In this document: one piece after another, positions 1 through 64,000 of the stretch
Numbering within the stretch: position 1 is the stretch's first letter
Layout of the letters: every line of letters begins with the position of its first letter
Assembly: GCA_029838195.1 (NCBI GenBank)
Contig: JALGVJ010000007.1
Span: 32,001-96,000, forward strand
Reading direction: 5' to 3'
DNA length: 64,000 bases
From: Promethearchaeota archaeon
GTDB lineage: Archaea; Asgardarchaeota; Lokiarchaeia; Sigyniarchaeales; SOKP01
Position numbers and translations under genes: made by a program
Notes under the pieces: model-generated
Told to the model about the DNA's origin: nothing
Seen by the model: the letters and a program-made list of their open reading frames with translations, nothing else
The model's database searches: none

Positions 1-58
1 TTGTTATTAATTCATTGATAATATCACGATAATACAGAAAATAGATCGCTCTGAAAAG

Positions 59-709
59 ATGGTAGAGATTTTACAGCGGAATGAAAATTTTTATACCACA
101 AAGGAATCAGTTCTCGTAGAATTAATGAAAGAAGGGCATGATTTTTTGGAGTTATTTGACATTGATGCGGTATTGAAGCGGGAAACTATTTCCTTATTGT
201 ATCAATTTTTCAAGAGATGTGAGAATTTTCCCCACAATGCGTTTAAATTTTTTATTGCTGGGTATTATATTATTGAGAGGCATCCGAAGGCGTTTCCGGT
301 ACACGATTCAAAGGAAGAGTTTTGTCGTAGGTTTGGGATAAAGGTGAGTGCTTTGGACTATAGTGTAAGGCGGATTGAGGACGTCTTGCATTTGACGAGG
401 ATATTAGATGATAAGAATTATCCATATTATTTTGATCCGAGGCGGGATATTTGTTTTTTATTGGTGAAGCAGATTGCGGTGCGGAAAGTGGATGCTGCGA
501 TGATGGATTTTTTAGTGAAAAGCGAGTTAGTTAATTCTCATGCGTTGGCGGAGGAGTTAGTAAATGAGGTTATATTTGAGAGGAAGTTATATCCAGAGGA
601 GCTTTTTCGTCAATTTTTTGAAATTTTCCAAGATATTATCGTGCATCTTTTGGGGCGTTATGAGGAATATAATGAATATATCAAGCTTCAGGAGAGATAT
701 TTTATTTAA
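59..709 (+). CDS. Hypothetical protein with a possible cyclin/TFIIB-like helical box
   Basis: 216-aa ORF followed by an oligo-T tract. Residues ~28-110 follow the TFB cyclin-repeat pattern (helix, 'IAGYYIIER', P, 'EEFCRRFGIKVSALDYSVRRI'). Fold call is by eye. Confidence 0.6.
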   Translation: MVEILQRNENFYTTKESVLVELMKEGHDFLELFDIDAVLKRETISLLYQFFKRCENFPHNAFKFFIAGYYIIERHPKAFPVHDSKEEFCRRFGIKVSALDYSVRRIEDVLHLTRILDDKNYPYYFDPRRDICFLLVKQIAVRKVDAAMMDFLVKSELVNSHALAEELVNEVIFERKLYPEELFRQFFEIFQDIIVHLLGRYEEYNEYIKLQERYFI

Positions 710-728
710 TCTCTTTTTTATTATTTTA
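710..728 (+). terminator. Oligo-T archaeal-type terminator
   Basis: T-rich run directly after the stop at 709. Similar runs follow 2152 and 3896. Confidence 0.45.
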
Positions 729-1048
729 TTAAAATTTTTTCCCCAATCTCGTGCTCTCATTTAATTTTGATTCGTGTATTCACGCATGATGTAGCAAGAA
801 GCTTCGCAAACATATATTGGACCGAATCGGTGGATTTTTCGGTTTAAATGGCCCATTCATTTATGTAATTCGGATTCTGTTTAAAGGGCGTGAGGTTAAT
901 GACTCGTAAAATAATAAATAAACAATAATTAAATTTGTTATAATTGAAAAGAAACTATTTTAATATCTAAAGACGATTATTAAATTAAAAAACAATACTA
1001 ATTAAACATATTTTAAATATTTCAAATAAAAAATAGGAGAAAAGAATC

Positions 1049-2152
1049 ATGGAAAGTGAAACCATTTATCGTGCTTTGCAAAGACACCTTGATACTCTTC
1101 CCATCGGCTTTCCGGAAACGGAATCCGGCATAGAGATAAAAATCCTAAAACATCTTTTTACTCCCGAAGAGGCCGAAATGGCTACTTTTCTGGATTTTAA
1201 ATTTCAGGCTCTTGAGGTCATCCATGACCGAGTGAAGAAAAATAAAAAGGACATTTCGCTTGCTGAATTAGAAGCCATCCTTGATTCGGCAGTTTCGAAA
1301 GGCGCCATTCTTGTTAAAAAAGAAAATGGGAAAAAGCATTATGCCAATGCCATGTTCATGATCGGCATGTATGACATTCAAACGCATCGGAAAAACGAAA
1401 AGCTCTTGGAATTTTTAAATGATTCCAGTCAATTTTTTAAAGAGGCGTTTGATGAGGAGATGTTTAGCACGGGAATTAATCAATTTCGCATCGTTCCCAT
1501 AAATAAAAGCTTGACCGTGGAACATCATGTAATGTCTCACGATAATATTCGGGAAATCATTAAAAATACTAAAGGGCCAATCGTGGTGGGGCACTGCGTG
1601 TGCAGAACCAAGCAAAAATTACGGGGAGATCCTTGCAAGCAAACGAAATTACTTGAAACATGCTTTGTACTCAACGAAACTTTCGCTCAAATGTATATTG
1701 ATCAAGGTTGGGGAAGACAAATAAGTAAAGAAGAGGCGTTGGAAATTTTAGACAAAACGGAAGAGGATGGCTTAGTATTTCAGCCGGGAAATGCCCAGAG
1801 ACCTGGTTCTCTCTGCTGTTGCTGTAGTTGTTGCTGTGGCTATTTATCTGATATGAAAAAATTACCTCGGCCTGTCGATTTCCTCAAATCAAACTTCCAT
1901 GCGGAAGTGGACGCTGATGATTGCGATGGTTGTGGGATTTGCATTGATAAGTGTAATATGGAGGCGCTAACTCTTATCAACGACATTTCTACCGTGAACT
2001 TGGATAAATGCATCGGTTGCGGGGCGTGCGTGACCGCTTGTCCTTCAGAGGCCATCCAGCTTCGTGAAAAAGAAGAGAAATTCATTCCACCAGAAGATTG
2101 GGATGCATTATACACCATGATTGCGGAAAAAAAGAGAGAGCTTAAACATTAA
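1049..2152 (+). CDS. Fe-S protein: N-terminal winged HTH-like region, Cys-rich middle, C-terminal 2x[4Fe-4S] ferredoxin domain
   Basis: CVC..C..C and CCCCSCCC motifs, then CDGCGICIDKC and CIGCGACVTACP. GGAG RBS. Paralog of 22484-23626. Confidence 0.85.
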   Translation: MESETIYRALQRHLDTLPIGFPETESGIEIKILKHLFTPEEAEMATFLDFKFQALEVIHDRVKKNKKDISLAELEAILDSAVSKGAILVKKENGKKHYANAMFMIGMYDIQTHRKNEKLLEFLNDSSQFFKEAFDEEMFSTGINQFRIVPINKSLTVEHHVMSHDNIREIIKNTKGPIVVGHCVCRTKQKLRGDPCKQTKLLETCFVLNETFAQMYIDQGWGRQISKEEALEILDKTEEDGLVFQPGNAQRPGSLCCCCSCCCGYLSDMKKLPRPVDFLKSNFHAEVDADDCDGCGICIDKCNMEALTLINDISTVNLDKCIGCGACVTACPSEAIQLREKEEKFIPPEDWDALYTMIAEKKRELKH

Positions 2153-2471
2153 TTTTAATTAATATTTTTTTATTTTTTTAAGAATCATGGGGGGAATATT
2201 TACATTTTTTTCTTGCTCGTTTTAAGGTCGTGGAAACTAATCGCCGATGGGAAGTTATAGAGAGAGTTAGAAAGCGATTGAATTCATGCCATCATTTTGT
2301 CAATATTATAATCAACCTTTCATTCTTAAAGAATTCAAGTAAACATGATAAAATCAGAAAAAATTAAATCAATGAATCAATAAAATGAAAAGTATTTAAA
2401 TATATAAGAAGAAAATTAATATAATCAACAATTAAAAATGATTAAATAAAGTTAAATTAGGGGAAAGAATT

Positions 2472-3896
2472 ATGAATGAGGTTACATTTGATGATAAAAT
2501 ATCGCGACATTCGACCTTAACTTTTTTTTCTTTTGCTTTTTATCAATTTCCCGCATCTTTAGTTACTACAGCCCAAACGGTCGTTTTGTTCTTCTTTTAT
2601 GAAGCCGTTATAGGATTAAATACTTGGTTAGTATTCCTTGGATTTACCATAGCAACCATTTGGGATGCTATAAACGATCCATTATTAGGGTTTCTCACTG
2701 ACAGGAACATTCGGTTAACGAAACGCTTGGGCCGGCGATTTCCGTGGATCTTATTTGGAGTAATCCCATGGTCATTCTCGCTTCTTTTCATTTACATGCC
2801 TCCTCCTCTTGATCCCGTGTCTCAAGGTTGGCTTTTAACTCTTTGGTTAATATTTGCGCTTTGTTTTTTCGATACTTTTCACACGCTCATTTATGTACAA
2901 ATTGTAGCCCTTCGTGCGGATAAATTCAGGACAGAAGAAGAACGGAGGAGATTATCTCAATTTTTTGTCCCGATCGATGCAATTTCCTCAGTTACAGGGA
3001 GTATTTTGCCACCTCTTTTTCTTGGATTGGGAGAGGGCAATGAGGGTTTTGCCATAATGGCGATCTTGATTTCCATCATCACGCTCGCCTCGTCTTTCAT
3101 CTTTTTACCGGGCACCAAAGAAGATGAGATAATGATAAAACGGTATTTTGAGCAAGAATTTAAAAGAATGGGATTTTTTACCGGTTTGAGGGAATTATTC
3201 AAATCTAAAGCGTTTATAGTATTTATTCTGACCTTTATCTTTTTCGAGATCACAATGGGCATGTTGACGGGCAACACGATATATTTAGCTACGTTTGCTT
3301 TGCGGGACTCGGATTTGACAACGGTAATTCTCTTAGTATTTCTCTTGGCAGCGATAATTTCGGTTCCCTTTTGGACTAAATTAATGAAGAAATGGGATAA
3401 TAATAAAAAGGTATTTCAAATTGGGGGGTTTGCCACGTGTCTTGCCTTGATTCCGATAACTTTTTTTGTCACGCTCGTGGACTTGTTAATATTCACGTTT
3501 ATTCTTGGATTCATGCTTGGTAGCATGTGGGCTTTACTGCTTCCCGTGATTCAACCGAATGTTTTGGACGATTTTGTGATTCAAACGAAAAAGGACCAAA
3601 AAGGAGTTTTAATAGGAATTACCACGTTTATCGTGCGTTTTTCGGCCACCATTGATGAATTAATTTTGACGATAGTTCATAATCTAACGGGGTTTTTACC
3701 AGGTTACGATACTTATGAAAAAATGGCCGCAGTTGTAGGGGACATGACACCCGTGGTCTGGGGAATTCGATGTTTGATGGGAGTCATTCCGGCACTAATC
3801 TTATTTATCGGTATTTTCATTTTCTGGAAATTTTATCCTCTCACGCAGGATAAAGTCCATCAAAATAAACTTATATTAGAAGAATTGAAATTTTAA
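2472..3896 (+). CDS. MFS glycoside-pentoside-hexuronide (MelB/GPH-like) sugar transporter
   Basis: ~12 TM helices; WDAINDPLLGFLTDR and GRRFPW signatures. Confidence 0.9.
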   Translation: MNEVTFDDKISRHSTLTFFSFAFYQFPASLVTTAQTVVLFFFYEAVIGLNTWLVFLGFTIATIWDAINDPLLGFLTDRNIRLTKRLGRRFPWILFGVIPWSFSLLFIYMPPPLDPVSQGWLLTLWLIFALCFFDTFHTLIYVQIVALRADKFRTEEERRRLSQFFVPIDAISSVTGSILPPLFLGLGEGNEGFAIMAILISIITLASSFIFLPGTKEDEIMIKRYFEQEFKRMGFFTGLRELFKSKAFIVFILTFIFFEITMGMLTGNTIYLATFALRDSDLTTVILLVFLLAAIISVPFWTKLMKKWDNNKKVFQIGGFATCLALIPITFFVTLVDLLIFTFILGFMLGSMWALLLPVIQPNVLDDFVIQTKKDQKGVLIGITTFIVRFSATIDELILTIVHNLTGFLPGYDTYEKMAAVVGDMTPVVWGIRCLMGVIPALILFIGIFIFWKFYPLTQDKVHQNKLILEELKF

Positions 3897-3989
3897 GAGA
3901 TTCAATTCTTTTTTTTATTTTTTTTTTTAATAATGGGGCAAGGGAGGTAAATTGAATTAGTTAAGGAGACGGTTCCCGCTTATTTCGGT

Positions 3990-4844
3990 TTAATCATAGG
4001 GATTTAGCCTCGTAATAATTTTTTTAATCTTGGAAAAAAATCCAAACATTAAACTTGCTTCTTTTTTCGAGATAAAAGCTCGTTCCATCATGTTTTTGAA
4101 AGCAAAGAGAACATTTCCTTTTTTGTGGGTTCTTATTTTAAGCAATTCTGTAACATCTTGAATGAACGAGTATAATTTTTCTCGATCTTCCCTCGTGGCT
4201 AATAAAACGGGTTTTTCGCCCCTTCCTATCTCTAAAACGTGAATTTTTTTAAAAATTTCGTACAAAATAATTCCACACGCATGAGAGAGGTTCAATGCCG
4301 GATAATCATTACTGGTGGGAATTCTTAAAATAATATCAGCGAGCCCAATTTCTGTATTCGTTAACCCCCGGGATTCTCTTCCGAACATGATGGCAATTTT
4401 TAGAGGATGCCGGGAGGTAGGGAATTTCAGATCATGGGGAAAAATCGCTAATCGTCTCAGATTCGTGTAACGAGTTCCGCTTGCGGTAGTACCGATTATT
4501 AAATCGAATTTTATTAAAAAATTTTTTAAATTTAAGATATATGAATCAGGATCTTTAAATTCTAATATTTTTGATGAGAACAAGACATCCTTTCCATGCA
4601 TTGCATATCCTTGAGCTTCATGACCGTGAATTCTTTCTTTCTTTACTAAGGGATTAATGAGAATTAATTTCTTAAACCCAAAATTTTTCATGAGCCGAGC
4701 GATGGACCCAATATTTCCAATAGTTTCCGGTTTGATTAATAGGATGGTAAATGACCAATCTTTATATTTATTTTTAATTCTCGTTCCTTGAAATGTAGCT
4801 AAATCTCGGAATAATTTCTTTTTATCCTTCAGAGAAAAAAACAC
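3990..4844 (-). CDS. trmJ: SPOUT tRNA/rRNA methyltransferase, TrmJ/LasT family
   Basis: GNIGSIARLMKNFG, FGRESRGLTN and YPALNLSHA motifs. Start uncertain (GTG 4844 or CTG 4832). Confidence 0.85.
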   Translation of the reverse strand: MFFSLKDKKKLFRDLATFQGTRIKNKYKDWSFTILLIKPETIGNIGSIARLMKNFGFKKLILINPLVKKERIHGHEAQGYAMHGKDVLFSSKILEFKDPDSYILNLKNFLIKFDLIIGTTASGTRYTNLRRLAIFPHDLKFPTSRHPLKIAIMFGRESRGLTNTEIGLADIILRIPTSNDYPALNLSHACGIILYEIFKKIHVLEIGRGEKPVLLATREDREKLYSFIQDVTELLKIRTHKKGNVLFAFKNMMERAFISKKEASLMFGFFSKIKKIITRLNPYD

Positions 4845-5282
4845 CTATTGAATTGCTTTTTATATCCATGAAAGAATAAAAACATTAAAAAGGTATTCAT
4901 TTAATAAGAATTAAGAAACGATACGGTTCATTTTGAAATCCTTGATTAAAAACTCAATAAATTCTTCATTTTGATGACGACGGTGTTTAATTATTGAGTT
5001 TAATGAGCAGTATAATCTTTTAAGTTTTTAATATTCATTCTTTAAATAGATTTCTAAAATTTCATGTTTTAAGTTGGAATTTATCTGATTTAGCTAACGT
5101 TTTTAAATATTGAGATTTAAAACTTTTTTAAATAAAGAAATTGTTGAAGTAGGAGAAAAAACCGCATTTTTTAGTTGCATAACTTAAATTATCTTACTTT
5201 TTCAAGATCTTGTTCTTATCTTTTAAAATTTCATGGAACAATAACTTATAGAGACCTTTTTATATTTAATTTAAAATCAATT

Positions 5283-5402
5283 ACGTGTCCCTCAATAGGT
5301 TTCCTCTTTTAAAAAATCAGAATTTTTTTTTTCACGTCTTATTTTTTTTTAACTCTAGATTTTAAAATTCCTTTTGTATTATTTTTCCCTTGAGGGACAC
5401 GT
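5283..5402. repeat. Perfect 13-bp inverted repeat enclosing 94 bp
   Basis: ACGTGTCCCTCAA at 5283-5295 and TTGAGGGACACGT at 5390-5402, GC-rich arms in an AT-rich spacer. Confidence 0.85.
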
Positions 5403-5597
5403 TCTTTTTTATTTTTTTGAATTTTTTTTTGTTAGAAAACTTTATTCTATTCTAATTCTATGGGGCTTGATAAATGCCAACGAGGATATTCTTGCTCTTT
5501 TTTACTACCTTTTTACGTGAAATTTTGATCATTCAAGGTTTGATGAGACCCCTATTTTTGAGGGATTTTAATAATTTAATAAAAAAAATATCTTGAT

Positions 5598-7787
5598 ATG
5601 GAAAAAAAGTTAAGGTATCTTTTGATTCTAATCATTGTATCTTTTTCCATATTTTTAAGTAGTCCAGTGGTTAGAGCTGACTATTCTGTAGATTACCTAT
5701 ACGTGGAAAAAACTCACTATTTCATTGATGAGGACATGTATTTTAATTTTTCTGCATTTAATGATTATGACCCCAATCCTCCCCTTGTAGATTCTTTTTT
5801 TCAAATCCATGTAGATTATAGTGAAGGAGGAGAGCCTCGTTTAGCCACTCCCATATGGGCGAGTCCAGAATATAGAGAAGTTGGTTTCGTAAGACATGAA
5901 TTTACCATTTCGCTTACAGATTTAAATCTCACAATAGATCAAGATGAGAATCAGACTACAATATATATCAAACTACGCTATTATAATTTTGACTATTTTC
6001 ATCCTGAAAATGAAATGGATGTTTATCTTTCAAGTTATACAAAACAGGTGAACGTGAGTAAGCGAGGAACTGGTTGTTTTACCTTAAATGCATTACAAAT
6101 GGATCGGGATGAATATTATTTTAAAAATTCAATGAGGATCAACACTTCTTTTTCCCTTAATTACACGGTAAAGCCGGGTGAAAATCATGCCAAAATTCAG
6201 TATAGGATTTTAAATATTTCTGATGCCATCCTTTGGAATAGTGCGTGGTATAATAAATCAAAACCTCAATTGGATTTTCACGTGAATCTTTCTAATCTAC
6301 ATCTTTCCATTACTGAGCCCCGTCATTTTTTAAAGATATTCATTAACTATTCTTTTCACGTAAATGATACGGGCTCGATTTACATGGAACAATATACCAT
6401 TCCTTTTAATATTTCGACTGATCCTTTAGATAATATTAAGATGAGCTATCTTTATGTTGAAACTCCTTCTTATTATTATGGAGAGCCTGTACGTTTTGGC
6501 TTTTCCTATGAAATATATGATAATTGCAACGTGCATTTTTCGTTTTCAGTAAATGTATCAAACAAGGGAACTATTTTATGGAATTCTTCAAAATATTCAG
6601 ATATACGGAAGAACATTCAATTTTCGATATATTCACATGAAATCTTACTTCATATGGAAGAGAATCAAGAAATATTCTCTATTTCTTTCTTTTTTCATTT
6701 CAACCATTCTGAAGCGATTTATTTAGTTAATACCACAAATTTTATCTTGTTGAAGAGTAATATCTCATGTACTCTTAATTATAATTCCACGCTAGAATAT
6801 TTCCAAAATCAAATAATTGATTTAAATCTTTCTAATCTCTATAATGCCTCGTTGCCATTATTCGGAAATTGTACATTTAAAGTTCAAAACAGCGAAATTG
6901 TAAAGGAAGTCAATGATAATCGGGTTAATTTCACCCTTTTTTATCAAAATTTAAGTGTGGGGGTAAACACGGTTACTTTTAAGATTCATTGCGATAATCA
7001 TGAACAAATGATCATTAATCGTACCATTACATTAATAAAATTAAAGGCCTCTAATTTATCCATTGAAATTCATCATGATTCTACGATGGAAATTTTCCAG
7101 AGCCAAGAAATTCTTCTCACTTTAAAGCATGCCAAGGAGCCGTCAAGACAGCTCACCGGGAATGTTTCGCTTTCCATTATCAGAGAGGGTAAGAATGAAA
7201 CTTCTAAATTTTCAAAATCACTCATTAATAATGAGGTAGTATTTCCCATATCGCATGATAATCTGAGTATCGGAATTAACAATTTAATTTTCATAATTGA
7301 GTGTGAAGGATTTGAAGAGGTACAAATAAAGAAGATAATCGAATTATCAAAATTAAATGTTACAATGATGGTTAATTTAACCATCACGGAAGAATGGATT
7401 AAGGGTACAGCATTATTTAAATACAAGCAACATGAGATATTTCATGAACTTAAAAATGGGAAAATTATTCTTATTTTAATTGCAAATAATTCGGTAATTA
7501 ATAAAACCATTTACACGACAAATGAAAGTGGAATCATTTCATTCTTTCAGGAAATTCCGCCCGATATTATTACGTTAATCATTGAATATAGGGGAAACGA
7601 TTATTTAACAAGGATACAAAAAGAATTCATGATTGATAATCGAAAAGAGATATCGCTTGTAGAACGATATCCGTTTTTAGGATTTTCTTCCATAATTGCG
7701 CTCGTTGGCCTGATAATGGGTTATGTAATTTATAAAAATAAAGATAAAGGACAGGTTGATTTAGAAAAATATATTTTTAGAAAATAG
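5598..7787 (+). CDS. Membrane-anchored cell-surface glycoprotein with tandem beta-rich (Ig-like) repeats
   Basis: N-terminal signal peptide (..VRA-D), C-terminal TM helix with basic tail, many N-x-S/T sequons, repeated YLYVE..Y and (I/P)xW(N/A)S..Y motifs. Confidence 0.8.
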   Translation: MEKKLRYLLILIIVSFSIFLSSPVVRADYSVDYLYVEKTHYFIDEDMYFNFSAFNDYDPNPPLVDSFFQIHVDYSEGGEPRLATPIWASPEYREVGFVRHEFTISLTDLNLTIDQDENQTTIYIKLRYYNFDYFHPENEMDVYLSSYTKQVNVSKRGTGCFTLNALQMDRDEYYFKNSMRINTSFSLNYTVKPGENHAKIQYRILNISDAILWNSAWYNKSKPQLDFHVNLSNLHLSITEPRHFLKIFINYSFHVNDTGSIYMEQYTIPFNISTDPLDNIKMSYLYVETPSYYYGEPVRFGFSYEIYDNCNVHFSFSVNVSNKGTILWNSSKYSDIRKNIQFSIYSHEILLHMEENQEIFSISFFFHFNHSEAIYLVNTTNFILLKSNISCTLNYNSTLEYFQNQIIDLNLSNLYNASLPLFGNCTFKVQNSEIVKEVNDNRVNFTLFYQNLSVGVNTVTFKIHCDNHEQMIINRTITLIKLKASNLSIEIHHDSTMEIFQSQEILLTLKHAKEPSRQLTGNVSLSIIREGKNETSKFSKSLINNEVVFPISHDNLSIGINNLIFIIECEGFEEVQIKKIIELSKLNVTMMVNLTITEEWIKGTALFKYKQHEIFHELKNGKIILILIANNSVINKTIYTTNESGIISFFQEIPPDIITLIIEYRGNDYLTRIQKEFMIDNRKEISLVERYPFLGFSSIIALVGLIMGYVIYKNKDKGQVDLEKYIFRK

Positions 7788-8129
7788 GGATTTTAAGATG
7801 ATATTAAAGATCCCTTTAATTCATGGTAAAGAAATGATTGAAAATAAAAAAACGGGTGTTTTATACTTAACCTTTTCTTGTGAAAATTCAAGTTTCAGTA
7901 TTCACGATTAGCATTTTTTTTTTGTTCAATAAAAATAAAATTGTAAAATTCGGAATATGATCTAAAATCATGGGAATAATACTCTATTTTTTTAAGAAGA
8001 GTTTCATTTAAAATACGTGATTTTTATATATCTATTAAGTAGTAAAATTAACATGATTAATTAATTTAAACAAATTAGGTACATTTTTCAAATCTTCCCC
8101 CGAATTTACAATATATTCCTTTAATAAAG

Positions 8130-8735
8130 ATGAAAAAGGCGGCTGTATTAAAAAATTTGGAAGAAATTATTAATTTCATTAATATTAGCAATGAAACGAT
8201 GACTCTTGTCGAGTGGAAGTCTCCTCGCTCTTTCAAGAGTTTCATTTTAGATTTAAACATAATAAAAGAACATGCGACGGAGAATATATTCTTCCATTTA
8301 AACAAGGGAAACTTGAAAATCGTTCATATTAGAAAAGAAGATTTAATATATACCATAGGAGCGGAAAGTCATGTTCAATATCAGATTTTAGAAGCGATTT
8401 TAGAACACGTGTATCAGAGTTTTAATGAAACTTATGATATTAAAACCATTTTCTCTTCCTACTTAGATGTAAATCCAATCATTTTTAAGAATTTTAAAAA
8501 TGAGTTAGATAATATAATGAATAATTTTGATGAGTTAAATTTAATTCAAAAGGCAGATGTCTACTGTCCTGCATGCAAAAAGATGATGCCTGTTTATATA
8601 AAGAAAAGTATAATTAAAAACGCGGAGTTCTTTCCCATTCCCATCGTATACTCTCATCAAGGTCATGCTATTTTAATTTATGTGGACCAAAATTTGGATA
8701 TTAGAGGCGTGGAGTTAGTATCTATTACGGGTTAA
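8130..8735 (+). CDS. Asgard-type protein: putative longin-like N-domain plus C-terminal Zn-binding domain
   Basis: C-terminal CPAC...H.GH..IYVD....RG motif. N-terminal beta-beta-helix pattern resembles longin (by eye). Confidence 0.6.
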   Translation: MKKAAVLKNLEEIINFINISNETMTLVEWKSPRSFKSFILDLNIIKEHATENIFFHLNKGNLKIVHIRKEDLIYTIGAESHVQYQILEAILEHVYQSFNETYDIKTIFSSYLDVNPIIFKNFKNELDNIMNNFDELNLIQKADVYCPACKKMMPVYIKKSIIKNAEFFPIPIVYSHQGHAILIYVDQNLDIRGVELVSITG

Positions 8736-8821
8736 ACTAAAATTTAATTTAAAAGTCATGAAAATCTTTTAATAAATAAATGAATTTAAACCGAAATTTT
8801 CCCTATGAAAGGAAAAACATA

Positions 8822-8965
8822 ATGGCAGATAAAGAAAATATCTTGATATGCAAGTATTGTGGCAGAGAAATTGAGGAGGAGGAAGCTATTTACGTTGAGG
8901 GAGAACCATACTGCTCAGATTGTTATTCAGAAGCAGAATTTTATTCAGATATCCCCGACGATTAA
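8822..8965 (+). CDS. Small treble-clef zinc-finger protein resembling half a LIM domain
   Basis: CKYC-x17-CSDC with 'EGEPYCSDCY'. ATG 8822 follows an AAGGA RBS; the ORF track start at 8780 is probably too long. Confidence 0.7.
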   Translation: MADKENILICKYCGREIEEEEAIYVEGEPYCSDCYSEAEFYSDIPDD

Positions 8966-9127
8966 ATATTTCAGATTTTTTCCCATAAAAAACGTACATC
9001 TCTCATTTTTTATTTAGTTTAAATAATCAAAAACCCTAAATAAATAGAATTTTATATAATTAGTTTTTTTTTATATCAATAATTAAGGTTCACGTTTAGA
9101 TAAAAAGCACGTGATTTGAAATTTACC

Positions 9128-10144
9128 ATGAAAGATGAGCCCAATTCTGAAAAGCAATATTATTATGAAGGAATTGTAAAGAAAACTAAAATGGGTTCAA
9201 TTACAATTCCTAAAGAGATTAGAGAGGATCTTTTTGAAAAAGAAGCGGAAGTCTATTTCAAATTATTAATTCCATTGGATAAAAAAAAGTTAATTTTACA
9301 GGTGCTTTCAAAAGAAGAGGCTGACGAATTCTTACAAAAAAGCAAAAAATTGAAGCCAGAAAAAATCCTTGGCGTGTCTAAAAAGGGAAAAAAAGCGATT
9401 TCTCCCTCAATGAAGGCTAAACTTGAACCGGCGTGGTCTACTTATTTTACCTATGATTTTGAAAACCAAGCAAAAGTGAAGGCGATATTAGAATCAGCAT
9501 TTTATAAATTCGCAGAAAATCCCCCCAATTTAGAGGATGCAATGGGTAGAATAAAATATGTACTAGTATCGTATCTCACGTCTATAAAAACCGAAAATGC
9601 GAAATTATATTTTGCGGTAGAAAAATTTTTACTTGATGTTGTTGAGAAATTTAATCTTCCGAACCTCTTGGATTGGATTTTTGAAAAAATGATTCCCAAT
9701 ATTGAAAGTAAATTTCTTTATGAATTAGGATTGCTCGAATTAATTGAATGTTCCATTAAATTTGAACGATGGGAAAAGGTGGAATTATATATTTTTTACG
9801 TGTTGAAAAATATAGATAGTTATTCTGCTTCTGAAAGCTATAATATCATGAATTCCTTTAAGCAGTTAGTAAAAAAGTTAAAATGGGTTAAAAGGACAGA
9901 GAAAATTGATGTTTTGTTAAAAGAAAAATTGTTGGAATATGGTCAAAAAGTATTTGATGATATTGATTATAAAATTCAAATTGTTGAATTTTTGGAAGAT
10001 TTAAATTACATTGAGTTAGCATACAAATTAGCGAAAGAAATTCAATTATCTCTTCCACAAGATAGTCCTAGAGTAGAATTAGTAAGAAAATTGGTGAAAA
10101 GACTTCATATTACACCCATTACCGAGAAAAAGCAAACATTTTAG
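9128..10144 (+). CDS. AbrB/SpoVT-like N-terminal domain fused to an alpha-helical solenoid
   Basis: 'KKTKMGSITIPKEIREDL' swapped-hairpin motif, Lys-rich linker, all-helical C-terminal ~230 aa. Alternative TTG start at 9116. Confidence 0.65.
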   Translation: MKDEPNSEKQYYYEGIVKKTKMGSITIPKEIREDLFEKEAEVYFKLLIPLDKKKLILQVLSKEEADEFLQKSKKLKPEKILGVSKKGKKAISPSMKAKLEPAWSTYFTYDFENQAKVKAILESAFYKFAENPPNLEDAMGRIKYVLVSYLTSIKTENAKLYFAVEKFLLDVVEKFNLPNLLDWIFEKMIPNIESKFLYELGLLELIECSIKFERWEKVELYIFYVLKNIDSYSASESYNIMNSFKQLVKKLKWVKRTEKIDVLLKEKLLEYGQKVFDDIDYKIQIVEFLEDLNYIELAYKLAKEIQLSLPQDSPRVELVRKLVKRLHITPITEKKQTF

Positions 10145-10239
10145 TGAAATAATTGGGCATTGCATTTAATTTCAAGGACCTTTCAAAAATGAGAGAGTTT
10201 ATACGTGGAAATCTCAAGAGGATTTAAATTTTCTAAATA

Positions 10240-11424
10240 TCATGGATTTTCTTCTTTTAATTTTTCTTCAATCCGCCTTTTCTCTTGTTCCAGTATTTTC
10301 CTTTCCTTATCTTGGAGTTCTTTTTTTTTTAATTCCAACTCTACTTGAGCAAGCATTCTTTCTTTCTCAAGCAATTCTTCTTTATGTCTTAATGCTTTTT
10401 CTTTCTCGTTTAATTCTTTTTCCTCTAATGCTTTTTCCCTTGCTTTGAGTTCAATTTTTTTCTTTTTTAATTCAAGTTCTTTTTTTTTCAATTCTAATTC
10501 TTTTTCTCTTATTTCTTGTTCTCGTCGACTTAATTCTTCAGAATCTAACTCAAGAACTTGATTTTCTTTAATCTCACTTTCTTTTTTATCAGGGCTGACG
10601 ATATCTTTTTTAGCCGCTACTGTATCTTCAGATTTTATTAGAGGTTCTTTGGTTCCTTCCTCTACTTTAATAATTTTTTCCTCTTCATCCTTTTCTTTAA
10701 TAGCGTGAGGGACTTCCTCTTTCCTTCCTACTTTTTCTTCGATTAATTGCTCTTTTTTTGTTTTAGGTTCTTCTTCTAAAATTTTATCAATTTTTTCCAC
10801 GGATACAATTGATTTTAGAATATTATCAATTTTTTCTTTTAAGGCTTCGTTATCGGGATTTTTTTTAAGAAAATTTGTCAATATTTTGGTAATGAGCGAC
10901 GGCGATTTATTTCCTATGATTTTTAATAATTGGATTGTCTTATTAACTACAAAATCTTTTTCATCATTCAATTTCTCAACTATATTCATTAAAAGCTTTT
11001 CATCTTCGATTCTAGTATTTCCACCTTCAATAAAAATTAATAGTTGTAGTAAAGCTTCTCTTACATTGGGATCTTCGGAATTCAATAATTCTTCTGCATA
11101 AGGAAAAAATAAATTTGCCTCATTCTCACACATGGATTTCAATAATAATAAAAAGGAATACCGTAGGAGTGAATCTTTTTTCGATAAGTGATTCAATAAA
11201 TATGGAATGTCTATGATTAAATGTTCTATGAGAAATCGTAAGACCGTCCGTCCTGCGAATTCCTTTAATATGGTTTCAATAACATTTTCCATGCGTTCAA
11301 TATAATCCTCTTCAGTAGCCTGATTGAGATACGCTCCTATTTCTTTTACAGCATCATCGATTCTTCCTTCCTTTACAATTTCTTGAATATTTTTCATTTC
11401 TTTTGCATCTTTATTACTGATCAT
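10240..11424 (-). CDS. HEAT/ARM-repeat protein with acidic linker and C-terminal coiled coil
   Basis: HEAT motifs LLNSEDPNVREA and KLNDEKDFVV; E/K/L heptad tail; GGGAG RBS. Confidence 0.75.
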   Translation of the reverse strand: MISNKDAKEMKNIQEIVKEGRIDDAVKEIGAYLNQATEEDYIERMENVIETILKEFAGRTVLRFLIEHLIIDIPYLLNHLSKKDSLLRYSFLLLLKSMCENEANLFFPYAEELLNSEDPNVREALLQLLIFIEGGNTRIEDEKLLMNIVEKLNDEKDFVVNKTIQLLKIIGNKSPSLITKILTNFLKKNPDNEALKEKIDNILKSIVSVEKIDKILEEEPKTKKEQLIEEKVGRKEEVPHAIKEKDEEEKIIKVEEGTKEPLIKSEDTVAAKKDIVSPDKKESEIKENQVLELDSEELSRREQEIREKELELKKKELELKKKKIELKAREKALEEKELNEKEKALRHKEELLEKERMLAQVELELKKKELQDKERKILEQEKRRIEEKLKEENP

Positions 11425-11461
11425 GAATTAAATCTCCCCTTTCTCATAAATTTTAAAAATT

Positions 11462-12485
11462 TTATTTTTTTTCCACTAAATAATCTTCTAAATTTACAAC
11501 ATAATAATCTTGGTAAATTCTGTTCACAAAATCAAATATTGTACGTAAATCTCTAAATTTAATGGGTACCCTCCTTTTATTATTATCATAACTAGGAGAT
11601 GTGGGTATGATATTTAATTTTATCTGTAAATTATTATTTTGATCATGAATTAAATTAATCTCTTCACAAATAAAAGATAATTTCTCGATATCATTCGCAA
11701 ACTCTCCCAAAAAATACTGATCATATTTCGAATTTTCTTCAAACAAACCATTATTCGACACCTTTACTAATATCTCACGAGGTATTTTCGTAATTAATTC
11801 CACGCGCTCATCAGGAATTAATCGTAATAAAACATCGGGATAATGAACAGAACAATAAAAATATATAAGCCCATGAAGTAATTCTAAGGAATAGATGACT
11901 TCTCGATTGGCATTGCATAATGCATAATTTTTATTCAAGAATAAAACATGAATACGATCTTCAAAAAAGAAAATTAAATAATTTTTTTCTTCTGTTAGGT
12001 AGTATTTAAAATTCTCTTTCTCAACATGAATTCTATGGTCAAATATTTCAAAAGCATAGTCCCATTGTTTAAAAGCAATAAATTTATTTAATTTTCTATA
12101 ATCTCCGTGAAAGAATACGTCAAAAAAATCAACTATGTATAAATACGTGTCATGAGGGAAATATATAACGGTTTTACCTCTAAATTGCCTTTCAATAATG
12201 CCCTTCTGGATCTTATAACAAAATTTTGGGATATCCTCTATTTTTAAACCACTCTTGATGCGCAAATTGAGTAAAAAGCGTCTTGTACAAGAGGGTGTAA
12301 GAGTGCAAGCAATTTTAGACATGGAGTTAATAATCACATGAAGCATGTGCCATTCTATCTATTTGGCACTCTTCGAAACACAACTTGTCAATTCGCTTTA
12401 TCAATAATTCCAACAGCTCAGAATTATACTTCTCATTATAAGAAGTTTCTAAAAAATTTAACAAGTGGTTTGGTTCCAGCGGCAT
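11462..12485 (-). CDS. Intron-split hypothetical Cys-cluster protein, join(12355..12485, 11462..12314), 327 aa predicted after splicing
   Basis: Exon 1 (ATG 12485) reads MPLEPNHLLN...LCFEECQIDR, and exon 2 continues IACTLTPSCTRRF in the +1 frame. Removing 40 nt gives 131+853=984 nt open. The ORF-track start (12346) lies inside the insertion. Confidence 0.8.
12315..12354 (-). other. Putative bulge-helix-bulge (EndA-type) intron, 40 nt, in a protein-coding gene
   Basis: Central 4-bp helix AGAU/GUCU; 3-nt bulges AGA and AAA on opposite strands; intron-side helix AUGG/CCAU; exon-side helices AAU/AUU and AAGAGUGC/GCACUCUU; internal hairpin CACAUG-CUU-CAUGUG. Confidence 0.78.
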
Positions 12486-12810
12486 GATAGAGGATTTTAA
12501 ATGTAATTAAGATTATAATTTATAATCTATTTCATGATAATTTATTGAATAATAATTAATCTATTTTATGATAGGAAATCCTTTATCAAAAAATTTTAAT
12601 AACATCGCCCCATTCCGTTTTCTTGCTTATTTCAATCCTATATTGTTCCAATTAACGGGGACTCTAATTAAATGCATTATAAAACAAGTTAAATTATTTC
12701 AAATCTCCGATCTCCAACATTTTGAATTCAAATACTTATATTTTTTTACTTTTTTAACTTTTATTAAGTAAAAAGAGTCAAATTCGAAAAAAGCATAAAT
12801 TAAAGGGGTC

Positions 12811-14292
12811 ATGCTGAGACAAGTTCACGTGTTTCATGAAGGGAAGCATCTATTTACCCATAGTCTTGCTTTAGGTTTTGGAAAAGAAGAATTGGATAAA
12901 GTAAAAGAAGTAATTGACGAATATATCTCTTACCCAATTCCAGGGAAAACACATCATCGACCTCTTTCTAACTACCAGATTTTTCACCAAGGAAAAGGAA
13001 ATATATATTTTTTATTTGTTGCGGATTTAATTGACTCTATTAATTACATGGAAAAATTAGTTAATAGAACTTTAGAAAAGTTTTCGGAACTCTTTTCGGA
13101 TCCCTTAGAAATTCAACAACAATTAGAAAAAAGGGAAAAATTTATCGCCTTCCTTAATGATCTACAGAAAGAAATGCATTCTAAAATTGCTATAGCAGGA
13201 CCGATTAAATCCGGCAAAACCACTCTCTATAATCTTCTGAAGAGTGGAGAAGAAAGAACACTCATGAATTTTGCAAAGATATCTAATTTTGTAATTAGTA
13301 ATTTAACCTTTGATTTTTGGGATTTTCAACTGCAAGATAATTTTTCATTGCTATGGTCAAAATTTTTAAGCGGCTCAGACCTTATCATTTTATTAATTGA
13401 TGTATCTAATTATAATCTCAAAATTATCAATCATTTTTTGAGTTTTCAAAAAAAAGAAGCTCGATTTTCAAAATTCCTTTTCCTTGCCAACAAGATTGAT
13501 TTAATCAAGAACGTAGAAATCGAATTAGAAAAAATTAAAAAAGATTTAAAAATAAAGGAGTTGATATCCATATCTCTTTCTGAAAACGGCGCAATAAAAA
13601 AAGTCACGACCGCTATCCGAAATACTTTAGGATTAAAAGAAGTGCTTCCGGAGAATTTCGAAACTCTCATGAAAGAAGCTGAGCAATTAGAAAAGGAGCA
13701 TAAATTTGTCTCTGCCATAGCTAAATATAAAAATCTCATCCAAATTTGTAATAGAGTACAAGATTTCTCATATATTAATAACTTTAGGCAAAAAGTAGAA
13801 GAATTAACTGAAAAATTACGGCAAACCGTCGAAAAGAAAAAAGAACAAGAAAAAAAAATTAAATTTGAAGTCCCCGAGCAAATACAATTTAAATATAGAG
13901 TTAAAACAAAATCTCTGCCTCAATCTACTCCTAAAGCGGCAACGACGCTTCAAGAAAAAACGCAACAATCCCCACCGCCATCTAAATTTAAATCCAAATT
14001 AAAACCTTCAGATTTCATTATCGATCTCGAGCCTTTAAGAAAAGACGAAATGATTAAAAAGAAGATAATAGAAACTTCTCATAAAAAAATTGTCCCTGTA
14101 AAGCCGGAGGACTTAAAAAGTGAGGAAGATTATCCAAAAGCACTGCAAAGAATGATATCAAATAGAGGCAGTTATTTAAGTTTAAATTTAACTAAACAAT
14201 ATTTAGAGGAAGTTAAAGAAATCCTCGGCAGGCCCCTGACATTTGAGGACTTGCTAAATTTAGCAGATCAATTCGTTCAGAAGGATCAATAA
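12811..14292 (+). CDS. Longin-like domain + Ras-superfamily (Arf/Rab-like) GTPase + helical/low-complexity C-terminus
   Basis: P-loop GPIKSGKTT, degenerate G3 WDFQ, G4 NKID. N-terminal ~120 aa have a longin-like pattern. Confidence 0.8.
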   Translation: MLRQVHVFHEGKHLFTHSLALGFGKEELDKVKEVIDEYISYPIPGKTHHRPLSNYQIFHQGKGNIYFLFVADLIDSINYMEKLVNRTLEKFSELFSDPLEIQQQLEKREKFIAFLNDLQKEMHSKIAIAGPIKSGKTTLYNLLKSGEERTLMNFAKISNFVISNLTFDFWDFQLQDNFSLLWSKFLSGSDLIILLIDVSNYNLKIINHFLSFQKKEARFSKFLFLANKIDLIKNVEIELEKIKKDLKIKELISISLSENGAIKKVTTAIRNTLGLKEVLPENFETLMKEAEQLEKEHKFVSAIAKYKNLIQICNRVQDFSYINNFRQKVEELTEKLRQTVEKKKEQEKKIKFEVPEQIQFKYRVKTKSLPQSTPKAATTLQEKTQQSPPPSKFKSKLKPSDFIIDLEPLRKDEMIKKKIIETSHKKIVPVKPEDLKSEEDYPKALQRMISNRGSYLSLNLTKQYLEEVKEILGRPLTFEDLLNLADQFVQKDQ

Positions 14293-14400
14293 AAAAAATG
14301 TATTGTTAATCCTAAAAAACATTAATTTTCTACCCCCAATAAACATTCTCATTGTATCTACGTATTAAACAGGAAAATTTTTTCTTGTAGGTAACCAAAC

Positions 14401-15240
14401 ATGTCAGCGGCACTTGAGATAAGAAAAATTGCAATAATTTATTTTTCTCCCACAGGCAATACTGGAATAATCGCAGAGGAAATTTACCGGCAATTGATGT
14501 CCGCTAATGTTAGGGTGGATTTAATTGATATAACTATTCCTAAAAATCGAGAAAATCTTTCCAATTTATTTAATCATGATTTTATTATTTTTGGGTTTCC
14601 CATCTATTATAGACGAGCCCCTCAATTAATTAGAACATGGATAAGGACTTTGAAAAAAAAAGAAAGAAAATGTGCTGTTTACTTTACCTATGGTGGCGTG
14701 ACAACTGGTGTTGCACTTCAAGACATGGCGTGCCTCTTAATGGACCGTGGATTTGGTTTATTAGCCGCGGCTGAATTTTTAGGTCAACATACTTTCAACC
14801 TCGCGGGATGGAATTTAATGAAAGATCGACCGAATGAAGAAGATAAAAACTTGGCAAGAACATTTGCTCGTGAAATTTTGAATAAACTTGTCGACAAGAA
14901 TACTAAACCGATATGTTTTGAACCCCTTTCGGAGCAGGAGAATAAAAAATTTGATAAGAAATCTCGATCCACAAGAAGAATAATACCAATACCCTATATC
15001 ATTCCAAAAGAATGCGTGAATTGTGGAAATTGTGAAACACATTGCCCAACGGGAGCAATTAATATCGAAAAATTCGAGATTAACAGGAAAAGTTGTATTA
15101 GATGCCTTAAATGCATGACCCTTTGCCCAGAAAATGCTATTAAAATAAAGAACATGAGTAAATTATTGGAATTCCTTAAAACACGACATGACTTATCAGA
15201 AATAACTTTAGGTAAAAAAAAAAGCAAGCTCTATTTGTAA
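14401..15240 (+). CDS. EFR1-family flavodoxin + 2x[4Fe-4S] ferredoxin protein
   Basis: YFSPTGNT, GFPIY, CVNCGNCETHCP, CIRCLKCMTLCP. Confidence 0.9.
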   Translation: MSAALEIRKIAIIYFSPTGNTGIIAEEIYRQLMSANVRVDLIDITIPKNRENLSNLFNHDFIIFGFPIYYRRAPQLIRTWIRTLKKKERKCAVYFTYGGVTTGVALQDMACLLMDRGFGLLAAAEFLGQHTFNLAGWNLMKDRPNEEDKNLARTFAREILNKLVDKNTKPICFEPLSEQENKKFDKKSRSTRRIIPIPYIIPKECVNCGNCETHCPTGAINIEKFEINRKSCIRCLKCMTLCPENAIKIKNMSKLLEFLKTRHDLSEITLGKKKSKLYL

Positions 15241-15712
15241 AAATTCCAATCATGGTTATAAATTATAAGCAGTATTTCTATTCCCGTATTTAATTAATAG
15301 AAAAATTTTCCTTTTTCCTAATATAAGGTGAGCTAACTGATTTATAGATACTAAAGTTATTATTAATATCAATTTATTTTTTTTAAAAAAATGGTTCCAC
15401 TGAGTAAACGCTAAAATGAGTTATTTTCATGAATTTATAACTCATGAAGATAATTTTTAACAAGATCTCATGATAAATTAAATTAAAGAATTTAACGTAG
15501 GGATTTCAGATAGAAAATTAAGTGAGAAACCGACCCATGATATGAACTGCTGGTAATTTTGTTTCTTTATTCCTAAAAATTAGTAAGTTTAAGTGCCTTA
15601 AATCATGATATGATTTATAGGAATTAACTTGAAATTAATAAAACAACATCTAAATCAGAAGGATCGCTTATATAACCATCTTGAATTGAACATATTCATG
15701 AGTAGATGAAAA

Positions 15713-17206
15713 ATGAGTAAAATCCCTGAGTTAAGAGAACATTTCAGTAAAATAATGACTTTAAAATATATCTATAACGTGCTTGATTACGACCAGCAGG
15801 TATTCATGCCGAAAGGCTCCGTTAAAGGAAGAGCCGAACAAATTGCCCTCATTCAAGAACTCATCCATGAGATGATAATCGCACCCAAAACTACATCTCT
15901 TATTGAACGAGCTGAAAAAATTCCCAATTTAGAGCTCATCGATGCTGCAGTTCTAAGAGAAGCAAAAAGGGAGCATGAACAAGCTATTCGATTACCCGGT
16001 AAATTGGTAAAAGAAATTGCAAAAACCTCTTCTTTAGGCCATCAAGCATGGGAAACCGCCCGAGAAAAAAATGATTTTAAGATTTTTAAACCCTTATTAG
16101 AAAGAATGATTGAATTACAAATAGAAAAAGCAGAAAAACTTGAAACCCATCCCTCCTTATATTCCACCTTGATTGACCTCTACGAACCCGGGGCCACCCA
16201 TGAATGGCTAGAAAATATTTTTAAAAAGCTTAAAAAGCACTTGATTAGAATTTTAACTGCATTAGAAAATGCACCTGATAAACCCGATGATTCCATTCTA
16301 AAAAAACACTACGATAAGGAAAAGCAATGGAAATTTAGTTTAGAAATCTTGAAAAAATTGAATTTCAATTTTAACCACGGACGTCAAGATCTATCCGCTC
16401 ATCCCTTCACATCTTCTTTATCTTCCGTTGATGTCCGAATAACTACGCGGATTTGGGAAAACTTTCTCCCCGCTTGCCTCTTCGGAGCCATTCATGAATG
16501 CGGTCATGCCCTTTATGAAATGAACTTAATGGAAGAAATTCACTCCACGAATTTGGCCATGGGCACCTCAATGGGCATGCATGAAGCCATGTCTCGATTA
16601 CATGAAAATATTCTCGGAAGAAGTAAAGAATTTTGGACTTATTGGTACCCCAAATTACAATCTTATTTCCCAGAACATCTCAAAAATTTTCCAGAATCTG
16701 AATTTTATCGTGCAATTAACGTGGTAAAACCTTCCTTGATTAGAGTAGAAGCAGACGAGGTTACCTATGGCCTTCATATCATTTTACGATTTGAATTGGA
16801 GAAAATGTTAATTGAAAATAATCTCTCGGTGGATGAAATACCCGAAACATGGAATGATAAATCGGAAGAATTATTAGGAATAAAACCGCCAAATGATTCT
16901 CTGGGCGTTCTCCAAGACGTGCATTGGTCTGCGGGCTTCTTCGGATACTTCCCAACGTATAGTTTAGGAAATCTCTATGCCTCTCAAATTCATGCCACCC
17001 TCCTCAAAAACCATCCTGATTTACCCGAAAAGATTAAAAATGGAGATTATTCTATATTGTTTACCTTTCTTAAAGAAAATGTATTTCAATACGGCAAGAT
17101 CTTTCACCCTAGAGAATTATTAATAAGAATAACCGGAGAAGATTTAAACCCAAGCCATTTCGTTCACTATTTAGAAAAAAAATTTTACCCTATTCATAGC
17201 ATTTGA
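15713..17206 (+). CDS. Carboxypeptidase, M32 family (Taq-like)
   Basis: HPF, DVRITTR, HECGH, IRVEADE, LQDVHW, GYFPTYSLG motifs. Confidence 0.95.
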   Translation: MSKIPELREHFSKIMTLKYIYNVLDYDQQVFMPKGSVKGRAEQIALIQELIHEMIIAPKTTSLIERAEKIPNLELIDAAVLREAKREHEQAIRLPGKLVKEIAKTSSLGHQAWETAREKNDFKIFKPLLERMIELQIEKAEKLETHPSLYSTLIDLYEPGATHEWLENIFKKLKKHLIRILTALENAPDKPDDSILKKHYDKEKQWKFSLEILKKLNFNFNHGRQDLSAHPFTSSLSSVDVRITTRIWENFLPACLFGAIHECGHALYEMNLMEEIHSTNLAMGTSMGMHEAMSRLHENILGRSKEFWTYWYPKLQSYFPEHLKNFPESEFYRAINVVKPSLIRVEADEVTYGLHIILRFELEKMLIENNLSVDEIPETWNDKSEELLGIKPPNDSLGVLQDVHWSAGFFGYFPTYSLGNLYASQIHATLLKNHPDLPEKIKNGDYSILFTFLKENVFQYGKIFHPRELLIRITGEDLNPSHFVHYLEKKFYPIHSI

Positions 17207-17338
17207 TGCTATCATCCTTTCCTTGCGAATTTATCTATTTAGCAAAATCTTTACTTTTTATATTCGCAAATCACAAGAGCTTTTTAAAATCCCTCCTTGA
17301 AATAAATATTTATATATTGTAAGAAATAATGGAAAATT

Positions 17339-18778
17339 ATGGAAGAAAAAATAAATCTCCCCGAAGAAATCGTACCTCGAAAATCAAAATTAGCATTCGC
17401 TTTCGGAGGACTCGCAAATGACATTTTAAACGGATTTGTATTCTCAAATATCACGTTTTATTATAATACTAAGCTTGGACTTGATGCTACTCTCCTTGGA
17501 ATTGCGTGGTTGATTTTTGCTATATGGAACACGCTAAATGACCCACTTATCTCTTATATAATTGATAATACCCGGACAAAATTAGGCCGGCGAATTCCAT
17601 ACATCCGTTATGGAAGTTTTCTCTATGGTGCGGCCTTTATTTTTTGTTGGTTTCCCATTGCGCCCATTGGAAATGATATCGGTCTTTTCTTTAATTTTTT
17701 AGCCGCACTTTTCATCTTAGATACAATGTTCACATTCGTGGGATGTTGCTTTTTTTCGCTACCAAATGAAATAGCAATTACTGCCAAGCAAAGGGGTAGT
17801 ATCGTGGTATATCGAACAATTATTGGATTCATTAATACAATCTTAGGAGTCGTTTTACCCATCATGCTTTTAACAGGACAAGAAGGCATTCCTGATATCT
17901 TTTATATTAGCACTATCATTATTGGAGTTGGATCAGCATTATTACTATATTTCACTTCATTTTTTTATAAAGAGAACATTTTTGCTCAATTACAGCCACA
18001 TGAACCCTTTATTGAAGGGTTGAGATTAACTCTTAAAAACAAACCTTTTTGGATTTATGCCATTCCCGCCTTCTTGATTACTCTTGTATATCCTGTTTTC
18101 TCTACAGGCTTGTTATATTACGTGGATTACGTTGTTATCGGGCAGGACATCATGATTTTCCTCATTATATTTCTCTTGTCTATTATAGGAGGTTCACTAT
18201 TTTTTCCCCGAAAAATCGAGGCATGGGGGGGTAAAAGATTAATGATGTACAGTTTATTGATGATATCCGTGGGTTTTGGGATTCTTTTTTTCATTGGACG
18301 TAATGCGATGCTGGCTATTATTCCTTTTGTCGTAATTGGGTTTTTCTTTGCCGGAGCGTCTATAGCTAATGGCATTCTTATAGGAGATGTAATCGACAAC
18401 GATGAACTTATTACTGGTAAGCGGAGAGAAGCTATATACGGGGGTGTTAACGCAATTATTACAAAGCCGGCTATCTCTCTCGCCAATTGGATGTTTTTAT
18501 CAACGCTAACCCTTTTTAATTTTCAAGAACCAATGATCGTAAATGGAATAGCCGTGAAACAACCGCAAACAGATCTGGGTATTACAGGAATCTTAGTTGC
18601 TTTTTGCCTTTTACCGGCTTTTTTTATTAGTCTAGGTGCCTTGGCTGTTCATTGGTTTCCGTTGGAAGGATCTGAATGGCTAAAGAAAAAAGCTTATCTC
18701 ATGAAATTACACGAACAAAAAGAACGGGAATATTTAGAGCAAATAACAAAACAGAAGCCTTTCATGAACAAAGGGTGA
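17339..18778 (+). CDS. MFS GPH-family sugar transporter
   Basis: WNTLNDP, TRTKLGRRIPY, DELITGKRREAIYGG; ~12 TMs. Confidence 0.9.
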   Translation: MEEKINLPEEIVPRKSKLAFAFGGLANDILNGFVFSNITFYYNTKLGLDATLLGIAWLIFAIWNTLNDPLISYIIDNTRTKLGRRIPYIRYGSFLYGAAFIFCWFPIAPIGNDIGLFFNFLAALFILDTMFTFVGCCFFSLPNEIAITAKQRGSIVVYRTIIGFINTILGVVLPIMLLTGQEGIPDIFYISTIIIGVGSALLLYFTSFFYKENIFAQLQPHEPFIEGLRLTLKNKPFWIYAIPAFLITLVYPVFSTGLLYYVDYVVIGQDIMIFLIIFLLSIIGGSLFFPRKIEAWGGKRLMMYSLLMISVGFGILFFIGRNAMLAIIPFVVIGFFFAGASIANGILIGDVIDNDELITGKRREAIYGGVNAIITKPAISLANWMFLSTLTLFNFQEPMIVNGIAVKQPQTDLGITGILVAFCLLPAFFISLGALAVHWFPLEGSEWLKKKAYLMKLHEQKEREYLEQITKQKPFMNKG

Positions 18779-19032
18779 TGAAAAGATTCATAATTCTTCA
18801 TTTATTAATGAAATTATCCTAAAAAAGAAAGTTTTATTTTTTTTTTAAAAAGCATTCTAATTAATTTCAGTTAATCAAGTCATTTGGCCTATTAAAATAA
18901 ATCATGTTTAAATACTTTTAATAAAATTATTGTCATATTAACTTTGAATCATAAAATTGGAAAATTTTTTTTTTCAATTATTTAAAAAGAATATTATTTT
19001 TCATGAAAAAAAAAATGAATGAACTAGGACTC

Positions 19033-19899
19033 TCATTCTAATTTACTCCCACATTCTTTACAAAATTTATCTTCTTTCATGATTTCGGCGCCGCAATAAG
19101 GACACGTGATCTTTTCTGCTATGGGTGATTGTTTTAATAAAAGTTGATTAGTGGGCTCGAATGAAGGTTGAAAATCAAGTTTTTCTGGTGATTGAATAGG
19201 AAATGTTTTTTGAGCTCTTAATCCAGCATATCTTATTGCTTTCCTTTTTCTTGCTCTATTACTGAGTACGTGCTCAATAATTTCATTAGGTATGATTAAA
19301 ATTATCATGGTAGTTAAAAAAATTATTCCACTCAGGTAATTTTGGTGAATAAAACTTATTATTGCTGATATTATAAATATAATTAAAATTATTGTTGCAA
19401 TTAAGTTAGATATGATTCTAATTATTTTTTCATTCCGTGTATAATCTTTAAATTTAACTTTAAATTCTTTGGGGGAAATAGATAAAGTTTCAGTCTCTCT
19501 TTGAAATTCTTTGCTTGAAATTGACGCTTCAGGAATTTCAGCATGTTCTTGTAATTGTAATTGAGGAGAAGGTGGTTGTTGCATTGTTGATTGATGTCGC
19601 TGCATAGATGGTATCTGAAGAGCTGTTTTTTTCTTTCTATCGTTTTGAAGCAACCATTTCTCATATTCCTTCGTCAATTTCCCATCTTTTAAGGGTTGTA
19701 AACTTGTTTCTCGTGTAAAATTTTCTTGATTTTTTGGTGAATCAAGGGTGTAAAGGTATTTCAGATTTTTTTGATGAGTAATAATCGTGTAACTAGTTAT
19801 TAAAATAATAATTATAGGGAGAGCAATATACCAATACGCTATTAATAAAATGAATAGAATTATTAATCCAATGCAACAAAGATAGCAACTACATGGCAT
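19033..19899 (-). CDS. Membrane protein with C-terminal double-CxxC zinc ribbon
   Basis: Cys-rich N-terminal TM hairpin, second TM pair, C-terminal CPYCG...FCKECG. Confidence 0.7.
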   Translation of the reverse strand: MPCSCYLCCIGLIILFILLIAYWYIALPIIIILITSYTIITHQKNLKYLYTLDSPKNQENFTRETSLQPLKDGKLTKEYEKWLLQNDRKKKTALQIPSMQRHQSTMQQPPSPQLQLQEHAEIPEASISSKEFQRETETLSISPKEFKVKFKDYTRNEKIIRIISNLIATIILIIFIISAIISFIHQNYLSGIIFLTTMIILIIPNEIIEHVLSNRARKRKAIRYAGLRAQKTFPIQSPEKLDFQPSFEPTNQLLLKQSPIAEKITCPYCGAEIMKEDKFCKECGSKLE

Positions 19900-20502
19900 T
19901 AATGGTCCTTTTTTTACTACTTTTTTCTCTTCCGAGATTTAGACCCCCTTCAATCCCATCTTACTTAATTTTAAATTTAATTTTAAGTAAATTTACTTTG
20001 AAATTTCAATAATAATTTTAATTAATACATTAGAAAATGTATAAATTACATATTTAAAAGTTATGGAAGAATTCACTAATTTCCATTAATAGGAATGAGA
20101 TATAAATAATAATTATTTTAGTAATTTAAAAATTAAATTGGATTTATTAAAATGAAAATTTTTATATTTTCATGTTTTTAATCATATTGATAAAAGTAAA
20201 ACCTTATTATTTTAAGACTTTTTCTTCCAATGGAATTAATTTCTTAAAAATGTATTTAAATCATTATTATACGGGATAAAAAAGTTTTTATAAATTCATG
20301 ATTTAAAAGTAAGGAACAAACAAGAAAACATTGTTTAATTAAAAATAATCCATTTTTACTTTAAGGAAGATCAATAGAAAAATTAAATATAAATATTCAC
20401 GAGATCATTTTCTTAAATAAGAACAGTATTATTATGATTAAAAAATAAAACCTATAATGCTTGATAAGCAAGCATTGAAAATAGTAAATAAGGAAAATAA
20501 TC

Positions 20503-21486
20503 TTGATTGTCAGCGAAATAAACATTAAACTCGTGATTTTCGGGTTAGGAGGAGTTGGAAAAACGTCAATCGTGAATAGCTTCTTAGGACAGCAGATATC
20601 TACCAAATATTTTCCCACAATAGGGTCGAGCATTTCAAAAAAAGAATATAGATTGCCTAAGCATCTCATTCGCGTGAATATTTGGGATATTGGTGGCCAG
20701 AGAGCATTCAATCCCCTAAATCCCGTATTTTTTACCAATAATGATGCGGCATTTTTAGTTTTTGACCTATCCAATTCTGAAGAATCCATTAAGGAATTAA
20801 GGGACGTGTATTTACCGAGTTTAGTTGAAAAATCTGAAAACTGCATTATATTAGTGTTAGGAAATAAATTAGATTTAATTACGAATGATGAGGAGTTAAG
20901 GAAGGTCACGCGAGAGAATGAGATTCACAGTCTGCCGCTTGCTTATGTTTCTGCTTTAGAGAATAAAAATATCAAGGAAGTATTCGAGCTCATTGTGTAT
21001 AATGTCTTATTAGATATTGAGAGCATGCGCCCTTCTAAAAAGATCGCGGGAGTTGCCGAAGCGTTTTTAACTCATATCGGAAAGAAAAAAGAAGATTTAG
21101 AACGCGTGTTAATCAATAAAGGAGAGGTAGATACCTTAAATTTGGAAGACATAACTGTATCAAAAGAAGAGGAGGTTGCTGTAGGCACGGGTGAAGATTT
21201 GATTCCCTTTGAAATAGAACGGGTTCCACCTGCTCGGCCACTTCGGGAAGATATTGCTGATAGGCTTGATGAGTATCTAGAGAAGTTACTTGAATACAAT
21301 ACCAAAATGCTGAATTGGATAAAAGACAAGGTTTTAAATTTAAAAAAAACACCGATTGATCAGTTAGATCAATTAATTGACATGACGGCAAATGAAGTAG
21401 AATCGTTTAAAGATGATTTTGAACATCACGTAAAAAAAATATTTAAACCGGAAGAAGTAGAGGAAATGGAAGCCAAAAGTGAATGA
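20503..21486 (+). CDS. Rab/Ras-like small GTPase with acidic linker and C-terminal helical hairpin
   Basis: G1 GLGGVGKTS, G2 PTIG, G3 WDIGGQ, G4 NKLD, G5 SAL. TTG start. Confidence 0.92.
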   Translation: MIVSEINIKLVIFGLGGVGKTSIVNSFLGQQISTKYFPTIGSSISKKEYRLPKHLIRVNIWDIGGQRAFNPLNPVFFTNNDAAFLVFDLSNSEESIKELRDVYLPSLVEKSENCIILVLGNKLDLITNDEELRKVTRENEIHSLPLAYVSALENKNIKEVFELIVYNVLLDIESMRPSKKIAGVAEAFLTHIGKKKEDLERVLINKGEVDTLNLEDITVSKEEEVAVGTGEDLIPFEIERVPPARPLREDIADRLDEYLEKLLEYNTKMLNWIKDKVLNLKKTPIDQLDQLIDMTANEVESFKDDFEHHVKKIFKPEEVEEMEAKSE

Positions 21487-21515
21487 ATAATAATTATTTA
21501 AGAGCGTGATAAAAA

Positions 21516-21725
21516 ATAGTAAGCAAACAAGAAACACGCAAGAAGAGCCAAGAAATAGTGGAACATTTCGTGAAAAATCTGGATGCCGTTAAAGAATCCA
21601 TCATGAAATTAAGCACTCAACCGGTCGATAATATCATCAATGCGATTGAAGAAACTTCAAAAAAATTATCTTTAATGGAAAAAGAATTTTCGAAAGATTA
21701 TTTTTCCTTAACTCAAGAAAAATAA
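21516..21725 (+). CDS. Small unannotated helical protein paralogous to the C-terminal domain of the upstream GTPase
   Basis: Open frame IVSKQETRKKSQEIVEHFVKNLDAVKESIMKLSTQPVDNIINAIEETSKKLSLMEKEFSKDYFSLTQEK*. Start is ATA 21516 after GTGA, or GTG 21558. Confidence 0.65.
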   Translation: MVSKQETRKKSQEIVEHFVKNLDAVKESIMKLSTQPVDNIINAIEETSKKLSLMEKEFSKDYFSLTQEK

Positions 21726-21783
21726 GGACCTAATGAAGATAAATCCAATAGCTAGCTTCATATAAAGATTTGAGGGAATAAAA

Positions 21784-22431
21784 ATGTTTAAAAAAAAATT
21801 GACTGAAGTATCCGTTAAAGATTTCGAAAAAGTAATTGAGAAAGTAGAAGATCTAGATAAAAAATTTCTCGAAAGAAAAATTGTAATCGATGACCAACTT
21901 GAACGCATTCAAAATGAACTGGCCGAAATAAAAGAATTATTCGCCTTGAATAAAAAATTAGTAGAGAAAGATAAAGGATATGAGGACAGGATTGCTAATT
22001 TAAGGGCAGAAATAGATGAAATTAAAACTCAGCTCGTTCAAAATCACCAAGATATAGAAGATCATATCAAGACGCAAGAAGAAATAATCGTGAGCTTGGT
22101 AAATAAGTTTAATGACCAATCCTTATCTAAATTCAACCAAATAACTGCTGAATTGGAAGAATTAAAAGACCAGCAAGATGTATTGAGAATTTCTTACACG
22201 ATTAATGAAAAAAAATTAATGGAGAAGATAAAAGAAACGGTTTCTGAGGAAATACATAAAGCTGTACGGGAAAAAGAAAAAGAAATATTAATGAATCTCT
22301 GGATTCGAGAGTTAAGAGAGATTCTTTCTAATTTCGAAAAACTAAAACAAGCACAACCAAAAGAATTTCTCATTCAAATTAATCAAATTGCAGACACCAT
22401 CGAGTCTTTCAAGAAAAAACTCGAAGCATGA
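21784..22431 (+). CDS. Coiled-coil protein
   Basis: Continuous heptad pattern over ~200 aa; GAGGGA RBS. Confidence 0.75.
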   Translation: MFKKKLTEVSVKDFEKVIEKVEDLDKKFLERKIVIDDQLERIQNELAEIKELFALNKKLVEKDKGYEDRIANLRAEIDEIKTQLVQNHQDIEDHIKTQEEIIVSLVNKFNDQSLSKFNQITAELEELKDQQDVLRISYTINEKKLMEKIKETVSEEIHKAVREKEKEILMNLWIRELREILSNFEKLKQAQPKEFLIQINQIADTIESFKKKLEA

Positions 22432-22483
22432 AATTTTCTTTTTCACGATCCAATAAAATTAGAAAGAAAAAAGAAGTTAACTT

Positions 22484-23626
22484 TTAGTTTTTTATTTTGG
22501 GGGGCGGAATATAGACCCTTCGAGGTTTTTCTAATAAACCAATTGCTCCTTCAGGACAAAAATGAGCACAGATTCCGCATCCTAAGCATAGGCTTTCATC
22601 CACGCTTGCTATATTTTTCTCATTTATTTCAATAGCATTTATGGGACATTTTTCAACGCATGTTCCACAAGCCTTACAGAGCTCAGGATTAACGGATGAT
22701 AAATAATTAGTCCAGCTTATTAGAGCCGTCATTCCCATTCGCCACCATTCGAATTCCCCGCAACAATCTCCGCAACAATTGCAAAGAGAAGTTTCAGTAC
22801 GATGTATATCCGAATGAGGATGAAAAGCTTTATGGATTAAACCGGCTTCTTCAGTTTTTTTCAAGATTTCTAAAGCTTCCTCCTTGGAGATCATGCGGGC
22901 GAAACCTTGTTCCGCACAGAATCTTGCAGATTTTCCAAAAGTAAAACAAGTTTCTCTTAGATCGGTAATTTTACAAGGTTCACTTAATAAATCTTTATGT
23001 TGTCTGCAGAAACAATGTCCAACTGCGATATCATCGAATTTTTGGATAATTTCTTCTACTTTTACTGTGGGCATTACTTGCCCTTCGGGGACTTCAATGC
23101 TTTCCTCTACTTTTATTTCTATTTCTTTTCCATCCACGGTTTTATTTAAGATTGGCACGGTTCTATCGAAAGGGGGCATTTTTTCGAACATTGGAACAAT
23201 TGTATCATAACCATTTTGAATGAATTCCGCCAACTCGTCAAATAACTTGGAAAATAATCGTGCTAATTTTTTCTCTTCTTCAGTGAATTTAATAGGCTTC
23301 ATTAAAAGATACTCAAAAAGGCCGACCATCACTAGCGGCATTAACCGATAGACCATGACGCCTTGCGAGTTGGGTTGATTAAAGATTAATCCTACTTTTG
23401 CCAAGGAATTCACGTGTTTCAAGATTTCTTCTTCTGACATTTTAGTGCTCTTTTTCAATTGGTCCATGGTCTGCGATACCTTTCTCCGAAACGCTATGAT
23501 AAAATCCAAATCATCTTCATTAATCGTCATTTGAAGTATTTCCAAGAGCGTATCGTTTATGGGAAAAGGGAATTGACCCGCATTAATTATTACTCTTGCG
23601 GCTTTTTTATATTTTTCTAATGACAT
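22484..23626 (-). CDS. Fe-S protein (HTH-like + Cys-rich + 2x[4Fe-4S]), paralog of 1049-2152
   Basis: GHCFCR, LCNCCGDCC, CKACGTCVEKCP, CLGCGICAHFCP. Confidence 0.85.
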   Translation of the reverse strand: MSLEKYKKAARVIINAGQFPFPINDTLLEILQMTINEDDLDFIIAFRRKVSQTMDQLKKSTKMSEEEILKHVNSLAKVGLIFNQPNSQGVMVYRLMPLVMVGLFEYLLMKPIKFTEEEKKLARLFSKLFDELAEFIQNGYDTIVPMFEKMPPFDRTVPILNKTVDGKEIEIKVEESIEVPEGQVMPTVKVEEIIQKFDDIAVGHCFCRQHKDLLSEPCKITDLRETCFTFGKSARFCAEQGFARMISKEEALEILKKTEEAGLIHKAFHPHSDIHRTETSLCNCCGDCCGEFEWWRMGMTALISWTNYLSSVNPELCKACGTCVEKCPINAIEINEKNIASVDESLCLGCGICAHFCPEGAIGLLEKPRRVYIPPPKIKN

Positions 23627-23762
23627 GTTGAGTTTTGTTTAAAGTAATTTTAGGATTAAGTGATCAAAATTGTTCATTTCGTTATAAAATTTAACTTTTA
23701 CTAAGTCATTATATACAAGAAACAATCAAGAAAAGTTTTTTTTAAACCTTTTGAAGTTAAAT

Positions 23763-23775
23763 TCCTAAATTAGGA
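23763..23775. promoter_or_regulatory. Palindrome TCCTAA-A-TTAGGA, candidate operator in the divergent promoter region
   Basis: Perfect 6-bp arms plus an extra TCCTAA half-site at 23782-23787. Confidence 0.35.
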
Positions 23776-23849
23776 TAAATTTCCTAATTTTCGTGTCGTA
23801 AAAGAATATATAAGATGGGGATATAATATTCTTTAAACAAGGTGAAAAT

Positions 23850-24008
23850 ATGGAAGAATTTGAAAATAAACCGGATTATGCAAAGCCTGAGGAAATACAT
23901 GGGGCAATTGGAAAAATATTATGGGGTAAAAAAGGAAAGAAATTTACCATGGGCAAATTAATAATGGGGTTCTTGAAAAAACGAATTTTCGGAGGGAAGA
24001 GGAAATAA
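23850..24008 (+). CDS. Small basic 52-aa protein translationally coupled to the corrinoid protein
   Basis: GGTGA RBS, ATG 23850, MEEFENKPDYAKPEEIHGAIGKILWGKKGKKFTMGKLIMGFLKKRIFGGKRK*; stop overlaps the next ATG (TAATG). Confidence 0.7.
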   Translation: MEEFENKPDYAKPEEIHGAIGKILWGKKGKKFTMGKLIMGFLKKRIFGGKRK

Positions 24009-24652
24009 TGAGTCTAAAAGAAGATTTATTAAGCGCCGTGATTGAATTAGATGAGGATAGATCGTATGATTTAGTCAAGAAAATGTTAGATAAGCAAACA
24101 GATCCTAAAGAGATCATTGAAATTTTAAGAAGAGCCGTTGAAATAATCGGAGAAAAATTCAATAAAAAAGAGTATTTTTTAACGGAATTAGTCATGGCGG
24201 GAGAAATCTTTCAGCAAGCAGCAAAGATTCTTGAACCTGCTTTAAAAAAAGGAGAAGAAGGCGAGAAATCTAGAGGAATTGTCGTCATGGGCACCGTGCA
24301 GGGTGATGTTCACGATATTGGAAAAAATATTTTTGTGACGCTTTTAAGATCAGCAGGTTATGAGGTCCATGACCTTGGAGTTGATGTTCTTCCCGAAAAA
24401 TTCATTGAGAAGGTAAAAGAAACCCATGCTAACGTTGTTGGGTATTCCGGGCTTCTCACGGTTGCGTTAGACGCCATGAAAGAGACTACCCAGGCGCTTA
24501 TTAATGAGGGCTTGCGAGATAAAGTTAAAATCATCATTGGCGGGTTTCCCGTTGACGAAATGTGGATGAAAGAGGCCATGGCTGACGCATTTACTGATAA
24601 TGCTTTTGAAGGTGTTAAAATCGTGAATAATTGGTTAAAGGAGGGAACTTAA
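24008..24652 (+). CDS. Corrinoid (cobalamin-binding) methyl-carrier protein, MtaC/MtbC-like
   Basis: Cap domain plus GTVQGDVHDIGKN (DxHxxG), SGLLT, IIGG. Confidence 0.95.
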   Translation: MSLKEDLLSAVIELDEDRSYDLVKKMLDKQTDPKEIIEILRRAVEIIGEKFNKKEYFLTELVMAGEIFQQAAKILEPALKKGEEGEKSRGIVVMGTVQGDVHDIGKNIFVTLLRSAGYEVHDLGVDVLPEKFIEKVKETHANVVGYSGLLTVALDAMKETTQALINEGLRDKVKIIIGGFPVDEMWMKEAMADAFTDNAFEGVKIVNNWLKEGT

Positions 24653-24653
24653 A

Positions 24654-25805
24654 ATGAGCCCTATCCAAGAAGAAGCCATGACCTCGGTAGAACGGGTCAT
24701 GACGGCTTTAAAATTGAAAGAAGCTGATAGAGTGCCTGTTTGGCCTCTTATCGATTTCCTTCAGGTCCAGTATTATGATATAACGGCTCAAGAAATGATT
24801 GAAAATCCTGAAAAAGCTCAAGCCGCAATGGAATGGATCTATAATGAAATGGGTGGCTTTGATATTGCAATGGCTGGAGGGGGAATGTTCATGCAATATT
24901 TCAATCCATTTCCTGACTTTTTTTCCATATTCTATCTCGATTGGAGATTACCCGGCCGAATGCTTCCTGTAAATGCCTCACCTCAACTATATGAAAGAGC
25001 CTTAGATGATCCTCTTTTAAAACCGGAAGATTATGATAGAATATTAAATGAGGGCTTATTTTGGCTTGCCAACTTCAATAGAGCGGGATTTAAGGATTTA
25101 ATGACAATTCCGAAAATTGCACCTAAGGTTGCCGAAAATACCGTGAAATGGTGGACTCATTTTAAAGTACCTACTTTTAATGATGGTGCAGCTATTACTC
25201 CTTTTGATTTATTATCGGTTTTTCGAGGATCGACCAATTTCATGAAAGATATTTATCGCCACGCAGATAAAATAATCGAAGTGAGTGATTTTTTAATTGA
25301 CAACGTGATTCTCATGGGAGAATATGGTCCCAGCCAAATGGGGGGAAAAACGATATTAATTGGGGGTGCAAGAGGAAGTGCTGATTTTATTTCAATAAAG
25401 CATTTCGAAAAGTTATTCTGGCCATATTTTAAGAAAATGGTAAGCACATACGTCAAGAAGGGATACATTGTTCAACTTCACATGGATACCAACTGGACGG
25501 ACAGGCTCCATTATTTCAAGGAGCTTCCAAAAGGAAAGATTTATCTTCATATTGATGAGAGAACGGATATTTTTAAGGCAAAGGAGATTTTAGGAGATCA
25601 CATGTGCATCGAAGGAAATTTAAAACCGTCGCTATTTCGGTTGGGCACGCCGCATCAGATAGAAGAAGAAACAAAAAAAATCATTGAGGGATGTGCGGAT
25701 GGCGGTGGCTTGATGGTTGGTTCGGAGATTCCTGATGATGCAAAATTGGAGAATCTAAAAGCGATGATTGATACATGTAAAACTTACGGACAGTATAGGA
25801 AATAA
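24654..25805 (+). CDS. Uroporphyrinogen-decarboxylase-fold methyltransferase (MtaA/CmuA-like)
   Basis: TSVERV..ALK..EADRVP, FEKLFWPY, AKEILGDHMCIEGN; adjacent to the corrinoid protein. Confidence 0.85.
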   Translation: MSPIQEEAMTSVERVMTALKLKEADRVPVWPLIDFLQVQYYDITAQEMIENPEKAQAAMEWIYNEMGGFDIAMAGGGMFMQYFNPFPDFFSIFYLDWRLPGRMLPVNASPQLYERALDDPLLKPEDYDRILNEGLFWLANFNRAGFKDLMTIPKIAPKVAENTVKWWTHFKVPTFNDGAAITPFDLLSVFRGSTNFMKDIYRHADKIIEVSDFLIDNVILMGEYGPSQMGGKTILIGGARGSADFISIKHFEKLFWPYFKKMVSTYVKKGYIVQLHMDTNWTDRLHYFKELPKGKIYLHIDERTDIFKAKEILGDHMCIEGNLKPSLFRLGTPHQIEEETKKIIEGCADGGGLMVGSEIPDDAKLENLKAMIDTCKTYGQYRK

Positions 25806-26044
25806 AAGCAAATTAGCATCATAATATAATAATAATTTTTTCTTTTTCCTTGGATATTTATTATTTAAACACTGATAGGGGTTTAAAATTTAGAACAATA
25901 AATTGAAGTAGCTAAGAAGAAATAGACTAATGGGAATTAGCCGATTTCTTTAGCACTAATTATTTATTCTTATTCCACGCATAATTTTATAATGAAAACG
26001 TGATTAACGAAATTTAATATTAATTGAAAAAAGGAGAAATATCA

Positions 26045-26833
26045 TTGCCTTATCTTGACAATAATGGGATTAAGATATATTATGAGATTCATGGAAGCGG
26101 GCCGGACTTGCTATTGATTCATGGTTTTGCCTCTAATATGGAAAATAATTGGAAATCTACGAATTGGGTCAAGACTTTAAAAGATAATTATCGTTTAATC
26201 TTAATAGATAATAGAGGCCATGGAAAAAGTGATAAACCGTTGGATCCTAACTATTATGGGAATCACATGATTGAAGATATTATCGGACTAATGGACCATT
26301 TATCTATTAAGCGAGCGAATTTTTTTGGATATTCCATGGGAGCCCGTTTGACATTAAAAATAATCATTGAACATCCAGAAAGAGTCAAATCTGCTATTTT
26401 AGGAGGATTTTCAATTCCTTCTCCGGAAAATCCTCATGTTCAAGCGTTAAATTCCATAATAGTAGAAGCGCTGAGAGCTAAGAGCGTGGATGACGTTAAG
26501 CATCCTATTGGGCAACAATTTCGAAGATTTGCTGAATCAACGGGTGAAAATTTATTAGCATTAGCAGCAGTAGTAGAAAGTTTTGGAAGAGAAGTGGACC
26601 CTAATTTTAGTTCCATGACCAAAATTAAAAAAACTTTAAAAAAAATTAGGGTACCCATTCTCTCTGTTTGCGGTTCTGATGACTTGTTATTGCAGAACAA
26701 GACGTTATTTGCTGAGCTCATTCCTGGAGCGTGTCATTTTCAAATTCAAGGGAAAGATCATTTAACGGTTGTTCTGGATCCCAGATTTCATTTAATTGTA
26801 AAAACTTTTTTAAATTATATCAATAGAAAGTAG
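26045..26833 (+). CDS. Alpha/beta hydrolase
   Basis: HGF, DNRGHGKS, GYSMG nucleophile elbow, C-terminal His (KDH). TTG 26045 follows GGAG; the ORF track starts at 26024. Confidence 0.9.
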   Translation: MPYLDNNGIKIYYEIHGSGPDLLLIHGFASNMENNWKSTNWVKTLKDNYRLILIDNRGHGKSDKPLDPNYYGNHMIEDIIGLMDHLSIKRANFFGYSMGARLTLKIIIEHPERVKSAILGGFSIPSPENPHVQALNSIIVEALRAKSVDDVKHPIGQQFRRFAESTGENLLALAAVVESFGREVDPNFSSMTKIKKTLKKIRVPILSVCGSDDLLLQNKTLFAELIPGACHFQIQGKDHLTVVLDPRFHLIVKTFLNYINRK

Positions 26834-26851
26834 CAAGGGGAGGAATATAAA

Positions 26852-28084
26852 ATGGAATCAAAAAAGAATAAAAATGAAGAAAGAAATATTAGTTCAATCA
26901 AGGTATTAGGACAAAAAGAAGTAGTTTTCAATGAACCAATTAAAGGTGTTCATTGTGCAATTCAAATCATTTCTGGATGCGCCTGGATTGAAACTACGGA
27001 GGGCATCGTATTAATCGATACTTTATTAACCATAGATGCAGCAAAAAAGGTGCTCGAGAAAATTAAAGGAAAAATAAAGTACATTATATACACGCATGGG
27101 CATCAAGATCATGTGGGAGGGGCTCGTGCGTTTCTTTCTTCCCATGAACCAGAAATCATTGCTAATAAATATCTTGTTGATAGACTTGATAAATATAAAA
27201 TATTAGCTCCTTATCGAGCAAGAATTAGTGCCCAACAGTTTGGCATTCCGGAACAGCCCGTTATATATAATTACGTGTATCCTACGAAAACTTTCTTAGG
27301 AGAAATGAAATTTAAATTAGGTGATAAAACATTTGAACTTTATACAGAGCGGGCAGAAACCGATGATGCTTGTTGGGTATACGTTCCGGAGTTGGAAGCT
27401 GCATTTGTCGGGGATTTATTAATAGGAAGTTTTCCTAATATCGGCAATCCTTGGAAGCCCACGCGCTTCGCTTTGGACTGGGTAAAAGCATTAGAAAGAG
27501 TACGATCTAAAAATCCAAAATATATTTTCTATAGTGGAGCCGGAAATCATTATAAGGGAAAAAGAGCCATGAAAGCGTTAGATCACACGATTGAAGCGAT
27601 AAAAATCTTACACGATCAAGTCGTGGACATGATAAACCAAGATATTCCTTTAACTGAAATGATTCATCAAATCAAACTTCCGGAACATCTTGAAAATAGT
27701 CCATTTCTTCGGCAGAGATATTCCCGTCCCGAATTTTTTGTATATAATGTTTATAGATGGTATCACGGCTATTTTGACGGAAATCCGGCCCACCTTCTTC
27801 CAAGACCGGAACGAGAAGTGATGAATGAGATATATTCCCTGATAGGGAATCCTCGTAAAATTTTAGAACGGGCAAGAAGTTTACATGAGCAAGGACAAAC
27901 CCAATTAGCCCTTCAAATTTTAGACATATTAATTCAAGCCATACCTGATCATTTGGAAGCCCGAAAAATGAGGATGGATTTCTTGAAACAATTAAGGAAG
28001 GAAGATTATTGCTTGATGTCTCGCAACACATGGGTATATTTCATGAAAAAAGATAAAGAGTTTATAGAGAAACATTCCTCATGA
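26852..28084 (+). CDS. Metallo-beta-lactamase-fold alkyl/aryl sulfatase-like protein
   Basis: THGHQDH, FPNIGNP, YHGYFDGNPAHL dimerisation-domain motif. Confidence 0.85.
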   Translation: MESKKNKNEERNISSIKVLGQKEVVFNEPIKGVHCAIQIISGCAWIETTEGIVLIDTLLTIDAAKKVLEKIKGKIKYIIYTHGHQDHVGGARAFLSSHEPEIIANKYLVDRLDKYKILAPYRARISAQQFGIPEQPVIYNYVYPTKTFLGEMKFKLGDKTFELYTERAETDDACWVYVPELEAAFVGDLLIGSFPNIGNPWKPTRFALDWVKALERVRSKNPKYIFYSGAGNHYKGKRAMKALDHTIEAIKILHDQVVDMINQDIPLTEMIHQIKLPEHLENSPFLRQRYSRPEFFVYNVYRWYHGYFDGNPAHLLPRPEREVMNEIYSLIGNPRKILERARSLHEQGQTQLALQILDILIQAIPDHLEARKMRMDFLKQLRKEDYCLMSRNTWVYFMKKDKEFIEKHSS

Positions 28085-28175
28085 ATAATTAACGATTAAT
28101 AATTAATATTAAAATAAATTGAACCATGACATTCATTAATACCAGCGATTAATATTTACATTTAATAGAAGGATC

Positions 28176-29498
28176 ATGACAAAAGTTTTAATTGTAGGAC
28201 ACGGTGCAAGAGAACATGTAATTGGAGAATCATTAGTGAAAGGAGGAGCAACATTACATGCTTTCATGAGTTTCAAGAATGCGGGTTTAGAAGATTTAAG
28301 TCAAGGACGCGTAAAGATTCATTCTGAGACGGATTTTAAAGAGATTGGCTCTTATTGCAAGGCTAATCATATTGATTTTGCAGTGATAGGGCCGGAAGCT
28401 CCTCTCTGCGTGGGCATTGTAGACGCTTTAGAAAAAAGGGGCATTCCTTGCGTAGGACCTCGTATTGAAGCAGCACAAATAGAAGGCTCCAAAGTATTCA
28501 TGAGGTCGTTATTAGCTAAATATAATATTCGTTCTAATGTTAAAAGCAAGATGTTTCAATCGTTAGAAGGAGTCAGCGACTATATTGATGAGATGGGAGA
28601 GGAAAATATTGTGGTAAAACCCGAAGGATTAACAGGAGGAAAAGGTGTGAAAGTATATGGAGATCACTTATTTTCTAAAGATGATATTATGAAATATTGT
28701 GAGGAATTGATAGAGAAAAAGAGCAGATTTTTATTAGAGGAGCGCTTGGATGGGGAAGAATTTACTTTACAAACCTTTGTAGATGGTAAGAACGTGATAA
28801 AGACACCCTTAGTACAAGACCATAAGAGGGCGTATGAAAACGATGAGGGACCGAATACAGGAGGCATGGGCTCATATTCCATGGAGAATCATCTCTTACC
28901 GTTCATTTCTGAACAGGATGTATGCCTTGCCCTAGAAGATATGAAACAAGTAGTTCATGCGATAAAGAAAGAGACGGGGATGGAATATAAAGGATTTTTA
29001 TATGGGCAATTCATGAAAACCGCAAATGGGATTAAATTAATTGAATTCAATGCACGCTTAGGAGATCCAGAAGCCATGAATATTTTACCCTTATTAACTA
29101 CAAATTTTGTAGAGATTTGTTGGGGAATCATTCACGGAACTCTCACGTCCCGCGTGAGCTTTGAAAACAAGGCCACTGTTTGTAAATATCTTGCTCCTGA
29201 AGGATATCCGGAATCGCCTAAAAAAGATCAAAAAGTTGAAATCGATCATGAAAAAATAAAACAAATTGGAGCAAGATATTATTATGCTTCCGTCTATAAA
29301 AAAGGCAATGATATTTATTCCACGACCTCAAGAGCAATGGGCGTGCTGGGTATCGCAGAAACTCTAGAAAAAGCGGAGAGAATTGCAGAAGAGGGAGTAC
29401 AATGCATAAAAGGGAATCTATTTCATAGAAAAGACGTGGGAACTCGTGCATTATTACAAAAAAGAATTAATCACATGAATTCCCTCTTGGGGAAATAG
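28176..29498 (+). CDS. purD: Phosphoribosylamine--glycine ligase
   Basis: GHGAREH, IGPEAPL, GGKGV, QDHKRAYENDEGPNTGGMG, EFNARLGDPE. Confidence 0.97.
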   Translation: MTKVLIVGHGAREHVIGESLVKGGATLHAFMSFKNAGLEDLSQGRVKIHSETDFKEIGSYCKANHIDFAVIGPEAPLCVGIVDALEKRGIPCVGPRIEAAQIEGSKVFMRSLLAKYNIRSNVKSKMFQSLEGVSDYIDEMGEENIVVKPEGLTGGKGVKVYGDHLFSKDDIMKYCEELIEKKSRFLLEERLDGEEFTLQTFVDGKNVIKTPLVQDHKRAYENDEGPNTGGMGSYSMENHLLPFISEQDVCLALEDMKQVVHAIKKETGMEYKGFLYGQFMKTANGIKLIEFNARLGDPEAMNILPLLTTNFVEICWGIIHGTLTSRVSFENKATVCKYLAPEGYPESPKKDQKVEIDHEKIKQIGARYYYASVYKKGNDIYSTTSRAMGVLGIAETLEKAERIAEEGVQCIKGNLFHRKDVGTRALLQKRINHMNSLLGK

Positions 29499-29597
29499 CT
29501 CTTGTTTCTTTTTTATAAAATGCTCAAAAATTTAATGTGAAATTATTTTTTATAATAATAAATTTATAATGCGAGCCTTCTGACTAATTCATGAATC

Positions 29598-30107
29598 ATG
29601 TACTATCATAAAAATCAAAATAAACTTTTGAATAATTTATTAAAACAATTATTTCATGAAAAGGATTGGAAAAGTAGAGCTGAGGCCGCTCGACAATTAG
29701 GTTTCCTTAAAGATGGGAGAGCAACAAATCTTTTATGTAGGGCTTTGAATTCTGAAAAAGATCCTAATGTCGTCATGAAAATTATTGAAGCCATGGGAAA
29801 TATAGGCGATCCTAAGGCAACCATGAAGATTATCGAAAAATTAAAAGAAGAATCTGAAAAAGCAATTGTCAATAAATATTTTATCATTAATGCGATTGAA
29901 GCATTGAAAAAATTAAAAGATAAGAGAGCCTTAATCTTTATTGGACATTACATAAATTCCGAGGATGATGAATTAAGAGAAATTGCTAAAAATGCTTTTG
30001 AAATCATTGAGCCTGCAAGAATTATCATTTGCCCGTATTGCTATACAAAAATTGATCTTGATTCCAAATTCTGTAAGGAGTGTGGAGAAAAGTTATTTTT
30101 TAAATAA
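29598..30107 (+). CDS. PBS-lyase-type HEAT-repeat protein with C-terminal zinc ribbon
   Basis: RAEAARQLG and EAMGNIGDPKA repeats; CPYC...FCKECG. Confidence 0.8.
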   Translation: MYYHKNQNKLLNNLLKQLFHEKDWKSRAEAARQLGFLKDGRATNLLCRALNSEKDPNVVMKIIEAMGNIGDPKATMKIIEKLKEESEKAIVNKYFIINAIEALKKLKDKRALIFIGHYINSEDDELREIAKNAFEIIEPARIIICPYCYTKIDLDSKFCKECGEKLFFK

Positions 30108-30289
30108 GATAATTAAATAATATTAGAGCCAAGTAGAAATCTTAACCCTTGAGATTGTTTATATCTTAATTTTTCAGAGAAGACCCCTTTTCTCAAAAAT
30201 AATAATTAATTAATAACTAAATTAAAAAGCCTTCCAGATTCATTTTTAGTATTAAATTTGAAAATAATGCTAACAGAAAGGAAATCTTC

Positions 30290-31396
30290 ATGAAAAAAAA
30301 TGTTTGTTGCTGGGATTTAGAAGGCCCCATCAGTGTTTTGGATTTTGCTGCGGAAATCGGAAGAATGTTAGGGAAAAAATCGGAATTAAATCTCAGTAAC
30401 TATGATATGGGGGAATTTTTTTCCATGATCTCTCTCTATGATGATTATTTAATCGAGGAGCAGGGTGTAAAAGAAAAATTAGGGATACCCGAATACCAAC
30501 CTGGTGATACGCTAAGAATAATGGCCCCAATGTATGTTGCCTGTTTCTCTAGCGGGGAATTAGAAAATTTAGCAAGACAAAACTTAGGAATCTTGCCCGG
30601 CTGTAAAGAATTAATGATGGTTTTACATGAAAATTGGGATGTTTACGTGATTTCTACGAGCTATACTCAATTCGCTTATAATGTTGCCAGAGAATTAAAT
30701 ATCCCTGAAGATCACGTGTATTGTACGGAATTAAACGTGGAGGAGTTGCGTGAGGGGCTGGTAAACATTGAGAAAGAAGTGAATGTTTTAGTTAAAGAAA
30801 TCTTTCAAAAATATCTTGATAACAACAAGAATTTAACCTCTATTATAGAAGATCTAAATACTTTCTTTTGGAGCGGAAACGAGTCGGATTATTTAAAAAT
30901 TATGAATAAAGTAAAAGTTAGAGGAGGCAAACGAAAAGAATTAGCAGTAGAAGAAATTTCAGAGAAAACCGGCATTCCAATTTCAAACATGATTGCACTC
31001 GGCGATTCGATTACAGATATTAACATGCTTCAAAGATTAAAAGACGATGGAGGGATTGCAGTTTCATTTAATGGTAATCGCTTTTCGGTAAAACGTGCAA
31101 ATATTGCAATTACTACCCCAAATAGTTTAGGAGCCTTACCCATATTTGAATTTAAAGATAATATTGTTGAATTCTTAAAAACATGGGAAGAGCATCAAGA
31201 CCAATTTAAAAATAATCCTAAAAACATTCCGAAGGACTTGATTTCTGAATTTGCGCGAAAGAAATTTATTAAACATGATTTTGTTCCCATGATTCATGAT
31301 TTACGTGCTAAAAATGAAGAGGAATTAAAAGCTATCATTGAACAACAAGTTGTCATGAGAAAAAGGGTAAGAGGATGGGTGGGATCGCTTGGATAA
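30290..31396 (+). CDS. HAD-superfamily hydrolase, EhaR-like
   Basis: WDLEGP, YDDYL, YQPGDTL, ISTSY, GDSITD, SFNGN motifs. Confidence 0.8.
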   Translation: MKKNVCCWDLEGPISVLDFAAEIGRMLGKKSELNLSNYDMGEFFSMISLYDDYLIEEQGVKEKLGIPEYQPGDTLRIMAPMYVACFSSGELENLARQNLGILPGCKELMMVLHENWDVYVISTSYTQFAYNVARELNIPEDHVYCTELNVEELREGLVNIEKEVNVLVKEIFQKYLDNNKNLTSIIEDLNTFFWSGNESDYLKIMNKVKVRGGKRKELAVEEISEKTGIPISNMIALGDSITDINMLQRLKDDGGIAVSFNGNRFSVKRANIAITTPNSLGALPIFEFKDNIVEFLKTWEEHQDQFKNNPKNIPKDLISEFARKKFIKHDFVPMIHDLRAKNEEELKAIIEQQVVMRKRVRGWVGSLG

Positions 31397-31520
31397 AATA
31401 ATCCCATTATTCATTAGAAATTCTAAAAATAATGGATAAAATAGGTATTATTTTACCGATTGAATCTCAGAAGAAATTGCTTGACGCCTTTCCGTGCTTG
31501 CTCGTGAGAGGCAGATTAAT

Positions 31521-32120
31521 TCAAATTTGACGATTCTTGACTAATTTTTTAAAATTTTTTCTTCCTACATAGAGCTTTAAAATTCGAGAAAAGAGCAAAA
31601 CATCCACGTAGAAAACAATAATTCCATATAAAAGGAGGATATATAAGGTTAAATTAAAGAGAATTAATGAAAAATATAGAAGCCACGTTGAATATAATAA
31701 AAAAAGGATGATGAGAAGATAAGCGATCATTCTTCTTTTTGATTCTTTTAAGTAAGTTCCCTTTGAAAGAAATTCTTGGCAGTTACAACATGTTAACGTT
31801 AACTCGACATCATATTTCTCTTTAAAATATAGTTTTTGAATGATTGTAAACATGCGTTCAATTCGGATGCCACATAAAGCACATTTAAATCTCTTGGATT
31901 CTTTAGATAAAATTTTATCAAGTCTCGCTTTCGAAAAATAACATTCATCATTTTGATAATGACTACACGTCTTACAGGTCAATTTGAGTTCTAAAAATTG
32001 CTCTTCAAAATAGTCTTTATTTGGATCTATGAATTCCAAATAATTGGAATGATTTTGACAGATAACTCGCTTTTTTTCATCAATTTCAAATTTAGGTTCT
32101 ATGAATTTTCTTGGCACCAT
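31521..32120 (-). CDS. Cys-rich protein with two C-terminal TM helices
   Basis: CKTC..C, CALC, CCNC followed by a hydrophobic hairpin. Confidence 0.65.
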   Translation of the reverse strand: MVPRKFIEPKFEIDEKKRVICQNHSNYLEFIDPNKDYFEEQFLELKLTCKTCSHYQNDECYFSKARLDKILSKESKRFKCALCGIRIERMFTIIQKLYFKEKYDVELTLTCCNCQEFLSKGTYLKESKRRMIAYLLIILFLLYSTWLLYFSLILFNLTLYILLLYGIIVFYVDVLLFSRILKLYVGRKNFKKLVKNRQI

Positions 32121-32149
32121 TTTTTTTCATGAAGTTTCTCAAATAAAGC

Positions 32150-32761
32150 TTACCATTCGGAAAAGAATTTTTCTTTTGAATAATCTCTTTTTAAGGGTTT
32201 TCCTGTCAGCATGGTATAATATCTCAACATTGCTGATTGTTCGGCTCCTGTTATATTTTGGAGGGCATCATATAACGTGTTTCCCTTAGCAAATACGCCA
32301 TGCCCTCGAACGACTACAATAGGATAATTTTTTAATATTTTTGGAACTTCTCTGGCAGCATCAGCTGGTCCAGCGGGATTGTCTAATTCGATAATGGGAA
32401 TTTTTCGATACATGTAGATTCCTTCAGCATCTAAGCAAGTGATTTCATCTTCAATAAATGATAAGATCACGCAAAATGGATTATGAGCGTGAATTACTGC
32501 CATGGCATCCGTGTTTAAATAGATCTGGCGATGAACTTCTGTTTCTGTACTGGACAGCATTATACCCGAATCTGCGTTATATAAATCCGTTTCTATGATA
32601 TCATCTGGCTCTAAATATCCTAGCATGGCACCCCGTCTTTTAATCAAGATTTTATTTCCACTCCTCATGGAAATATTTCCGGAATGAGACGTATTATACC
32701 GATGTCGGGTTAAAATTTTACCCGTTATTTTAAACTGTTTAAAAGTTTCTTCATCAATCAT
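32150..32761 (-). CDS. Class II aldolase/adducin family, probable rhamnulose-1-phosphate aldolase role
   Basis: SGNIS, SSTETEVH, HAH, RGHG metal ligands; downstream of rhaB-rhaA on the same strand. Confidence 0.85.
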   Translation of the reverse strand: MIDEETFKQFKITGKILTRHRYNTSHSGNISMRSGNKILIKRRGAMLGYLEPDDIIETDLYNADSGIMLSSTETEVHRQIYLNTDAMAVIHAHNPFCVILSFIEDEITCLDAEGIYMYRKIPIIELDNPAGPADAAREVPKILKNYPIVVVRGHGVFAKGNTLYDALQNITGAEQSAMLRYYTMLTGKPLKRDYSKEKFFSEW

Positions 32762-32776
32762 TTTCTCATTTTCTCT

Positions 32777-34591
32777 TTAATCTGATTCCATTAATCTCTC
32801 TAATTTTAATCGGGTTAAGGTTTCATTAGTAGGGATTCCGTTATCATCCCATCCTCTAACCTTATAATATTCCTCCAGTAATTCTTCAAGAGGAACTACC
32901 TTATTCTTAGAAGGTCCTTCCTTTAAAGGAATTTTTAAAAATCTATCGGGTAGCTTATCATCCTTGCGAGAAAAACCTTCTCTTATATTGAATAGTCGTT
33001 CTAGATTAAAGATTCTTTCTCCGATAATTATTAAATCTGTTATGGATAGGTTTTTATCTAATATCGTGTTCAAGAATCTCACCTGAAATTCAAATCCTAA
33101 CGCATATCCTACAAATTTACACGTAATTAAGGAATCTTCTACCGCACTCTGATTCTGTTTTAATGCTAATAAATCTCCTTTTCCTTTAACGGTAAATCGT
33201 TCAATTTTTTTAGGGACTCCAAGAATCTCTAACGCAATCATGTAGCCTGTTAAATGACAAGCCCCTCGGTTGCTAACTGCATAATTTAAAGCATGTCCAA
33301 ATGCCCCTCGGGGATCGTAAGCCGGTAACTCAAGACCTTTTACTTGTATTGCAGATTCTGGCGAGCCGTATTTAGATGCTAATCTCAATGAGCCTTCTGC
33401 TAACTCATTCCCGATTCCATTTCTTCCCGAAATCATCTCAATGAGATTTACCAGTTCCTTTCCATTCCCAAATTTAAGAAGCGGTTCATTTAATAAGCCC
33501 ATATCATGCAATTCCATGGCACATGCAATGGTAGAACCCGTTGATATGGTATCTAATCCTTGTTCATTACAAGCATAGTTCGCATGCGTAATTTCCTTTA
33601 GATCAAAGGTGCCCGTCAAGGGACCGAGAGACCATAATGACTCAAATTCAGGCCCTTTTCCTTTTAATTCTCCTGTATTCGTTAACCGTCCACATCGAAT
33701 CACGCAATTATAACAGCCTTCTTCTTTCTCCAGAAATCGTTCTCGCAATTCTTCCCCGCTAACTTGATCGATCAATTGAGGGGGAGTATAAGCCTCTTGA
33801 AAATTTCGCACGGGGAACATCCCAAAATGATTAATAACTTTCACTAAAGCAGCGGTTCCAAATAGAGCAAGACCTTGAGAGGTAATGGGCACGACTCTAA
33901 TCTTATCTAAAGCCAACGTGTTTAATTTTTTCAAGCGTTCCTTATCCTTTACCGGAAATTTTTTTTTACCATTTTTCACGACAATAGCTTTAATGTTTTT
34001 AGCACCCATTACCGCTCCTACACCTCCTCGTCCAAAAGCTCGATGTGCTTGATTCATTATCGAAGATATTTTAACCAGATTTTCACCCGCAGGACCAATG
34101 CATAAAATCTGGGAATTTCTACCTTCTAAGCCCTTTATTTTTTCAACGGTTTCCGTTATAGTTAATCCCCATAAGGAGTCCGCCTCTTTTATTTCTACCT
34201 TGTCATGACCATCTATAACAATATACCCTTTTTCATTCGTATTTAATCTGCCGGTCAAAAATAAAACATCATATCCACAGCGCTTAAAAAAAGGACCAAA
34301 ATATCCCCCTGTATTAGAATGAAAAATGGTATTAGTAAGAGGAGATTTAGTTACTAGCGAAAATCTCCCGCTCGTGGGAACCGTACTCCCCGTTAATGGC
34401 CCAACAGAAAAGATGAGAGGATTTGAGGGAGAGAGAGGATCTATTCCCTTTTTAATAGAACGCGTTAATAATTTAACGCCCAATCCCCTTCCTCCTAAAT
34501 AATCCTCCAAAATTTCCTCTTCTAGCTCAATTTCTTTAATTTTATTTTTCGATAATTCTATTTTCAATAGATTATTGTTCATTCCTAACAT
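32777..34591 (-). CDS. aor: Tungsten-dependent aldehyde:ferredoxin oxidoreductase
   Basis: YLGGRGLG, KSPLT, IGPAGEN, GRGGVGAVMGAKNIKA, CYNCVIRC, YDPRG, NRGACH. Confidence 0.95.
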   Translation of the reverse strand: MLGMNNNLLKIELSKNKIKEIELEEEILEDYLGGRGLGVKLLTRSIKKGIDPLSPSNPLIFSVGPLTGSTVPTSGRFSLVTKSPLTNTIFHSNTGGYFGPFFKRCGYDVLFLTGRLNTNEKGYIVIDGHDKVEIKEADSLWGLTITETVEKIKGLEGRNSQILCIGPAGENLVKISSIMNQAHRAFGRGGVGAVMGAKNIKAIVVKNGKKKFPVKDKERLKKLNTLALDKIRVVPITSQGLALFGTAALVKVINHFGMFPVRNFQEAYTPPQLIDQVSGEELRERFLEKEEGCYNCVIRCGRLTNTGELKGKGPEFESLWSLGPLTGTFDLKEITHANYACNEQGLDTISTGSTIACAMELHDMGLLNEPLLKFGNGKELVNLIEMISGRNGIGNELAEGSLRLASKYGSPESAIQVKGLELPAYDPRGAFGHALNYAVSNRGACHLTGYMIALEILGVPKKIERFTVKGKGDLLALKQNQSAVEDSLITCKFVGYALGFEFQVRFLNTILDKNLSITDLIIIGERIFNLERLFNIREGFSRKDDKLPDRFLKIPLKEGPSKNKVVPLEELLEEYYKVRGWDDNGIPTNETLTRLKLERLMESD

Positions 34592-34716
34592 CGTCTATAT
34601 TCCCTTATATCTTCTTATTTCTTCCTTTTTCTTCTTTTTTAATTTAATTAATTTTACTTCTTGCTTATTGCAATTTTTGAGAATTTTAAGTTCAAAGGAA
34701 ATTCATAAGATAGCAA

Positions 34717-35985
34717 TTATCTCCTTTTTAGCAACACGTCTTTTTCATATTTTTTCATGGATTGAATCCACTCGAAATCCAAGGGTACATGCATTTCATT
34801 ACAATAGTAATTCCAAACAGCTCCAATTGGTACTGTTTTTAAATCTTCCAATAGTGCCAAGCGGCGCGTATAATCGCCTTCTTCCTCAATTTCTCGAAGG
34901 TGATCCCAAGGTTTTAATAATGCCATGAGGAGAGCTTTTAAGATAGCCCTTAGACCAATTACATAAGCTGCGATTCTATTAATGGATGCATCAAACCAAT
35001 CCGTACAGACAAAAATCTTGTCTGGAGCATTACATTTTACTATTTCTTCCATGATCTGGATGATTTCATCGTTTAAGATAACTACATGGTCGGAATCCCA
35101 TCGCACCCCCCGACTCAAATGGAATACAATGCCTTCTATAAAAGGAAGAACGGCACTAATTTTATCTGCTATCGATTCTGTGGGATGATAATGTCCGATA
35201 TCGAAGGTGATTAAGGTTTTATTTGTAATGGCGTAACTCAAGTAAAAATCATGAGTTCCGACAACATACGATTCACTTCCGATTCCAAATAATTTTCCCT
35301 CTAATGAATCCCTCATGTATTGCTTGGGATACTTTTCTGCTAAGATCTCATCCAGCGCATCTTTTAACATCATCCTATATTTCATTCTGTCAATGGGAAT
35401 ATCCTTCATTCCATCGGGAATCCAAATATTGTGAATGCAAGCATGATTTAGCTGTTTCCCGATTTTTGCACTAATTTCCCTGCATCTCTTTACGTGATTA
35501 ATCCAAAAAGTCCTGATTTCCTTGTCATTGCTTGTTAATGTAAATCCGCTCTCTGCTTTCGGATGCGAAAACAAGGTACAATTAAAATCAAGATGAATTC
35601 CCATTGTCTTTGCCCAATCAATCCAATTTTGAAAATGGTCAATAGTAATTTGATCCCTATCCACTCTCTTTCCTTTAAAATCACCATAGCTGGCGTGTAA
35701 GCTGATTCCATGTTTTCCTGGAACTAGAGAAAGGACCTTTTCTAAATCCTGTTGTAGTTCAGAAATCGATCGTGCTTTTCCGGGATATCTTCCCGTGACT
35801 TGGATACCCCCTCCTTTTAATTCAGCCTCAGGAGTTTCAAACCCACCCACGTCATCTCCTTGCCAACAATGGATGGATAATGAATAAGATTGCAGTTGCT
35901 TTAAGACCGTGGCCGTATTGATTCCGAATTCTTCAAAAAACTCTTGAGCTTGGTCATAGGCATTATTAATTTTTTCGTCATTCAT
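34717..35985 (-). CDS. rhaA: L-rhamnose isomerase
   Basis: SIHCWQGDDVGGFE, NIWIPDG, KLFGIGSESYVVG, GHYHPTE, SRGVRWDSDHV, FDASINR. Confidence 0.97.
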   Translation of the reverse strand: MNDEKINNAYDQAQEFFEEFGINTATVLKQLQSYSLSIHCWQGDDVGGFETPEAELKGGGIQVTGRYPGKARSISELQQDLEKVLSLVPGKHGISLHASYGDFKGKRVDRDQITIDHFQNWIDWAKTMGIHLDFNCTLFSHPKAESGFTLTSNDKEIRTFWINHVKRCREISAKIGKQLNHACIHNIWIPDGMKDIPIDRMKYRMMLKDALDEILAEKYPKQYMRDSLEGKLFGIGSESYVVGTHDFYLSYAITNKTLITFDIGHYHPTESIADKISAVLPFIEGIVFHLSRGVRWDSDHVVILNDEIIQIMEEIVKCNAPDKIFVCTDWFDASINRIAAYVIGLRAILKALLMALLKPWDHLREIEEEGDYTRRLALLEDLKTVPIGAVWNYYCNEMHVPLDFEWIQSMKKYEKDVLLKRR

Positions 35986-36251
35986 CTTTTAATTGTTTGT
36001 TTTTTTAATTTTCTACTTTGATTCAAAATGTATCATTTATCAATTACACAAAAAAATACCAATAAAGAAGTTAAATTCAAGATTTCCATCCGAGATTATT
36101 ACTTATTGTTTATTTTTTTAAATATCAGCAAATTAATTTTTTATTTAACCACTTTTTGAATATTCCAATAAAATTCTTCTTATCTTCAACTGGCATGATA
36201 ATCATTTAATTTAGAACATGAGAGTTTTTTATACTCATGATCTCATTTTTA

Positions 36252-37772
36252 TCAATATTTCTTCTTAAAATTAATTTTTAAATATTTTTCATATGCTTTT
36301 TCCCAATCTTCCGTGTTATCAGGAAAATATTGCTGTAGGGGAAAAGAATTCCTTACAATTGCTCGCAAGTGTTGTAAGGTTTCCACGGTTCCCGTAGCTA
36401 ACCCTTGTACTAAAATATTACCTATAGTCGTGGCTTCACTGGGTCCAGCAAGGACCGGAAGATTCATGGCATTGGATGTGAATTGACATAAAAGAGCATT
36501 TTTGCTCCCGCCCCCAATTACGTGAAAAATTTTTATTTTATTTCCTGTAATATTTTCTAAAAATTCTAATACTTGCTTGTATCGAAATGCCAAGCTTTCG
36601 AAAATCATGCGGGCAATTTCTCCTATGGTTCCCGGTATTTCTTGAGAAGTTTTTTTACAATAATCTTGGACTGCGTGGATCATGTTAGGAGGGTTTAAAA
36701 AGGATGAATCGTCGGGGTTCAAGAAAAATTTAAATGGAGCTGCGTTCTCTGCTTCTTTCATTATATCATCCCAAGTTATTTTTCCGTGTTTCATTTCCCA
36801 AGCCCGTTTCACTTCTTGAATTAGCCATAACCCCGTGATATTTTTTAAAAAACGAATCGTACCGTCAACGCCTCCCTCGTTAGTAAAATTATATTTCAAT
36901 GCATTTGTATTGATTATCGGGGCATTTAATTCGACCCCTAATAAACTCCACGTGCCTGAACTAATATAAGCCCATTCGCCTCTTTTATATTCCTTCATAT
37001 CAGCGGGTACAGCAGCAACTGCGGAAGCTGTATCATGACCTGCTGTAGCCACGATTTTAATTGAAGGATCTATCCCTAAATCGTTAGAGATTTCTTTTCT
37101 AATGTTACCTAAAACGGTTCCCGGGTTAATTATCTCACAAAACCACTCTTTTTTCAAACCTAATTTCTCTATTAAATTAAAATCCCATGTGCCTTGCCTT
37201 GAATTACATAATTGAGAAGTTGACGCAATTGTATATTCGGATTTTTTAATTCCTGATAATAAAAAGTTAAAATAATCCGGGATCATTAATATGGTACTTG
37301 CAATTTTAAGACGAGGCGAATTGGAATGTACCATGGAAAAAAGATGCACCGAGGTATTTATGGGCATGAATTGAATGCCTGTATGGTCAAAAATTTCTTC
37401 TTTTGGCACGATTTTAAACATTTCCTCCAGCATGCCTTCCGTTCGATTGTCCCGATAATGCTTTACAGGCCCAATGAGCTCATCATTGCTGTCCAATAAA
37501 ACATGGTCCACGCCCCAAGTATCCACGCCAATGCTACTCACTTTTTCTCCATGTTCATTTACAAATATCTTTAACCCCTCTAATACCTGACGATAAATAT
37601 ATAATATATCCCAATACATTGAGTTAAACACTCGAATTCCCTCATTAGGGAACCTATATATTTCTTTTAAAGTGAGTGTCCCCTCATTTAACGTTCCCAT
37701 TATAACCCTGCCTGAACTAGCGCCCAAATCAATTCCCAAATAGTTATCGTCAGATATCTCTATTTTTCTCAT
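36252..37772 (-). CDS. rhaB: Rhamnulokinase (FGGY family)
   Basis: DLGASSGR, DTWGVD, GHDTASA, ISSGTWSL, FTNEGG, KNITGLW, GGGS. Confidence 0.95.
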   Translation of the reverse strand: MRKIEISDDNYLGIDLGASSGRVIMGTLNEGTLTLKEIYRFPNEGIRVFNSMYWDILYIYRQVLEGLKIFVNEHGEKVSSIGVDTWGVDHVLLDSNDELIGPVKHYRDNRTEGMLEEMFKIVPKEEIFDHTGIQFMPINTSVHLFSMVHSNSPRLKIASTILMIPDYFNFLLSGIKKSEYTIASTSQLCNSRQGTWDFNLIEKLGLKKEWFCEIINPGTVLGNIRKEISNDLGIDPSIKIVATAGHDTASAVAAVPADMKEYKRGEWAYISSGTWSLLGVELNAPIINTNALKYNFTNEGGVDGTIRFLKNITGLWLIQEVKRAWEMKHGKITWDDIMKEAENAAPFKFFLNPDDSSFLNPPNMIHAVQDYCKKTSQEIPGTIGEIARMIFESLAFRYKQVLEFLENITGNKIKIFHVIGGGSKNALLCQFTSNAMNLPVLAGPSEATTIGNILVQGLATGTVETLQHLRAIVRNSFPLQQYFPDNTEDWEKAYEKYLKINFKKKY

Positions 37773-38000
37773 TTGATTTTTTTTTCTCCTTAATTTCCCG
37801 TGAAACGAATTAATGAGGACTAATTTATTTTAATTTTTTTTAATTTTCTCGTGCATGTAAATATATTGATACACTCTTATAAAGAATTATCAATTTCATT
37901 TAATATTCAATTCTAAAAATAATAAATTTAAATAAAATCACATTTAAATATAAAAAAACGATATTAAGAAATATTATAACAAAATATAGCATGAAATATC

Positions 38001-39431
38001 ATGTCAGAATTAAAACCCTTACCAGAAGATGGGCAGACGAGCGAAATTAAAGCGTCCAATAAAAAGATTTTTTCGTATAGTTTTGTTTTTTTCGTTTTTA
38101 GCCTCTTCGGATATGGACAATTTTTAGCACTTTATGAGATAAACGTGTTTGGAGCCGCTGGCTTGACTACCTCAGAGGCAGGATTCATGGTTTCTCTGAT
38201 CATGGGTATATTTACCATCTGGAACATGATTAACGATCCTTTTGCTGGTTGGTTAACAGACCGGCCCACCAGATGGGTGAAAAAATGGGGATATCGATTT
38301 CCATGGATTCTAATAGGAATTCTGCCAACGATTTTCTTCTGGTTCCTCATTTGGGTGCCTCCCGATGCAGATGCCTCTAATCCTTGGCCAGTTTTCTTTT
38401 ATGCTCTTATTGTTCTATGTCTGTTCGATTTTTTTTATTCCATCTTTAGCACCCAAGCCTTAGGTTCCTATCCCGTTCATTTTCGCTCAGAATCTGATAG
38501 AAGAAAAGCAGGTGTACTTGTCATGGCACTCGGAGGAATAGCTGTTTTCTTATTTTCAATCATTAACTCATTAACTCTTAACATATACGATAAAAACTCA
38601 TTTAGAAACATGGCAATTGTTTTAATCATCATCCAATTGATTGGAGTTTTATTATTCATTCCGGGTGTACGAGAAACGAAAGAAATCACGGATCTCTTTT
38701 TATGGGGCTATGAGCACACTGAAAAGACTTCCTTTTTCCAAGCATTAAAAATAGCCGTGACCTCAAAAAATTTCATGATCTCAACTTTTGCTTATCTCAT
38801 GATCTCCTGTTCTGCGGCGTTAGTTGGAGCATCCTCAATCTATTGGTACAAGCATGCCATAAATACGCCTTATACTTATTTAACCATAGCCTCTATCATC
38901 CAACTAACTTGTTACATCCTTTTCATGCCGCTCTGGAGCAGGGTGGCTAATAAAATAGGAACATTTAAAACTTATTTCTTGGGATTGGTGTTAATGGGAG
39001 TGAACGGAGTCCTAGCGTTTTTCTTCGTGTATGATTTTACCATGGAACTAATCATGCAGCCTCTGTATGGCGCTGGGAACGCTTGCTTCTATATAATGGT
39101 TCAGCCGATTCTATCCGACGTTTATGACGAGGTTACGGTGAAAACAGGGAAACACCAAGAGGCTTCCTTATTGGGTATTAGAAATTTTTTCTTTCGTTTA
39201 GCAGTTTTTGTCTCAATTTTTATAGTCACAGGAGTGCACGTGCTCACTGCCTATGACATCACTCCCGGCGCAATACAGCCTTCTTCAGCAATATTAGGCG
39301 TGCGCTTACACTCTGCTTTAATTCCGGCGCTTTTTAATTTCTGTGGAGCTATAGTATTTTACCTTTTTTATGACCTCTACGGGGAGAAAAAGAAATTAAT
39401 CCAACAAAAAATGGTTGAAATGAAGCTTTAA
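38001..39431 (+). CDS. MFS GPH-family sugar transporter, divergent from rhaB
   Basis: WNMINDPFAGWLTDR, GYRFPW; ~12 TMs. Confidence 0.9.
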   Translation: MSELKPLPEDGQTSEIKASNKKIFSYSFVFFVFSLFGYGQFLALYEINVFGAAGLTTSEAGFMVSLIMGIFTIWNMINDPFAGWLTDRPTRWVKKWGYRFPWILIGILPTIFFWFLIWVPPDADASNPWPVFFYALIVLCLFDFFYSIFSTQALGSYPVHFRSESDRRKAGVLVMALGGIAVFLFSIINSLTLNIYDKNSFRNMAIVLIIIQLIGVLLFIPGVRETKEITDLFLWGYEHTEKTSFFQALKIAVTSKNFMISTFAYLMISCSAALVGASSIYWYKHAINTPYTYLTIASIIQLTCYILFMPLWSRVANKIGTFKTYFLGLVLMGVNGVLAFFFVYDFTMELIMQPLYGAGNACFYIMVQPILSDVYDEVTVKTGKHQEASLLGIRNFFFRLAVFVSIFIVTGVHVLTAYDITPGAIQPSSAILGVRLHSALIPALFNFCGAIVFYLFYDLYGEKKKLIQQKMVEMKL

Positions 39432-39586
39432 AGGAGGTTAACTAAAAATTTTAATCTTTCTTTTTTTTTTACATGCTTTCTTTTTATCATTAAGGTTCTT
39501 TTCTCAAGAAAATGAAATTTCAATTCAAAAAAAAATAAAAAAACCTCTAAATATCAAATAAATAGGTATTAGCACTCGTTTAACGG

Positions 39587-41149
39587 TTAAGATTGAAATT
39601 GGTCTTTGGGAACTTGCATTAAAGAATTAATCAAATCTGACACGGCTTGCGCTGTTGGACCCAATTTTTCCATATCTATTTTATCTAAGGTATCTTCAGC
39701 TGTAAGCAAGTAATACGGGCTGCGAATCCAATGAATGATCTGCAAATTTTCCGATTGAATAAAAAAATGCCCTGCCTCACCGATTGGGGGTGTTGCAAAG
39801 AAATTATCGGGGATTATAATCATTTGGTCAATGGAATGTTCTTGAATGGCCTTGATAGTATGAGCGATAATGGTTTCATTCTTAGTAAGAAAAACAGCGC
39901 CCATGGCTAAGTTATTAGTAAATTTAAATTCATGAGAAATTGGATCTTCAATGACTTCTTTAGCACAAGCATGTTCTAAATTTACATCTACCAGGACTTT
40001 TTTTAATAGGGAATCTTTATAGGTTCGAGCAAAATTTTCTGCCCCGATTCCCCCATATAGATGTCCAGCTGTAATAATAAATAATAAGGAATAAGGCCGT
40101 TGACTTTTAGGAATCTGGCTCCATGCACGCAGTTGAGCTAATACCATAGCAACGCCAGTTCCATCTTCAGATGCTCCTTGGAACGCTGAATCGTGATGAC
40201 TGGAAATCATAATAAGATCATCAGACATTCCGGGCAAGATTCCCCAAATATTATGAGCCGTGCTTGGTTCTTTATAGCCTTCCAGAATGAGGTGTCCTTC
40301 GCATTGTTCGGATTGTATTAGTTCTCTTAATTTCATGCCATCATATTTTCCAACGTAGACTCCAGGTAAATCTTTCATTGCTCCATCATATGGCCCCCAA
40401 TGCGTATTTATATTCGTGGGATAATCTTTTAAGATTAAAACAAGTCCGGCAGCCCCCCGTTGGAGCGCACGCCAATAGACGGAATCTTTTCTGGGGTTGC
40501 CTCCTAAGGCTTGGGGAGGAAAATTGGTAAGTGCAAATGTCAGTATTAATTCCGTGGTATTATCAATTTTGTTAAATGGATCTGCAACATGATAAGGTTT
40601 TGCTAATTTTAATAATTTTCCCAGAGGTAAGGTGGGAAAAATAATATCCGCTACCACGATTTTGCCTTTTACATCCACATTCTTAAAATCTTTATCCATT
40701 CCAGTACCCACATAGACTAATGGTGCCTTAATACCTTCTTTTCCCGTAAAAGCCATGTTTAATACATAAAAACATGGAATTTCAACGGTTTTTGATGAGG
40801 ATTTAACCGTTAATTTCCAATTAGTAGCCACCCAATTAATGACCTCGAGGGCGTCTTTTTTGACTTGTTCAAGCCCGCATTCCTTAAATACTTGTTCGAT
40901 AAAATCTTCAATTTCATGAGCTTCCTTAGTCCCAATTCTACGATGAGGAACAGAACAGATTTTCTCTAAATCCTTTTGAATGACTTGAGAATCAGGAACG
41001 TGAATGGCGGCTTTTTGAAAAGGTATGTGGGGCAAGAGTTTCTCTGTTTTTTTCCTAATTTTTCTCATGGAGGGAATTAATTTAATTAAATTCAGCAAGA
41101 ATTTTTTTTTCGAAAGTTTAAATTCCGTAGTGGGATAATTTTCGGTCAT
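39587..41149 (-). CDS. M28-family metallopeptidase with PA domain
   Basis: PLVYVGTG..DF..VDVKGKIV (PA domain), SSHHDS, GASEDGTG. Confidence 0.8.
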   Translation of the reverse strand: MTENYPTTEFKLSKKKFLLNLIKLIPSMRKIRKKTEKLLPHIPFQKAAIHVPDSQVIQKDLEKICSVPHRRIGTKEAHEIEDFIEQVFKECGLEQVKKDALEVINWVATNWKLTVKSSSKTVEIPCFYVLNMAFTGKEGIKAPLVYVGTGMDKDFKNVDVKGKIVVADIIFPTLPLGKLLKLAKPYHVADPFNKIDNTTELILTFALTNFPPQALGGNPRKDSVYWRALQRGAAGLVLILKDYPTNINTHWGPYDGAMKDLPGVYVGKYDGMKLRELIQSEQCEGHLILEGYKEPSTAHNIWGILPGMSDDLIMISSHHDSAFQGASEDGTGVAMVLAQLRAWSQIPKSQRPYSLLFIITAGHLYGGIGAENFARTYKDSLLKKVLVDVNLEHACAKEVIEDPISHEFKFTNNLAMGAVFLTKNETIIAHTIKAIQEHSIDQMIIIPDNFFATPPIGEAGHFFIQSENLQIIHWIRSPYYLLTAEDTLDKIDMEKLGPTAQAVSDLINSLMQVPKDQFQS

Positions 41150-41538
41150 GATTTAATTTAATAAGGTTTAATCAAATTGTTTTAATTGAATAAAAATATA
41201 CTTGAGAAGTATTAAAAGTATTGCATGAAAATACTCATTTTATTGGGGTATAACTGTCTACTACGAATGAATTCGACATGATTTTAGGTGGGATAGAGAG
41301 TGTTTTTGTCGGTTATTGATAAACAATTGTTAAATTTCCATCAATCATAGCGAATCAAAAATAGACTCAATTAAATTTAAAATAATCTGTTCTGCATTCA
41401 AATAGACCAATTAATAGACAGATTTAATTTTTCTTACATCTTATTAGGATTTTATTTTTTAATGAGGATTAAATAATCTTAATAGAGATAAAAAAAACCT
41501 ACCTTTCAATTTTAAAAAATCAAAAATAGGGATAATGG

Positions 41539-42789
41539 ATGAAGGCAATAAAATTGGATGAAAATATTTATTGGGTCGGTGCAAATATCCATACGGAAGA
41601 TTTATTTGAAGGCATCTGGCCCATTCCACATGGCGTGGCTTTAAATTCCTATGTCGTGAAAGGAGAAAAAATTGCTCTCGTTGAATTAGTAAAAGAATGG
41701 GGAAATGCGTCCCAAACACTAATAAGACGCCTCCGATCTATCAATTTAAAATTATCGGATATCGATTATCTCATCCTTAATCATTTAGAACCAGATCATA
41801 CGGGTTTTACTCATTTACTTAAATCAATTAACCCGGATATTGAAATTGTTGCCACGGAAAAAGGGACTGCTCTTGTGGATGCATTCTATGGGATAAAAGA
41901 AAACGTGCGCGCTGTTAAAACTGGAGATACGTTAGATCTTGGCAATGGATTCGTGTTTAAGTTTGTAGAAATCCCTAATGTTCATTGGCCTGAAACCATG
42001 GCTACTTATGAGATGAAATCTAAAATTTTATTCTCAAGCGATGCATTTGGCTCATTTGGTGTTCATAAAGGAAGCATTTTTGAAGATGAAACTCCTCAAG
42101 CATATTTGCCATACTGGGAAAACGAAATGTTACGTTATTATGCCAATATAGTTGCGATGTTTTCACCCATGGTCTTGAAAGCAATAGATTCTTTAGCTGG
42201 TGTGGATATTAAAATGATTGCCCCCTCCCACGGCTTGGTATGGAGAGGTAAACCTGAAGTAGTAATAAATAAATATATAAGATATGCGAATTACAATAGA
42301 GATCATGCAGAACCGGAAATATGCTTGATCTGGGGAAGCATGTACGGAAATACTGAAGTCATGGTAAATGCTATTCTGAAAGGAATTGCAAGCGAAGGTG
42401 TTCCGGTTACGGTTCATAGAGTTCCTAACGAAGATGTTTCATTCATCCTTGCCGATGCATATAAATCTGCGGGATTAGTAATCGGATGCCCCACGTATGA
42501 ATATGAGATGTTTCCGCCAATGAAATATTGTTTAGATCTATTTAAAAAGAAGCATTTATGGTACAAGAAAGTGCTGTTCTTCGGATCGTACGGTTGGAGT
42601 GGAGGTGCTCAAAAAGATTTCGATGAGCTTAGTAAATCTATGAAATGGGACATGTTGGAACCGCTTACATTTAGAGGGCATCCTACTGACGAACAATTTG
42701 AAAAAGGAGTGAAATTAGGGACGGAATTGGCAAGAGAAGTTAAAAAAATTCCATCAAAAATAAAAAATGAGGAGTATGGTATGAAATAG
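41539..42789 (+). CDS. fprA: Flavodiiron protein (O2/NO reductase)
   Basis: NHLEPDH, VHWPE, SDAFG, PSHG, SMYGNT, FGSYGWSG. Confidence 0.95.
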   Translation: MKAIKLDENIYWVGANIHTEDLFEGIWPIPHGVALNSYVVKGEKIALVELVKEWGNASQTLIRRLRSINLKLSDIDYLILNHLEPDHTGFTHLLKSINPDIEIVATEKGTALVDAFYGIKENVRAVKTGDTLDLGNGFVFKFVEIPNVHWPETMATYEMKSKILFSSDAFGSFGVHKGSIFEDETPQAYLPYWENEMLRYYANIVAMFSPMVLKAIDSLAGVDIKMIAPSHGLVWRGKPEVVINKYIRYANYNRDHAEPEICLIWGSMYGNTEVMVNAILKGIASEGVPVTVHRVPNEDVSFILADAYKSAGLVIGCPTYEYEMFPPMKYCLDLFKKKHLWYKKVLFFGSYGWSGGAQKDFDELSKSMKWDMLEPLTFRGHPTDEQFEKGVKLGTELAREVKKIPSKIKNEEYGMK

Positions 42790-42879
42790 CTTTTCATTTT
42801 GAAGTGCCATGTTATTTTTTTTTATCTTATTTTTTTCATGATTCACGTCGTCATCGAATCAACCATTTTTTACCATGTT

Positions 42880-43644
42880 TTATTTATAATTTTTTTCTTG
42901 TTCTATCCGTGAATTAATGATATGAATGTTTTCTTGCATTATAGAATAAATGAGTTCATTTTTCAGATTAAGTTTTTCAAGCGTTTCGACGACAGTTTCA
43001 AAAATTTCAAGTAAAGCCGAGTAATTTAGCTTTCGGAGCTCAGTTATGGGAATGTTGATGAATCTATTAAGAATTAAGTGGAGAGAAGTAAGGAGGATCC
43101 AAGCGATAATTAAAATTGTTAAGATCCATTCTACAATAGGGCGGAACGAGAATAATAAGATAAGGAGAAAAATAAAGGTAATGAAGCCGAGAGCAGAGTG
43201 ATATCCTCTAAATTCTAAATTATAGAGGTCTTCTTCTCGCGGTCCCATGAAAATTAAAATGCTATAAAGAAAAATATAAATTCCTGAGCCTATAAACGCA
43301 TAAAAGGAGATCACGCCATGAAACCATAGAAATATATCGATATAACTTTCGTCGGGGATGATTCCGACTAATGCGATACATGTACACGTGGAAATGGAAA
43401 ATCCTGTTGCTAATTTACGTACTTTCTCGTGAAGATTTGTTAATTCTCTTTCAAGATATAAATAAAATGGTATTCCGGATGCTCCTCCTATTATGAAAGC
43501 AATACTAAAATAAAATTTTCCGGGACCCGCTCCTAAAGAACTAACCGTATTAATTGCAAGATCATAATTAGGTGTGGATAAAACTGCGATTAACAAAAAA
43601 ATACATGCGGTTAAAGTTCCAAAAAAGCTAAAAAGTGGTTCCAA
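42880..43644 (-). CDS. DUF998-like multi-pass membrane protein
   Basis: NTVSSLG motif, ~6-7 TMs. Start uncertain. Confidence 0.65.
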   Translation of the reverse strand: MEPLFSFFGTLTACIFLLIAVLSTPNYDLAINTVSSLGAGPGKFYFSIAFIIGGASGIPFYLYLERELTNLHEKVRKLATGFSISTCTCIALVGIIPDESYIDIFLWFHGVISFYAFIGSGIYIFLYSILIFMGPREEDLYNLEFRGYHSALGFITFIFLLILLFSFRPIVEWILTILIIAWILLTSLHLILNRFINIPITELRKLNYSALLEIFETVVETLEKLNLKNELIYSIMQENIHIINSRIEQEKNYK

Positions 43645-43953
43645 TTTTTCATGAATATGAATAATGATGATTTTCCCTCGATTTTATTTTATTATTATTC
43701 TAACGTGTTTTTTTTTCCCTGACAATTTATCACGAGACCAATGGAAATTTATAATTTCATATCATTAAAATAATGCTTATAATAGAAAAATGGGAATAAA
43801 TATTATAGAATAAAATTATCCCATTAAAAAATAAAATTACGAATTCTACTTTTGTTGATTATCTTCTTCAGAGGAGAAGGTCTACTTGCGGTGAAAAAAA
43901 GTAAACTAACTTGCTTTTTATTTTAATCTACTCTCATGTAACTTGAGCTTTAA

Positions 43954-45198
43954 TTAAAAAGATAATGCTTGGATGTAAAGATTGAGAAAAGTTAAAGAAA
44001 GCAATGTACAAATGGTAATGACTTGATATAGCAAGAGTTCAAAATAATATCTCTTATAACCTGGCTGTTTATTAAGAAATTTAATCACGTAGAAAATTTT
44101 ATTGAATATGGCTCCGGATAGACCAATGGAAAGCATGACTAATCCATGAGCTTCATTCAGAAGGCCTCCTAAATAAGCAGAGACCACAAAAACAGCCGAG
44201 GCCCCTCCTGAGAGCAAGCCAATTAAAAATGTGATAACGTAATATGCAAATAAATTCAAATTAATAAATTCAAGGATGATAGAGACGATTACAGCTAAAG
44301 AATATGTTCCAGAAAAAATTAATGCTGATTTAATGGAGAGGGGATTTTTAAGTTTTTCTATCGTGAATTTAGTCATCTTTTTTCGTAAAATCAAAAAAGA
44401 CCCAATTAATCCTACCATGCTAGTGATTACAATCGGGCCTAAAGCATAAAAAAGAAGGGCAGGAGCGATTAATAAAATAAGAAGCATTCGCACCAGCATG
44501 GTTTGGATCACCAACCAAATAGAAGAGGGCGAGGCTCCCGCTTCAGAAAGTTCAATGGTTGTAGCTTCAGAATGAGCTAATCCTCCAAAAAATGCTAAAT
44601 AATAGACCGTGCTTTCTACGGAACTTTTTAAAAGAAAATAACTGAAATATTTTATAGCTAAAATCGTGATAAATATGATGATGATGGATTTAATGTTAAT
44701 TCCCGCAATAATTATATAATCCGGGATTAAGATATAAAGCAAGAGAACAATGGCAATGAATTCTACCGTTCCGGTCCATTCGATGCTACTTAATCCTTGA
44801 ATTTTTCTAAATTGTTTTTTAGTTGAGAGAACGATTAGAAAAATAACGGAAATCGTGATGGCCAACGAATAATAATAATATACCACGATACCTGTAACGA
44901 GAGCAAGCATCATGGATAAGGTAGTAGTGCGATGGCGCAAGGACCCAATGAGGAGAAAGGCAATTATTCCTCCAAAAAAAAGATAAATCAAGACATATCC
45001 AAATGGAATGGAAAAACGCTCATTTACGAGAACTAGCACTGTAGCTAATACTGATACGAATACATGGTCCCTTACATCAAACGGAGCGGCGGTTCTAGTC
45101 CTTTCGATACCGAGCAAAAATCCACAGAGAAATGAAATTAAGATGGTAATTACGTCTGAATAAAATGTGAAATCAACAATTTCCATGAGACTTACCAT
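43954..45198 (-). CDS. MgtC/SapB-DUF4010-type membrane protein
   Basis: GFLLGIER, FFGGLAHSEATT, NPLSIKSALIF; many TMs. Confidence 0.75.
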   Translation of the reverse strand: MVSLMEIVDFTFYSDVITILISFLCGFLLGIERTRTAAPFDVRDHVFVSVLATVLVLVNERFSIPFGYVLIYLFFGGIIAFLLIGSLRHRTTTLSMMLALVTGIVVYYYYSLAITISVIFLIVLSTKKQFRKIQGLSSIEWTGTVEFIAIVLLLYILIPDYIIIAGINIKSIIIIFITILAIKYFSYFLLKSSVESTVYYLAFFGGLAHSEATTIELSEAGASPSSIWLVIQTMLVRMLLILLIAPALLFYALGPIVITSMVGLIGSFLILRKKMTKFTIEKLKNPLSIKSALIFSGTYSLAVIVSIILEFINLNLFAYYVITFLIGLLSGGASAVFVVSAYLGGLLNEAHGLVMLSIGLSGAIFNKIFYVIKFLNKQPGYKRYYFELLLYQVITICTLLSLTFLNLYIQALSF

Positions 45199-45580
45199 GA
45201 ATTGAAAATGCTAATTTTCCAATTACTGCTATATAGGAACAATTATTTTATATAATTTTCGAATTATCCCTCGCTCTTTTTCTAAACTTGGATAAATTAT
45301 TGAAAAAAACCTCATGATGAATTAAATCGATGAAGGACTCATGTTATATAAAAGAAAAATCTCTTTTTCCGAGTAAATATACGAGGATACATGAAACAAT
45401 TATCAATATTTTTTTAAACACGAATATTTAAAGAAGAACTTAGCCTTTTTCAAGTTTCACGAATTTTTGAGAAAATATGACCGTGACATCACGTTAAACC
45501 TCCATTATTAAAAAAAAGTGTAATTAATATTGGAAATAAAAATAGCATCATATAGTAAAATTAAGTTATTAAGTTATTAT

Positions 45581-45973
45581 TTATTCCGTTCCTAGCCATA
45601 ATCCGTGAATGTTGCAATATTCTCGAGCTTTAAGCCCTTCTGTATCTGCGACCACGAACGTGGCTTTTGGTTCATCACCCGGACTTAAAAATTTTCTTTT
45701 ATAGCATTTATTTTTACAGATTAACTCGATCCACATTATCCAATGCTCATTTGTCATGGGATGGGGCGTGCCCATGGAAATGCCCACATCCACGGTTACT
45801 TTATTTCCATCAATGGTGATTTTTGGAACGTGTTTTTCTCCTTTCCAATCAGCTGTCTGTTCTTTCATCAATTGCATAGGTTGTCCACAACAAATGGTAT
45901 CGGGTACACCAGGCGTGAGGATTTCGATAACTTTTCCACACACACTACATTTATAGATTTCTTTTTTATTCAT
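45581..45973 (-). CDS. dfx: Desulfoferrodoxin (class I superoxide reductase)
   Basis: CSVC...CCG desulforedoxin domain; EKHVP, HPM, HWI, CNIHG. Confidence 0.95.
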   Translation of the reverse strand: MNKKEIYKCSVCGKVIEILTPGVPDTICCGQPMQLMKEQTADWKGEKHVPKITIDGNKVTVDVGISMGTPHPMTNEHWIMWIELICKNKCYKRKFLSPGDEPKATFVVADTEGLKAREYCNIHGLWLGTE

Positions 45974-46340
45974 TTACTTTTCACTTTGTTAATGTTTTTC
46001 GCTCTTTTTAAAATTTTTAAAATATCACGTTAGGTTATGATTTCTATCAATAAAACCTATTTAATTATTTTTTTTATAAATTAAAAATTATGGGCTGTTT
46101 TCATTAATAACATTGAAATATTTAGGATGTTTTTAAATGGCAGGAATACTTTGAAAAACTAAATTATTTCACTCCCCTCTCTTGATAGCTTTAAGATTGA
46201 AATTTAAAAACAAAAAATGTAAACATTATTGTTAATTTAAAATTTATAGGAAAAACTTTTAAGAATTTTGCTCCTTTTAAGTGAAATACAAGAATGCATT
46301 TTTTGAAATAAAAAGAATAATCCAATTGAGAGGGTAAAAA

Positions 46341-46628
46341 ATGACATTAAGTAAAATTCCGATTCTTTTAGAAAAAATAAGCAAGGAGAATCTGGATAAA
46401 CAAATTCTTAGAACAGGAATTTTAGCAGAGCTTGATGCGATTAATCTTTACGAGCAAATGGCGGAATTAACGGAGAATCAAGATTTAAAGAAAGTGCTTT
46501 TGGATGTTGCGAAAGAAGAAAAAGAACACGTGGGCGAATTTCAATATCTTCTTTTAAAGCTTGATACACAACAGGAAAAGGAATTGAAAGAAGGAATGGA
46601 AGAAGTTAAGGAGCTCTTAGGCGAATAA
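46341..46628 (+). CDS. Small ferritin/rubrerythrin-like diiron protein
   Basis: AELDAINLYEQ and EEKEHVGEF. Confidence 0.9.
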   Translation: MTLSKIPILLEKISKENLDKQILRTGILAELDAINLYEQMAELTENQDLKKVLLDVAKEEKEHVGEFQYLLLKLDTQQEKELKEGMEEVKELLGE

Positions 46629-46939
46629 AAATCGTTCAATTGCTCTGATAGTCATCGTCGTAATGATAACGAATTGAAAATTTAAAACCTTTTTTTTTCA
46701 TTTCATGTTTTTTCCATCTCCATGAGAATGTTGAAACCCCTAAAGGCCTCTAATTTTAATATAATTTTAAAGCAACCACTAACACGGGAAAATGGTGGGT
46801 TTTAAGTTTTATAGATATTGGGTTTCGTTCTCTTTCTTAATTAAATTCTAACGATTAAAGAGAATTAATAAATCTCTCAATATTTATAATATAACAAACC
46901 TTAACTTAATGTAATTAAAACTAATAAAAGAGAAGCAAA

Positions 46940-49645
46940 ATGATTCACGCACCAAAAGAGTTGAAATGTGAATATTTAAAAGATCCTATCAATATTGATG
47001 TTCCTCGTCCTCGTTTTTCATGGATTTTAGAGCACGAGGAACGGGCTCAAATACAAAGAGCATATCAAATCATTGTTTGCTCTTCTAAAGAAAATGCTGA
47101 AAAAGAAATTGGTGATCTTTGGGATTCAAAGCGAGTAGAATCGGAACAAATCACAAACATTTCTTATGGAGGAAAGGAATTATTAAGTAATCAAATTTAC
47201 TATTGGCGTGTAAAATGGTGGGATAAAAATGAAAAAGAAAGCAGTTATAGCAAGATAGCTACCTTTCAAACGGCTTTATTAAAAGAAACGGATTGGATTG
47301 GTAAATGGATAACTATAAAAGAAGTTTTGGAAAAATCTACAAGAAAAAAATTATTAAAATCTACAAAAGTCAAAGGTTTCTCGGGACGTATCAAGTTATT
47401 TCCCGCGTTTTATTTTAGAAAAGAGTTTTCTGTAGAAAAACCCATTAAAAAGGCGAAATTACACGTTTGCGGCTTAGGATATCACGAAGTACACGTAAAT
47501 GGAAAAAAAATTGGGACTCATGTCCTTGATCCTGCTTGGATAGATTATGATAAACTGGCGTTATACTCTACTTTTGAAATAACGGAAGAACTACAAGATA
47601 AAAATGCGATTGGGGTAATAGTGGGAAATGGTCGACAGCTATCTGCCTATGGCTATGATTTTCCTAAATTGATCCTTCAACTTCACGTAAAATTTTTGGA
47701 TGGCTCCGAAATCCTCATCGCAACTGATGAAACGTGGAAAGTATCCATTTCAGGGCCAATTCGTGAAAATGGAATTTATTATGGGGAAAACTATGATGCT
47801 CGGTTAGAAATGCCCGGTTGGGATGAACTTGACTTCGATGACGGTTCTTGGGATTTTGCCGTGCCCGTAAAAGGACCCAAATTAGCTGCTCAACTCATGC
47901 AGCCCATAGAAATTACCCACATCCTGCGACCTGAGAAAATGTTTAGCCCAAAACCCAGAATCTACATTTTTGATTTTGGACAAAATTTTACCGGGGTTGT
48001 TCGATTAAAAGTGAGAGGCCCCAGAGGTCAGCAAGTAAAAATCCGCCATGCAGAACTCCTCAATAAAGATGGAACGTTAAACATGGGCACTATTCAAGAA
48101 GCTCGAGCCACGGATGTTTATACGCTCAAAGGAAATGGATTAGAAGTTTATCAACCACGTTTTACGTATCATGGCTTTAGATATGTAGAAATCACGGGTT
48201 ATCCTGGAATACCAAAATTAGAGGATATTGAAGGCCTTTTTTTCCATACAAACGTGCCTATGATTGGCACCTTTCATTGCTCGGATCAATTGATCAATAA
48301 AATTCATGCAAATATAATTTGGGGTCAGTTAAGCAACTTGATGAGCATACCTACCGATTGTCCTCAGAGGGCTGAACGCCAAGGCTGGATGGGTGATGCC
48401 CAATTAACAGTAGAAGAAGCGATCTATAATTTTGACATGGCACGATTTTATACAAAATATCTTCGTGACATTCAATTGTGTCAAAAAGAAGATGGAAGCA
48501 TTTCTGACGTAGTACCTCCTTATTGGAAATTATATCCCGCAGATCCCGCATGGGGCTCGGCATATATTACTTTTGCTTGGTATTTATACTGGTATTATAA
48601 TGATAAAGAAATCCTAAAAATGCATTATCCTTACTTGAAAAAGTATATAAATTTCTTGACCGGTAAAGCCGAAAATCATCTTCTCTTGAATTTAAAAAAG
48701 TATGGCGATTGGTGTCCGCCCGGTTCCATCCACCCAAAGCGAACGCCCTTAGAGCTCACGTCTTCTTGGTACTATTATCACGACACGCTATTATTATCAA
48801 AAATTTGTGAAATTTTGGGCCGTGAAAATGATCACGAGGAATTAAAAAACCTTGCGGAAGCCATTAAAAATGCTTTCAATCAACGCTTTTTAAGTTATGG
48901 GTATGAATCGAAGAAGATCTTTAAAGCCGAATTCACACCAAACCAAACATCAAATATTTTACCCCTCTATCTCGATATGGTTCCGGATAAGAAAAAAAAA
49001 CAAGTCATTTTACTTTTATTAACTAGCCTTGAGAAAGACTGTGATTATCATGTTGACACGGGGATTATTGGTACTCGCTATTTATTTGAAGTCCTATCGA
49101 AAATCGGGCGGGATGATGTTGCCTATAAAATAATCACGCAAGAAAGTTATCCCAGTTGGGGCTACATGATTAAAGAGGGTGCAACGACCTTATGGGAGCG
49201 ATGGGAAAAATTAGGAGAGGGTGGAATGAATTCACATAATCACATCATGCTTGGAAGCATCGATACGTGGTTTTACAAAACTTTGGCGGGAATCAGGGCA
49301 GCAGAACCCGGATGGAAGAGACTTGAGATAAAGCCCTATATTAATAATGAATTAACCCATGTTTCTGCTTCCTTAAACACGTATCGTGGATATATTAGCG
49401 TGTCTTGGGAAAAAGTAGAAAATAGCGTGAAAATAACCCTTTTTATCCCCGTTAGTTGTAGCGCTATTTTATCAATTCCACGCATTCATGAGAACATGGT
49501 GATTAGAGAAGGAGAAGCAATTATATATGAAAAGGATTCCGTTCCAAATGAATCGAAGGGCATGAAATATAGAGATTTTGATGAGAAATACGTCCATTTT
49601 GAGGTGGGCTCGGGATTTTATCAAATCGTGGTGGAGAAAAAATAG
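46940..49645 (+). CDS. Alpha-L-rhamnosidase, GH78
   Basis: FDFGQN, PRFTYHGFRY, PTDCPQRAERQGWMGD, GATTLWERW, MNSHNH. Confidence 0.95.
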   Translation: MIHAPKELKCEYLKDPINIDVPRPRFSWILEHEERAQIQRAYQIIVCSSKENAEKEIGDLWDSKRVESEQITNISYGGKELLSNQIYYWRVKWWDKNEKESSYSKIATFQTALLKETDWIGKWITIKEVLEKSTRKKLLKSTKVKGFSGRIKLFPAFYFRKEFSVEKPIKKAKLHVCGLGYHEVHVNGKKIGTHVLDPAWIDYDKLALYSTFEITEELQDKNAIGVIVGNGRQLSAYGYDFPKLILQLHVKFLDGSEILIATDETWKVSISGPIRENGIYYGENYDARLEMPGWDELDFDDGSWDFAVPVKGPKLAAQLMQPIEITHILRPEKMFSPKPRIYIFDFGQNFTGVVRLKVRGPRGQQVKIRHAELLNKDGTLNMGTIQEARATDVYTLKGNGLEVYQPRFTYHGFRYVEITGYPGIPKLEDIEGLFFHTNVPMIGTFHCSDQLINKIHANIIWGQLSNLMSIPTDCPQRAERQGWMGDAQLTVEEAIYNFDMARFYTKYLRDIQLCQKEDGSISDVVPPYWKLYPADPAWGSAYITFAWYLYWYYNDKEILKMHYPYLKKYINFLTGKAENHLLLNLKKYGDWCPPGSIHPKRTPLELTSSWYYYHDTLLLSKICEILGRENDHEELKNLAEAIKNAFNQRFLSYGYESKKIFKAEFTPNQTSNILPLYLDMVPDKKKKQVILLLLTSLEKDCDYHVDTGIIGTRYLFEVLSKIGRDDVAYKIITQESYPSWGYMIKEGATTLWERWEKLGEGGMNSHNHIMLGSIDTWFYKTLAGIRAAEPGWKRLEIKPYINNELTHVSASLNTYRGYISVSWEKVENSVKITLFIPVSCSAILSIPRIHENMVIREGEAIIYEKDSVPNESKGMKYRDFDEKYVHFEVGSGFYQIVVEKK

Positions 49646-49681
49646 TTAGAACGTTAATTTTTAAAAAATATTTTTTATTTT

Positions 49682-52345
49682 TTATCCAAAGGGATTCATG
49701 ATTTCATAGGCCTGTTGGATCATTTTTTCTATTCTTTTTTCGCCTCTTTTTCCCAGCATTTGTCGAAGAGTATCATACTCATGAGACTCGATGCCAAAAT
49801 AATCTTGGGTTAGAGATTTTTCTCCTTTCAAGAGATTTGGCTTGAAAATATCGCCATTTAGGGCGGGAGGTCGTCCATGAGAGCAAGCATTAGTCCATGA
49901 CTCATCATTAAAATCGAGCCGTGTCCATTCAAGAGTAGAAAAATATTTATCTTTACATCCTTTCCAGGAGCTATCTGAGCGTAGTTCCAGCATGGTGTCA
50001 TCGTGGAGAAGAATTTGTCCATATACATTTATAGCTCCTTTATAATATTCAAAATTATACGCTTCTATAGAAATTACATTCTTTCCTTCCTTCAAATGAT
50101 TAGTTATATCAAAAACTCTAGTTCTATAGAGAATGGGAAGAATGGCAAATGTAGTTCTTCCCGAGACGCTTCCAATATACATGCCATTCACATGAATTTT
50201 CATGTGCGTACACGCAAGGCATTGGATCAATGCTTTTTTAATAGGTCGTTCAACATGGAATGTTTTTCTAAAATAGCGCGGTTCAATGGGAGAAATTTTC
50301 TCATTTACCCAAATCCACTCAGAAGAAAGATAGGGGTCTTCATGCCAAGTGTTTTTGGCAAGTTGGTCTATCTTATTCTCATAGGCTCTAATTAAAAAAT
50401 CAAATAATTCAAGATTGTAATCCAAGCAAGGTCTTTTTGCTTCCCTCAACCATAATCTTTCATATTCATTTTTTAACGAATTTATTTTTTCTTTCAGTTC
50501 ATTGAGTTCAGAGATGAGCTGATTTTTTAAATCGACATTTTTTTTCATTTCTTCAATGGAATTTGATATTTTGAGCGATAAATTTACTTTTTCGGAATAT
50601 ACTCGTGCCATTTGGGCATTAAATTTAAGAATTTCATAGATATCTGATTCAAAATGAATAGTGAATTTTAATTTTTCATGTAATTCAATGCATTTGAAAG
50701 CTGCATTACCCAGTTCTTCATGATTTTTAATGGGCGGGGAAAATTGTTCCGTAGGAAAGGGATGCTTGAAAAAATACGTGTAGAAAGAAATGAAAATGAA
50801 TTCTGGTTCCACTTTAAAAAATGAGTTTAAATCATCTAAACCCAGCAGCAAATTTGAGAAATCCTCTAAAGATTCTTTTCTTATTCCATGATAGAGAAAT
50901 CCGTATTTATTCAAAAAATCTTCATAATTAAAGCCCTCTACCGTCCATGACACGGCTCCCGTCAATATACCACCGAGATATTCCACCCCTCTTAGAGTAT
51001 AATATCGATAATCTCCCCAATTGGATGTTAGCAACCCCAAACATCCTTTATCCTTATTTTCCTTAGCCTCTCGTGCCATGTTCATGATATTAATGCTTGC
51101 ATTTCTATAATTAGGAAAGATTCTCTGCCAATTTAGCATGGACGGGCTTGCTATGACTTTGAAGCCTTTTTTCACGTACTCTTGGATTTTTGGATACTTC
51201 TCTTTTGGAGCATAATCCCAATACATTAATATGATATCCTTGTTCATTTTTTCTATAATTTCCTTGTCATCTCTAATAAAATCCTCATACATGATGACAT
51301 GCATGTTTCCATGCTTCCGAGCGATTTGATATACTTTTTCATAATGATATAGTAAGGCCAACTTGCCTTGAGATTCAAATAATTGTTTTGAACGATATTT
51401 TCCAATATCGAACGTCTCATCACAGCCCACATGAAAATATTTAGTGGATAAGCACTTGCTAAGTTCTGCGATATAATCATTTAATAGATCGTACACCCGG
51501 GGATTGGAGATGTTAAAACATTTGGCTCCTGGAAATTCTCCCAATGGTTCATAGTTTTCATGTATTAAAATATTATCCACGTGGCCGAGACATTGAAAGA
51601 TGGGCACTAATTCAATGAATCTCTTTTTTGCAAATTCATCCAATTCTCTTAATTCTTCTGGTGTTAATGCACCTCTTTTCTTCCCTATATCAGGGTGGAG
51701 CGGATGAGCAAACATGTCTTCTAAGTAGAGGAAATAAAAATTAATTTTATAATGACTTAATAGTTTCATGTATCGTTTTGCTGATTCAATCGTGAATATT
51801 TGTCCCCGTGCGATATCGTCAGTGATGCCTCGCATTTTTAGATCCGGATAATCCTCGATTCGAAGGTTAGGAATAGATAAGGCATTTGGAACCTCTTTCG
51901 TCCTCTCCTCTTCCTTGAGATTCAAATAACTATTTTTAATTATTTGAATTAACGTCTGAACGCCGTAAAATAATCCCTTTTCGTAGGGAGATTGAATGAT
52001 TATTAAATCCTTTTGTATTACAAGAGCATGTGCCTCCTCATCTTTTTCTTGAAATTGGAAGTCATTTCCCCGAGTTTCCAAGATGATTCTATCCTCCTCA
52101 GAAAGTGGGGCGAATTTTATCCGGAAAGAAGAAATTGCTTTTAGAAAATCATTTATTTCTCTCAATAAAAACATGAAATACTCGTGTTCTATATTAAAAG
52201 GCGATGCCTGACAGTCTGAGGACATCAATGACCCAACTCCCTCATTCAAAAACGAAATTTTCTTGGGCCGGGGTAATAGTATAGGGAATTCTTCAAAATG
52301 ATCATCTATTGGAGTTAAATTTTTAATTACAAATCTTTTTATCAT
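49682..52345 (-). CDS. GH20-like beta-N-acetylhexosaminidase with C-terminal jelly-roll domain
   Basis: GLFYGVQTL, IEDYPDLKMRG, catalytic HVGCDE. ATG 52345 follows GGGAG; the ORF track starts at TTG 52390. Confidence 0.8.
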   Translation of the reverse strand: MIKRFVIKNLTPIDDHFEEFPILLPRPKKISFLNEGVGSLMSSDCQASPFNIEHEYFMFLLREINDFLKAISSFRIKFAPLSEEDRIILETRGNDFQFQEKDEEAHALVIQKDLIIIQSPYEKGLFYGVQTLIQIIKNSYLNLKEEERTKEVPNALSIPNLRIEDYPDLKMRGITDDIARGQIFTIESAKRYMKLLSHYKINFYFLYLEDMFAHPLHPDIGKKRGALTPEELRELDEFAKKRFIELVPIFQCLGHVDNILIHENYEPLGEFPGAKCFNISNPRVYDLLNDYIAELSKCLSTKYFHVGCDETFDIGKYRSKQLFESQGKLALLYHYEKVYQIARKHGNMHVIMYEDFIRDDKEIIEKMNKDIILMYWDYAPKEKYPKIQEYVKKGFKVIASPSMLNWQRIFPNYRNASINIMNMAREAKENKDKGCLGLLTSNWGDYRYYTLRGVEYLGGILTGAVSWTVEGFNYEDFLNKYGFLYHGIRKESLEDFSNLLLGLDDLNSFFKVEPEFIFISFYTYFFKHPFPTEQFSPPIKNHEELGNAAFKCIELHEKLKFTIHFESDIYEILKFNAQMARVYSEKVNLSLKISNSIEEMKKNVDLKNQLISELNELKEKINSLKNEYERLWLREAKRPCLDYNLELFDFLIRAYENKIDQLAKNTWHEDPYLSSEWIWVNEKISPIEPRYFRKTFHVERPIKKALIQCLACTHMKIHVNGMYIGSVSGRTTFAILPILYRTRVFDITNHLKEGKNVISIEAYNFEYYKGAINVYGQILLHDDTMLELRSDSSWKGCKDKYFSTLEWTRLDFNDESWTNACSHGRPPALNGDIFKPNLLKGEKSLTQDYFGIESHEYDTLRQMLGKRGEKRIEKMIQQAYEIMNPFG

Positions 52346-52525
52346 GAACTCCCACTCATAAATGTTGAATGTATTAATTATAAAAGTCAAGCGGTAATAA
52401 AAGTTTTAATAGAAAAAATAAAATGTCAAAATAGAATAGAACATGTTTATTAAAAAAAGCACTCTCAAGGTCTCACGATTTAAATATCATTAAAAAAGAC
52501 AAGAAAAAAAATTGGCGGAGATTCT

Positions 52526-53209
52526 TCATGGGGGTTTAGAACTGGTTAAGAGTCTCATGATATAATCAGCCACCCCTTCGATTGAATCTGAGATTGCTTC
52601 AATTATATCCATCGTATTGCCTACAGTGAAAATTGTAAAGGCATTCACGTGGAATTCCGTTTCTTGAAAACTCTTTCGGAGGGCAATATTTAATATATCT
52701 ATTTCGTGTTCAATGCTATTAATCTCTCTTGCATAATCTTTTACATTTTTTCTTTCGCCAAGTAAGTCCATTACAATTTTATCGAGAAATTCCACACATT
52801 TTTCGGTTTTCGCCATCATCTCTAAGATAATTGATTTGCTTTCTTCGCTACATTCCTCCCAAAATTTAAAAGGAATGGTATTTATTCTACGGGCTACTCC
52901 TGTAGCACAATCCGCCACTCCATCTTGCCTTCTAATTAAATGAGAAAGGTCCATTCGGACACTGGAGGATAATTCTCCCGAAGAGATTTCTTTTTGTATT
53001 TTCCTTCTAAGTTCATCGGCTTCTTTCTCAATTTTATCAACAATTTTAAATTTTTGATGGGCCTCTTCCACTTTCTTATCCTTAATGAGGAGCTGAATTC
53101 CTATATTTAGTTCCCGCACACAATCTTGAACTTTTTTAGCGTGAGAAATAGATTTCTCTAGTACAGAGGCCGCTGTTTTTAATTTAAAATATTCTATAAG
53201 TGACCCCAT
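52526..53209 (-). CDS. DUF47/PhoU-like phosphate transport regulator
   Basis: IEKEADELRR, QDGVAD, IEHEID, ISDSIEGVAD. Confidence 0.88.
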   Translation of the reverse strand: MGSLIEYFKLKTAASVLEKSISHAKKVQDCVRELNIGIQLLIKDKKVEEAHQKFKIVDKIEKEADELRRKIQKEISSGELSSSVRMDLSHLIRRQDGVADCATGVARRINTIPFKFWEECSEESKSIILEMMAKTEKCVEFLDKIVMDLLGERKNVKDYAREINSIEHEIDILNIALRKSFQETEFHVNAFTIFTVGNTMDIIEAISDSIEGVADYIMRLLTSSKPP

Positions 53210-53286
53210 TGTTTTTCTTATTTTTCTTTCTTTAGCATGTATTTCATTACTTTTCTATATATTATTTCATTCTAAATAAGTTTAAC

Positions 53287-54315
53287 TTAAAAAAAGCCAT
53301 TAAGGAGAAACATGTAATAAATAACTCCCGCAAATAGAGCGGCCATGGGAAATGTAAGTACCCAAAACACAGCCATTTTTGCAAATCCTTTATAATCAAC
53401 TTCCTTCTTTTGTGCAATATTCATCCCTAAAATACAGAATACAATTACATGACTATGAGAAATAGGAAGCCCCAAAAACGTGCAAATCATGAGGATAATA
53501 GCAGAAGATAATTGAATAATGAACCCTTCACTAGGACGGGCTTCGGTCATGTGAGAGGCTAAATTTTTTATAACAAATCGTCCAACTAAAAAAATCCCTA
53601 AAAAAACAAAAATTCCACAAATTACCACGTAAAATTGATATTCTCCCCATGTTAATGATTCATTATTATAGAGACCATAAAAAATGCCAATGCATTCTGC
53701 AGAGTTACCCCCCACCCAGATTTCAGCAAATATTACCGCTAAAAAGAGCAACCAATTAAATCTTTTTTCACTTTTTTCGATCATAGTTAATCCTTTTAAC
53801 CGGGAAAGGATCAATTTGGCAATGATCTTGAAAAGGATAAATGTTATTAATAATCCGAACAAGGGTGATAAGAACCATCCAATTACTACATTCAAAAGTT
53901 TTGTATAATTAAATGCTTGTTCAATCCTCAAATCTTTATAAAATAAAGCATAAACGATAACAACTCCGAATATGCTTCCAACAGTGCTATGCGTAGAGGA
54001 TAAAGGAATTCCCGAGAGACTTCCAATAATTAACCATAAAATAGAACTAATTAATACTGCCAATAACATGAAAGTCGTGTATTTGATACCAGGTCCTAAA
54101 ATATCCGCGCCTACTGTTTTCCCCACGCCTCTACTAAAAAAAATCATTCCAAAACCGGCAGCCAACCCACCTAATAAAAGAGCCGTTCGAAATTTAATTA
54201 CACCAGAGCCTACTAATGGAGCGAGAGTTTCATCATTGGCACCTATGGAAAAAGCAAGAGATATGCCCATTACAATTAGAACTTGAATTAGAATTAATGT
54301 AAGTTGATCAGCCAT
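53287..54315 (-). CDS. pit: Inorganic phosphate transporter, PiT family
   Basis: GANDE, PLSSTHS, GGNS, PISHSH signatures. Confidence 0.92.
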   Translation of the reverse strand: MADQLTLILIQVLIVMGISLAFSIGANDETLAPLVGSGVIKFRTALLLGGLAAGFGMIFFSRGVGKTVGADILGPGIKYTTFMLLAVLISSILWLIIGSLSGIPLSSTHSTVGSIFGVVIVYALFYKDLRIEQAFNYTKLLNVVIGWFLSPLFGLLITFILFKIIAKLILSRLKGLTMIEKSEKRFNWLLFLAVIFAEIWVGGNSAECIGIFYGLYNNESLTWGEYQFYVVICGIFVFLGIFLVGRFVIKNLASHMTEARPSEGFIIQLSSAIILMICTFLGLPISHSHVIVFCILGMNIAQKKEVDYKGFAKMAVFWVLTFPMAALFAGVIYYMFLLNGFF

Positions 54316-54337
54316 CGTTTATCTCTTAAAAAATAAT

Positions 54338-55000
54338 TCATTCAAAAATCAAGTATTTTGTTGCAAGAAATTGAATGTATTCTGAAAAATTCTTTAAGTG
54401 ATCTGCCAGCATCATTATTCCTTCAATGAATTCTTTAAGATATAAAAAAGTTCTGGAAAGATAATCCATATCGTAATTCCAGAGAGTGGTCAAGAGTTTC
54501 CATTCTGCTTTCCTCATCCGCCTTCTTTCTTCTTTAATATTTTCACAGAGATCCCGAGATTTACTCAAATCCGTAGAAATAAACTTGATCGCTTCCGTAA
54601 TGTTCATGGAAAGCATTTTAAGAGATTTTAAAATGTTTTGAACTTGAAGCTTAAAATTTTCATCCGGAAAAATGACTCTATATATTAATAATTTATGAGC
54701 TAAATATTCTCCAATATTTTTAGTATCATTAATTTTTCTAAAGACTTTTAACCTATCCGCCTTCGAAAACATTAACTTAGTTTTAAAAATTTTTGATTCA
54801 AAAGTTTTTTTTATCTCTTCTTCTTTTGCGGTTTCTATTACGGACTTTAAACTTTTTTCAAAATTGTCAAAATCCTCTTCCACCAAATATTCAATTCCTT
54901 GAATGAGGAGTAAATTTTGGTCATTTATAAACTCGGCAAATAATTCTGTAAGTTCATCAACATTTAATTTTTTGAGATCTAGCGTCTCTAATTTATTCAT
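54338..55000 (-). CDS. Divergent DUF47/PhoU-like helical protein
   Basis: Two helical repeats ending LADHLKNFSE; co-oriented upstream of pit. Confidence 0.6.
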   Translation of the reverse strand: MNKLETLDLKKLNVDELTELFAEFINDQNLLLIQGIEYLVEEDFDNFEKSLKSVIETAKEEEIKKTFESKIFKTKLMFSKADRLKVFRKINDTKNIGEYLAHKLLIYRVIFPDENFKLQVQNILKSLKMLSMNITEAIKFISTDLSKSRDLCENIKEERRRMRKAEWKLLTTLWNYDMDYLSRTFLYLKEFIEGIMMLADHLKNFSEYIQFLATKYLIFE

Positions 55001-55353
55001 GATAAGAACAGTATTTTTATTTTTATTTTTATTTTTTAATTTTAAAGACCCACGTGTTTAAAAATCATTTATTTTTTAAATTGTTTATAATTTTGAATTT
55101 CAATTATTAGTGCACATTAATAAACTACAAGTTTTTGAAAAAACATTTAATTCAGCTTGAGGATTAGTACAAGCATGGTTTCTTGCTTCTTAAAACTCAA
55201 ATCCAGAATATTGAAAAACTCTTGAGGCAAATATAAGAAACATGTTTCTCTTTTCGTCCAATTTTACAAGGAAACCCTAGATTCACATTTAATCATGAAA
55301 ATAATAAAGAAAGATCCGTGAATAATTAAAAAAAAATATGTAATAAGTTAAAA

Positions 55354-56769
55354 TTAAAGAGCTGGACGCTTATCTTGCCACGGTGCTAACTTTTCGAATG
55401 CTCTGGAAACTTGAAGCACCAGTAAATCTTGAAAACGATTACCGATTATTTGCATGCCAATAGGTAATCCTTCTTTTGACCAGCCACAGGGAATGGATGC
55501 AGCAGGCAACCATGTAAGATTTAAGGGAAAAGAAAAGGCCTGCCAAGCTGTTGGAGAGACATTTTTTCCATTGATTTGAGGGGGAAACATCAGCCCTAAT
55601 TTGAATGCAGGAATGGCAGTCATCGGAGTTATGAGAATATCAATTTCTTTAAAAATTTGATAAAAGGTTTTATATATTTCTTTTCTCTGATTTAGCGCTC
55701 GCATTATGGCCATTCCATCATAGCCTAATCCAGCCTCTACCAATTTAATTAATTCCGGATCTAATTTATCTCGCCATTCATTAAGCTTAGGTTTTAAATC
55801 ATAAGCTAACATTGACGTCCAAAGGGTATAAAAACATAATTCCGGTTTTCGTAATTTCATCTTAATCTCTTCTACAGTCCAGTTCAATTGTTCCAATTTT
55901 TTTACTGAATTCAATACGGCTTCTTTAACTTCCTCATCTACGACTTTAGCATATCCTAAATTCATGGAAAATCCAATCTTAAGCTTTTTGGGTGTTTCTT
56001 CAATTTTATCGAAATAGTTGATGGGATCGGCCGGAAGAGAATATCTATCTCCGTGATGAGATCCTTTCATGGCATCTAACATGAGAGCTGCATCTTTCAC
56101 GTATCTGACGATGGGGCCAATGTGAGAGAGCGTGTGTCCCATGAAATAAACACTGGGATAAACGGAAACACGCCCGAAACTTGGTTTTAGACCATATAGT
56201 CCACAGAAACAAGCAGGGATTCGAATAGAGCCTCCTCCGTCTGAACCTTGTGCCAAAGGACTCATTCCTGCAGCTACGGCAGAGGCGGCCCCACCACTGG
56301 AGCCTCCAGAAGTACGAGTAAGATCCCATGGATTTTTCGTTGTTCCAAATAGATAATTATCTGTGACTCCTTTAAATCCAAATTCTGGCGTGTTGGTTTT
56401 TCCTAGTAGTACGATACCCGCATCTTTTAACCGAGAAACATAAACCGTATCTTCCGTTGGCATAAAATTTTCATAAATTTTTGATCCAAAAGTAGTTCGT
56501 ATTCCTTTTGTCAAGGCCAAATCCTTAATTGATGTGGGGATTCCGTTGAGGATTCCAATTTTTTCTCCCTTTTTTACTTTTTCATCCGCAGTTTTAGCCA
56601 TTTCTCTTGCCAAATCGAAAGTTGGAGTACAATAGGAATTCAAAAGGGGATTATATTTTTCAATGCGTTCAATGATGATTTCTGTGAGTTCTTGTGACAA
56701 TAGCTCTTGAGTCTCGATTTTTTCTTTCATTTTCCAAGCGGGTAAAAAACAAATATCTTCTTTACTCAT
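55354..56769 (-). CDS. Amidase-signature family enzyme
   Basis: [34 protein letters not shown]. Confidence 0.95.
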
Positions 56770-57126
56770 TTACTTTTTTTTCCTCCATTTTTTAATATTA
56801 TGGGAGAATGATAATTGACCGAGAAGTTTTTAGATTTATAGTATTAAGCACGTCTTCGCTTAAAAATATCATGTAGTTAAATCTAAATTATTTAGAAATT
56901 ATTTAAATTTACGCATAAATATTCCAATCAATTACGTGCATAAATTTTATTAGAAAGCGAAAGATTTCTGGTGATTAACTTTTTGTTTTAAAATTAACGA
57001 AAATTTAAAAAATAAAAAAAATTCTTTACAAACTAAAGTTCGCTTCTAATCACTAAAATTTTTTCCTTTAATTATAAGATGGATTATATCAAGGGAAAAA
57101 GAAAATAAATAAATCTTCAACTGCTT

Positions 57127-60100
57127 TTATAAAGGAACATGTAATCGCGCTTTAATTTTCACGGGTCCTATTAGCCCAGAAGGCATTAAGTTTTTTTTCT
57201 TGTGTTGTTTCCAATCTTTTCCACCTTTCTTGCCATATCCCGTAAGCCTATTTCGCAAGGTGGGTGTTATTTCAATTTTTATTATATTTTTACCTATTTT
57301 AATAGCTTTTGTTATATCTACTTCATATGGATACACTAATAATGTTTCCACTTCTTTTTCATTGATGATAATTCTTGCGACATCATGAACTTGATTAATG
57401 GATAAATAGACATGATAGTTGGCTTTAAAATAGGCTTCGGATAAATTAAAACTCGTGGTATAAATTCCCTTACCGGAGCAATATTTTACTTGCTCAATCT
57501 CACGCCAATCTATCAGCGAATTCAATTCGAGCTCGACGAGAGTGAAACTTCCATCCAAGTTTCTTCGATTTACGGATAAATGCCAATTTTTAAGTTCTAT
57601 CGGAGGAGGCATGTCCTCTTTTATTTCAATTTTTTTCATTGAGCCATCGCTTAATTTAATTTCGTGCATGCTAGCTTTTTCAATGATTCCATATAATTGA
57701 TCATTTTCTCGAATAAGGTCAATGGGGCTTTGAACGGCATGAATGTATTCTTCTATTCTTTTAAATTTAATTAAAAATGAACCGTAGGGAGGAAAATGCA
57801 AAGCCATTAAAACACCTAATTCTTTAGTATCGTACTGGGCAGCTTTAGAAATATCTCCCGTCCAAGGATTAAGTATAAAAGGAATTTTCTCTTGTCTTGT
57901 AAATAAGGTTGATAATCTTAAAGATTTATTAGTAGAATTTCTCAGGAAATAATAATCCGCATCATCAGTTACTTTATGAATGAATTGTATTGAATTTTGA
58001 GAAGGTTCATATACGATCTGGGGAATTATATTCAATTGTTTAGTTAAATAATCAGAAATCTTGATAGTATTCTTGATTAATTGAACGTTGGGAAGTTTAA
58101 CTAATTCATCCATTAGAGAGGAGATCTTTGCATCGTTTTCCTTATGATTTAAGAAGCCTGGCTGTCGTGAGGGAAGAGCCTCTAAAAATAAAAGGTTTAT
58201 TCCCTTATCGGCAATTTCTTCTAATTTTTTGGCTAATTCAAGGGAAATAGACTTAATATTTGGAAGGATGAGGACTTTAACGGTAGTAGCTCCGATTTTT
58301 AAGAATTCATTCTCAATTTTCGCATTTAATAGGCTTTCTTCATTTACGTGAAAATAATAATAGCCATTAAAAACCAGATCGTCTCCAAGCTCTTGTAATG
58401 AATGCGTCCACTTTTCCTCAGTATCCCATTTCTCTTTTTTTTTAGGATATGCATCGATCTGATTCTTGGCTTTTAGAGCATCGTTCTCATCTAAATATCC
58501 CCCAACTAATTCTTCATTTTTTAAAACGGTATCCGGGTAATTCCGGATTGAATAATAAATGGCTACATCACAAACCGTTTTTCCTCGCTGCATTACTAAT
58601 TGACAGCGAGTAATGTATTGATTCATGGCTGGAAAAAATTCCCAGAAGGGATTCATTCTACTGAAATTAGAAGAAAAAGTCATTAATTTCGGAACATGCG
58701 GCGTGGAAAATGCGCAATACCCCGGGTATGGAAATGAAGGATGTTGATAAGGGAATCCATGATAGATCATCTGATTAATTCCGGCAATAAAAAGCCTATC
58801 TGCCCCAACTTTCCATTTTAATGGCGTGGTCATATAATCCCGCTGATTCCACACGAGCGATTCGGCCGAGACAATGGGAGATTCATGAATGATCCCCGCC
58901 GAACCCGCGAGTTTTAGAAAATCGATGACACCTCCCCCATAAAGCTGTTCGGTTTCTGGAATGTGTGCTCTTCCGTAAGCTTTAAGAGTGTCTGCTCGAA
59001 TTCCGTAGGCTTGAATTCTACTTTTCACGTTATTTTTATCTGCCCATTGTTTTATGATTTCCAAAAATTCTTCGGTGAAAAGATCCGATATCGTGAGTTC
59101 ATAATCATATCTAATGCGCTTCCCTATATCCGTATCTTTGAAATCAAAAGCTGGAGGGGAGATTCCAAAAAACACGTGAAGATATTTGTTATCTCTATTA
59201 GGAACGAAACAAAGGGGTAAAAAGGGCGTTAAATCATAGCCTCTTCTCTTATAAAATTGCTCTAGAAAGTCATCTGACCATAACCAATCAGAACTTAATT
59301 CTAAACTGTCAGTAAAGAAAGCTCTCAAAGTTTTTCCAAAATATTTTCCATAATACTTTTTACCAATTCCAAAATGAGCCTCTAAATGATATTTAATAGC
59401 TTCCGCAGAGAGATGGTCCAATACCAGACTGTCTCCTTCAGATGAGGAACGACAATCTCCTAAAGGTTTAGTTCCGGAAGGCCCCTTATAAAAAGCAAAA
59501 ACTTGCCATCTGCCTTCAGGAACTTCCCATTCAAAAAATCCCTCCTCATCTACTAATTTAGTTAGATTAATTAATGAATCTTTCTTTAAGTAAGCGGTTT
59601 TTACATTTCTATATTTTATCTTCCCCCTCTTTCCCACCGGTTGAGCAGCCATTAATGCTTCCAATTTCATATCGTTTTTAAAGAACTCTGCCACTTTAGT
59701 GCCTACAAGGATTTTGAAGAGAGGTTGGAGCTTATAAAATAAGGGTTTTTTAAATTTTGGAATCTTGCCTCTATAGAGTTTAGGCCCCTTGATTGTTTTT
59801 TCTCCCACGAGTAAGACTTTTAATGATTTCTCTTTCGTAATATGAGTGCCCCCGGCTGGCCAAGAAGAGCCAATTGTTAAATCTATTACCATTTCCCTTT
59901 TTGATGCCTCTTCGAGTAAAGCTTTAATCATTTCATGGTAATAAGGTTGCATGAATCTATGTGTTCGCTTGAGCCTTTCCTCATCCATTTTTTTTGGAGA
60001 GCCAATTAAAAAAGCTTGAATTTCTGCTCCATAAAAACCTGCCTCATCGAGTTCTCGTAATTCTCTTAAAAGTTCTTCTTTATCCACATCTAAGCCTGGC

Positions 60101-60183
60101 CACCACCACCGAACCATGGGGCGGGCAGATTTCGGGGGATTTTTAAATTCCTCGGGGTCGATGGTTGTTTTCATTAATGTCAT
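57127..60183 (-). CDS. Alpha-L-rhamnosidase-like glycoside hydrolase, GH106
   Basis: FKNPP..ARPMVRWWW, LVLDHLS, FFTDSLE, RRGYDL, PETE, GINQMIYHG, PSGLIGPV. Confidence 0.88.
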   Translation of the reverse strand: MTLMKTTIDPEEFKNPPKSARPMVRWWWPGLDVDKEELLRELRELDEAGFYGAEIQAFLIGSPKKMDEERLKRTHRFMQPYYHEMIKALLEEASKREMVIDLTIGSSWPAGGTHITKEKSLKVLLVGEKTIKGPKLYRGKIPKFKKPLFYKLQPLFKILVGTKVAEFFKNDMKLEALMAAQPVGKRGKIKYRNVKTAYLKKDSLINLTKLVDEEGFFEWEVPEGRWQVFAFYKGPSGTKPLGDCRSSSEGDSLVLDHLSAEAIKYHLEAHFGIGKKYYGKYFGKTLRAFFTDSLELSSDWLWSDDFLEQFYKRRGYDLTPFLPLCFVPNRDNKYLHVFFGISPPAFDFKDTDIGKRIRYDYELTISDLFTEEFLEIIKQWADKNNVKSRIQAYGIRADTLKAYGRAHIPETEQLYGGGVIDFLKLAGSAGIIHESPIVSAESLVWNQRDYMTTPLKWKVGADRLFIAGINQMIYHGFPYQHPSFPYPGYCAFSTPHVPKLMTFSSNFSRMNPFWEFFPAMNQYITRCQLVMQRGKTVCDVAIYYSIRNYPDTVLKNEELVGGYLDENDALKAKNQIDAYPKKKEKWDTEEKWTHSLQELGDDLVFNGYYYFHVNEESLLNAKIENEFLKIGATTVKVLILPNIKSISLELAKKLEEIADKGINLLFLEALPSRQPGFLNHKENDAKISSLMDELVKLPNVQLIKNTIKISDYLTKQLNIIPQIVYEPSQNSIQFIHKVTDDADYYFLRNSTNKSLRLSTLFTRQEKIPFILNPWTGDISKAAQYDTKELGVLMALHFPPYGSFLIKFKRIEEYIHAVQSPIDLIRENDQLYGIIEKASMHEIKLSDGSMKKIEIKEDMPPPIELKNWHLSVNRRNLDGSFTLVELELNSLIDWREIEQVKYCSGKGIYTTSFNLSEAYFKANYHVYLSINQVHDVARIIINEKEVETLLVYPYEVDITKAIKIGKNIIKIEITPTLRNRLTGYGKKGGKDWKQHKKKNLMPSGLIGPVKIKARLHVPL

Positions 60184-60444
60184 GATATTTTCTTATTATA
60201 TTTTTATAAGAATTGTTATATTAAGTAATGAAATGTTAAAATAATATATAAACCTTAATGCATTATATTTCATGCAATTATTACTTTTTATTTAAAAAAT
60301 ATTTAAGTTTAAATGGTTAATTTAAATTTTTCTCATTTATGTTCCGAGCTTGTAAATTAATAGGGTACAATCTAAGTCAAGAAGAATGGGATCTTATCCA
60401 AATTAAATACACGATAAAAGAGAATTAGAAAAAAGAGATTTTTT

Positions 60445-61416
60445 TCAAGCTTCTGTTTTATAAAACGGAGATTTACTTAATAACATCCGTTTTGCTATAG
60501 GTCTTACGATTAAAGGAAATAAACGATTCATAAAACGAGAAAATTCTACTTTTTTTTTAACTTCCTCAAAATAATCTTCGAGTGTATATCTTTGATATTG
60601 GAGTAATTCTTGGCTCTTTTGGGTATCCATGAACCCACAATGGAATTCTTCATTGCTAAATGCTTCTTGAGGTAAGAGATCTCCTCCCAAGCCGAAGAGA
60701 TCTAGCATTTTATGAATATAATCCCTGTAAATAATGCGACATTTAGGTCCTCCGGCAATATTGAGAATATTTCCCCATACCTCCGGTTTTTCAACGGCAT
60801 TAGCAATGGCATATCCCACATCTCTGGTATGGCAAATTTCTATGCATGTTTCTAAGGGCATGTGGAACATTAATGGATCCAGAGCAAGTTTCTCCATGGA
60901 AACAATGTAAGTTAATCGCAAAATTAACCACTCCAGAGAAGAATTTTGGATTAATTGTTCGCATTGAACTTTTTGATGGGCGTAAGGATCATCTTTATTT
61001 GGATTTATGGGATCCGTGGTTTTAATGAGGGGTGATTCACGCCTATCCCCATAAACAGCAATAGATGAGGTGAAAATTAATTTCGGTTTTTTCTTTTGAC
61101 ATTCCATGGCTTTTATCACGTTTTTCGTGCCTCCTACATTTACTTCTTCTGCTAAGGTAGGATTTTGATCTGCCAAAGGAGGAATAATTGCTCCCACATG
61201 AATAACTATATCAACATTGCTAACAGCTTTTTGAACTTCCGAATAATTTCTTAAATCTCCCCAGATTAATTCAATTTTATTCTCATATTTCTTAGCTATT
61301 TTTAAATTTTTGTCATTTTTTAATTCAAAAATTTTTATATCATGACCTCTCTCGATTAATTCTTCCAAAGTGCTCAAACCAACATTGCCAAATGCTCCTG
61401 TTAAAAGTATCTTCAT
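60445..61416 (-). CDS. NAD-dependent epimerase/dehydratase (extended SDR)
   Basis: TGAFGNVG, SSIAVYG, YAHQK. Confidence 0.9.
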   Translation of the reverse strand: MKILLTGAFGNVGLSTLEELIERGHDIKIFELKNDKNLKIAKKYENKIELIWGDLRNYSEVQKAVSNVDIVIHVGAIIPPLADQNPTLAEEVNVGGTKNVIKAMECQKKKPKLIFTSSIAVYGDRRESPLIKTTDPINPNKDDPYAHQKVQCEQLIQNSSLEWLILRLTYIVSMEKLALDPLMFHMPLETCIEICHTRDVGYAIANAVEKPEVWGNILNIAGGPKCRIIYRDYIHKMLDLFGLGGDLLPQEAFSNEEFHCGFMDTQKSQELLQYQRYTLEDYFEEVKKKVEFSRFMNRLFPLIVRPIAKRMLLSKSPFYKTEA

Positions 61417-61527
61417 TTACTTAATACCTCCAATAAAAATCAAGCTTCTGAACGAATTTATTCGTGTTAAATCAAAAAATATTTTTTATTAAAAAAATAT
61501 AATAATTTTAATAATATGAAAATATAG

Positions 61528-61541
61528 GTTGCCATTGCAAC
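61528..61541. promoter_or_regulatory. Palindrome GTTGC-CATT-GCAAC, candidate operator between the divergent SDR and regulator genes
   Basis: GC-containing dyad in a nearly pure AT spacer, upstream of a TTTATAAA TATA-like box. Confidence 0.4.
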
Positions 61542-61600
61542 TTCTTTAAATAATAAATAAAATAAATTTATAAATTCAAATTTTAAAGAGTATTGATCTA

Positions 61601-62314
61601 ATGAAAGCTATTCGCTTACAATTACCGGGAAATTTTTTGAAATATCTTGGTTTCCATGATATTTTTCAGGATATTGAATGGATAGAAATTTTACAAGCAT
61701 TTCAATATGATTCAACTCATTTATTTTCGATCCAACGAATGAAATTCATGCATTCTATCAATGACCCGTTGGACGTGTTTATTCAAACTAAGTTCAATCC
61801 AAAATTTTATCAAGTTTTAAATGTCATGGAGGACGAAATGACTTGCATCCTTAATCAAACTCGCTCTTCTGGGTTTTTTCCCATAATAGAATCGGGACCA
61901 TGGGCGTTTCGTTTTCCTATTCATGTTTCTAAAGAAAAAATCCTCTTGAGCATGATTGTACAAGAAGAATATCTCCCTAAATTGTATGAAATTTTAATGT
62001 CTTTCACGAACACTTATGAAATTCTTGCCAGCACGGATTTAGATAAAATTGAAGATATTAAAGATTTTTTTGGAGCTTATTTTTTACCTTTTCCAAATTT
62101 CACGAGAAGACAACGGGAATTAGCTACTTATGCTGCTGAGAAAGGGTATTTTCAATCACCAAAGAAAATAAGTGCGAAAGATATAGCTAAAAAATTTAAC
62201 ATTTCCGTTACAGCAGTAAATAAACACATGAACAACATTAAAAACATCGCAATGGAATATTTTTTTGGAAAACCTGAAAGATATATGACAAGAAGGAGAA
62301 ATACTGAATTGTAA
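61601..62314 (+). CDS. Transcriptional regulator with C-terminal bacterio-opsin-activator-type HTH (HTH_10)
   Basis: FTRRQRE...A..KGYFQSPKKISAKDIAKKFNIS..AV..H. Confidence 0.85.
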   Translation: MKAIRLQLPGNFLKYLGFHDIFQDIEWIEILQAFQYDSTHLFSIQRMKFMHSINDPLDVFIQTKFNPKFYQVLNVMEDEMTCILNQTRSSGFFPIIESGPWAFRFPIHVSKEKILLSMIVQEEYLPKLYEILMSFTNTYEILASTDLDKIEDIKDFFGAYFLPFPNFTRRQRELATYAAEKGYFQSPKKISAKDIAKKFNISVTAVNKHMNNIKNIAMEYFFGKPERYMTRRRNTEL

Positions 62315-62612
62315 AGCAAATAGGTATCTTTTGGTCTTCAAAGTAATTTTTAAACGCATTTTTAATTATAGAGTTACATCAAAATGGTGTGATTTTCGGA
62401 GAGTGTGAGTTTGCTCGATAACCCTTTCAATATTTTGGAAAAAAGATTGCTTCTATTAAAAAAATAATCATCAATTTCATGAGTATCTCATTTTTCTTGA
62501 ATTTTTTTCAAAAAAAATATAAAGGTGTACAGAAATTGTTTATTTAAGAAACATTGATTATTATAATTGTGAATAATAATAATAATAATTTATACAAGGA
62601 ATAAGGAATATC

Positions 62613-64000
62613 ATGAAATCTTTGCTACACGATTCACTCCTTTCTCAATATGGAGAAATTATTATTTCTACGATTTTAAATGAAATTTCGGATTTAATTG
62701 CAGTATTAAATGAAGCTTTCATCATTGAATACATTAATGAGGGCCCTCATTTCCATTTATTAGGATATTCAAGTGAGGATTTAGTTGGTACTTCGATTCT
62801 TAACTTGTTTAGGAAAAAAGAGAGAGAAAAAGCAAAAAGAGGATTAACTACCATTCTTGAGAGAGGTGTATATAAAAATGCAGCCAAGGTTATAACGAAA
62901 GAACAAAAAATAGCAACGTTAGAATTCATTGGTAAAAAGTTTAAATCAAATACAGGAGAAATAAAAATTATATTAATTTCGAATAAGCTAGATAAAAAGA
63001 GTTTTCTTTCGAGATTATCGAATTCCACCAAGAGGTTACAAGAATTTAATGAATCGCTTTCAGAAATCCGGTTTTGGAAATTACTTGCGCCTGAAGCATA
63101 TAGTGAGGCATTGGAGAAATCCTATGAGATCTTTCAATTCATTTTGGATAATATTCCTTTGCAAGTATGTTGGAAAGATTTAAATTTAGTTTATTTAGGA
63201 TGTAATAAAAAATTCGCAGAATATTTAGGATTTGAAGATTCCCTTCGGATAATCGGAAAGACTGATCAGGAACTAAGTTGGAATGTAAAAAATAAGATTC
63301 AATTTCACGATAAAGAACAGAGAGTTATTGAATTAGATCAAGCCTTGTATCACGATATTCAAGAATTTGAAGATTTGGTCGGAAACAAGAGCTGGTTTGA
63401 AATCAATCGGATTCCCTTACACGACCATCAGGGTAAGGTCAATGCTATTTTAATTACACATGAGAATATTACAGACAGAATTAAAGCGGAAAAAGAAAAA
63501 CAATTAGCAGAACAAAAGTTAAAAGAATCCGAGGTTAAATATCGGCATCTATTCAACCATTCTCCTGATGCTATTTGGTTAATAGATACTGATGGCTTCA
63601 TTCTTGATTGTAATGAAACGACGAATAAATTTTTATCAGTATATAAAAGAGAAGATTTAATCGGAAAGAATTTTAAAGAAATAATAACCATGTTTCTCAG
63701 GTATGGAGACCCTCGTTTTAAAGAACTTGGTTCCATTTTTGAGAAGCGATTCCAAAAGCTAATTGAAGGAGAAATGCTTAATCCATACGAATTTCAAGTA
63801 GCTCGTGTGGATGGAAAGGAATTTTGGCTCACGTTAGAATCAACACGGGTCAATGTGGGAGGCAAAAATTTAATCCAAGTAATAATTCGAGATATCACGC
63901 AACAGAAAACAGCAGAATTAAAATTAAAAGAGTCAGAACGTCAATTAAGAATTTTAAATAGAGAACTGGAGAAAAAAGTACAAGAAAGAACAAAAAAATT
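62613..64000 (+). CDS. Multi-PAS sensor protein (probably a histidine kinase), 3' end outside the window
   Basis: Open frame from ATG 62613 after AAGGA (absent from the ORF track because no stop is reached). PAS motifs LGYSSEDLVG, ILDNIP..WKD..YLGCN, YRHLFNHSPDAI, DITQQK; ends in the coiled coil LNRELEKKVQERT. Confidence 0.85.
   Translation, partial: MKSLLHDSLLSQYGEIIISTILNEISDLIAVLNEAFIIEYINEGPHFHLLGYSSEDLVGTSILNLFRKKEREKAKRGLTTILERGVYKNAAKVITKEQKIATLEFIGKKFKSNTGEIKIILISNKLDKKSFLSRLSNSTKRLQEFNESLSEIRFWKLLAPEAYSEALEKSYEIFQFILDNIPLQVCWKDLNLVYLGCNKKFAEYLGFEDSLRIIGKTDQELSWNVKNKIQFHDKEQRVIELDQALYHDIQEFEDLVGNKSWFEINRIPLHDHQGKVNAILITHENITDRIKAEKEKQLAEQKLKESEVKYRHLFNHSPDAIWLIDTDGFILDCNETTNKFLSVYKREDLIGKNFKEIITMFLRYGDPRFKELGSIFEKRFQKLIEGEMLNPYEFQVARVDGKEFWLTLESTRVNVGGKNLIQVIIRDITQQKTAELKLKESERQLRILNRELEKKVQERTKK

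What the first reader, a model, noticed from the sequence alone, without database searches (positions are those of the whole stretch)
12299..12373. Canonical bulge-helix-bulge intron inside a protein-coding gene of a probable Asgard archaeon
Seen (minus strand RNA): ...AAGAGUGC CA AAU AGAU AG^A AUGG CACAUG CUU CAUGUG AUUAUUAACU CCAU GUCU AA^A AUU GCUU GCACUCUU... AGAU pairs with GUCU (4 bp). Each strand then carries a 3-nt purine bulge (AGA, AAA), flanked by AUGG/CCAU on the intron side and AAU/AUU plus an 8-bp helix on the exon side. Established: archaeal splicing endonuclease EndA cuts after the second nucleotide of each bulge and RtcB ligates. Applying that rule removes exactly 40 nt (12315-12354) and joins GAU AG|A AUU GCU UGC (D-R-I-A-C). 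This deletes an in-frame UAA and corrects a +1 frameshift, giving one 327-aa ORF. Structure and frame repair are independent lines of evidence that agree to the nucleotide. BHB introns are well known in tRNA/rRNA; in mRNA the classic case is crenarchaeal cbf5. Inference: mRNA splicing by the tRNA machinery in a non-cbf5 gene of the lineage closest to eukaryotes, missed by gene callers. I cannot check whether it has already been published.
Basis: partly seen in the sequence, partly recalled or inferred. Interest (0 to 1): 0.95.

Follow-up and report, generated by a model that had tools for sequence, protein, structure and literature searches.

The report
tRNA-type intron in Asgard protein gene
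A 40-base insert shaped exactly like an archaeal tRNA intron interrupts a conserved, Asgard-specific protein gene, and comparison with relatives indicates it has to be cut out of the mRNA by the tRNA-splicing enzymes, something the papers I could search document for only one other archaeal coding sequence (cbf5).

Summary
On the minus strand, a 40-nt insert (12354-12315) separates a 131-nt first exon (12485-12355) from the rest of the gene (12314-11462). It folds as a canonical helix-bulge-helix-bulge-helix motif. Cutting after the second base of each 3-nt bulge gives a 327-aa ORF reading ...CFEECQIDR|IACTLTP.... More than 100 homologues, including 19 distinct intronless ones from related Asgard genomes, read this junction without interruption.

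Five further assemblies carry an insert in the same Arg codon. The inserts are 40, 39, 36, 35 and 35 nt long, and each restores the protein when the same cutting rule is applied. The 4-bp central helix pairs in all six sequences, with A-U to C-G double changes. Three of the four pairs of the intron-side helix show compensatory changes. Exon 1 is under purifying selection (7 synonymous changes to 1 non-synonymous). The genome encodes alpha- and beta-like EndA subunits and RtcB.

No RNA data could be obtained, so splicing is inferred and not observed. The carriers sit among intronless relatives, which implies gain followed by loss, as for cbf5. The host protein has no known family or fold.

This scan had already noted similar mRNA introns elsewhere in the same genome; I partly re-checked one of them (pyrG). 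The papers I could search report none in Asgard archaea.

The parts
12355..12485 (-). Exon 1 of the host gene: ATG at 12485, 43 codons (MPLEPN...CFEECQID) plus the first two bases (AG) of the split Arg codon
   Evidence: It aligns with the N-termini of intronless homologues. dN/dS is 0.02 against the L001 orthologue.
12315..12354 (-). The 40-nt BHB intron. It holds the in-frame UAA (12329-12327) and two AUGs (12346-12344, 12322-12320) that gene callers take as false starts
   Evidence: It is unique in the genome by blastn.
11462..12314 (-). Exon 2: the third base of the Arg codon, 283 codons (IACTLTPSC...) and the stop
12357..12360 (-). 5' strand of the central 4-bp helix (AGAU, exonic); pairs with 12320-12317
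   Evidence: 100% paired in 6 sequences, with A-U replaced by C-G in L038 and L050
12354..12356 (-). 5' bulge AGA; the predicted cut is between G12355 and A12354
   Evidence: the frame and homology fix the junction
12350..12353 (-). Intron-side helix h', 5' strand (AUGG); pairs with 12324-12321 (CCAU)
   Evidence: 3 of 4 pairs show changes on both sides
12335..12349 (-). Inner hairpin of the intron (CACAUG-CUU-CAUGUG), stacked on h'
   Evidence: two pairs with compensatory changes among four sequences. L050 has a different hairpin at the same place.
12321..12324 (-). Intron-side helix h', 3' strand (CCAU)
12317..12320 (-). 3' strand of the central helix (GUCU, intronic)
12314..12316 (-). 3' bulge AAA; the predicted cut is between A12315 and A12314
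12361..12373 (-). Exon-side pairing, 5' strand: the distal 8 nt AAGAGUGC (12373-12366), an unpaired CA, and proximal AAU (12363-12361)
   Evidence: the distal helix is 8/8 with identical codons in four carrier lineages, against a mean of 5.2/8 in 19 intronless homologues
12299..12313 (-). Exon-side pairing, 3' strand: proximal AUU (12313-12311), an unpaired GCUU, and distal GCACUCUU (12306-12299)

Best explanation
The 40 nt at 12354-12315 (minus strand) are an archaeal bulge-helix-bulge intron inside the coding sequence of a conserved Asgard-specific protein. The gene is transcribed as one pre-mRNA. The exon and intron sequences around the insert fold into a canonical hBHBh' motif. The splicing endonuclease of this genome (an alpha-like and a beta-like EndA subunit) cuts after the second nucleotide of each 3-nt bulge. 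RtcB then joins the exons, and probably also circularises the intron. This makes the Arg codon AG|A and an mRNA for a 327-aa protein whose invariant Cys motif, C-x3-C-x6-C-x5-C, is assembled across the junction. Unspliced RNA can give only a 52-aa peptide, or an N-terminally truncated protein. What is shown: the structure, its exact fit with the protein junction, its conservation with compensatory changes in five length variants, selection on both exons, and the presence of the enzymes. What is inferred: that cleavage and ligation really happen in the cell. Among the homologues compared, the five carriers with a full-length gene lie in one 22-member subclade. The patchy presence there points to one old gain with several precise losses, or to repeated gain.
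For: (1) Removing exactly 12354-12315 gives ...CFEECQIDR-IACTLTPSC..., 327 aa. More than 100 homologues of 316-328 aa read this junction without interruption, as do 19 distinct intronless homologues examined at the DNA level, 18 from related genomes of the same family plus L045. (2) The motif is canonical: 3-nt bulges on opposite strands, a 4-bp central helix, a 4-bp h', and a 3-bp h plus an 8-bp distal exon helix. The background rate of such a motif is 5e-5 per position and length. (3) Five other assemblies carry an insert in the same codon: L001/L002 40 nt, L003 39 nt (in frame, with TAG), L038 36 nt (in frame, with TAA), L049 35 nt, L050 35 nt. In each, the same cutting rule restores DR-I-x-C. 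(4) Covariation: the core structure is paired in 93.9% of cells, against 22-59% when partners are slid. The central helix is 100% paired, with A-U changed to C-G twice. Three of four h' pairs changed on both sides. Two further compensatory pairs lie in the inner hairpin. The alternative register offered by RNAalifold is broken in L038, whereas the BHB register is rescued there. (5) Exon 1 is not a relic: 7 synonymous against 1 non-synonymous difference between window and L001 (dN/dS 0.02; exon 2 0.13), and there is no stop or frameshift in any carrier. (6) The exon flanks that form the distal helix use identical codons in four carrier lineages whose synonymous sites are otherwise saturated. 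Intronless homologues vary there: mean 5.2 of 8 pairs, none 8/8. (7) The genome has an EndA with the Tyr/His/Lys catalytic pattern (C1), a His-less beta-like paralogue (C8) and RtcB (C23). Asgard EndAs are reported as (alpha-beta)2 with the loop that widens specificity (PMC5829648). (8) pyrG of the same genome is likewise split into two frames by a short insert, with an exon-exon stem around it and the conserved motif restored once it is removed. This suggests that mRNA splicing of this kind operates in this organism.
Against: The proximal exon helix h is short (2-3 bp) and its outermost pair is unpaired in half of the sequences. The distal exon helix is only 5/8 in L050. The overall fold is only moderately more stable than shuffles (z -2.5). 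RNAfold and RNAalifold both prefer slightly different registers in the A/AGA-rich core. Every variant keeps an AUG in frame with exon 2 at the 3' end of the insert, so a two-polypeptide reading is not formally excluded. My own genome-wide BHB-plus-ORF scan could not separate signal from noise, so I did not measure how common such introns are.
Confidence: 0.85

Rival explanations
1. It is a split gene. The insert supplies a stop for a short N-terminal polypeptide (52 aa here) and a new AUG (12322-12320, MSKIAC...) for a 286-aa C-terminal polypeptide. The two are made separately and may associate. The RNA hairpin serves translation coupling or stability, not splicing.
For: All five variants have a stop in the exon-1 frame, inside or just after the insert. 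Four of the five keep the AUG formed by the last two bases of h' and the first base of the central helix (AU|G), in frame with exon 2; L050 has AUAUCG there instead. Gene callers output exactly these two ORFs.
Against: This reading does not predict 3-nt bulges spaced by exactly 4 bp. It also does not predict that the EndA rule restores the ancestral Arg codon in variants of 40, 39, 36 and 35 nt. The AUG is explained by pairing constraints, and L050 lacks it: its caller starts the downstream ORF about 40 nt further on. No conserved Shine-Dalgarno-like sequence precedes the AUG. The split would divide an invariant four-Cys motif two and two. Exon codon choice is frozen where it forms the exon-exon helix.
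Confidence: 0.06
2. It is translational recoding: ribosomes bypass or hop over the 40 nt, as in phage T4 gene 60, or frameshift, so no RNA processing is needed.
For: A structured insert with a stop codon between two frames of one gene is the general look of a bypass element. cbf5 introns were once confused with frameshifting (PMC2738675).
Against: There are no matching take-off and landing codons: GAU/AGA before the insert, UCU/AAA/AUU at its end. The stop is 9 codons after the junction in the window, not adjacent to it. Two variants are in frame and three are not, which no single recoding rule explains, whereas the BHB rule explains all of them. The covariation follows the BHB geometry.
Confidence: 0.03
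3. It is a decaying or tolerated pseudogene: a small insertion killed the gene, or only the C-terminal part still works, and the BHB-like fold is fortuitous.
For: The host protein is of unknown function and might be dispensable. No expression data are available.
Against: Both exons are intact and under purifying selection in six assemblies that span saturated synonymous divergence. There are compensatory changes in the helices. The chance of the motif landing at the required place is about 1.5e-4. The gene is found in 38 of 41 related genomes.
Confidence: 0.02
4. It is an assembly or sequencing artefact, or a repeat or MITE insertion.
For: The genome is a MAG with 7.9% estimated contamination.
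Against: The insert is present in independent assemblies from NCBI, ENA, JGI and Logan. It has no other copy in the genome.
Confidence: 0.01

Closest known systems
BHB intron in the cbf5 (pseudouridine synthase) pre-mRNA of Crenarchaeota (Watanabe 2002; Yoshinari 2006; Yokobori 2009, PMC2738675)
   Same: Both are short inserts inside a coding sequence (cbf5 16-44 bp; here 35-40 nt) that fold as a BHB. Some variants are in frame and others shift the frame. Both interrupt a functionally critical motif. The host has a hetero-oligomeric EndA. Distribution is patchy, indicating gain and loss. Gene callers miss both.
   Different: The host gene is different: an Asgard-specific protein with no Pfam family, not cbf5. 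The phylum is different: Asgard, not Crenarchaeota. Splicing is demonstrated for cbf5 and only inferred here. Here the motif is the strict hBHBh' form with a long distal exon-exon helix.
BHB intron in the 5' UTR of HVO_1309 mRNA, Haloferax volcanii (PMC7714728)
   Same: An mRNA that is a substrate of the tRNA splicing endonuclease, confirmed in vivo and in vitro for Haloferax.
   Different: That intron lies in the untranslated leader and does not rebuild a reading frame. This one is inside the coding sequence, and translation of the full protein depends on its removal.
Canonical and non-canonical tRNA introns and rRNA processing stems of Archaea (EndA/RtcB substrates), including the heavily interrupted tRNA genes of Asgard archaea (bioRxiv 10.64898/2026.10.13.758758)
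   Same: The recognition motif, the predicted enzymes and the cut positions are the same. The genome is intron-rich: 8 of the 16 tRNA genes that ARAGORN can recognise carry introns.
   Different: The substrate is a protein-coding mRNA. That preprint deals with tRNA genes and says nothing about mRNA.
Unconventional cytoplasmic splicing of HAC1/XBP1 mRNA in eukaryotes (IRE1 cut, tRNA ligase/RtcB joining)
   Same: A short intron is removed from an mRNA by an endonuclease that recognises RNA structure, the exons are joined by a tRNA ligase, and the frame changes (my own knowledge; RtcB/XBP1 is mentioned in PMC8718801).
   Different: The endonuclease is IRE1, not EndA/TSEN. The recognition motif is a pair of stem-loops, not a BHB. 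There is no evidence here of regulated splicing.

Membership tests
Archaeal BHB (splicing-endonuclease) intron | Two 3-nt bulges on opposite strands, separated by a 4-bp helix | tested here: met
   AGAU/GUCU with bulges AGA and AAA. The central helix is 100% paired in 6 sequences. The strict-motif scanner hits this site.
Archaeal BHB (splicing-endonuclease) intron | Flanking helices on the exon side (h) and the intron side (h'), i.e. hBHBh' | tested here: met
   h' is 4-5 bp and 95.8% paired. h is 2-3 bp (83% paired) and is backed by an 8-bp distal exon helix.
Archaeal BHB (splicing-endonuclease) intron | Cutting after the second nucleotide of each bulge and joining the ends gives the functional mature RNA | tested here: met
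   The rule yields the junction DR-I-x-C, which intronless homologues read without interruption, in all five length variants.
Archaeal BHB (splicing-endonuclease) intron | The structure is maintained by compensatory substitutions | tested here: met
   4 core pairs (8 cells) changed on both sides. The covariation score is 0.267, against a shuffled mean of 0.140 (0 of 500 shuffles reach it) and 0.12 or less for slid partners.
Archaeal BHB (splicing-endonuclease) intron | The host encodes the splicing endonuclease EndA and the RNA ligase RtcB | tested here: met
   PF01974 hits on C1 (100.7 bits), C8 (66.4 bits) and C53; PF01139 on C23 (553 bits).
Archaeal BHB (splicing-endonuclease) intron | Excision observed in RNA (spliced junction, circular intron) or in vitro cleavage | not testable with these tools
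cbf5 pre-mRNA intron of Crenarchaeota | The host gene is cbf5 (TruB-family pseudouridine synthase) | tested here: not met
   The host protein has no Pfam family, and its homologues are all hypothetical Asgard proteins.
cbf5 pre-mRNA intron of Crenarchaeota | A short BHB insert (16-44 bp) within the coding sequence | tested here: met
   35-40 nt, compared with the range given in PMC2738675.
Programmed translational bypass (T4 gene 60 type) | Matching take-off and landing codons, with a stop directly after the take-off codon | tested here: not met
   No matching codons. The stop is 9 codons downstream in the window, and its position varies among the variants.
Self-splicing group I / group II introns | A ribozyme core of hundreds of nucleotides | tested here: not met
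   The insert is 35-40 nt, and no Rfam family matches anywhere in the window.

The most novel reading that the evidence does not exclude
This intron is one member of a population of tRNA-type mini-introns that have colonised many ordinary protein genes in this Asgard family, pyrG among them. They are gained, lost or passed between lineages at fixed sites. Routine mRNA splicing by EndA/RtcB would then be part of gene expression in close archaeal relatives of eukaryotes, and could act as an on/off control, since unspliced RNA here cannot make the four-Cys protein.
Probability: 0.35. Interest if true: 0.92.

Novelty: new member of a known kind. Interest (0 to 1): 0.78.

Why it matters
In the papers I could search, enzymatic (tRNA-type) splicing of an archaeal coding sequence is documented for a single gene, cbf5, in Crenarchaeota. 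A 5'-UTR case in Haloferax is the only other mRNA substrate. A well-supported second host gene, in Asgard archaea, would show that the EndA/RtcB machinery is used on mRNAs outside that one lineage and gene. It also affects annotation: standard gene callers split this gene into a 52-aa and a 286-aa ORF in every carrier genome, so such genes are systematically mis-annotated. The six carrier sequences (five length variants) and their close intronless relatives (up to 83% protein identity) give a concrete system for studying how BHB introns are gained and lost in protein genes. They also give a clean substrate for testing Asgard EndA specificity. Any link to the origin of eukaryotic introns is indirect, because this is not spliceosomal splicing.

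Tried and rejected

Genome-wide scan: I combined a strict hBHBh' motif (60,387 hits) with an ORF-fusion filter. It gave 1,435 candidates, against 1,405-1,473 for eight deliberately wrong cut registers. The filter therefore has no discriminating power, and I draw no conclusion from it about how many such introns the genome holds.

DNA pattern scans for more carriers: metagenome contigs gave 0 hits with the specific pattern, and 5 chance hits in unrelated genes with a looser one. Genome contigs gave back only the already known G001 contig.

Function of the host protein: there was no Pfam hit and no informative ESM Atlas neighbour. An AlphaFold2 model (pLDDT 79.7) had no Foldseek PDB match at E<=0.001, no Atlas match with both TM scores above 0.33, and a best VIA-align Z of only 6.0 on a generic alpha/beta subdomain. 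The function stays unknown.

AU test of whether all carriers can form one clade: it did not finish in the time allowed. I rely instead on the identities (L050 is 80-83% identical to intronless proteins) and on the tree.

A suggestion that exon 1 plus the intron moved by recombination between lineages: exon 1 of the window resembles the P0088 group more than it resembles its own sister P0006. This rests on 43 residues with saturated synonymous sites, so I left it as unresolved.

In my first reading of L003 I took the proximal exon helix change AAU/AUU to AGU/AUC as compensatory. The pair count showed it is G-U plus a mismatch.

Full report
**Observation.** Two ORFs meet there.
- The upstream ORF is 12485-12327, 52 aa, and ends ...CFEECQIDRMAHASCDY*.
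- The downstream ORF is 12346-11462, 294 aa, in the +1 frame.
- Removing 12354-12315 (40 nt) joins GAT AG to A ATT GCT TGC. This gives ...CQIDR-IACTLTPSC... and a 327-aa product.

The insert folds as a helix-bulge-helix-bulge-helix motif:
- central helix AGAU/GUCU;
- 3-nt bulges AGA and AAA on opposite strands;
- intron-side helix AUGG/CCAU, stacked on a 6-bp hairpin;
- exon-side helix AAU/AUU, followed by an 8-bp helix between the codons for E-E-C and C-T-L.

The orientation is that of a pre-tRNA with a canonical 37/38 intron. The 5' bulge faces the intron helix and the 3' bulge faces the exon helix (my own knowledge of the motif). RNAfold recovers the bulges but extends the central helix by one pair, using the run of four A's. 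Only the canonical 4-bp spacing gives the open frame.

In this genome a strict motif of this kind occurs at 5e-5 per position and length. The expected chance of one sitting at the homology-defined junction is therefore about 1.5e-4.

**Homology test.** The exon-2 protein has 207 relatives, all in Asgard metagenome bins (Promethearchaeota, Lokiarchaeia, Thor- and Hodarchaeota labels).
- Nearly all are 316-328 aa and begin MPL....
- They read ...LCFEECQIDRI[AQS]CTLTP.C.RRF... without interruption. That is exactly the predicted spliced sequence.
- In 41 related genomes the gene is found in 38. At the DNA level, 18 distinct intronless homologues from other genera of the family, plus the sister L045, have 9 nt between the Asp codon and the Cys codon. 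Only the window's genome and the other species of its genus have about 48-49 nt there.
- Gene callers report a 286-aa protein starting MSKIAC, from an AUG inside the insert, and in one case also the 52-aa ORF.

**More carriers.** I looked for proteins called with the tell-tale MSKI start, and for orphan exon-1 ORFs. This gave six carrier sequences with five different inserts, all in the same Arg codon.

| Source | Insert | Note |
|---|---|---|
| window | 40 nt | frame shifted |
| L001/L002 | 40 nt | same insert; host protein 87% identical |
| L003 = G001 | 39 nt | in frame, with TAG |
| L038 | 36 nt | in frame, with TAA |
| L049 | 35 nt | contig is only 613 nt |
| L050 | 35 nt | different interior hairpin; bulge AGG |

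Applying the same cut rule gives 327, 327, 327, 320 and 318 aa for the five carriers with a full-length gene; L049's contig ends after 87 aa. Every product has the DR-I-x-C junction. An insert that varies in length and phase yet always resolves under one structural rule is what a BHB intron predicts. None of the rival explanations predicts it.

**Covariation and selection.**
- On the six-sequence alignment the core structure is paired in 93.9% of cells. With partners slid by 1-3 columns the figure is 22-59%.
- The central helix is 100% paired, with A-U replaced by C-G in two lineages and U-G by U-A in one.
- Three of the four h' pairs changed on both sides. The inner hairpin adds two more compensatory pairs among the four sequences that share it.
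- RNAalifold proposes a competing register (UAGA/UCUA). This register is broken in L038 exactly where the BHB register shows a compensatory change.
- Exon 1 differs between the window and L001 by 7 synonymous and 1 non-synonymous substitution (dN/dS 0.02; exon 2 0.13). It stays open in every carrier, although synonymous sites are saturated between the more distant ones.
- The exon codons that form the distal helix are identical (GAAGAGTGC / TGCACTCTT) in four carrier lineages. In 19 intronless homologues they vary freely: 4-7 of 8 pairs, mean 5.2. L050 is an exception at 5/8, so the distal helix helps but is not indispensable.

**Machinery.** The genome has three hits to the EndA catalytic domain.
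- A 202-aa protein on C1 has the Tyr/His/Lys pattern.
- A 199-aa paralogue on C8 lacks the His. This fits a structural beta subunit; I infer that from the sequence alone.
- A 106-aa near-copy of the C8 gene lies on C53.

RtcB is present on C23. Published analysis assigns Asgard archaea an (alpha-beta)2 EndA with the loop linked to broad substrate range (PMC5829648). The genome is rich in tRNA introns: 8 of the 16 tRNA genes that ARAGORN can recognise carry one.

**Evolution.** In a tree built with the spliced proteins, the five full-length carriers fall in one 22-member clade (SH-aLRT 96) together with 17 intronless proteins. At least 3-4 changes of state are needed.
- The window, L001 and L003 form a clade whose sister, P0006/L045, is intronless.
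- L050 is 80-83% identical to intronless proteins.
- One old gain followed by precise losses fits this, and so does repeated gain or transfer. The same pattern was described for cbf5 (PMC2738675).

**Host gene.** The function is unknown. There is no Pfam family. Invariant residues include Cys 36, 40, 47, 53 and 76 (P0006 numbering). An AlphaFold2 model with pLDDT 79.7 has no convincing structural neighbour. The gene is flanked divergently by an Arf-family GTPase (12811-14292, +) and followed by a HEAT-repeat protein (11424-10240, -). This arrangement is kept in L001, L003 and L045.

**What is not shown.** Cleavage and ligation are therefore inferred. The main residual rival is a split gene translated as two polypeptides, because four of the five variants keep an in-frame AUG at the 3' end of the insert. 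That AUG is explained by pairing, and it is absent in L050. It also has no conserved ribosome-binding sequence, and the split would cut a four-Cys motif in half.

**Literature and earlier notes.**
- Searches of PMC and bioRxiv found only the cbf5 coding-sequence intron and the HVO_1309 5'-UTR intron as archaeal mRNA substrates of EndA.
- A 2026 preprint on Asgard tRNA introns does not mention mRNA.
- This scan had already noted BHB-like inserts in other genes of the same genome. These are AI notes, not evidence.
- I re-checked one of them in part.

**Verdict.** This is a real, conserved, canonical BHB intron in a new host gene and a new phylum. It is a new member of the kind so far represented by cbf5. 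Confidence that it is spliced by EndA/RtcB is about 0.85.

Noticed in passing
window 10240-14292 (also L001, L003, L045): The host gene sits in a conserved three-gene arrangement: an Arf-family small GTPase with a long C-terminal extension (12811-14292, +), the host gene, and a HEAT-repeat protein with a Lys/Glu-rich tail (11424-10240, -). The same order is found in four lineages. This may hint at a shared function.
   Followed up: partly
G000 C56:72204-73077 (L047 1660-1810): The Pfam match to pyrG (CTP synthase) is split into two reading frames by a short insert. The insert is flanked by a UUUCG/CGAAA exon-exon stem, and removing about 31 nt restores the conserved D-x-D-x-G-x-Y-E-R-F motif. 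The central helix has only 3 of 4 pairs, so my strict scanner missed it.
   Followed up: partly
G000 C69:44376-44618 (L048): The only TFIIE-alpha/TFE match in the genome has a TGA inside the match. I did not examine it.
   Followed up: no
G000 C53:22042-22209 (L036) versus C8:28388-28642 (L035): A 106-aa ORF on C53 is a near-copy of the middle of the beta-like EndA gene on C8. It could be a duplicated fragment, a second strain in the bin (contamination is estimated at 7.9%), or a truncated paralogue.
   Followed up: no
whole genome G000: ARAGORN recognises only 16 tRNA genes in a genome that is 96.6% complete, and half of them carry introns, two of which are predicted at over 1 kb. Most tRNA genes are probably too interrupted to be detected. 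This fits the 2026 preprint on Asgard tRNA genes.
   Followed up: no
exon 1, window 12355-12485, versus P0088/P0075/P0078 and P0006: Exon 1 of the window is 73-77% identical to the P0088 group, which contains the carriers L038 and L050, but only 61% identical to its exon-2 sister P0006. For exon 2 the ranking is reversed (50% against 59%). This could reflect an old recombination that moved exon 1 plus the intron, or just fast divergence of the P0006 N-terminus.
   Followed up: partly
window 12354-12363 and 12314-12320: The repeated AGAUAGA and the run of four A's allow two alternative pairings: a 5-bp central helix, or UAGA/UCUA with a single bulged G. These compete with the BHB register in energy-based folding. 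They might matter for the kinetics or regulation of cleavage.
   Followed up: partly

What the first reader, a model, noticed from the sequence alone, without database searches (positions are those of the whole stretch)
11462..12485. Splicing assembles a four-Cys metal-binding motif: a possible on/off switch
Seen: the insertion lies in the middle of C-x3-C-x6-C-x5-C (CFEECQIDR|IACTLTPSC), with two Cys in each exon and another at FCY. The unspliced RNA gives only a 52-aa peptide (12485-12327), and the insertion also holds an AUG (12346) in frame with exon 2. Inference: only the spliced mRNA makes an Fe-S/Zn-binding protein, so EndA/RtcB activity could regulate it, loosely like the Ire1-cut, tRNA-ligase-joined HAC1/XBP1 frameshift splicing in eukaryotes. 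Protein function is unknown.
Basis: inference. Interest (0 to 1): 0.7.

Follow-up and report, generated by a model that had tools for sequence, protein, structure and literature searches.

The report
tRNA-type mini-intron splitting a cysteine motif
A 40-base insert shaped like an archaeal tRNA intron splits the conserved cysteine cluster of an uncharacterised Asgard-archaeal protein, so the full protein can only come from spliced mRNA, but nothing found here shows that this splicing acts as a regulatory switch.

Summary
On the minus strand a 44-codon exon (12485-12355) and an 853-nt exon (12314-11462) are separated by 40 nt. Removing them gives a 327-aa protein that is colinear, without a gap, with about 260 uninterrupted Asgard homologues.

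The insert folds as a canonical hBHBh' motif. Its predicted cuts give exactly the junction defined by homology. A same-genus relative carries a 39-nt version with three compensatory base-pair changes. Both exons are under purifying selection. The genome encodes EndA (two strong hits and one weaker) and RtcB.

The cysteines are conserved: C40, C53 and C76 are essentially invariant, C36 nearly so, and C47 is least conserved (about 84% family-wide). The likely ligand set is therefore split 2+2(+1) between the exons.

The "on/off switch" idea is not supported:
- The intron occurs in only one genus, and a close relative with the same gene order lacks it.
- Single-copy pyrG and rpl11 in the same genome also carry frame-breaking inserts, so splicing is probably constitutive.
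- The tails of the unspliced peptide are not conserved.
- No RNA data exist for this organism.

The protein has no Pfam, PDB or fold match. It sits in a conserved module with an Arf-like GTPase gene and a HEAT-repeat gene.

This scan has already noted many such mini-introns, in this genome and in others.

The parts
12355..12485 (-). Exon 1: 131 nt, codons 1-43 plus the first two bases of R44. It carries C36 (12380-12378) and C40 (12368-12366).
   Evidence: ORF list and sequence. It aligns with residues 1-44 of uninterrupted homologues. Window vs L001 shows 7 synonymous and 1 non-synonymous difference.
12315..12354 (-). 40-nt BHB intron, with boundaries set by the rule that EndA cuts between the 2nd and 3rd nucleotide of each bulge.
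   Evidence: It is absent from 140 other genomes of the order. It is identical in L001, and 39 nt long with compensatory changes in L003.
11462..12314 (-). Exon 2, including the stop codon. It carries C47 (12307-12305), C53 (12289-12287) and C76 (12220-12218).
   Evidence: dN/dS is 0.11-0.14 against L001 and L003.
12354..12356 (-). 5' bulge AGA. The predicted cut lies after G at 12355.
   Evidence: Hand analysis, the motif scan, and the cleavage rule quoted in PMC2738675.
12357..12360 (-). Central 4-bp helix H, 5' strand (AGAU), pairing with GUCU at 12320-12317.
   Evidence: Identical in all three intron-bearing lineages.
12314..12316 (-). 3' bulge AAA. The predicted cut lies after A at 12315.
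12321..12353 (-). Intron interior. It holds helix h' (AUGG 12353-12350 with CCAU 12324-12321), a 6-bp hairpin (12349-12344 with 12340-12335) and a 10-nt unpaired linker (12334-12325).
   Evidence: L003 keeps h' as AUGU/ACAU and the hairpin as AGCAUG/CAUGCU, which is three pairs changed on both sides and none broken.
12361..12373 (-). Exon-side helices, 5' strands: h (AAU, 12363-12361) and the 8-bp outer helix (AAGAGUGC, 12373-12366). They pair with AUU (12313-12311) and GCACUCUU (12306-12299). The outer helix is built from the E-E-C and C-T-L codons.
   Evidence: All 8 pairs are Watson-Crick in intron-bearing genes, against a mode of 5 of 8 (range 2-7, G-U counted) in intronless homologues, some of them mis-registered in the script.
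12327..12485 (-). 52-aa ORF read from unspliced RNA: exon 1 plus the 8-residue tail MAHASCDY.
   Evidence: In L003 the tail is a single M followed by TAG, so it is not conserved.
12320..12322 (-). In-frame AUG inside h'/H (CCAUGUCU). Gene callers use it to annotate a truncated 286-aa protein. A second in-frame AUG at 12346-12344 lies in the hairpin.
   Evidence: P0001-P0003 start MSKIACT. No GGAGG-like sequence lies upstream.
10240..11424 (-). Downstream HEAT-repeat plus coiled-coil gene, 37 nt after the stop, with a GGGGAG Shine-Dalgarno-like box. It is probably co-transcribed.
   Evidence: The neighbour is conserved in 40 of 50 homologous loci.
12811..14292 (+). Divergently transcribed Arf-family small GTPase gene (493 aa).
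   Evidence: Pfam Arf, E 5e-12. The neighbour is conserved in 37 of 50 loci.

Best explanation
The 40-nt insert is a genuine archaeal bulge-helix-bulge (tRNA-type) intron in a protein-coding gene. The pre-mRNA folds into an hBHBh' motif. The (alpha-beta)2 splicing endonuclease EndA cuts between the 2nd and 3rd nucleotide of each 3-nt bulge, and RtcB joins the exons. Only then can the 327-aa protein be translated. That protein belongs to an uncharacterised family found across Asgard archaea (with a Korarchaeota-labelled branch). Its conserved Cys cluster (C36, C40, C53, C76, plus C47) most likely binds a metal. The intron is a young insertion restricted to one genus. Selection keeps its RNA structure, because the gene is useless without splicing. 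Its position inside the Cys motif is most simply explained as incidental, helped by local self-complementarity of the Cys-flanking codons that forms the exon-side helix. Splicing is probably constitutive, not a dedicated switch. Shown here: the anatomy, the homology-defined junction, covariation, purifying selection, and the presence of the enzymes. Inferred: actual splicing, metal binding, and constitutive splicing.
For: - Junction: homologues read LCFEECQIDRI.CTLTP without a gap across the exon 1/exon 2 join. A canonical BHB (4-bp helix, 3-nt bulges AGA and AAA, h 3 bp, h' 4 bp) predicts exactly that junction. The chance of this is about 2e-4.
- Covariation: L003/G033 has a 39-nt version with an in-frame TAG, while the window has 40 nt and a frameshift. 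Both are repaired only by excision, and three helix pairs changed on both sides with none broken.
- Selection on the protein: dN/dS is 0.03 (exon 1) and 0.13 (exon 2) against L001, and 0.11-0.14 against L003.
- Selection on the RNA: the window and L001 differ at 110 of 1024 nt, but a 105-nt identical run brackets the intron (P = 4e-4).
- Enzymes: three EndA hits and one RtcB hit in the genome. Asgard EndA is the broad-specificity (alpha-beta)2 type (PMC5829648).
- Cys conservation.
- Against a switch: the intron is found only in this genus among 154 genomes of the order and in two collection scans. The intronless relative L004 has the same gene order. pyrG and rpl11 of the same genome are also interrupted.
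Against: - No RNA evidence exists. No RNA run was listed, so neither splicing nor its completeness has been observed.
- The MFE and RNAalifold folds prefer a 5-bp register of the central helix. The canonical 4-bp register that gives the correct junction is an equally plausible alternative, not the single predicted optimum.
- The 105-nt stretch of perfect identity between the window and L001 includes a 10-nt unpaired linker and 60 nt of upstream exon. That is more constraint than the BHB alone explains, and it could hide a regulatory element.
- Metal binding is inferred from conservation only. No known metal-binding fold was matched.
Confidence: 0.72

Rival explanations
1. Regulated-splicing switch. 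The efficiency of EndA/RtcB splicing of this particular intron is modulated, so the metal-binding protein is made only under some conditions. This would be analogous to HAC1/XBP1, or to the negative-regulator role once proposed for the cbf5 intron.
For: - The intron splits the ligand set, so the unspliced RNA cannot give a functional protein.
- A 105-nt ultra-conserved segment around the intron, including an unpaired linker, exceeds what the BHB needs.
- A regulatory role has been proposed in print for the cbf5 intron (PMC2738675). A Haloferax 5'UTR BHB intron affects expression (PMC7714728).
Against: - The intron is confined to one genus, and a near relative lacks it while keeping the same gene order.
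- Single-copy housekeeping genes in the same genome also need insert removal.
- The products of the unspliced RNA are not conserved.
- The linker is free to vary in L003.
- No sensor or condition-dependent nuclease is implied by anything seen here.
- No RNA data exist.
Confidence: 0.1
2. Split or decaying gene. The insert is a disabling insertion, and either nothing functional is made or only the 286/294-aa product from an internal AUG is made, as currently annotated in public MAGs.
For: Gene callers annotate a 286-aa protein plus a separate 52-aa ORF.
Against: - Exon 1 is under strong purifying selection: 7 synonymous against 1 non-synonymous change.
- The insert persists with compensatory changes across lineages whose synonymous sites differ by about 0.65-0.8 per site, close to saturation.
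- The truncated product would lack near-invariant C36 and C40.
- There is no Shine-Dalgarno sequence before the internal AUGs.
Confidence: 0.05
3. A translational event rather than RNA splicing: ribosomal bypassing (as in T4 gene 60) or programmed frameshifting across the 40 nt.
For: A hairpin follows the break, and in L003 a stop codon lies one codon after it.
Against: - The take-off and landing codons do not match (AGA against AAA/AUU).
- The 40-nt and 39-nt versions need different frame changes.
- The sequence has the exact geometry of an EndA substrate.
Confidence: 0.03

Closest known systems
BHB intron of the cbf5 (pseudouridine synthase) pre-mRNA in Crenarchaeota (Watanabe 2002; Yokobori 2009, PMC2738675)
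   Same: Both are short BHB introns inside a protein-coding sequence, with the cut predicted between the 2nd and 3rd bulge nucleotide. Both lie inside a functionally critical motif (the catalytic Asp codon in cbf5, the Cys cluster here). Both show a patchy gain/loss distribution among close relatives, and both occur in lineages with the heterotetrameric EndA. A regulatory role was speculated for both.
   Different: The gene is different (an uncharacterised Cys-rich protein) and so is the phylum (Asgard/Promethearchaeota). The motif here is canonical hBHBh', whereas most cbf5 introns are relaxed. No cDNA confirmation exists here.
Archaeal tRNA/rRNA BHB introns processed by EndA and RtcB
   Same: The structural motif and the predicted enzymology are identical. 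The genome encodes EndA subunits and RtcB.
   Different: The host RNA is an mRNA, so excision must restore a reading frame. The exon-side helix is made from codons.
HAC1/XBP1 unconventional cytoplasmic splicing (Ire1 plus tRNA ligase/RtcB)
   Same: A short intron whose removal changes the reading frame and the protein produced, with ligation by a tRNA ligase (RtcB in metazoa). This comparison rests on general knowledge.
   Different: The endonuclease there is the stress-activated Ire1 and the splicing is conditional. Here the nuclease is the housekeeping EndA. No conditionality is shown, the L003 version does not even shift the frame, and the unspliced product is not conserved.
BHB intron in the 5'UTR of Haloferax HVO_1309 (PMC7714728)
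   Same: An EndA-processed intron in an mRNA with an effect on expression.
   Different: That intron lies in the untranslated leader, not in the coding sequence.

Membership tests
Archaeal hBHBh' intron (EndA substrate) | Two 3-nt bulges on opposite strands separated by a 4-bp helix | tested here: met
   AGAU/GUCU is flanked by bulges AGA and AAA. The MFE fold prefers a 5-bp register of the same helix.
Archaeal hBHBh' intron (EndA substrate) | Flanking helices h and h' of at least 2 bp | tested here: met
   h is AAU/AUU, extended by an 8-bp outer helix. h' is AUGG/CCAU, extended by a 6-bp hairpin.
Archaeal hBHBh' intron (EndA substrate) | Cuts between the 2nd and 3rd bulge nucleotide give a functional joined RNA | tested here: met
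   The predicted junction equals the gap-free alignment with uninterrupted homologues. The cleavage rule is taken from PMC2738675.
Archaeal hBHBh' intron (EndA substrate) | Structure conserved through compensatory changes in relatives | tested here: met
   Three pairs changed on both sides and none broken between the window and L003. Only two independent sequences are available.
Archaeal hBHBh' intron (EndA substrate) | Splicing endonuclease and RtcB ligase encoded in the genome | tested here: met
   PF01974: 3 hits (100.7, 66.4 and 29.6 bits). PF01139: 1 hit (553 bits).
Archaeal hBHBh' intron (EndA substrate) | Spliced mRNA or circular intron observed | not testable with these tools
   No RNA run was listed for this sequence.
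Cys4 metal-binding (Zn or Fe-S) domain | Four or more invariant Cys at fixed spacing | tested here: met
   In the 132-sequence alignment: C36 130/132, C40 132/132, C47 129/132, C53 132/132, C76 132/132. Across 68 diverse representatives: C36 62/63, C40 63/64, C47 54/64, C53 64/66, C76 67/67.
Cys4 metal-binding (Zn or Fe-S) domain | Cys side chains clustered in three dimensions | not testable with these tools
Cys4 metal-binding (Zn or Fe-S) domain | Similarity to a known metal-binding fold or family | tested here: inconclusive
   No Pfam hit, no PDB sequence hit, no Foldseek hit at E<=0.001, and VIA Z<=5.0 for the N-terminal domain.
HAC1/XBP1-type regulated unconventional splicing | Unspliced and spliced mRNAs both give defined, conserved products | tested here: not met
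   The tail of the unspliced ORF is 8 residues here and 1 residue in L003, so it is not conserved.
HAC1/XBP1-type regulated unconventional splicing | Splicing depends on conditions through a regulated nuclease | not testable with these tools
   No RNA data. A search for an Ire1-like nuclease was not run.

The most novel reading that the evidence does not exclude
The unusually conserved 105-nt RNA segment around the intron, including its unpaired 10-nt linker, tunes EndA access. Production of this metal-binding partner of an Arf-like GTPase/HEAT module would then be gated by splicing. [quoted passage not shown]
Probability: 0.07. Interest if true: 0.85.

Novelty: new member of a known kind. Interest (0 to 1): 0.48.

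Why it matters
In the papers I could search, splicing of an archaeal protein-coding sequence by the tRNA-splicing machinery is documented only for cbf5.

This locus is a clean additional case, in an Asgard archaeon. It has a canonical motif, 39-nt and 40-nt variants with covariation, and an intronless sister locus. That makes it a convenient substrate for testing mRNA splicing by EndA and RtcB.

It also shows that public annotations of this family in this genus are wrong: they give a 286-aa protein plus a 52-aa ORF instead of one 327-aa protein.

The specific claim that splicing is a metal-site on/off switch is not supported by anything found here.

Tried and rejected
- RNA evidence: no RNA holder was listed for the locus. 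Only DNA contigs could be laid.
- Genome-wide scan for BHB motifs whose removal fuses two open frames: true and decoy junctions gave equal counts (3506 against 3367-3540). The filter does not discriminate, because it mostly picks up adjacent co-directional genes, so it was dropped.
- Mobility: blastn-short of the intron against the genome found no other copy.
- More intron-bearing homologues: pattern scans of genome contigs and metagenome contigs returned only the G033 contig plus chance bacterial and other hits.
- Function of the protein: Pfam, a PDB sequence profile, Foldseek PDB, VIA-align wide, ESM Atlas by shape and by features. Only generic matches came back, with Z about 6 for the C-terminal alpha/beta domain 184-321.
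- An ArfGAP-like Zn finger was considered because of the GTPase neighbour. No sequence or fold search returned it, so it is not shown (the searches do not exclude it).
- Ribosomal bypassing, frameshifting and assembly error were considered and rejected.
- The Rfam and tRNA scans of the window were empty.

Full report
**Observation.** The minus strand of 11462-12485 holds a 52-aa ORF (12485-12327) and, in another frame, a 294-aa ORF starting at ATG 12346. Exon 1 ends ...LCFEECQIDR. After 40 nt, exon 2 continues IACTLTPSC...PKFCY. Deleting the 40 nt gives a 327-aa protein. The junction can be drawn at four equivalent positions because of A/AU repeats at both ends.

**Is it a real interruption of one gene?**
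- A search with exon 2 found 262 homologues, almost all 316-320 aa, labelled Promethearchaeota, Lokiarchaeia, Thor-, Hod- or Hermodarchaeota.
- These homologues read LCFEECQIDRI.CTLTPLC continuously, which is exactly exon 1 joined to exon 2 with no gap.
- Only the window's own protein and its two nearest relatives (P0002 at 87% identity, P0003 at 62%) are annotated as 286 aa starting MSKIACT, an ATG inside the insert.
- Their loci (L001/L002 and L003) have the same gene order and the same interruption. The next relative, P0004/L004 (59% identity), is uninterrupted.
- In 154 genomes of the order, 142 have the gene. Only the window genome and the same-genus genome G033 (the same contig as L003) are interrupted there.
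- Pattern scans of the species-representative genomes and of the JGI metagenomes found no further carriers.
- Contigs of public DNA runs filed under three different studies carry the insert without a difference, so it is not an assembly error. The best holders may, however, be the sample the window was assembled from.

**Is it a BHB intron?**
- The RNA forms an 8-bp outer helix (AAGAGUGC/GCACUCUU) and helix h (AAU/AUU). These are followed by a 4-bp helix H (AGAU/GUCU) flanked by the 3-nt bulges AGA (5') and AAA (3'). Inside lie helix h' (AUGG/CCAU) and a 6-bp hairpin.
- Cutting between the 2nd and 3rd bulge nucleotide is the rule quoted for cbf5 in PMC2738675. It removes 12354-12315 and yields exactly the homology-defined junction.
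- A motif this good occurs at 4.6e-5 per position and length in this genome. Coincidence with one of the four equivalent junctions therefore has a chance of about 2e-4.
- The MFE and RNAalifold folds prefer a 5-bp register of the central helix. That register would give a wrong frame, so the canonical 4-bp register is required. This is a caveat.
- L003 carries a 39-nt version. It is in frame but has TAG right after the junction. Its h' is AUGU/ACAU and its hairpin AGCAUG/CAUGCU, which makes three pairs changed on both sides and none broken. The unpaired linker differs freely.
- Having both 40-nt and 39-nt versions rules out a common frameshifting or bypassing mechanism.

**Selection.**
- Between the window and L001, exon 1 has 7 synonymous and 1 non-synonymous difference (omega about 0.03). 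Exon 2 has omega 0.13. Against L003, omega is 0.11-0.14. Both exons therefore encode protein under constraint, and this is not a pseudogene.
- The two genes differ at 110 of 1024 positions. The longest identical run, 105 nt (gene positions 72-176), brackets the intron (P = 4e-4 by permutation).
- This constraint extends over 60 nt of upstream exon and over the unpaired linker. That is more than the BHB needs, and it remains unexplained.

**Machinery.** The genome has three PF01974 (EndA) hits and one full-length RtcB. Published work assigns Asgard archaea the (alpha-beta)2 EndA with the L1 loop, which confers broad substrate specificity (PMC5829648).

**The cysteine motif.**
- In 132 homologues the counts are C36 130, C40 132, C47 129, C53 132 and C76 132. 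D43 is nearly invariant (131/132) and R44 invariant at the junction.
- An exhaustive profile search found only 104 clusters in 1.84 billion representatives.
- Among 68 near-full-length representatives, C36, C40, C53 and C76 are kept in 62/63, 63/64, 64/66 and 67/67. C47 is kept in 54/64. Most have C-x2-C rather than C-x3-C.
- The likely ligand set is therefore C36, C40, C53 and C76, with C47 auxiliary.
- Labelled members come from Lokiarchaeia, Sifarchaeia, Odinarchaeota, Njordarchaeia and a Korarchaeota/Thermoproteota-labelled branch. All are "hypothetical".
- AF2 models are confident (pLDDT 89.9 for the whole protein, 88.9 for residues 1-142).
- No Pfam, PDB-sequence or fold match gives a function or a metal type.

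**Context.** The gene is divergent from an Arf-family GTPase gene. It lies 37 nt upstream of a HEAT-repeat/coiled-coil gene that has a Shine-Dalgarno-like box. This arrangement is kept in 37-40 of 50 homologous loci, including members only 33% identical. A complex prediction of P0004 with the HEAT domain of its downstream neighbour gave weak support:
- The score was 0.35 and the best control 0.00.
- The mark was reached by 58 of 80 solved complexes and by 2 of 110 mismatched pairs. At 0.60 or under, it was reached by only 7 of those 80 solved complexes and by both of the mismatches that passed.
- The runs agree in at least 59% of contacts, and the partner pLDDT is at least 82.
- I treat this as a lead only.

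**The switch hypothesis.** It is true that only spliced mRNA can encode the whole Cys cluster. Several facts argue against a dedicated switch:
1. The intron is genus-specific, and a close relative does without it. A protein tree weakly groups intron-bearing L003 with intronless P0004 (support 86/67). This suggests loss, or an unresolved order, as was seen for cbf5.
2. In the same genome the single-copy pyrG is split into two frames by a short insert between ...DQDFG(T) and HERFLG.... The single rpl11 is broken between ...VTGG and ASGGPPIG.... I checked only the reading frames there. The BHB shapes are claimed in earlier notes of this scan. Housekeeping genes that need insert removal imply efficient, constitutive splicing.
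3. The tail of the unspliced peptide is not conserved.
4. The in-frame AUGs are parts of helices, have no Shine-Dalgarno sequence, and would yield a protein lacking C36 and C40.
5. The intron has no other copy in the genome.

A simple non-adaptive reason for the position is that the E-E-C and C-T-L codons are partly self-complementary. The pairing is a mode of 5 of 8 (range 2-7) in intronless homologues and 8 of 8 in carriers. This supplies the exon-side helix an EndA substrate needs.

**Comparison with known systems.** The closest known system is the cbf5 pre-mRNA intron of Crenarchaeota. It also sits in a catalytic codon, is patchily distributed, and was once proposed to act as a negative regulator. 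A Haloferax 5'UTR BHB intron is the only other mRNA case I found. The likeness to HAC1/XBP1 is limited to a small frame-changing intron and RtcB-type ligation. This scan has already recorded many such mini-introns in protein genes of this genome and of others. This locus is therefore a new member of a known, if sparsely published, kind.

**Verdict.** The intron reading is well supported. The metal-site inference is plausible but untested. The regulatory switch is unsupported, with a probability of about 0.1.

Noticed in passing
window 10240-14292; loci L001-L004, L009-L042, L045, L051: A conserved three-gene module: a divergent Arf-family GTPase gene, the Cys-cluster gene, and a downstream HEAT/coiled-coil gene. 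It is kept in 37-40 of 50 homologous loci, down to 33% protein identity. A complex prediction of the Cys protein with the HEAT domain gave weak support only: score 0.35, best control 0.00. The mark was reached by 58 of 80 solved complexes and 2 of 110 mismatched pairs, but at 0.60 or under by only 7 of the 80 solved ones and by both mismatches.
   Followed up: partly
window 12310-12414 (gene positions 72-176): A 105-nt run is identical between the window and L001, although the genes differ at 10.7% of positions (P = 4e-4). It covers the intron, its unpaired linker and 60 nt of upstream exon. This is more constraint than the BHB explains.
   Followed up: partly
G000:C56:72204-73077 (L055/L056) and G000:C47:5500-5800 (L057): The single pyrG and rpl11 genes of the same genome are each broken by a short frame-disrupting insert inside a conserved motif (...DQDFG(T) | HERFLG... 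and ...VTGG | ASGGPPIG...). Only the reading frames were checked here, not the BHB geometry.
   Followed up: partly
L001:2838-3861, L003:3001-3861 (public MAG annotations): Gene callers annotate this gene as a 286-aa protein starting at an AUG inside the intron. In L001 they add a separate 52-aa ORF. The true product is 327 aa.
   Followed up: yes
L054 (G113:C229:9566-10278): The homologue in genome G113 is split into two abutting frames near residue 124, with no inserted sequence. This could be a frameshift error or a real disruption.
   Followed up: no
G000:C1:152191-152421, C8:28388-28642, C53:22042-22209 (L005-L007): There are three EndA-domain hits in the genome: two strong ones of about 200 aa (presumably the alpha and beta subunits) and a third weak one in a 109-aa ORF, just above the Pfam cut-off.
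   Followed up: no
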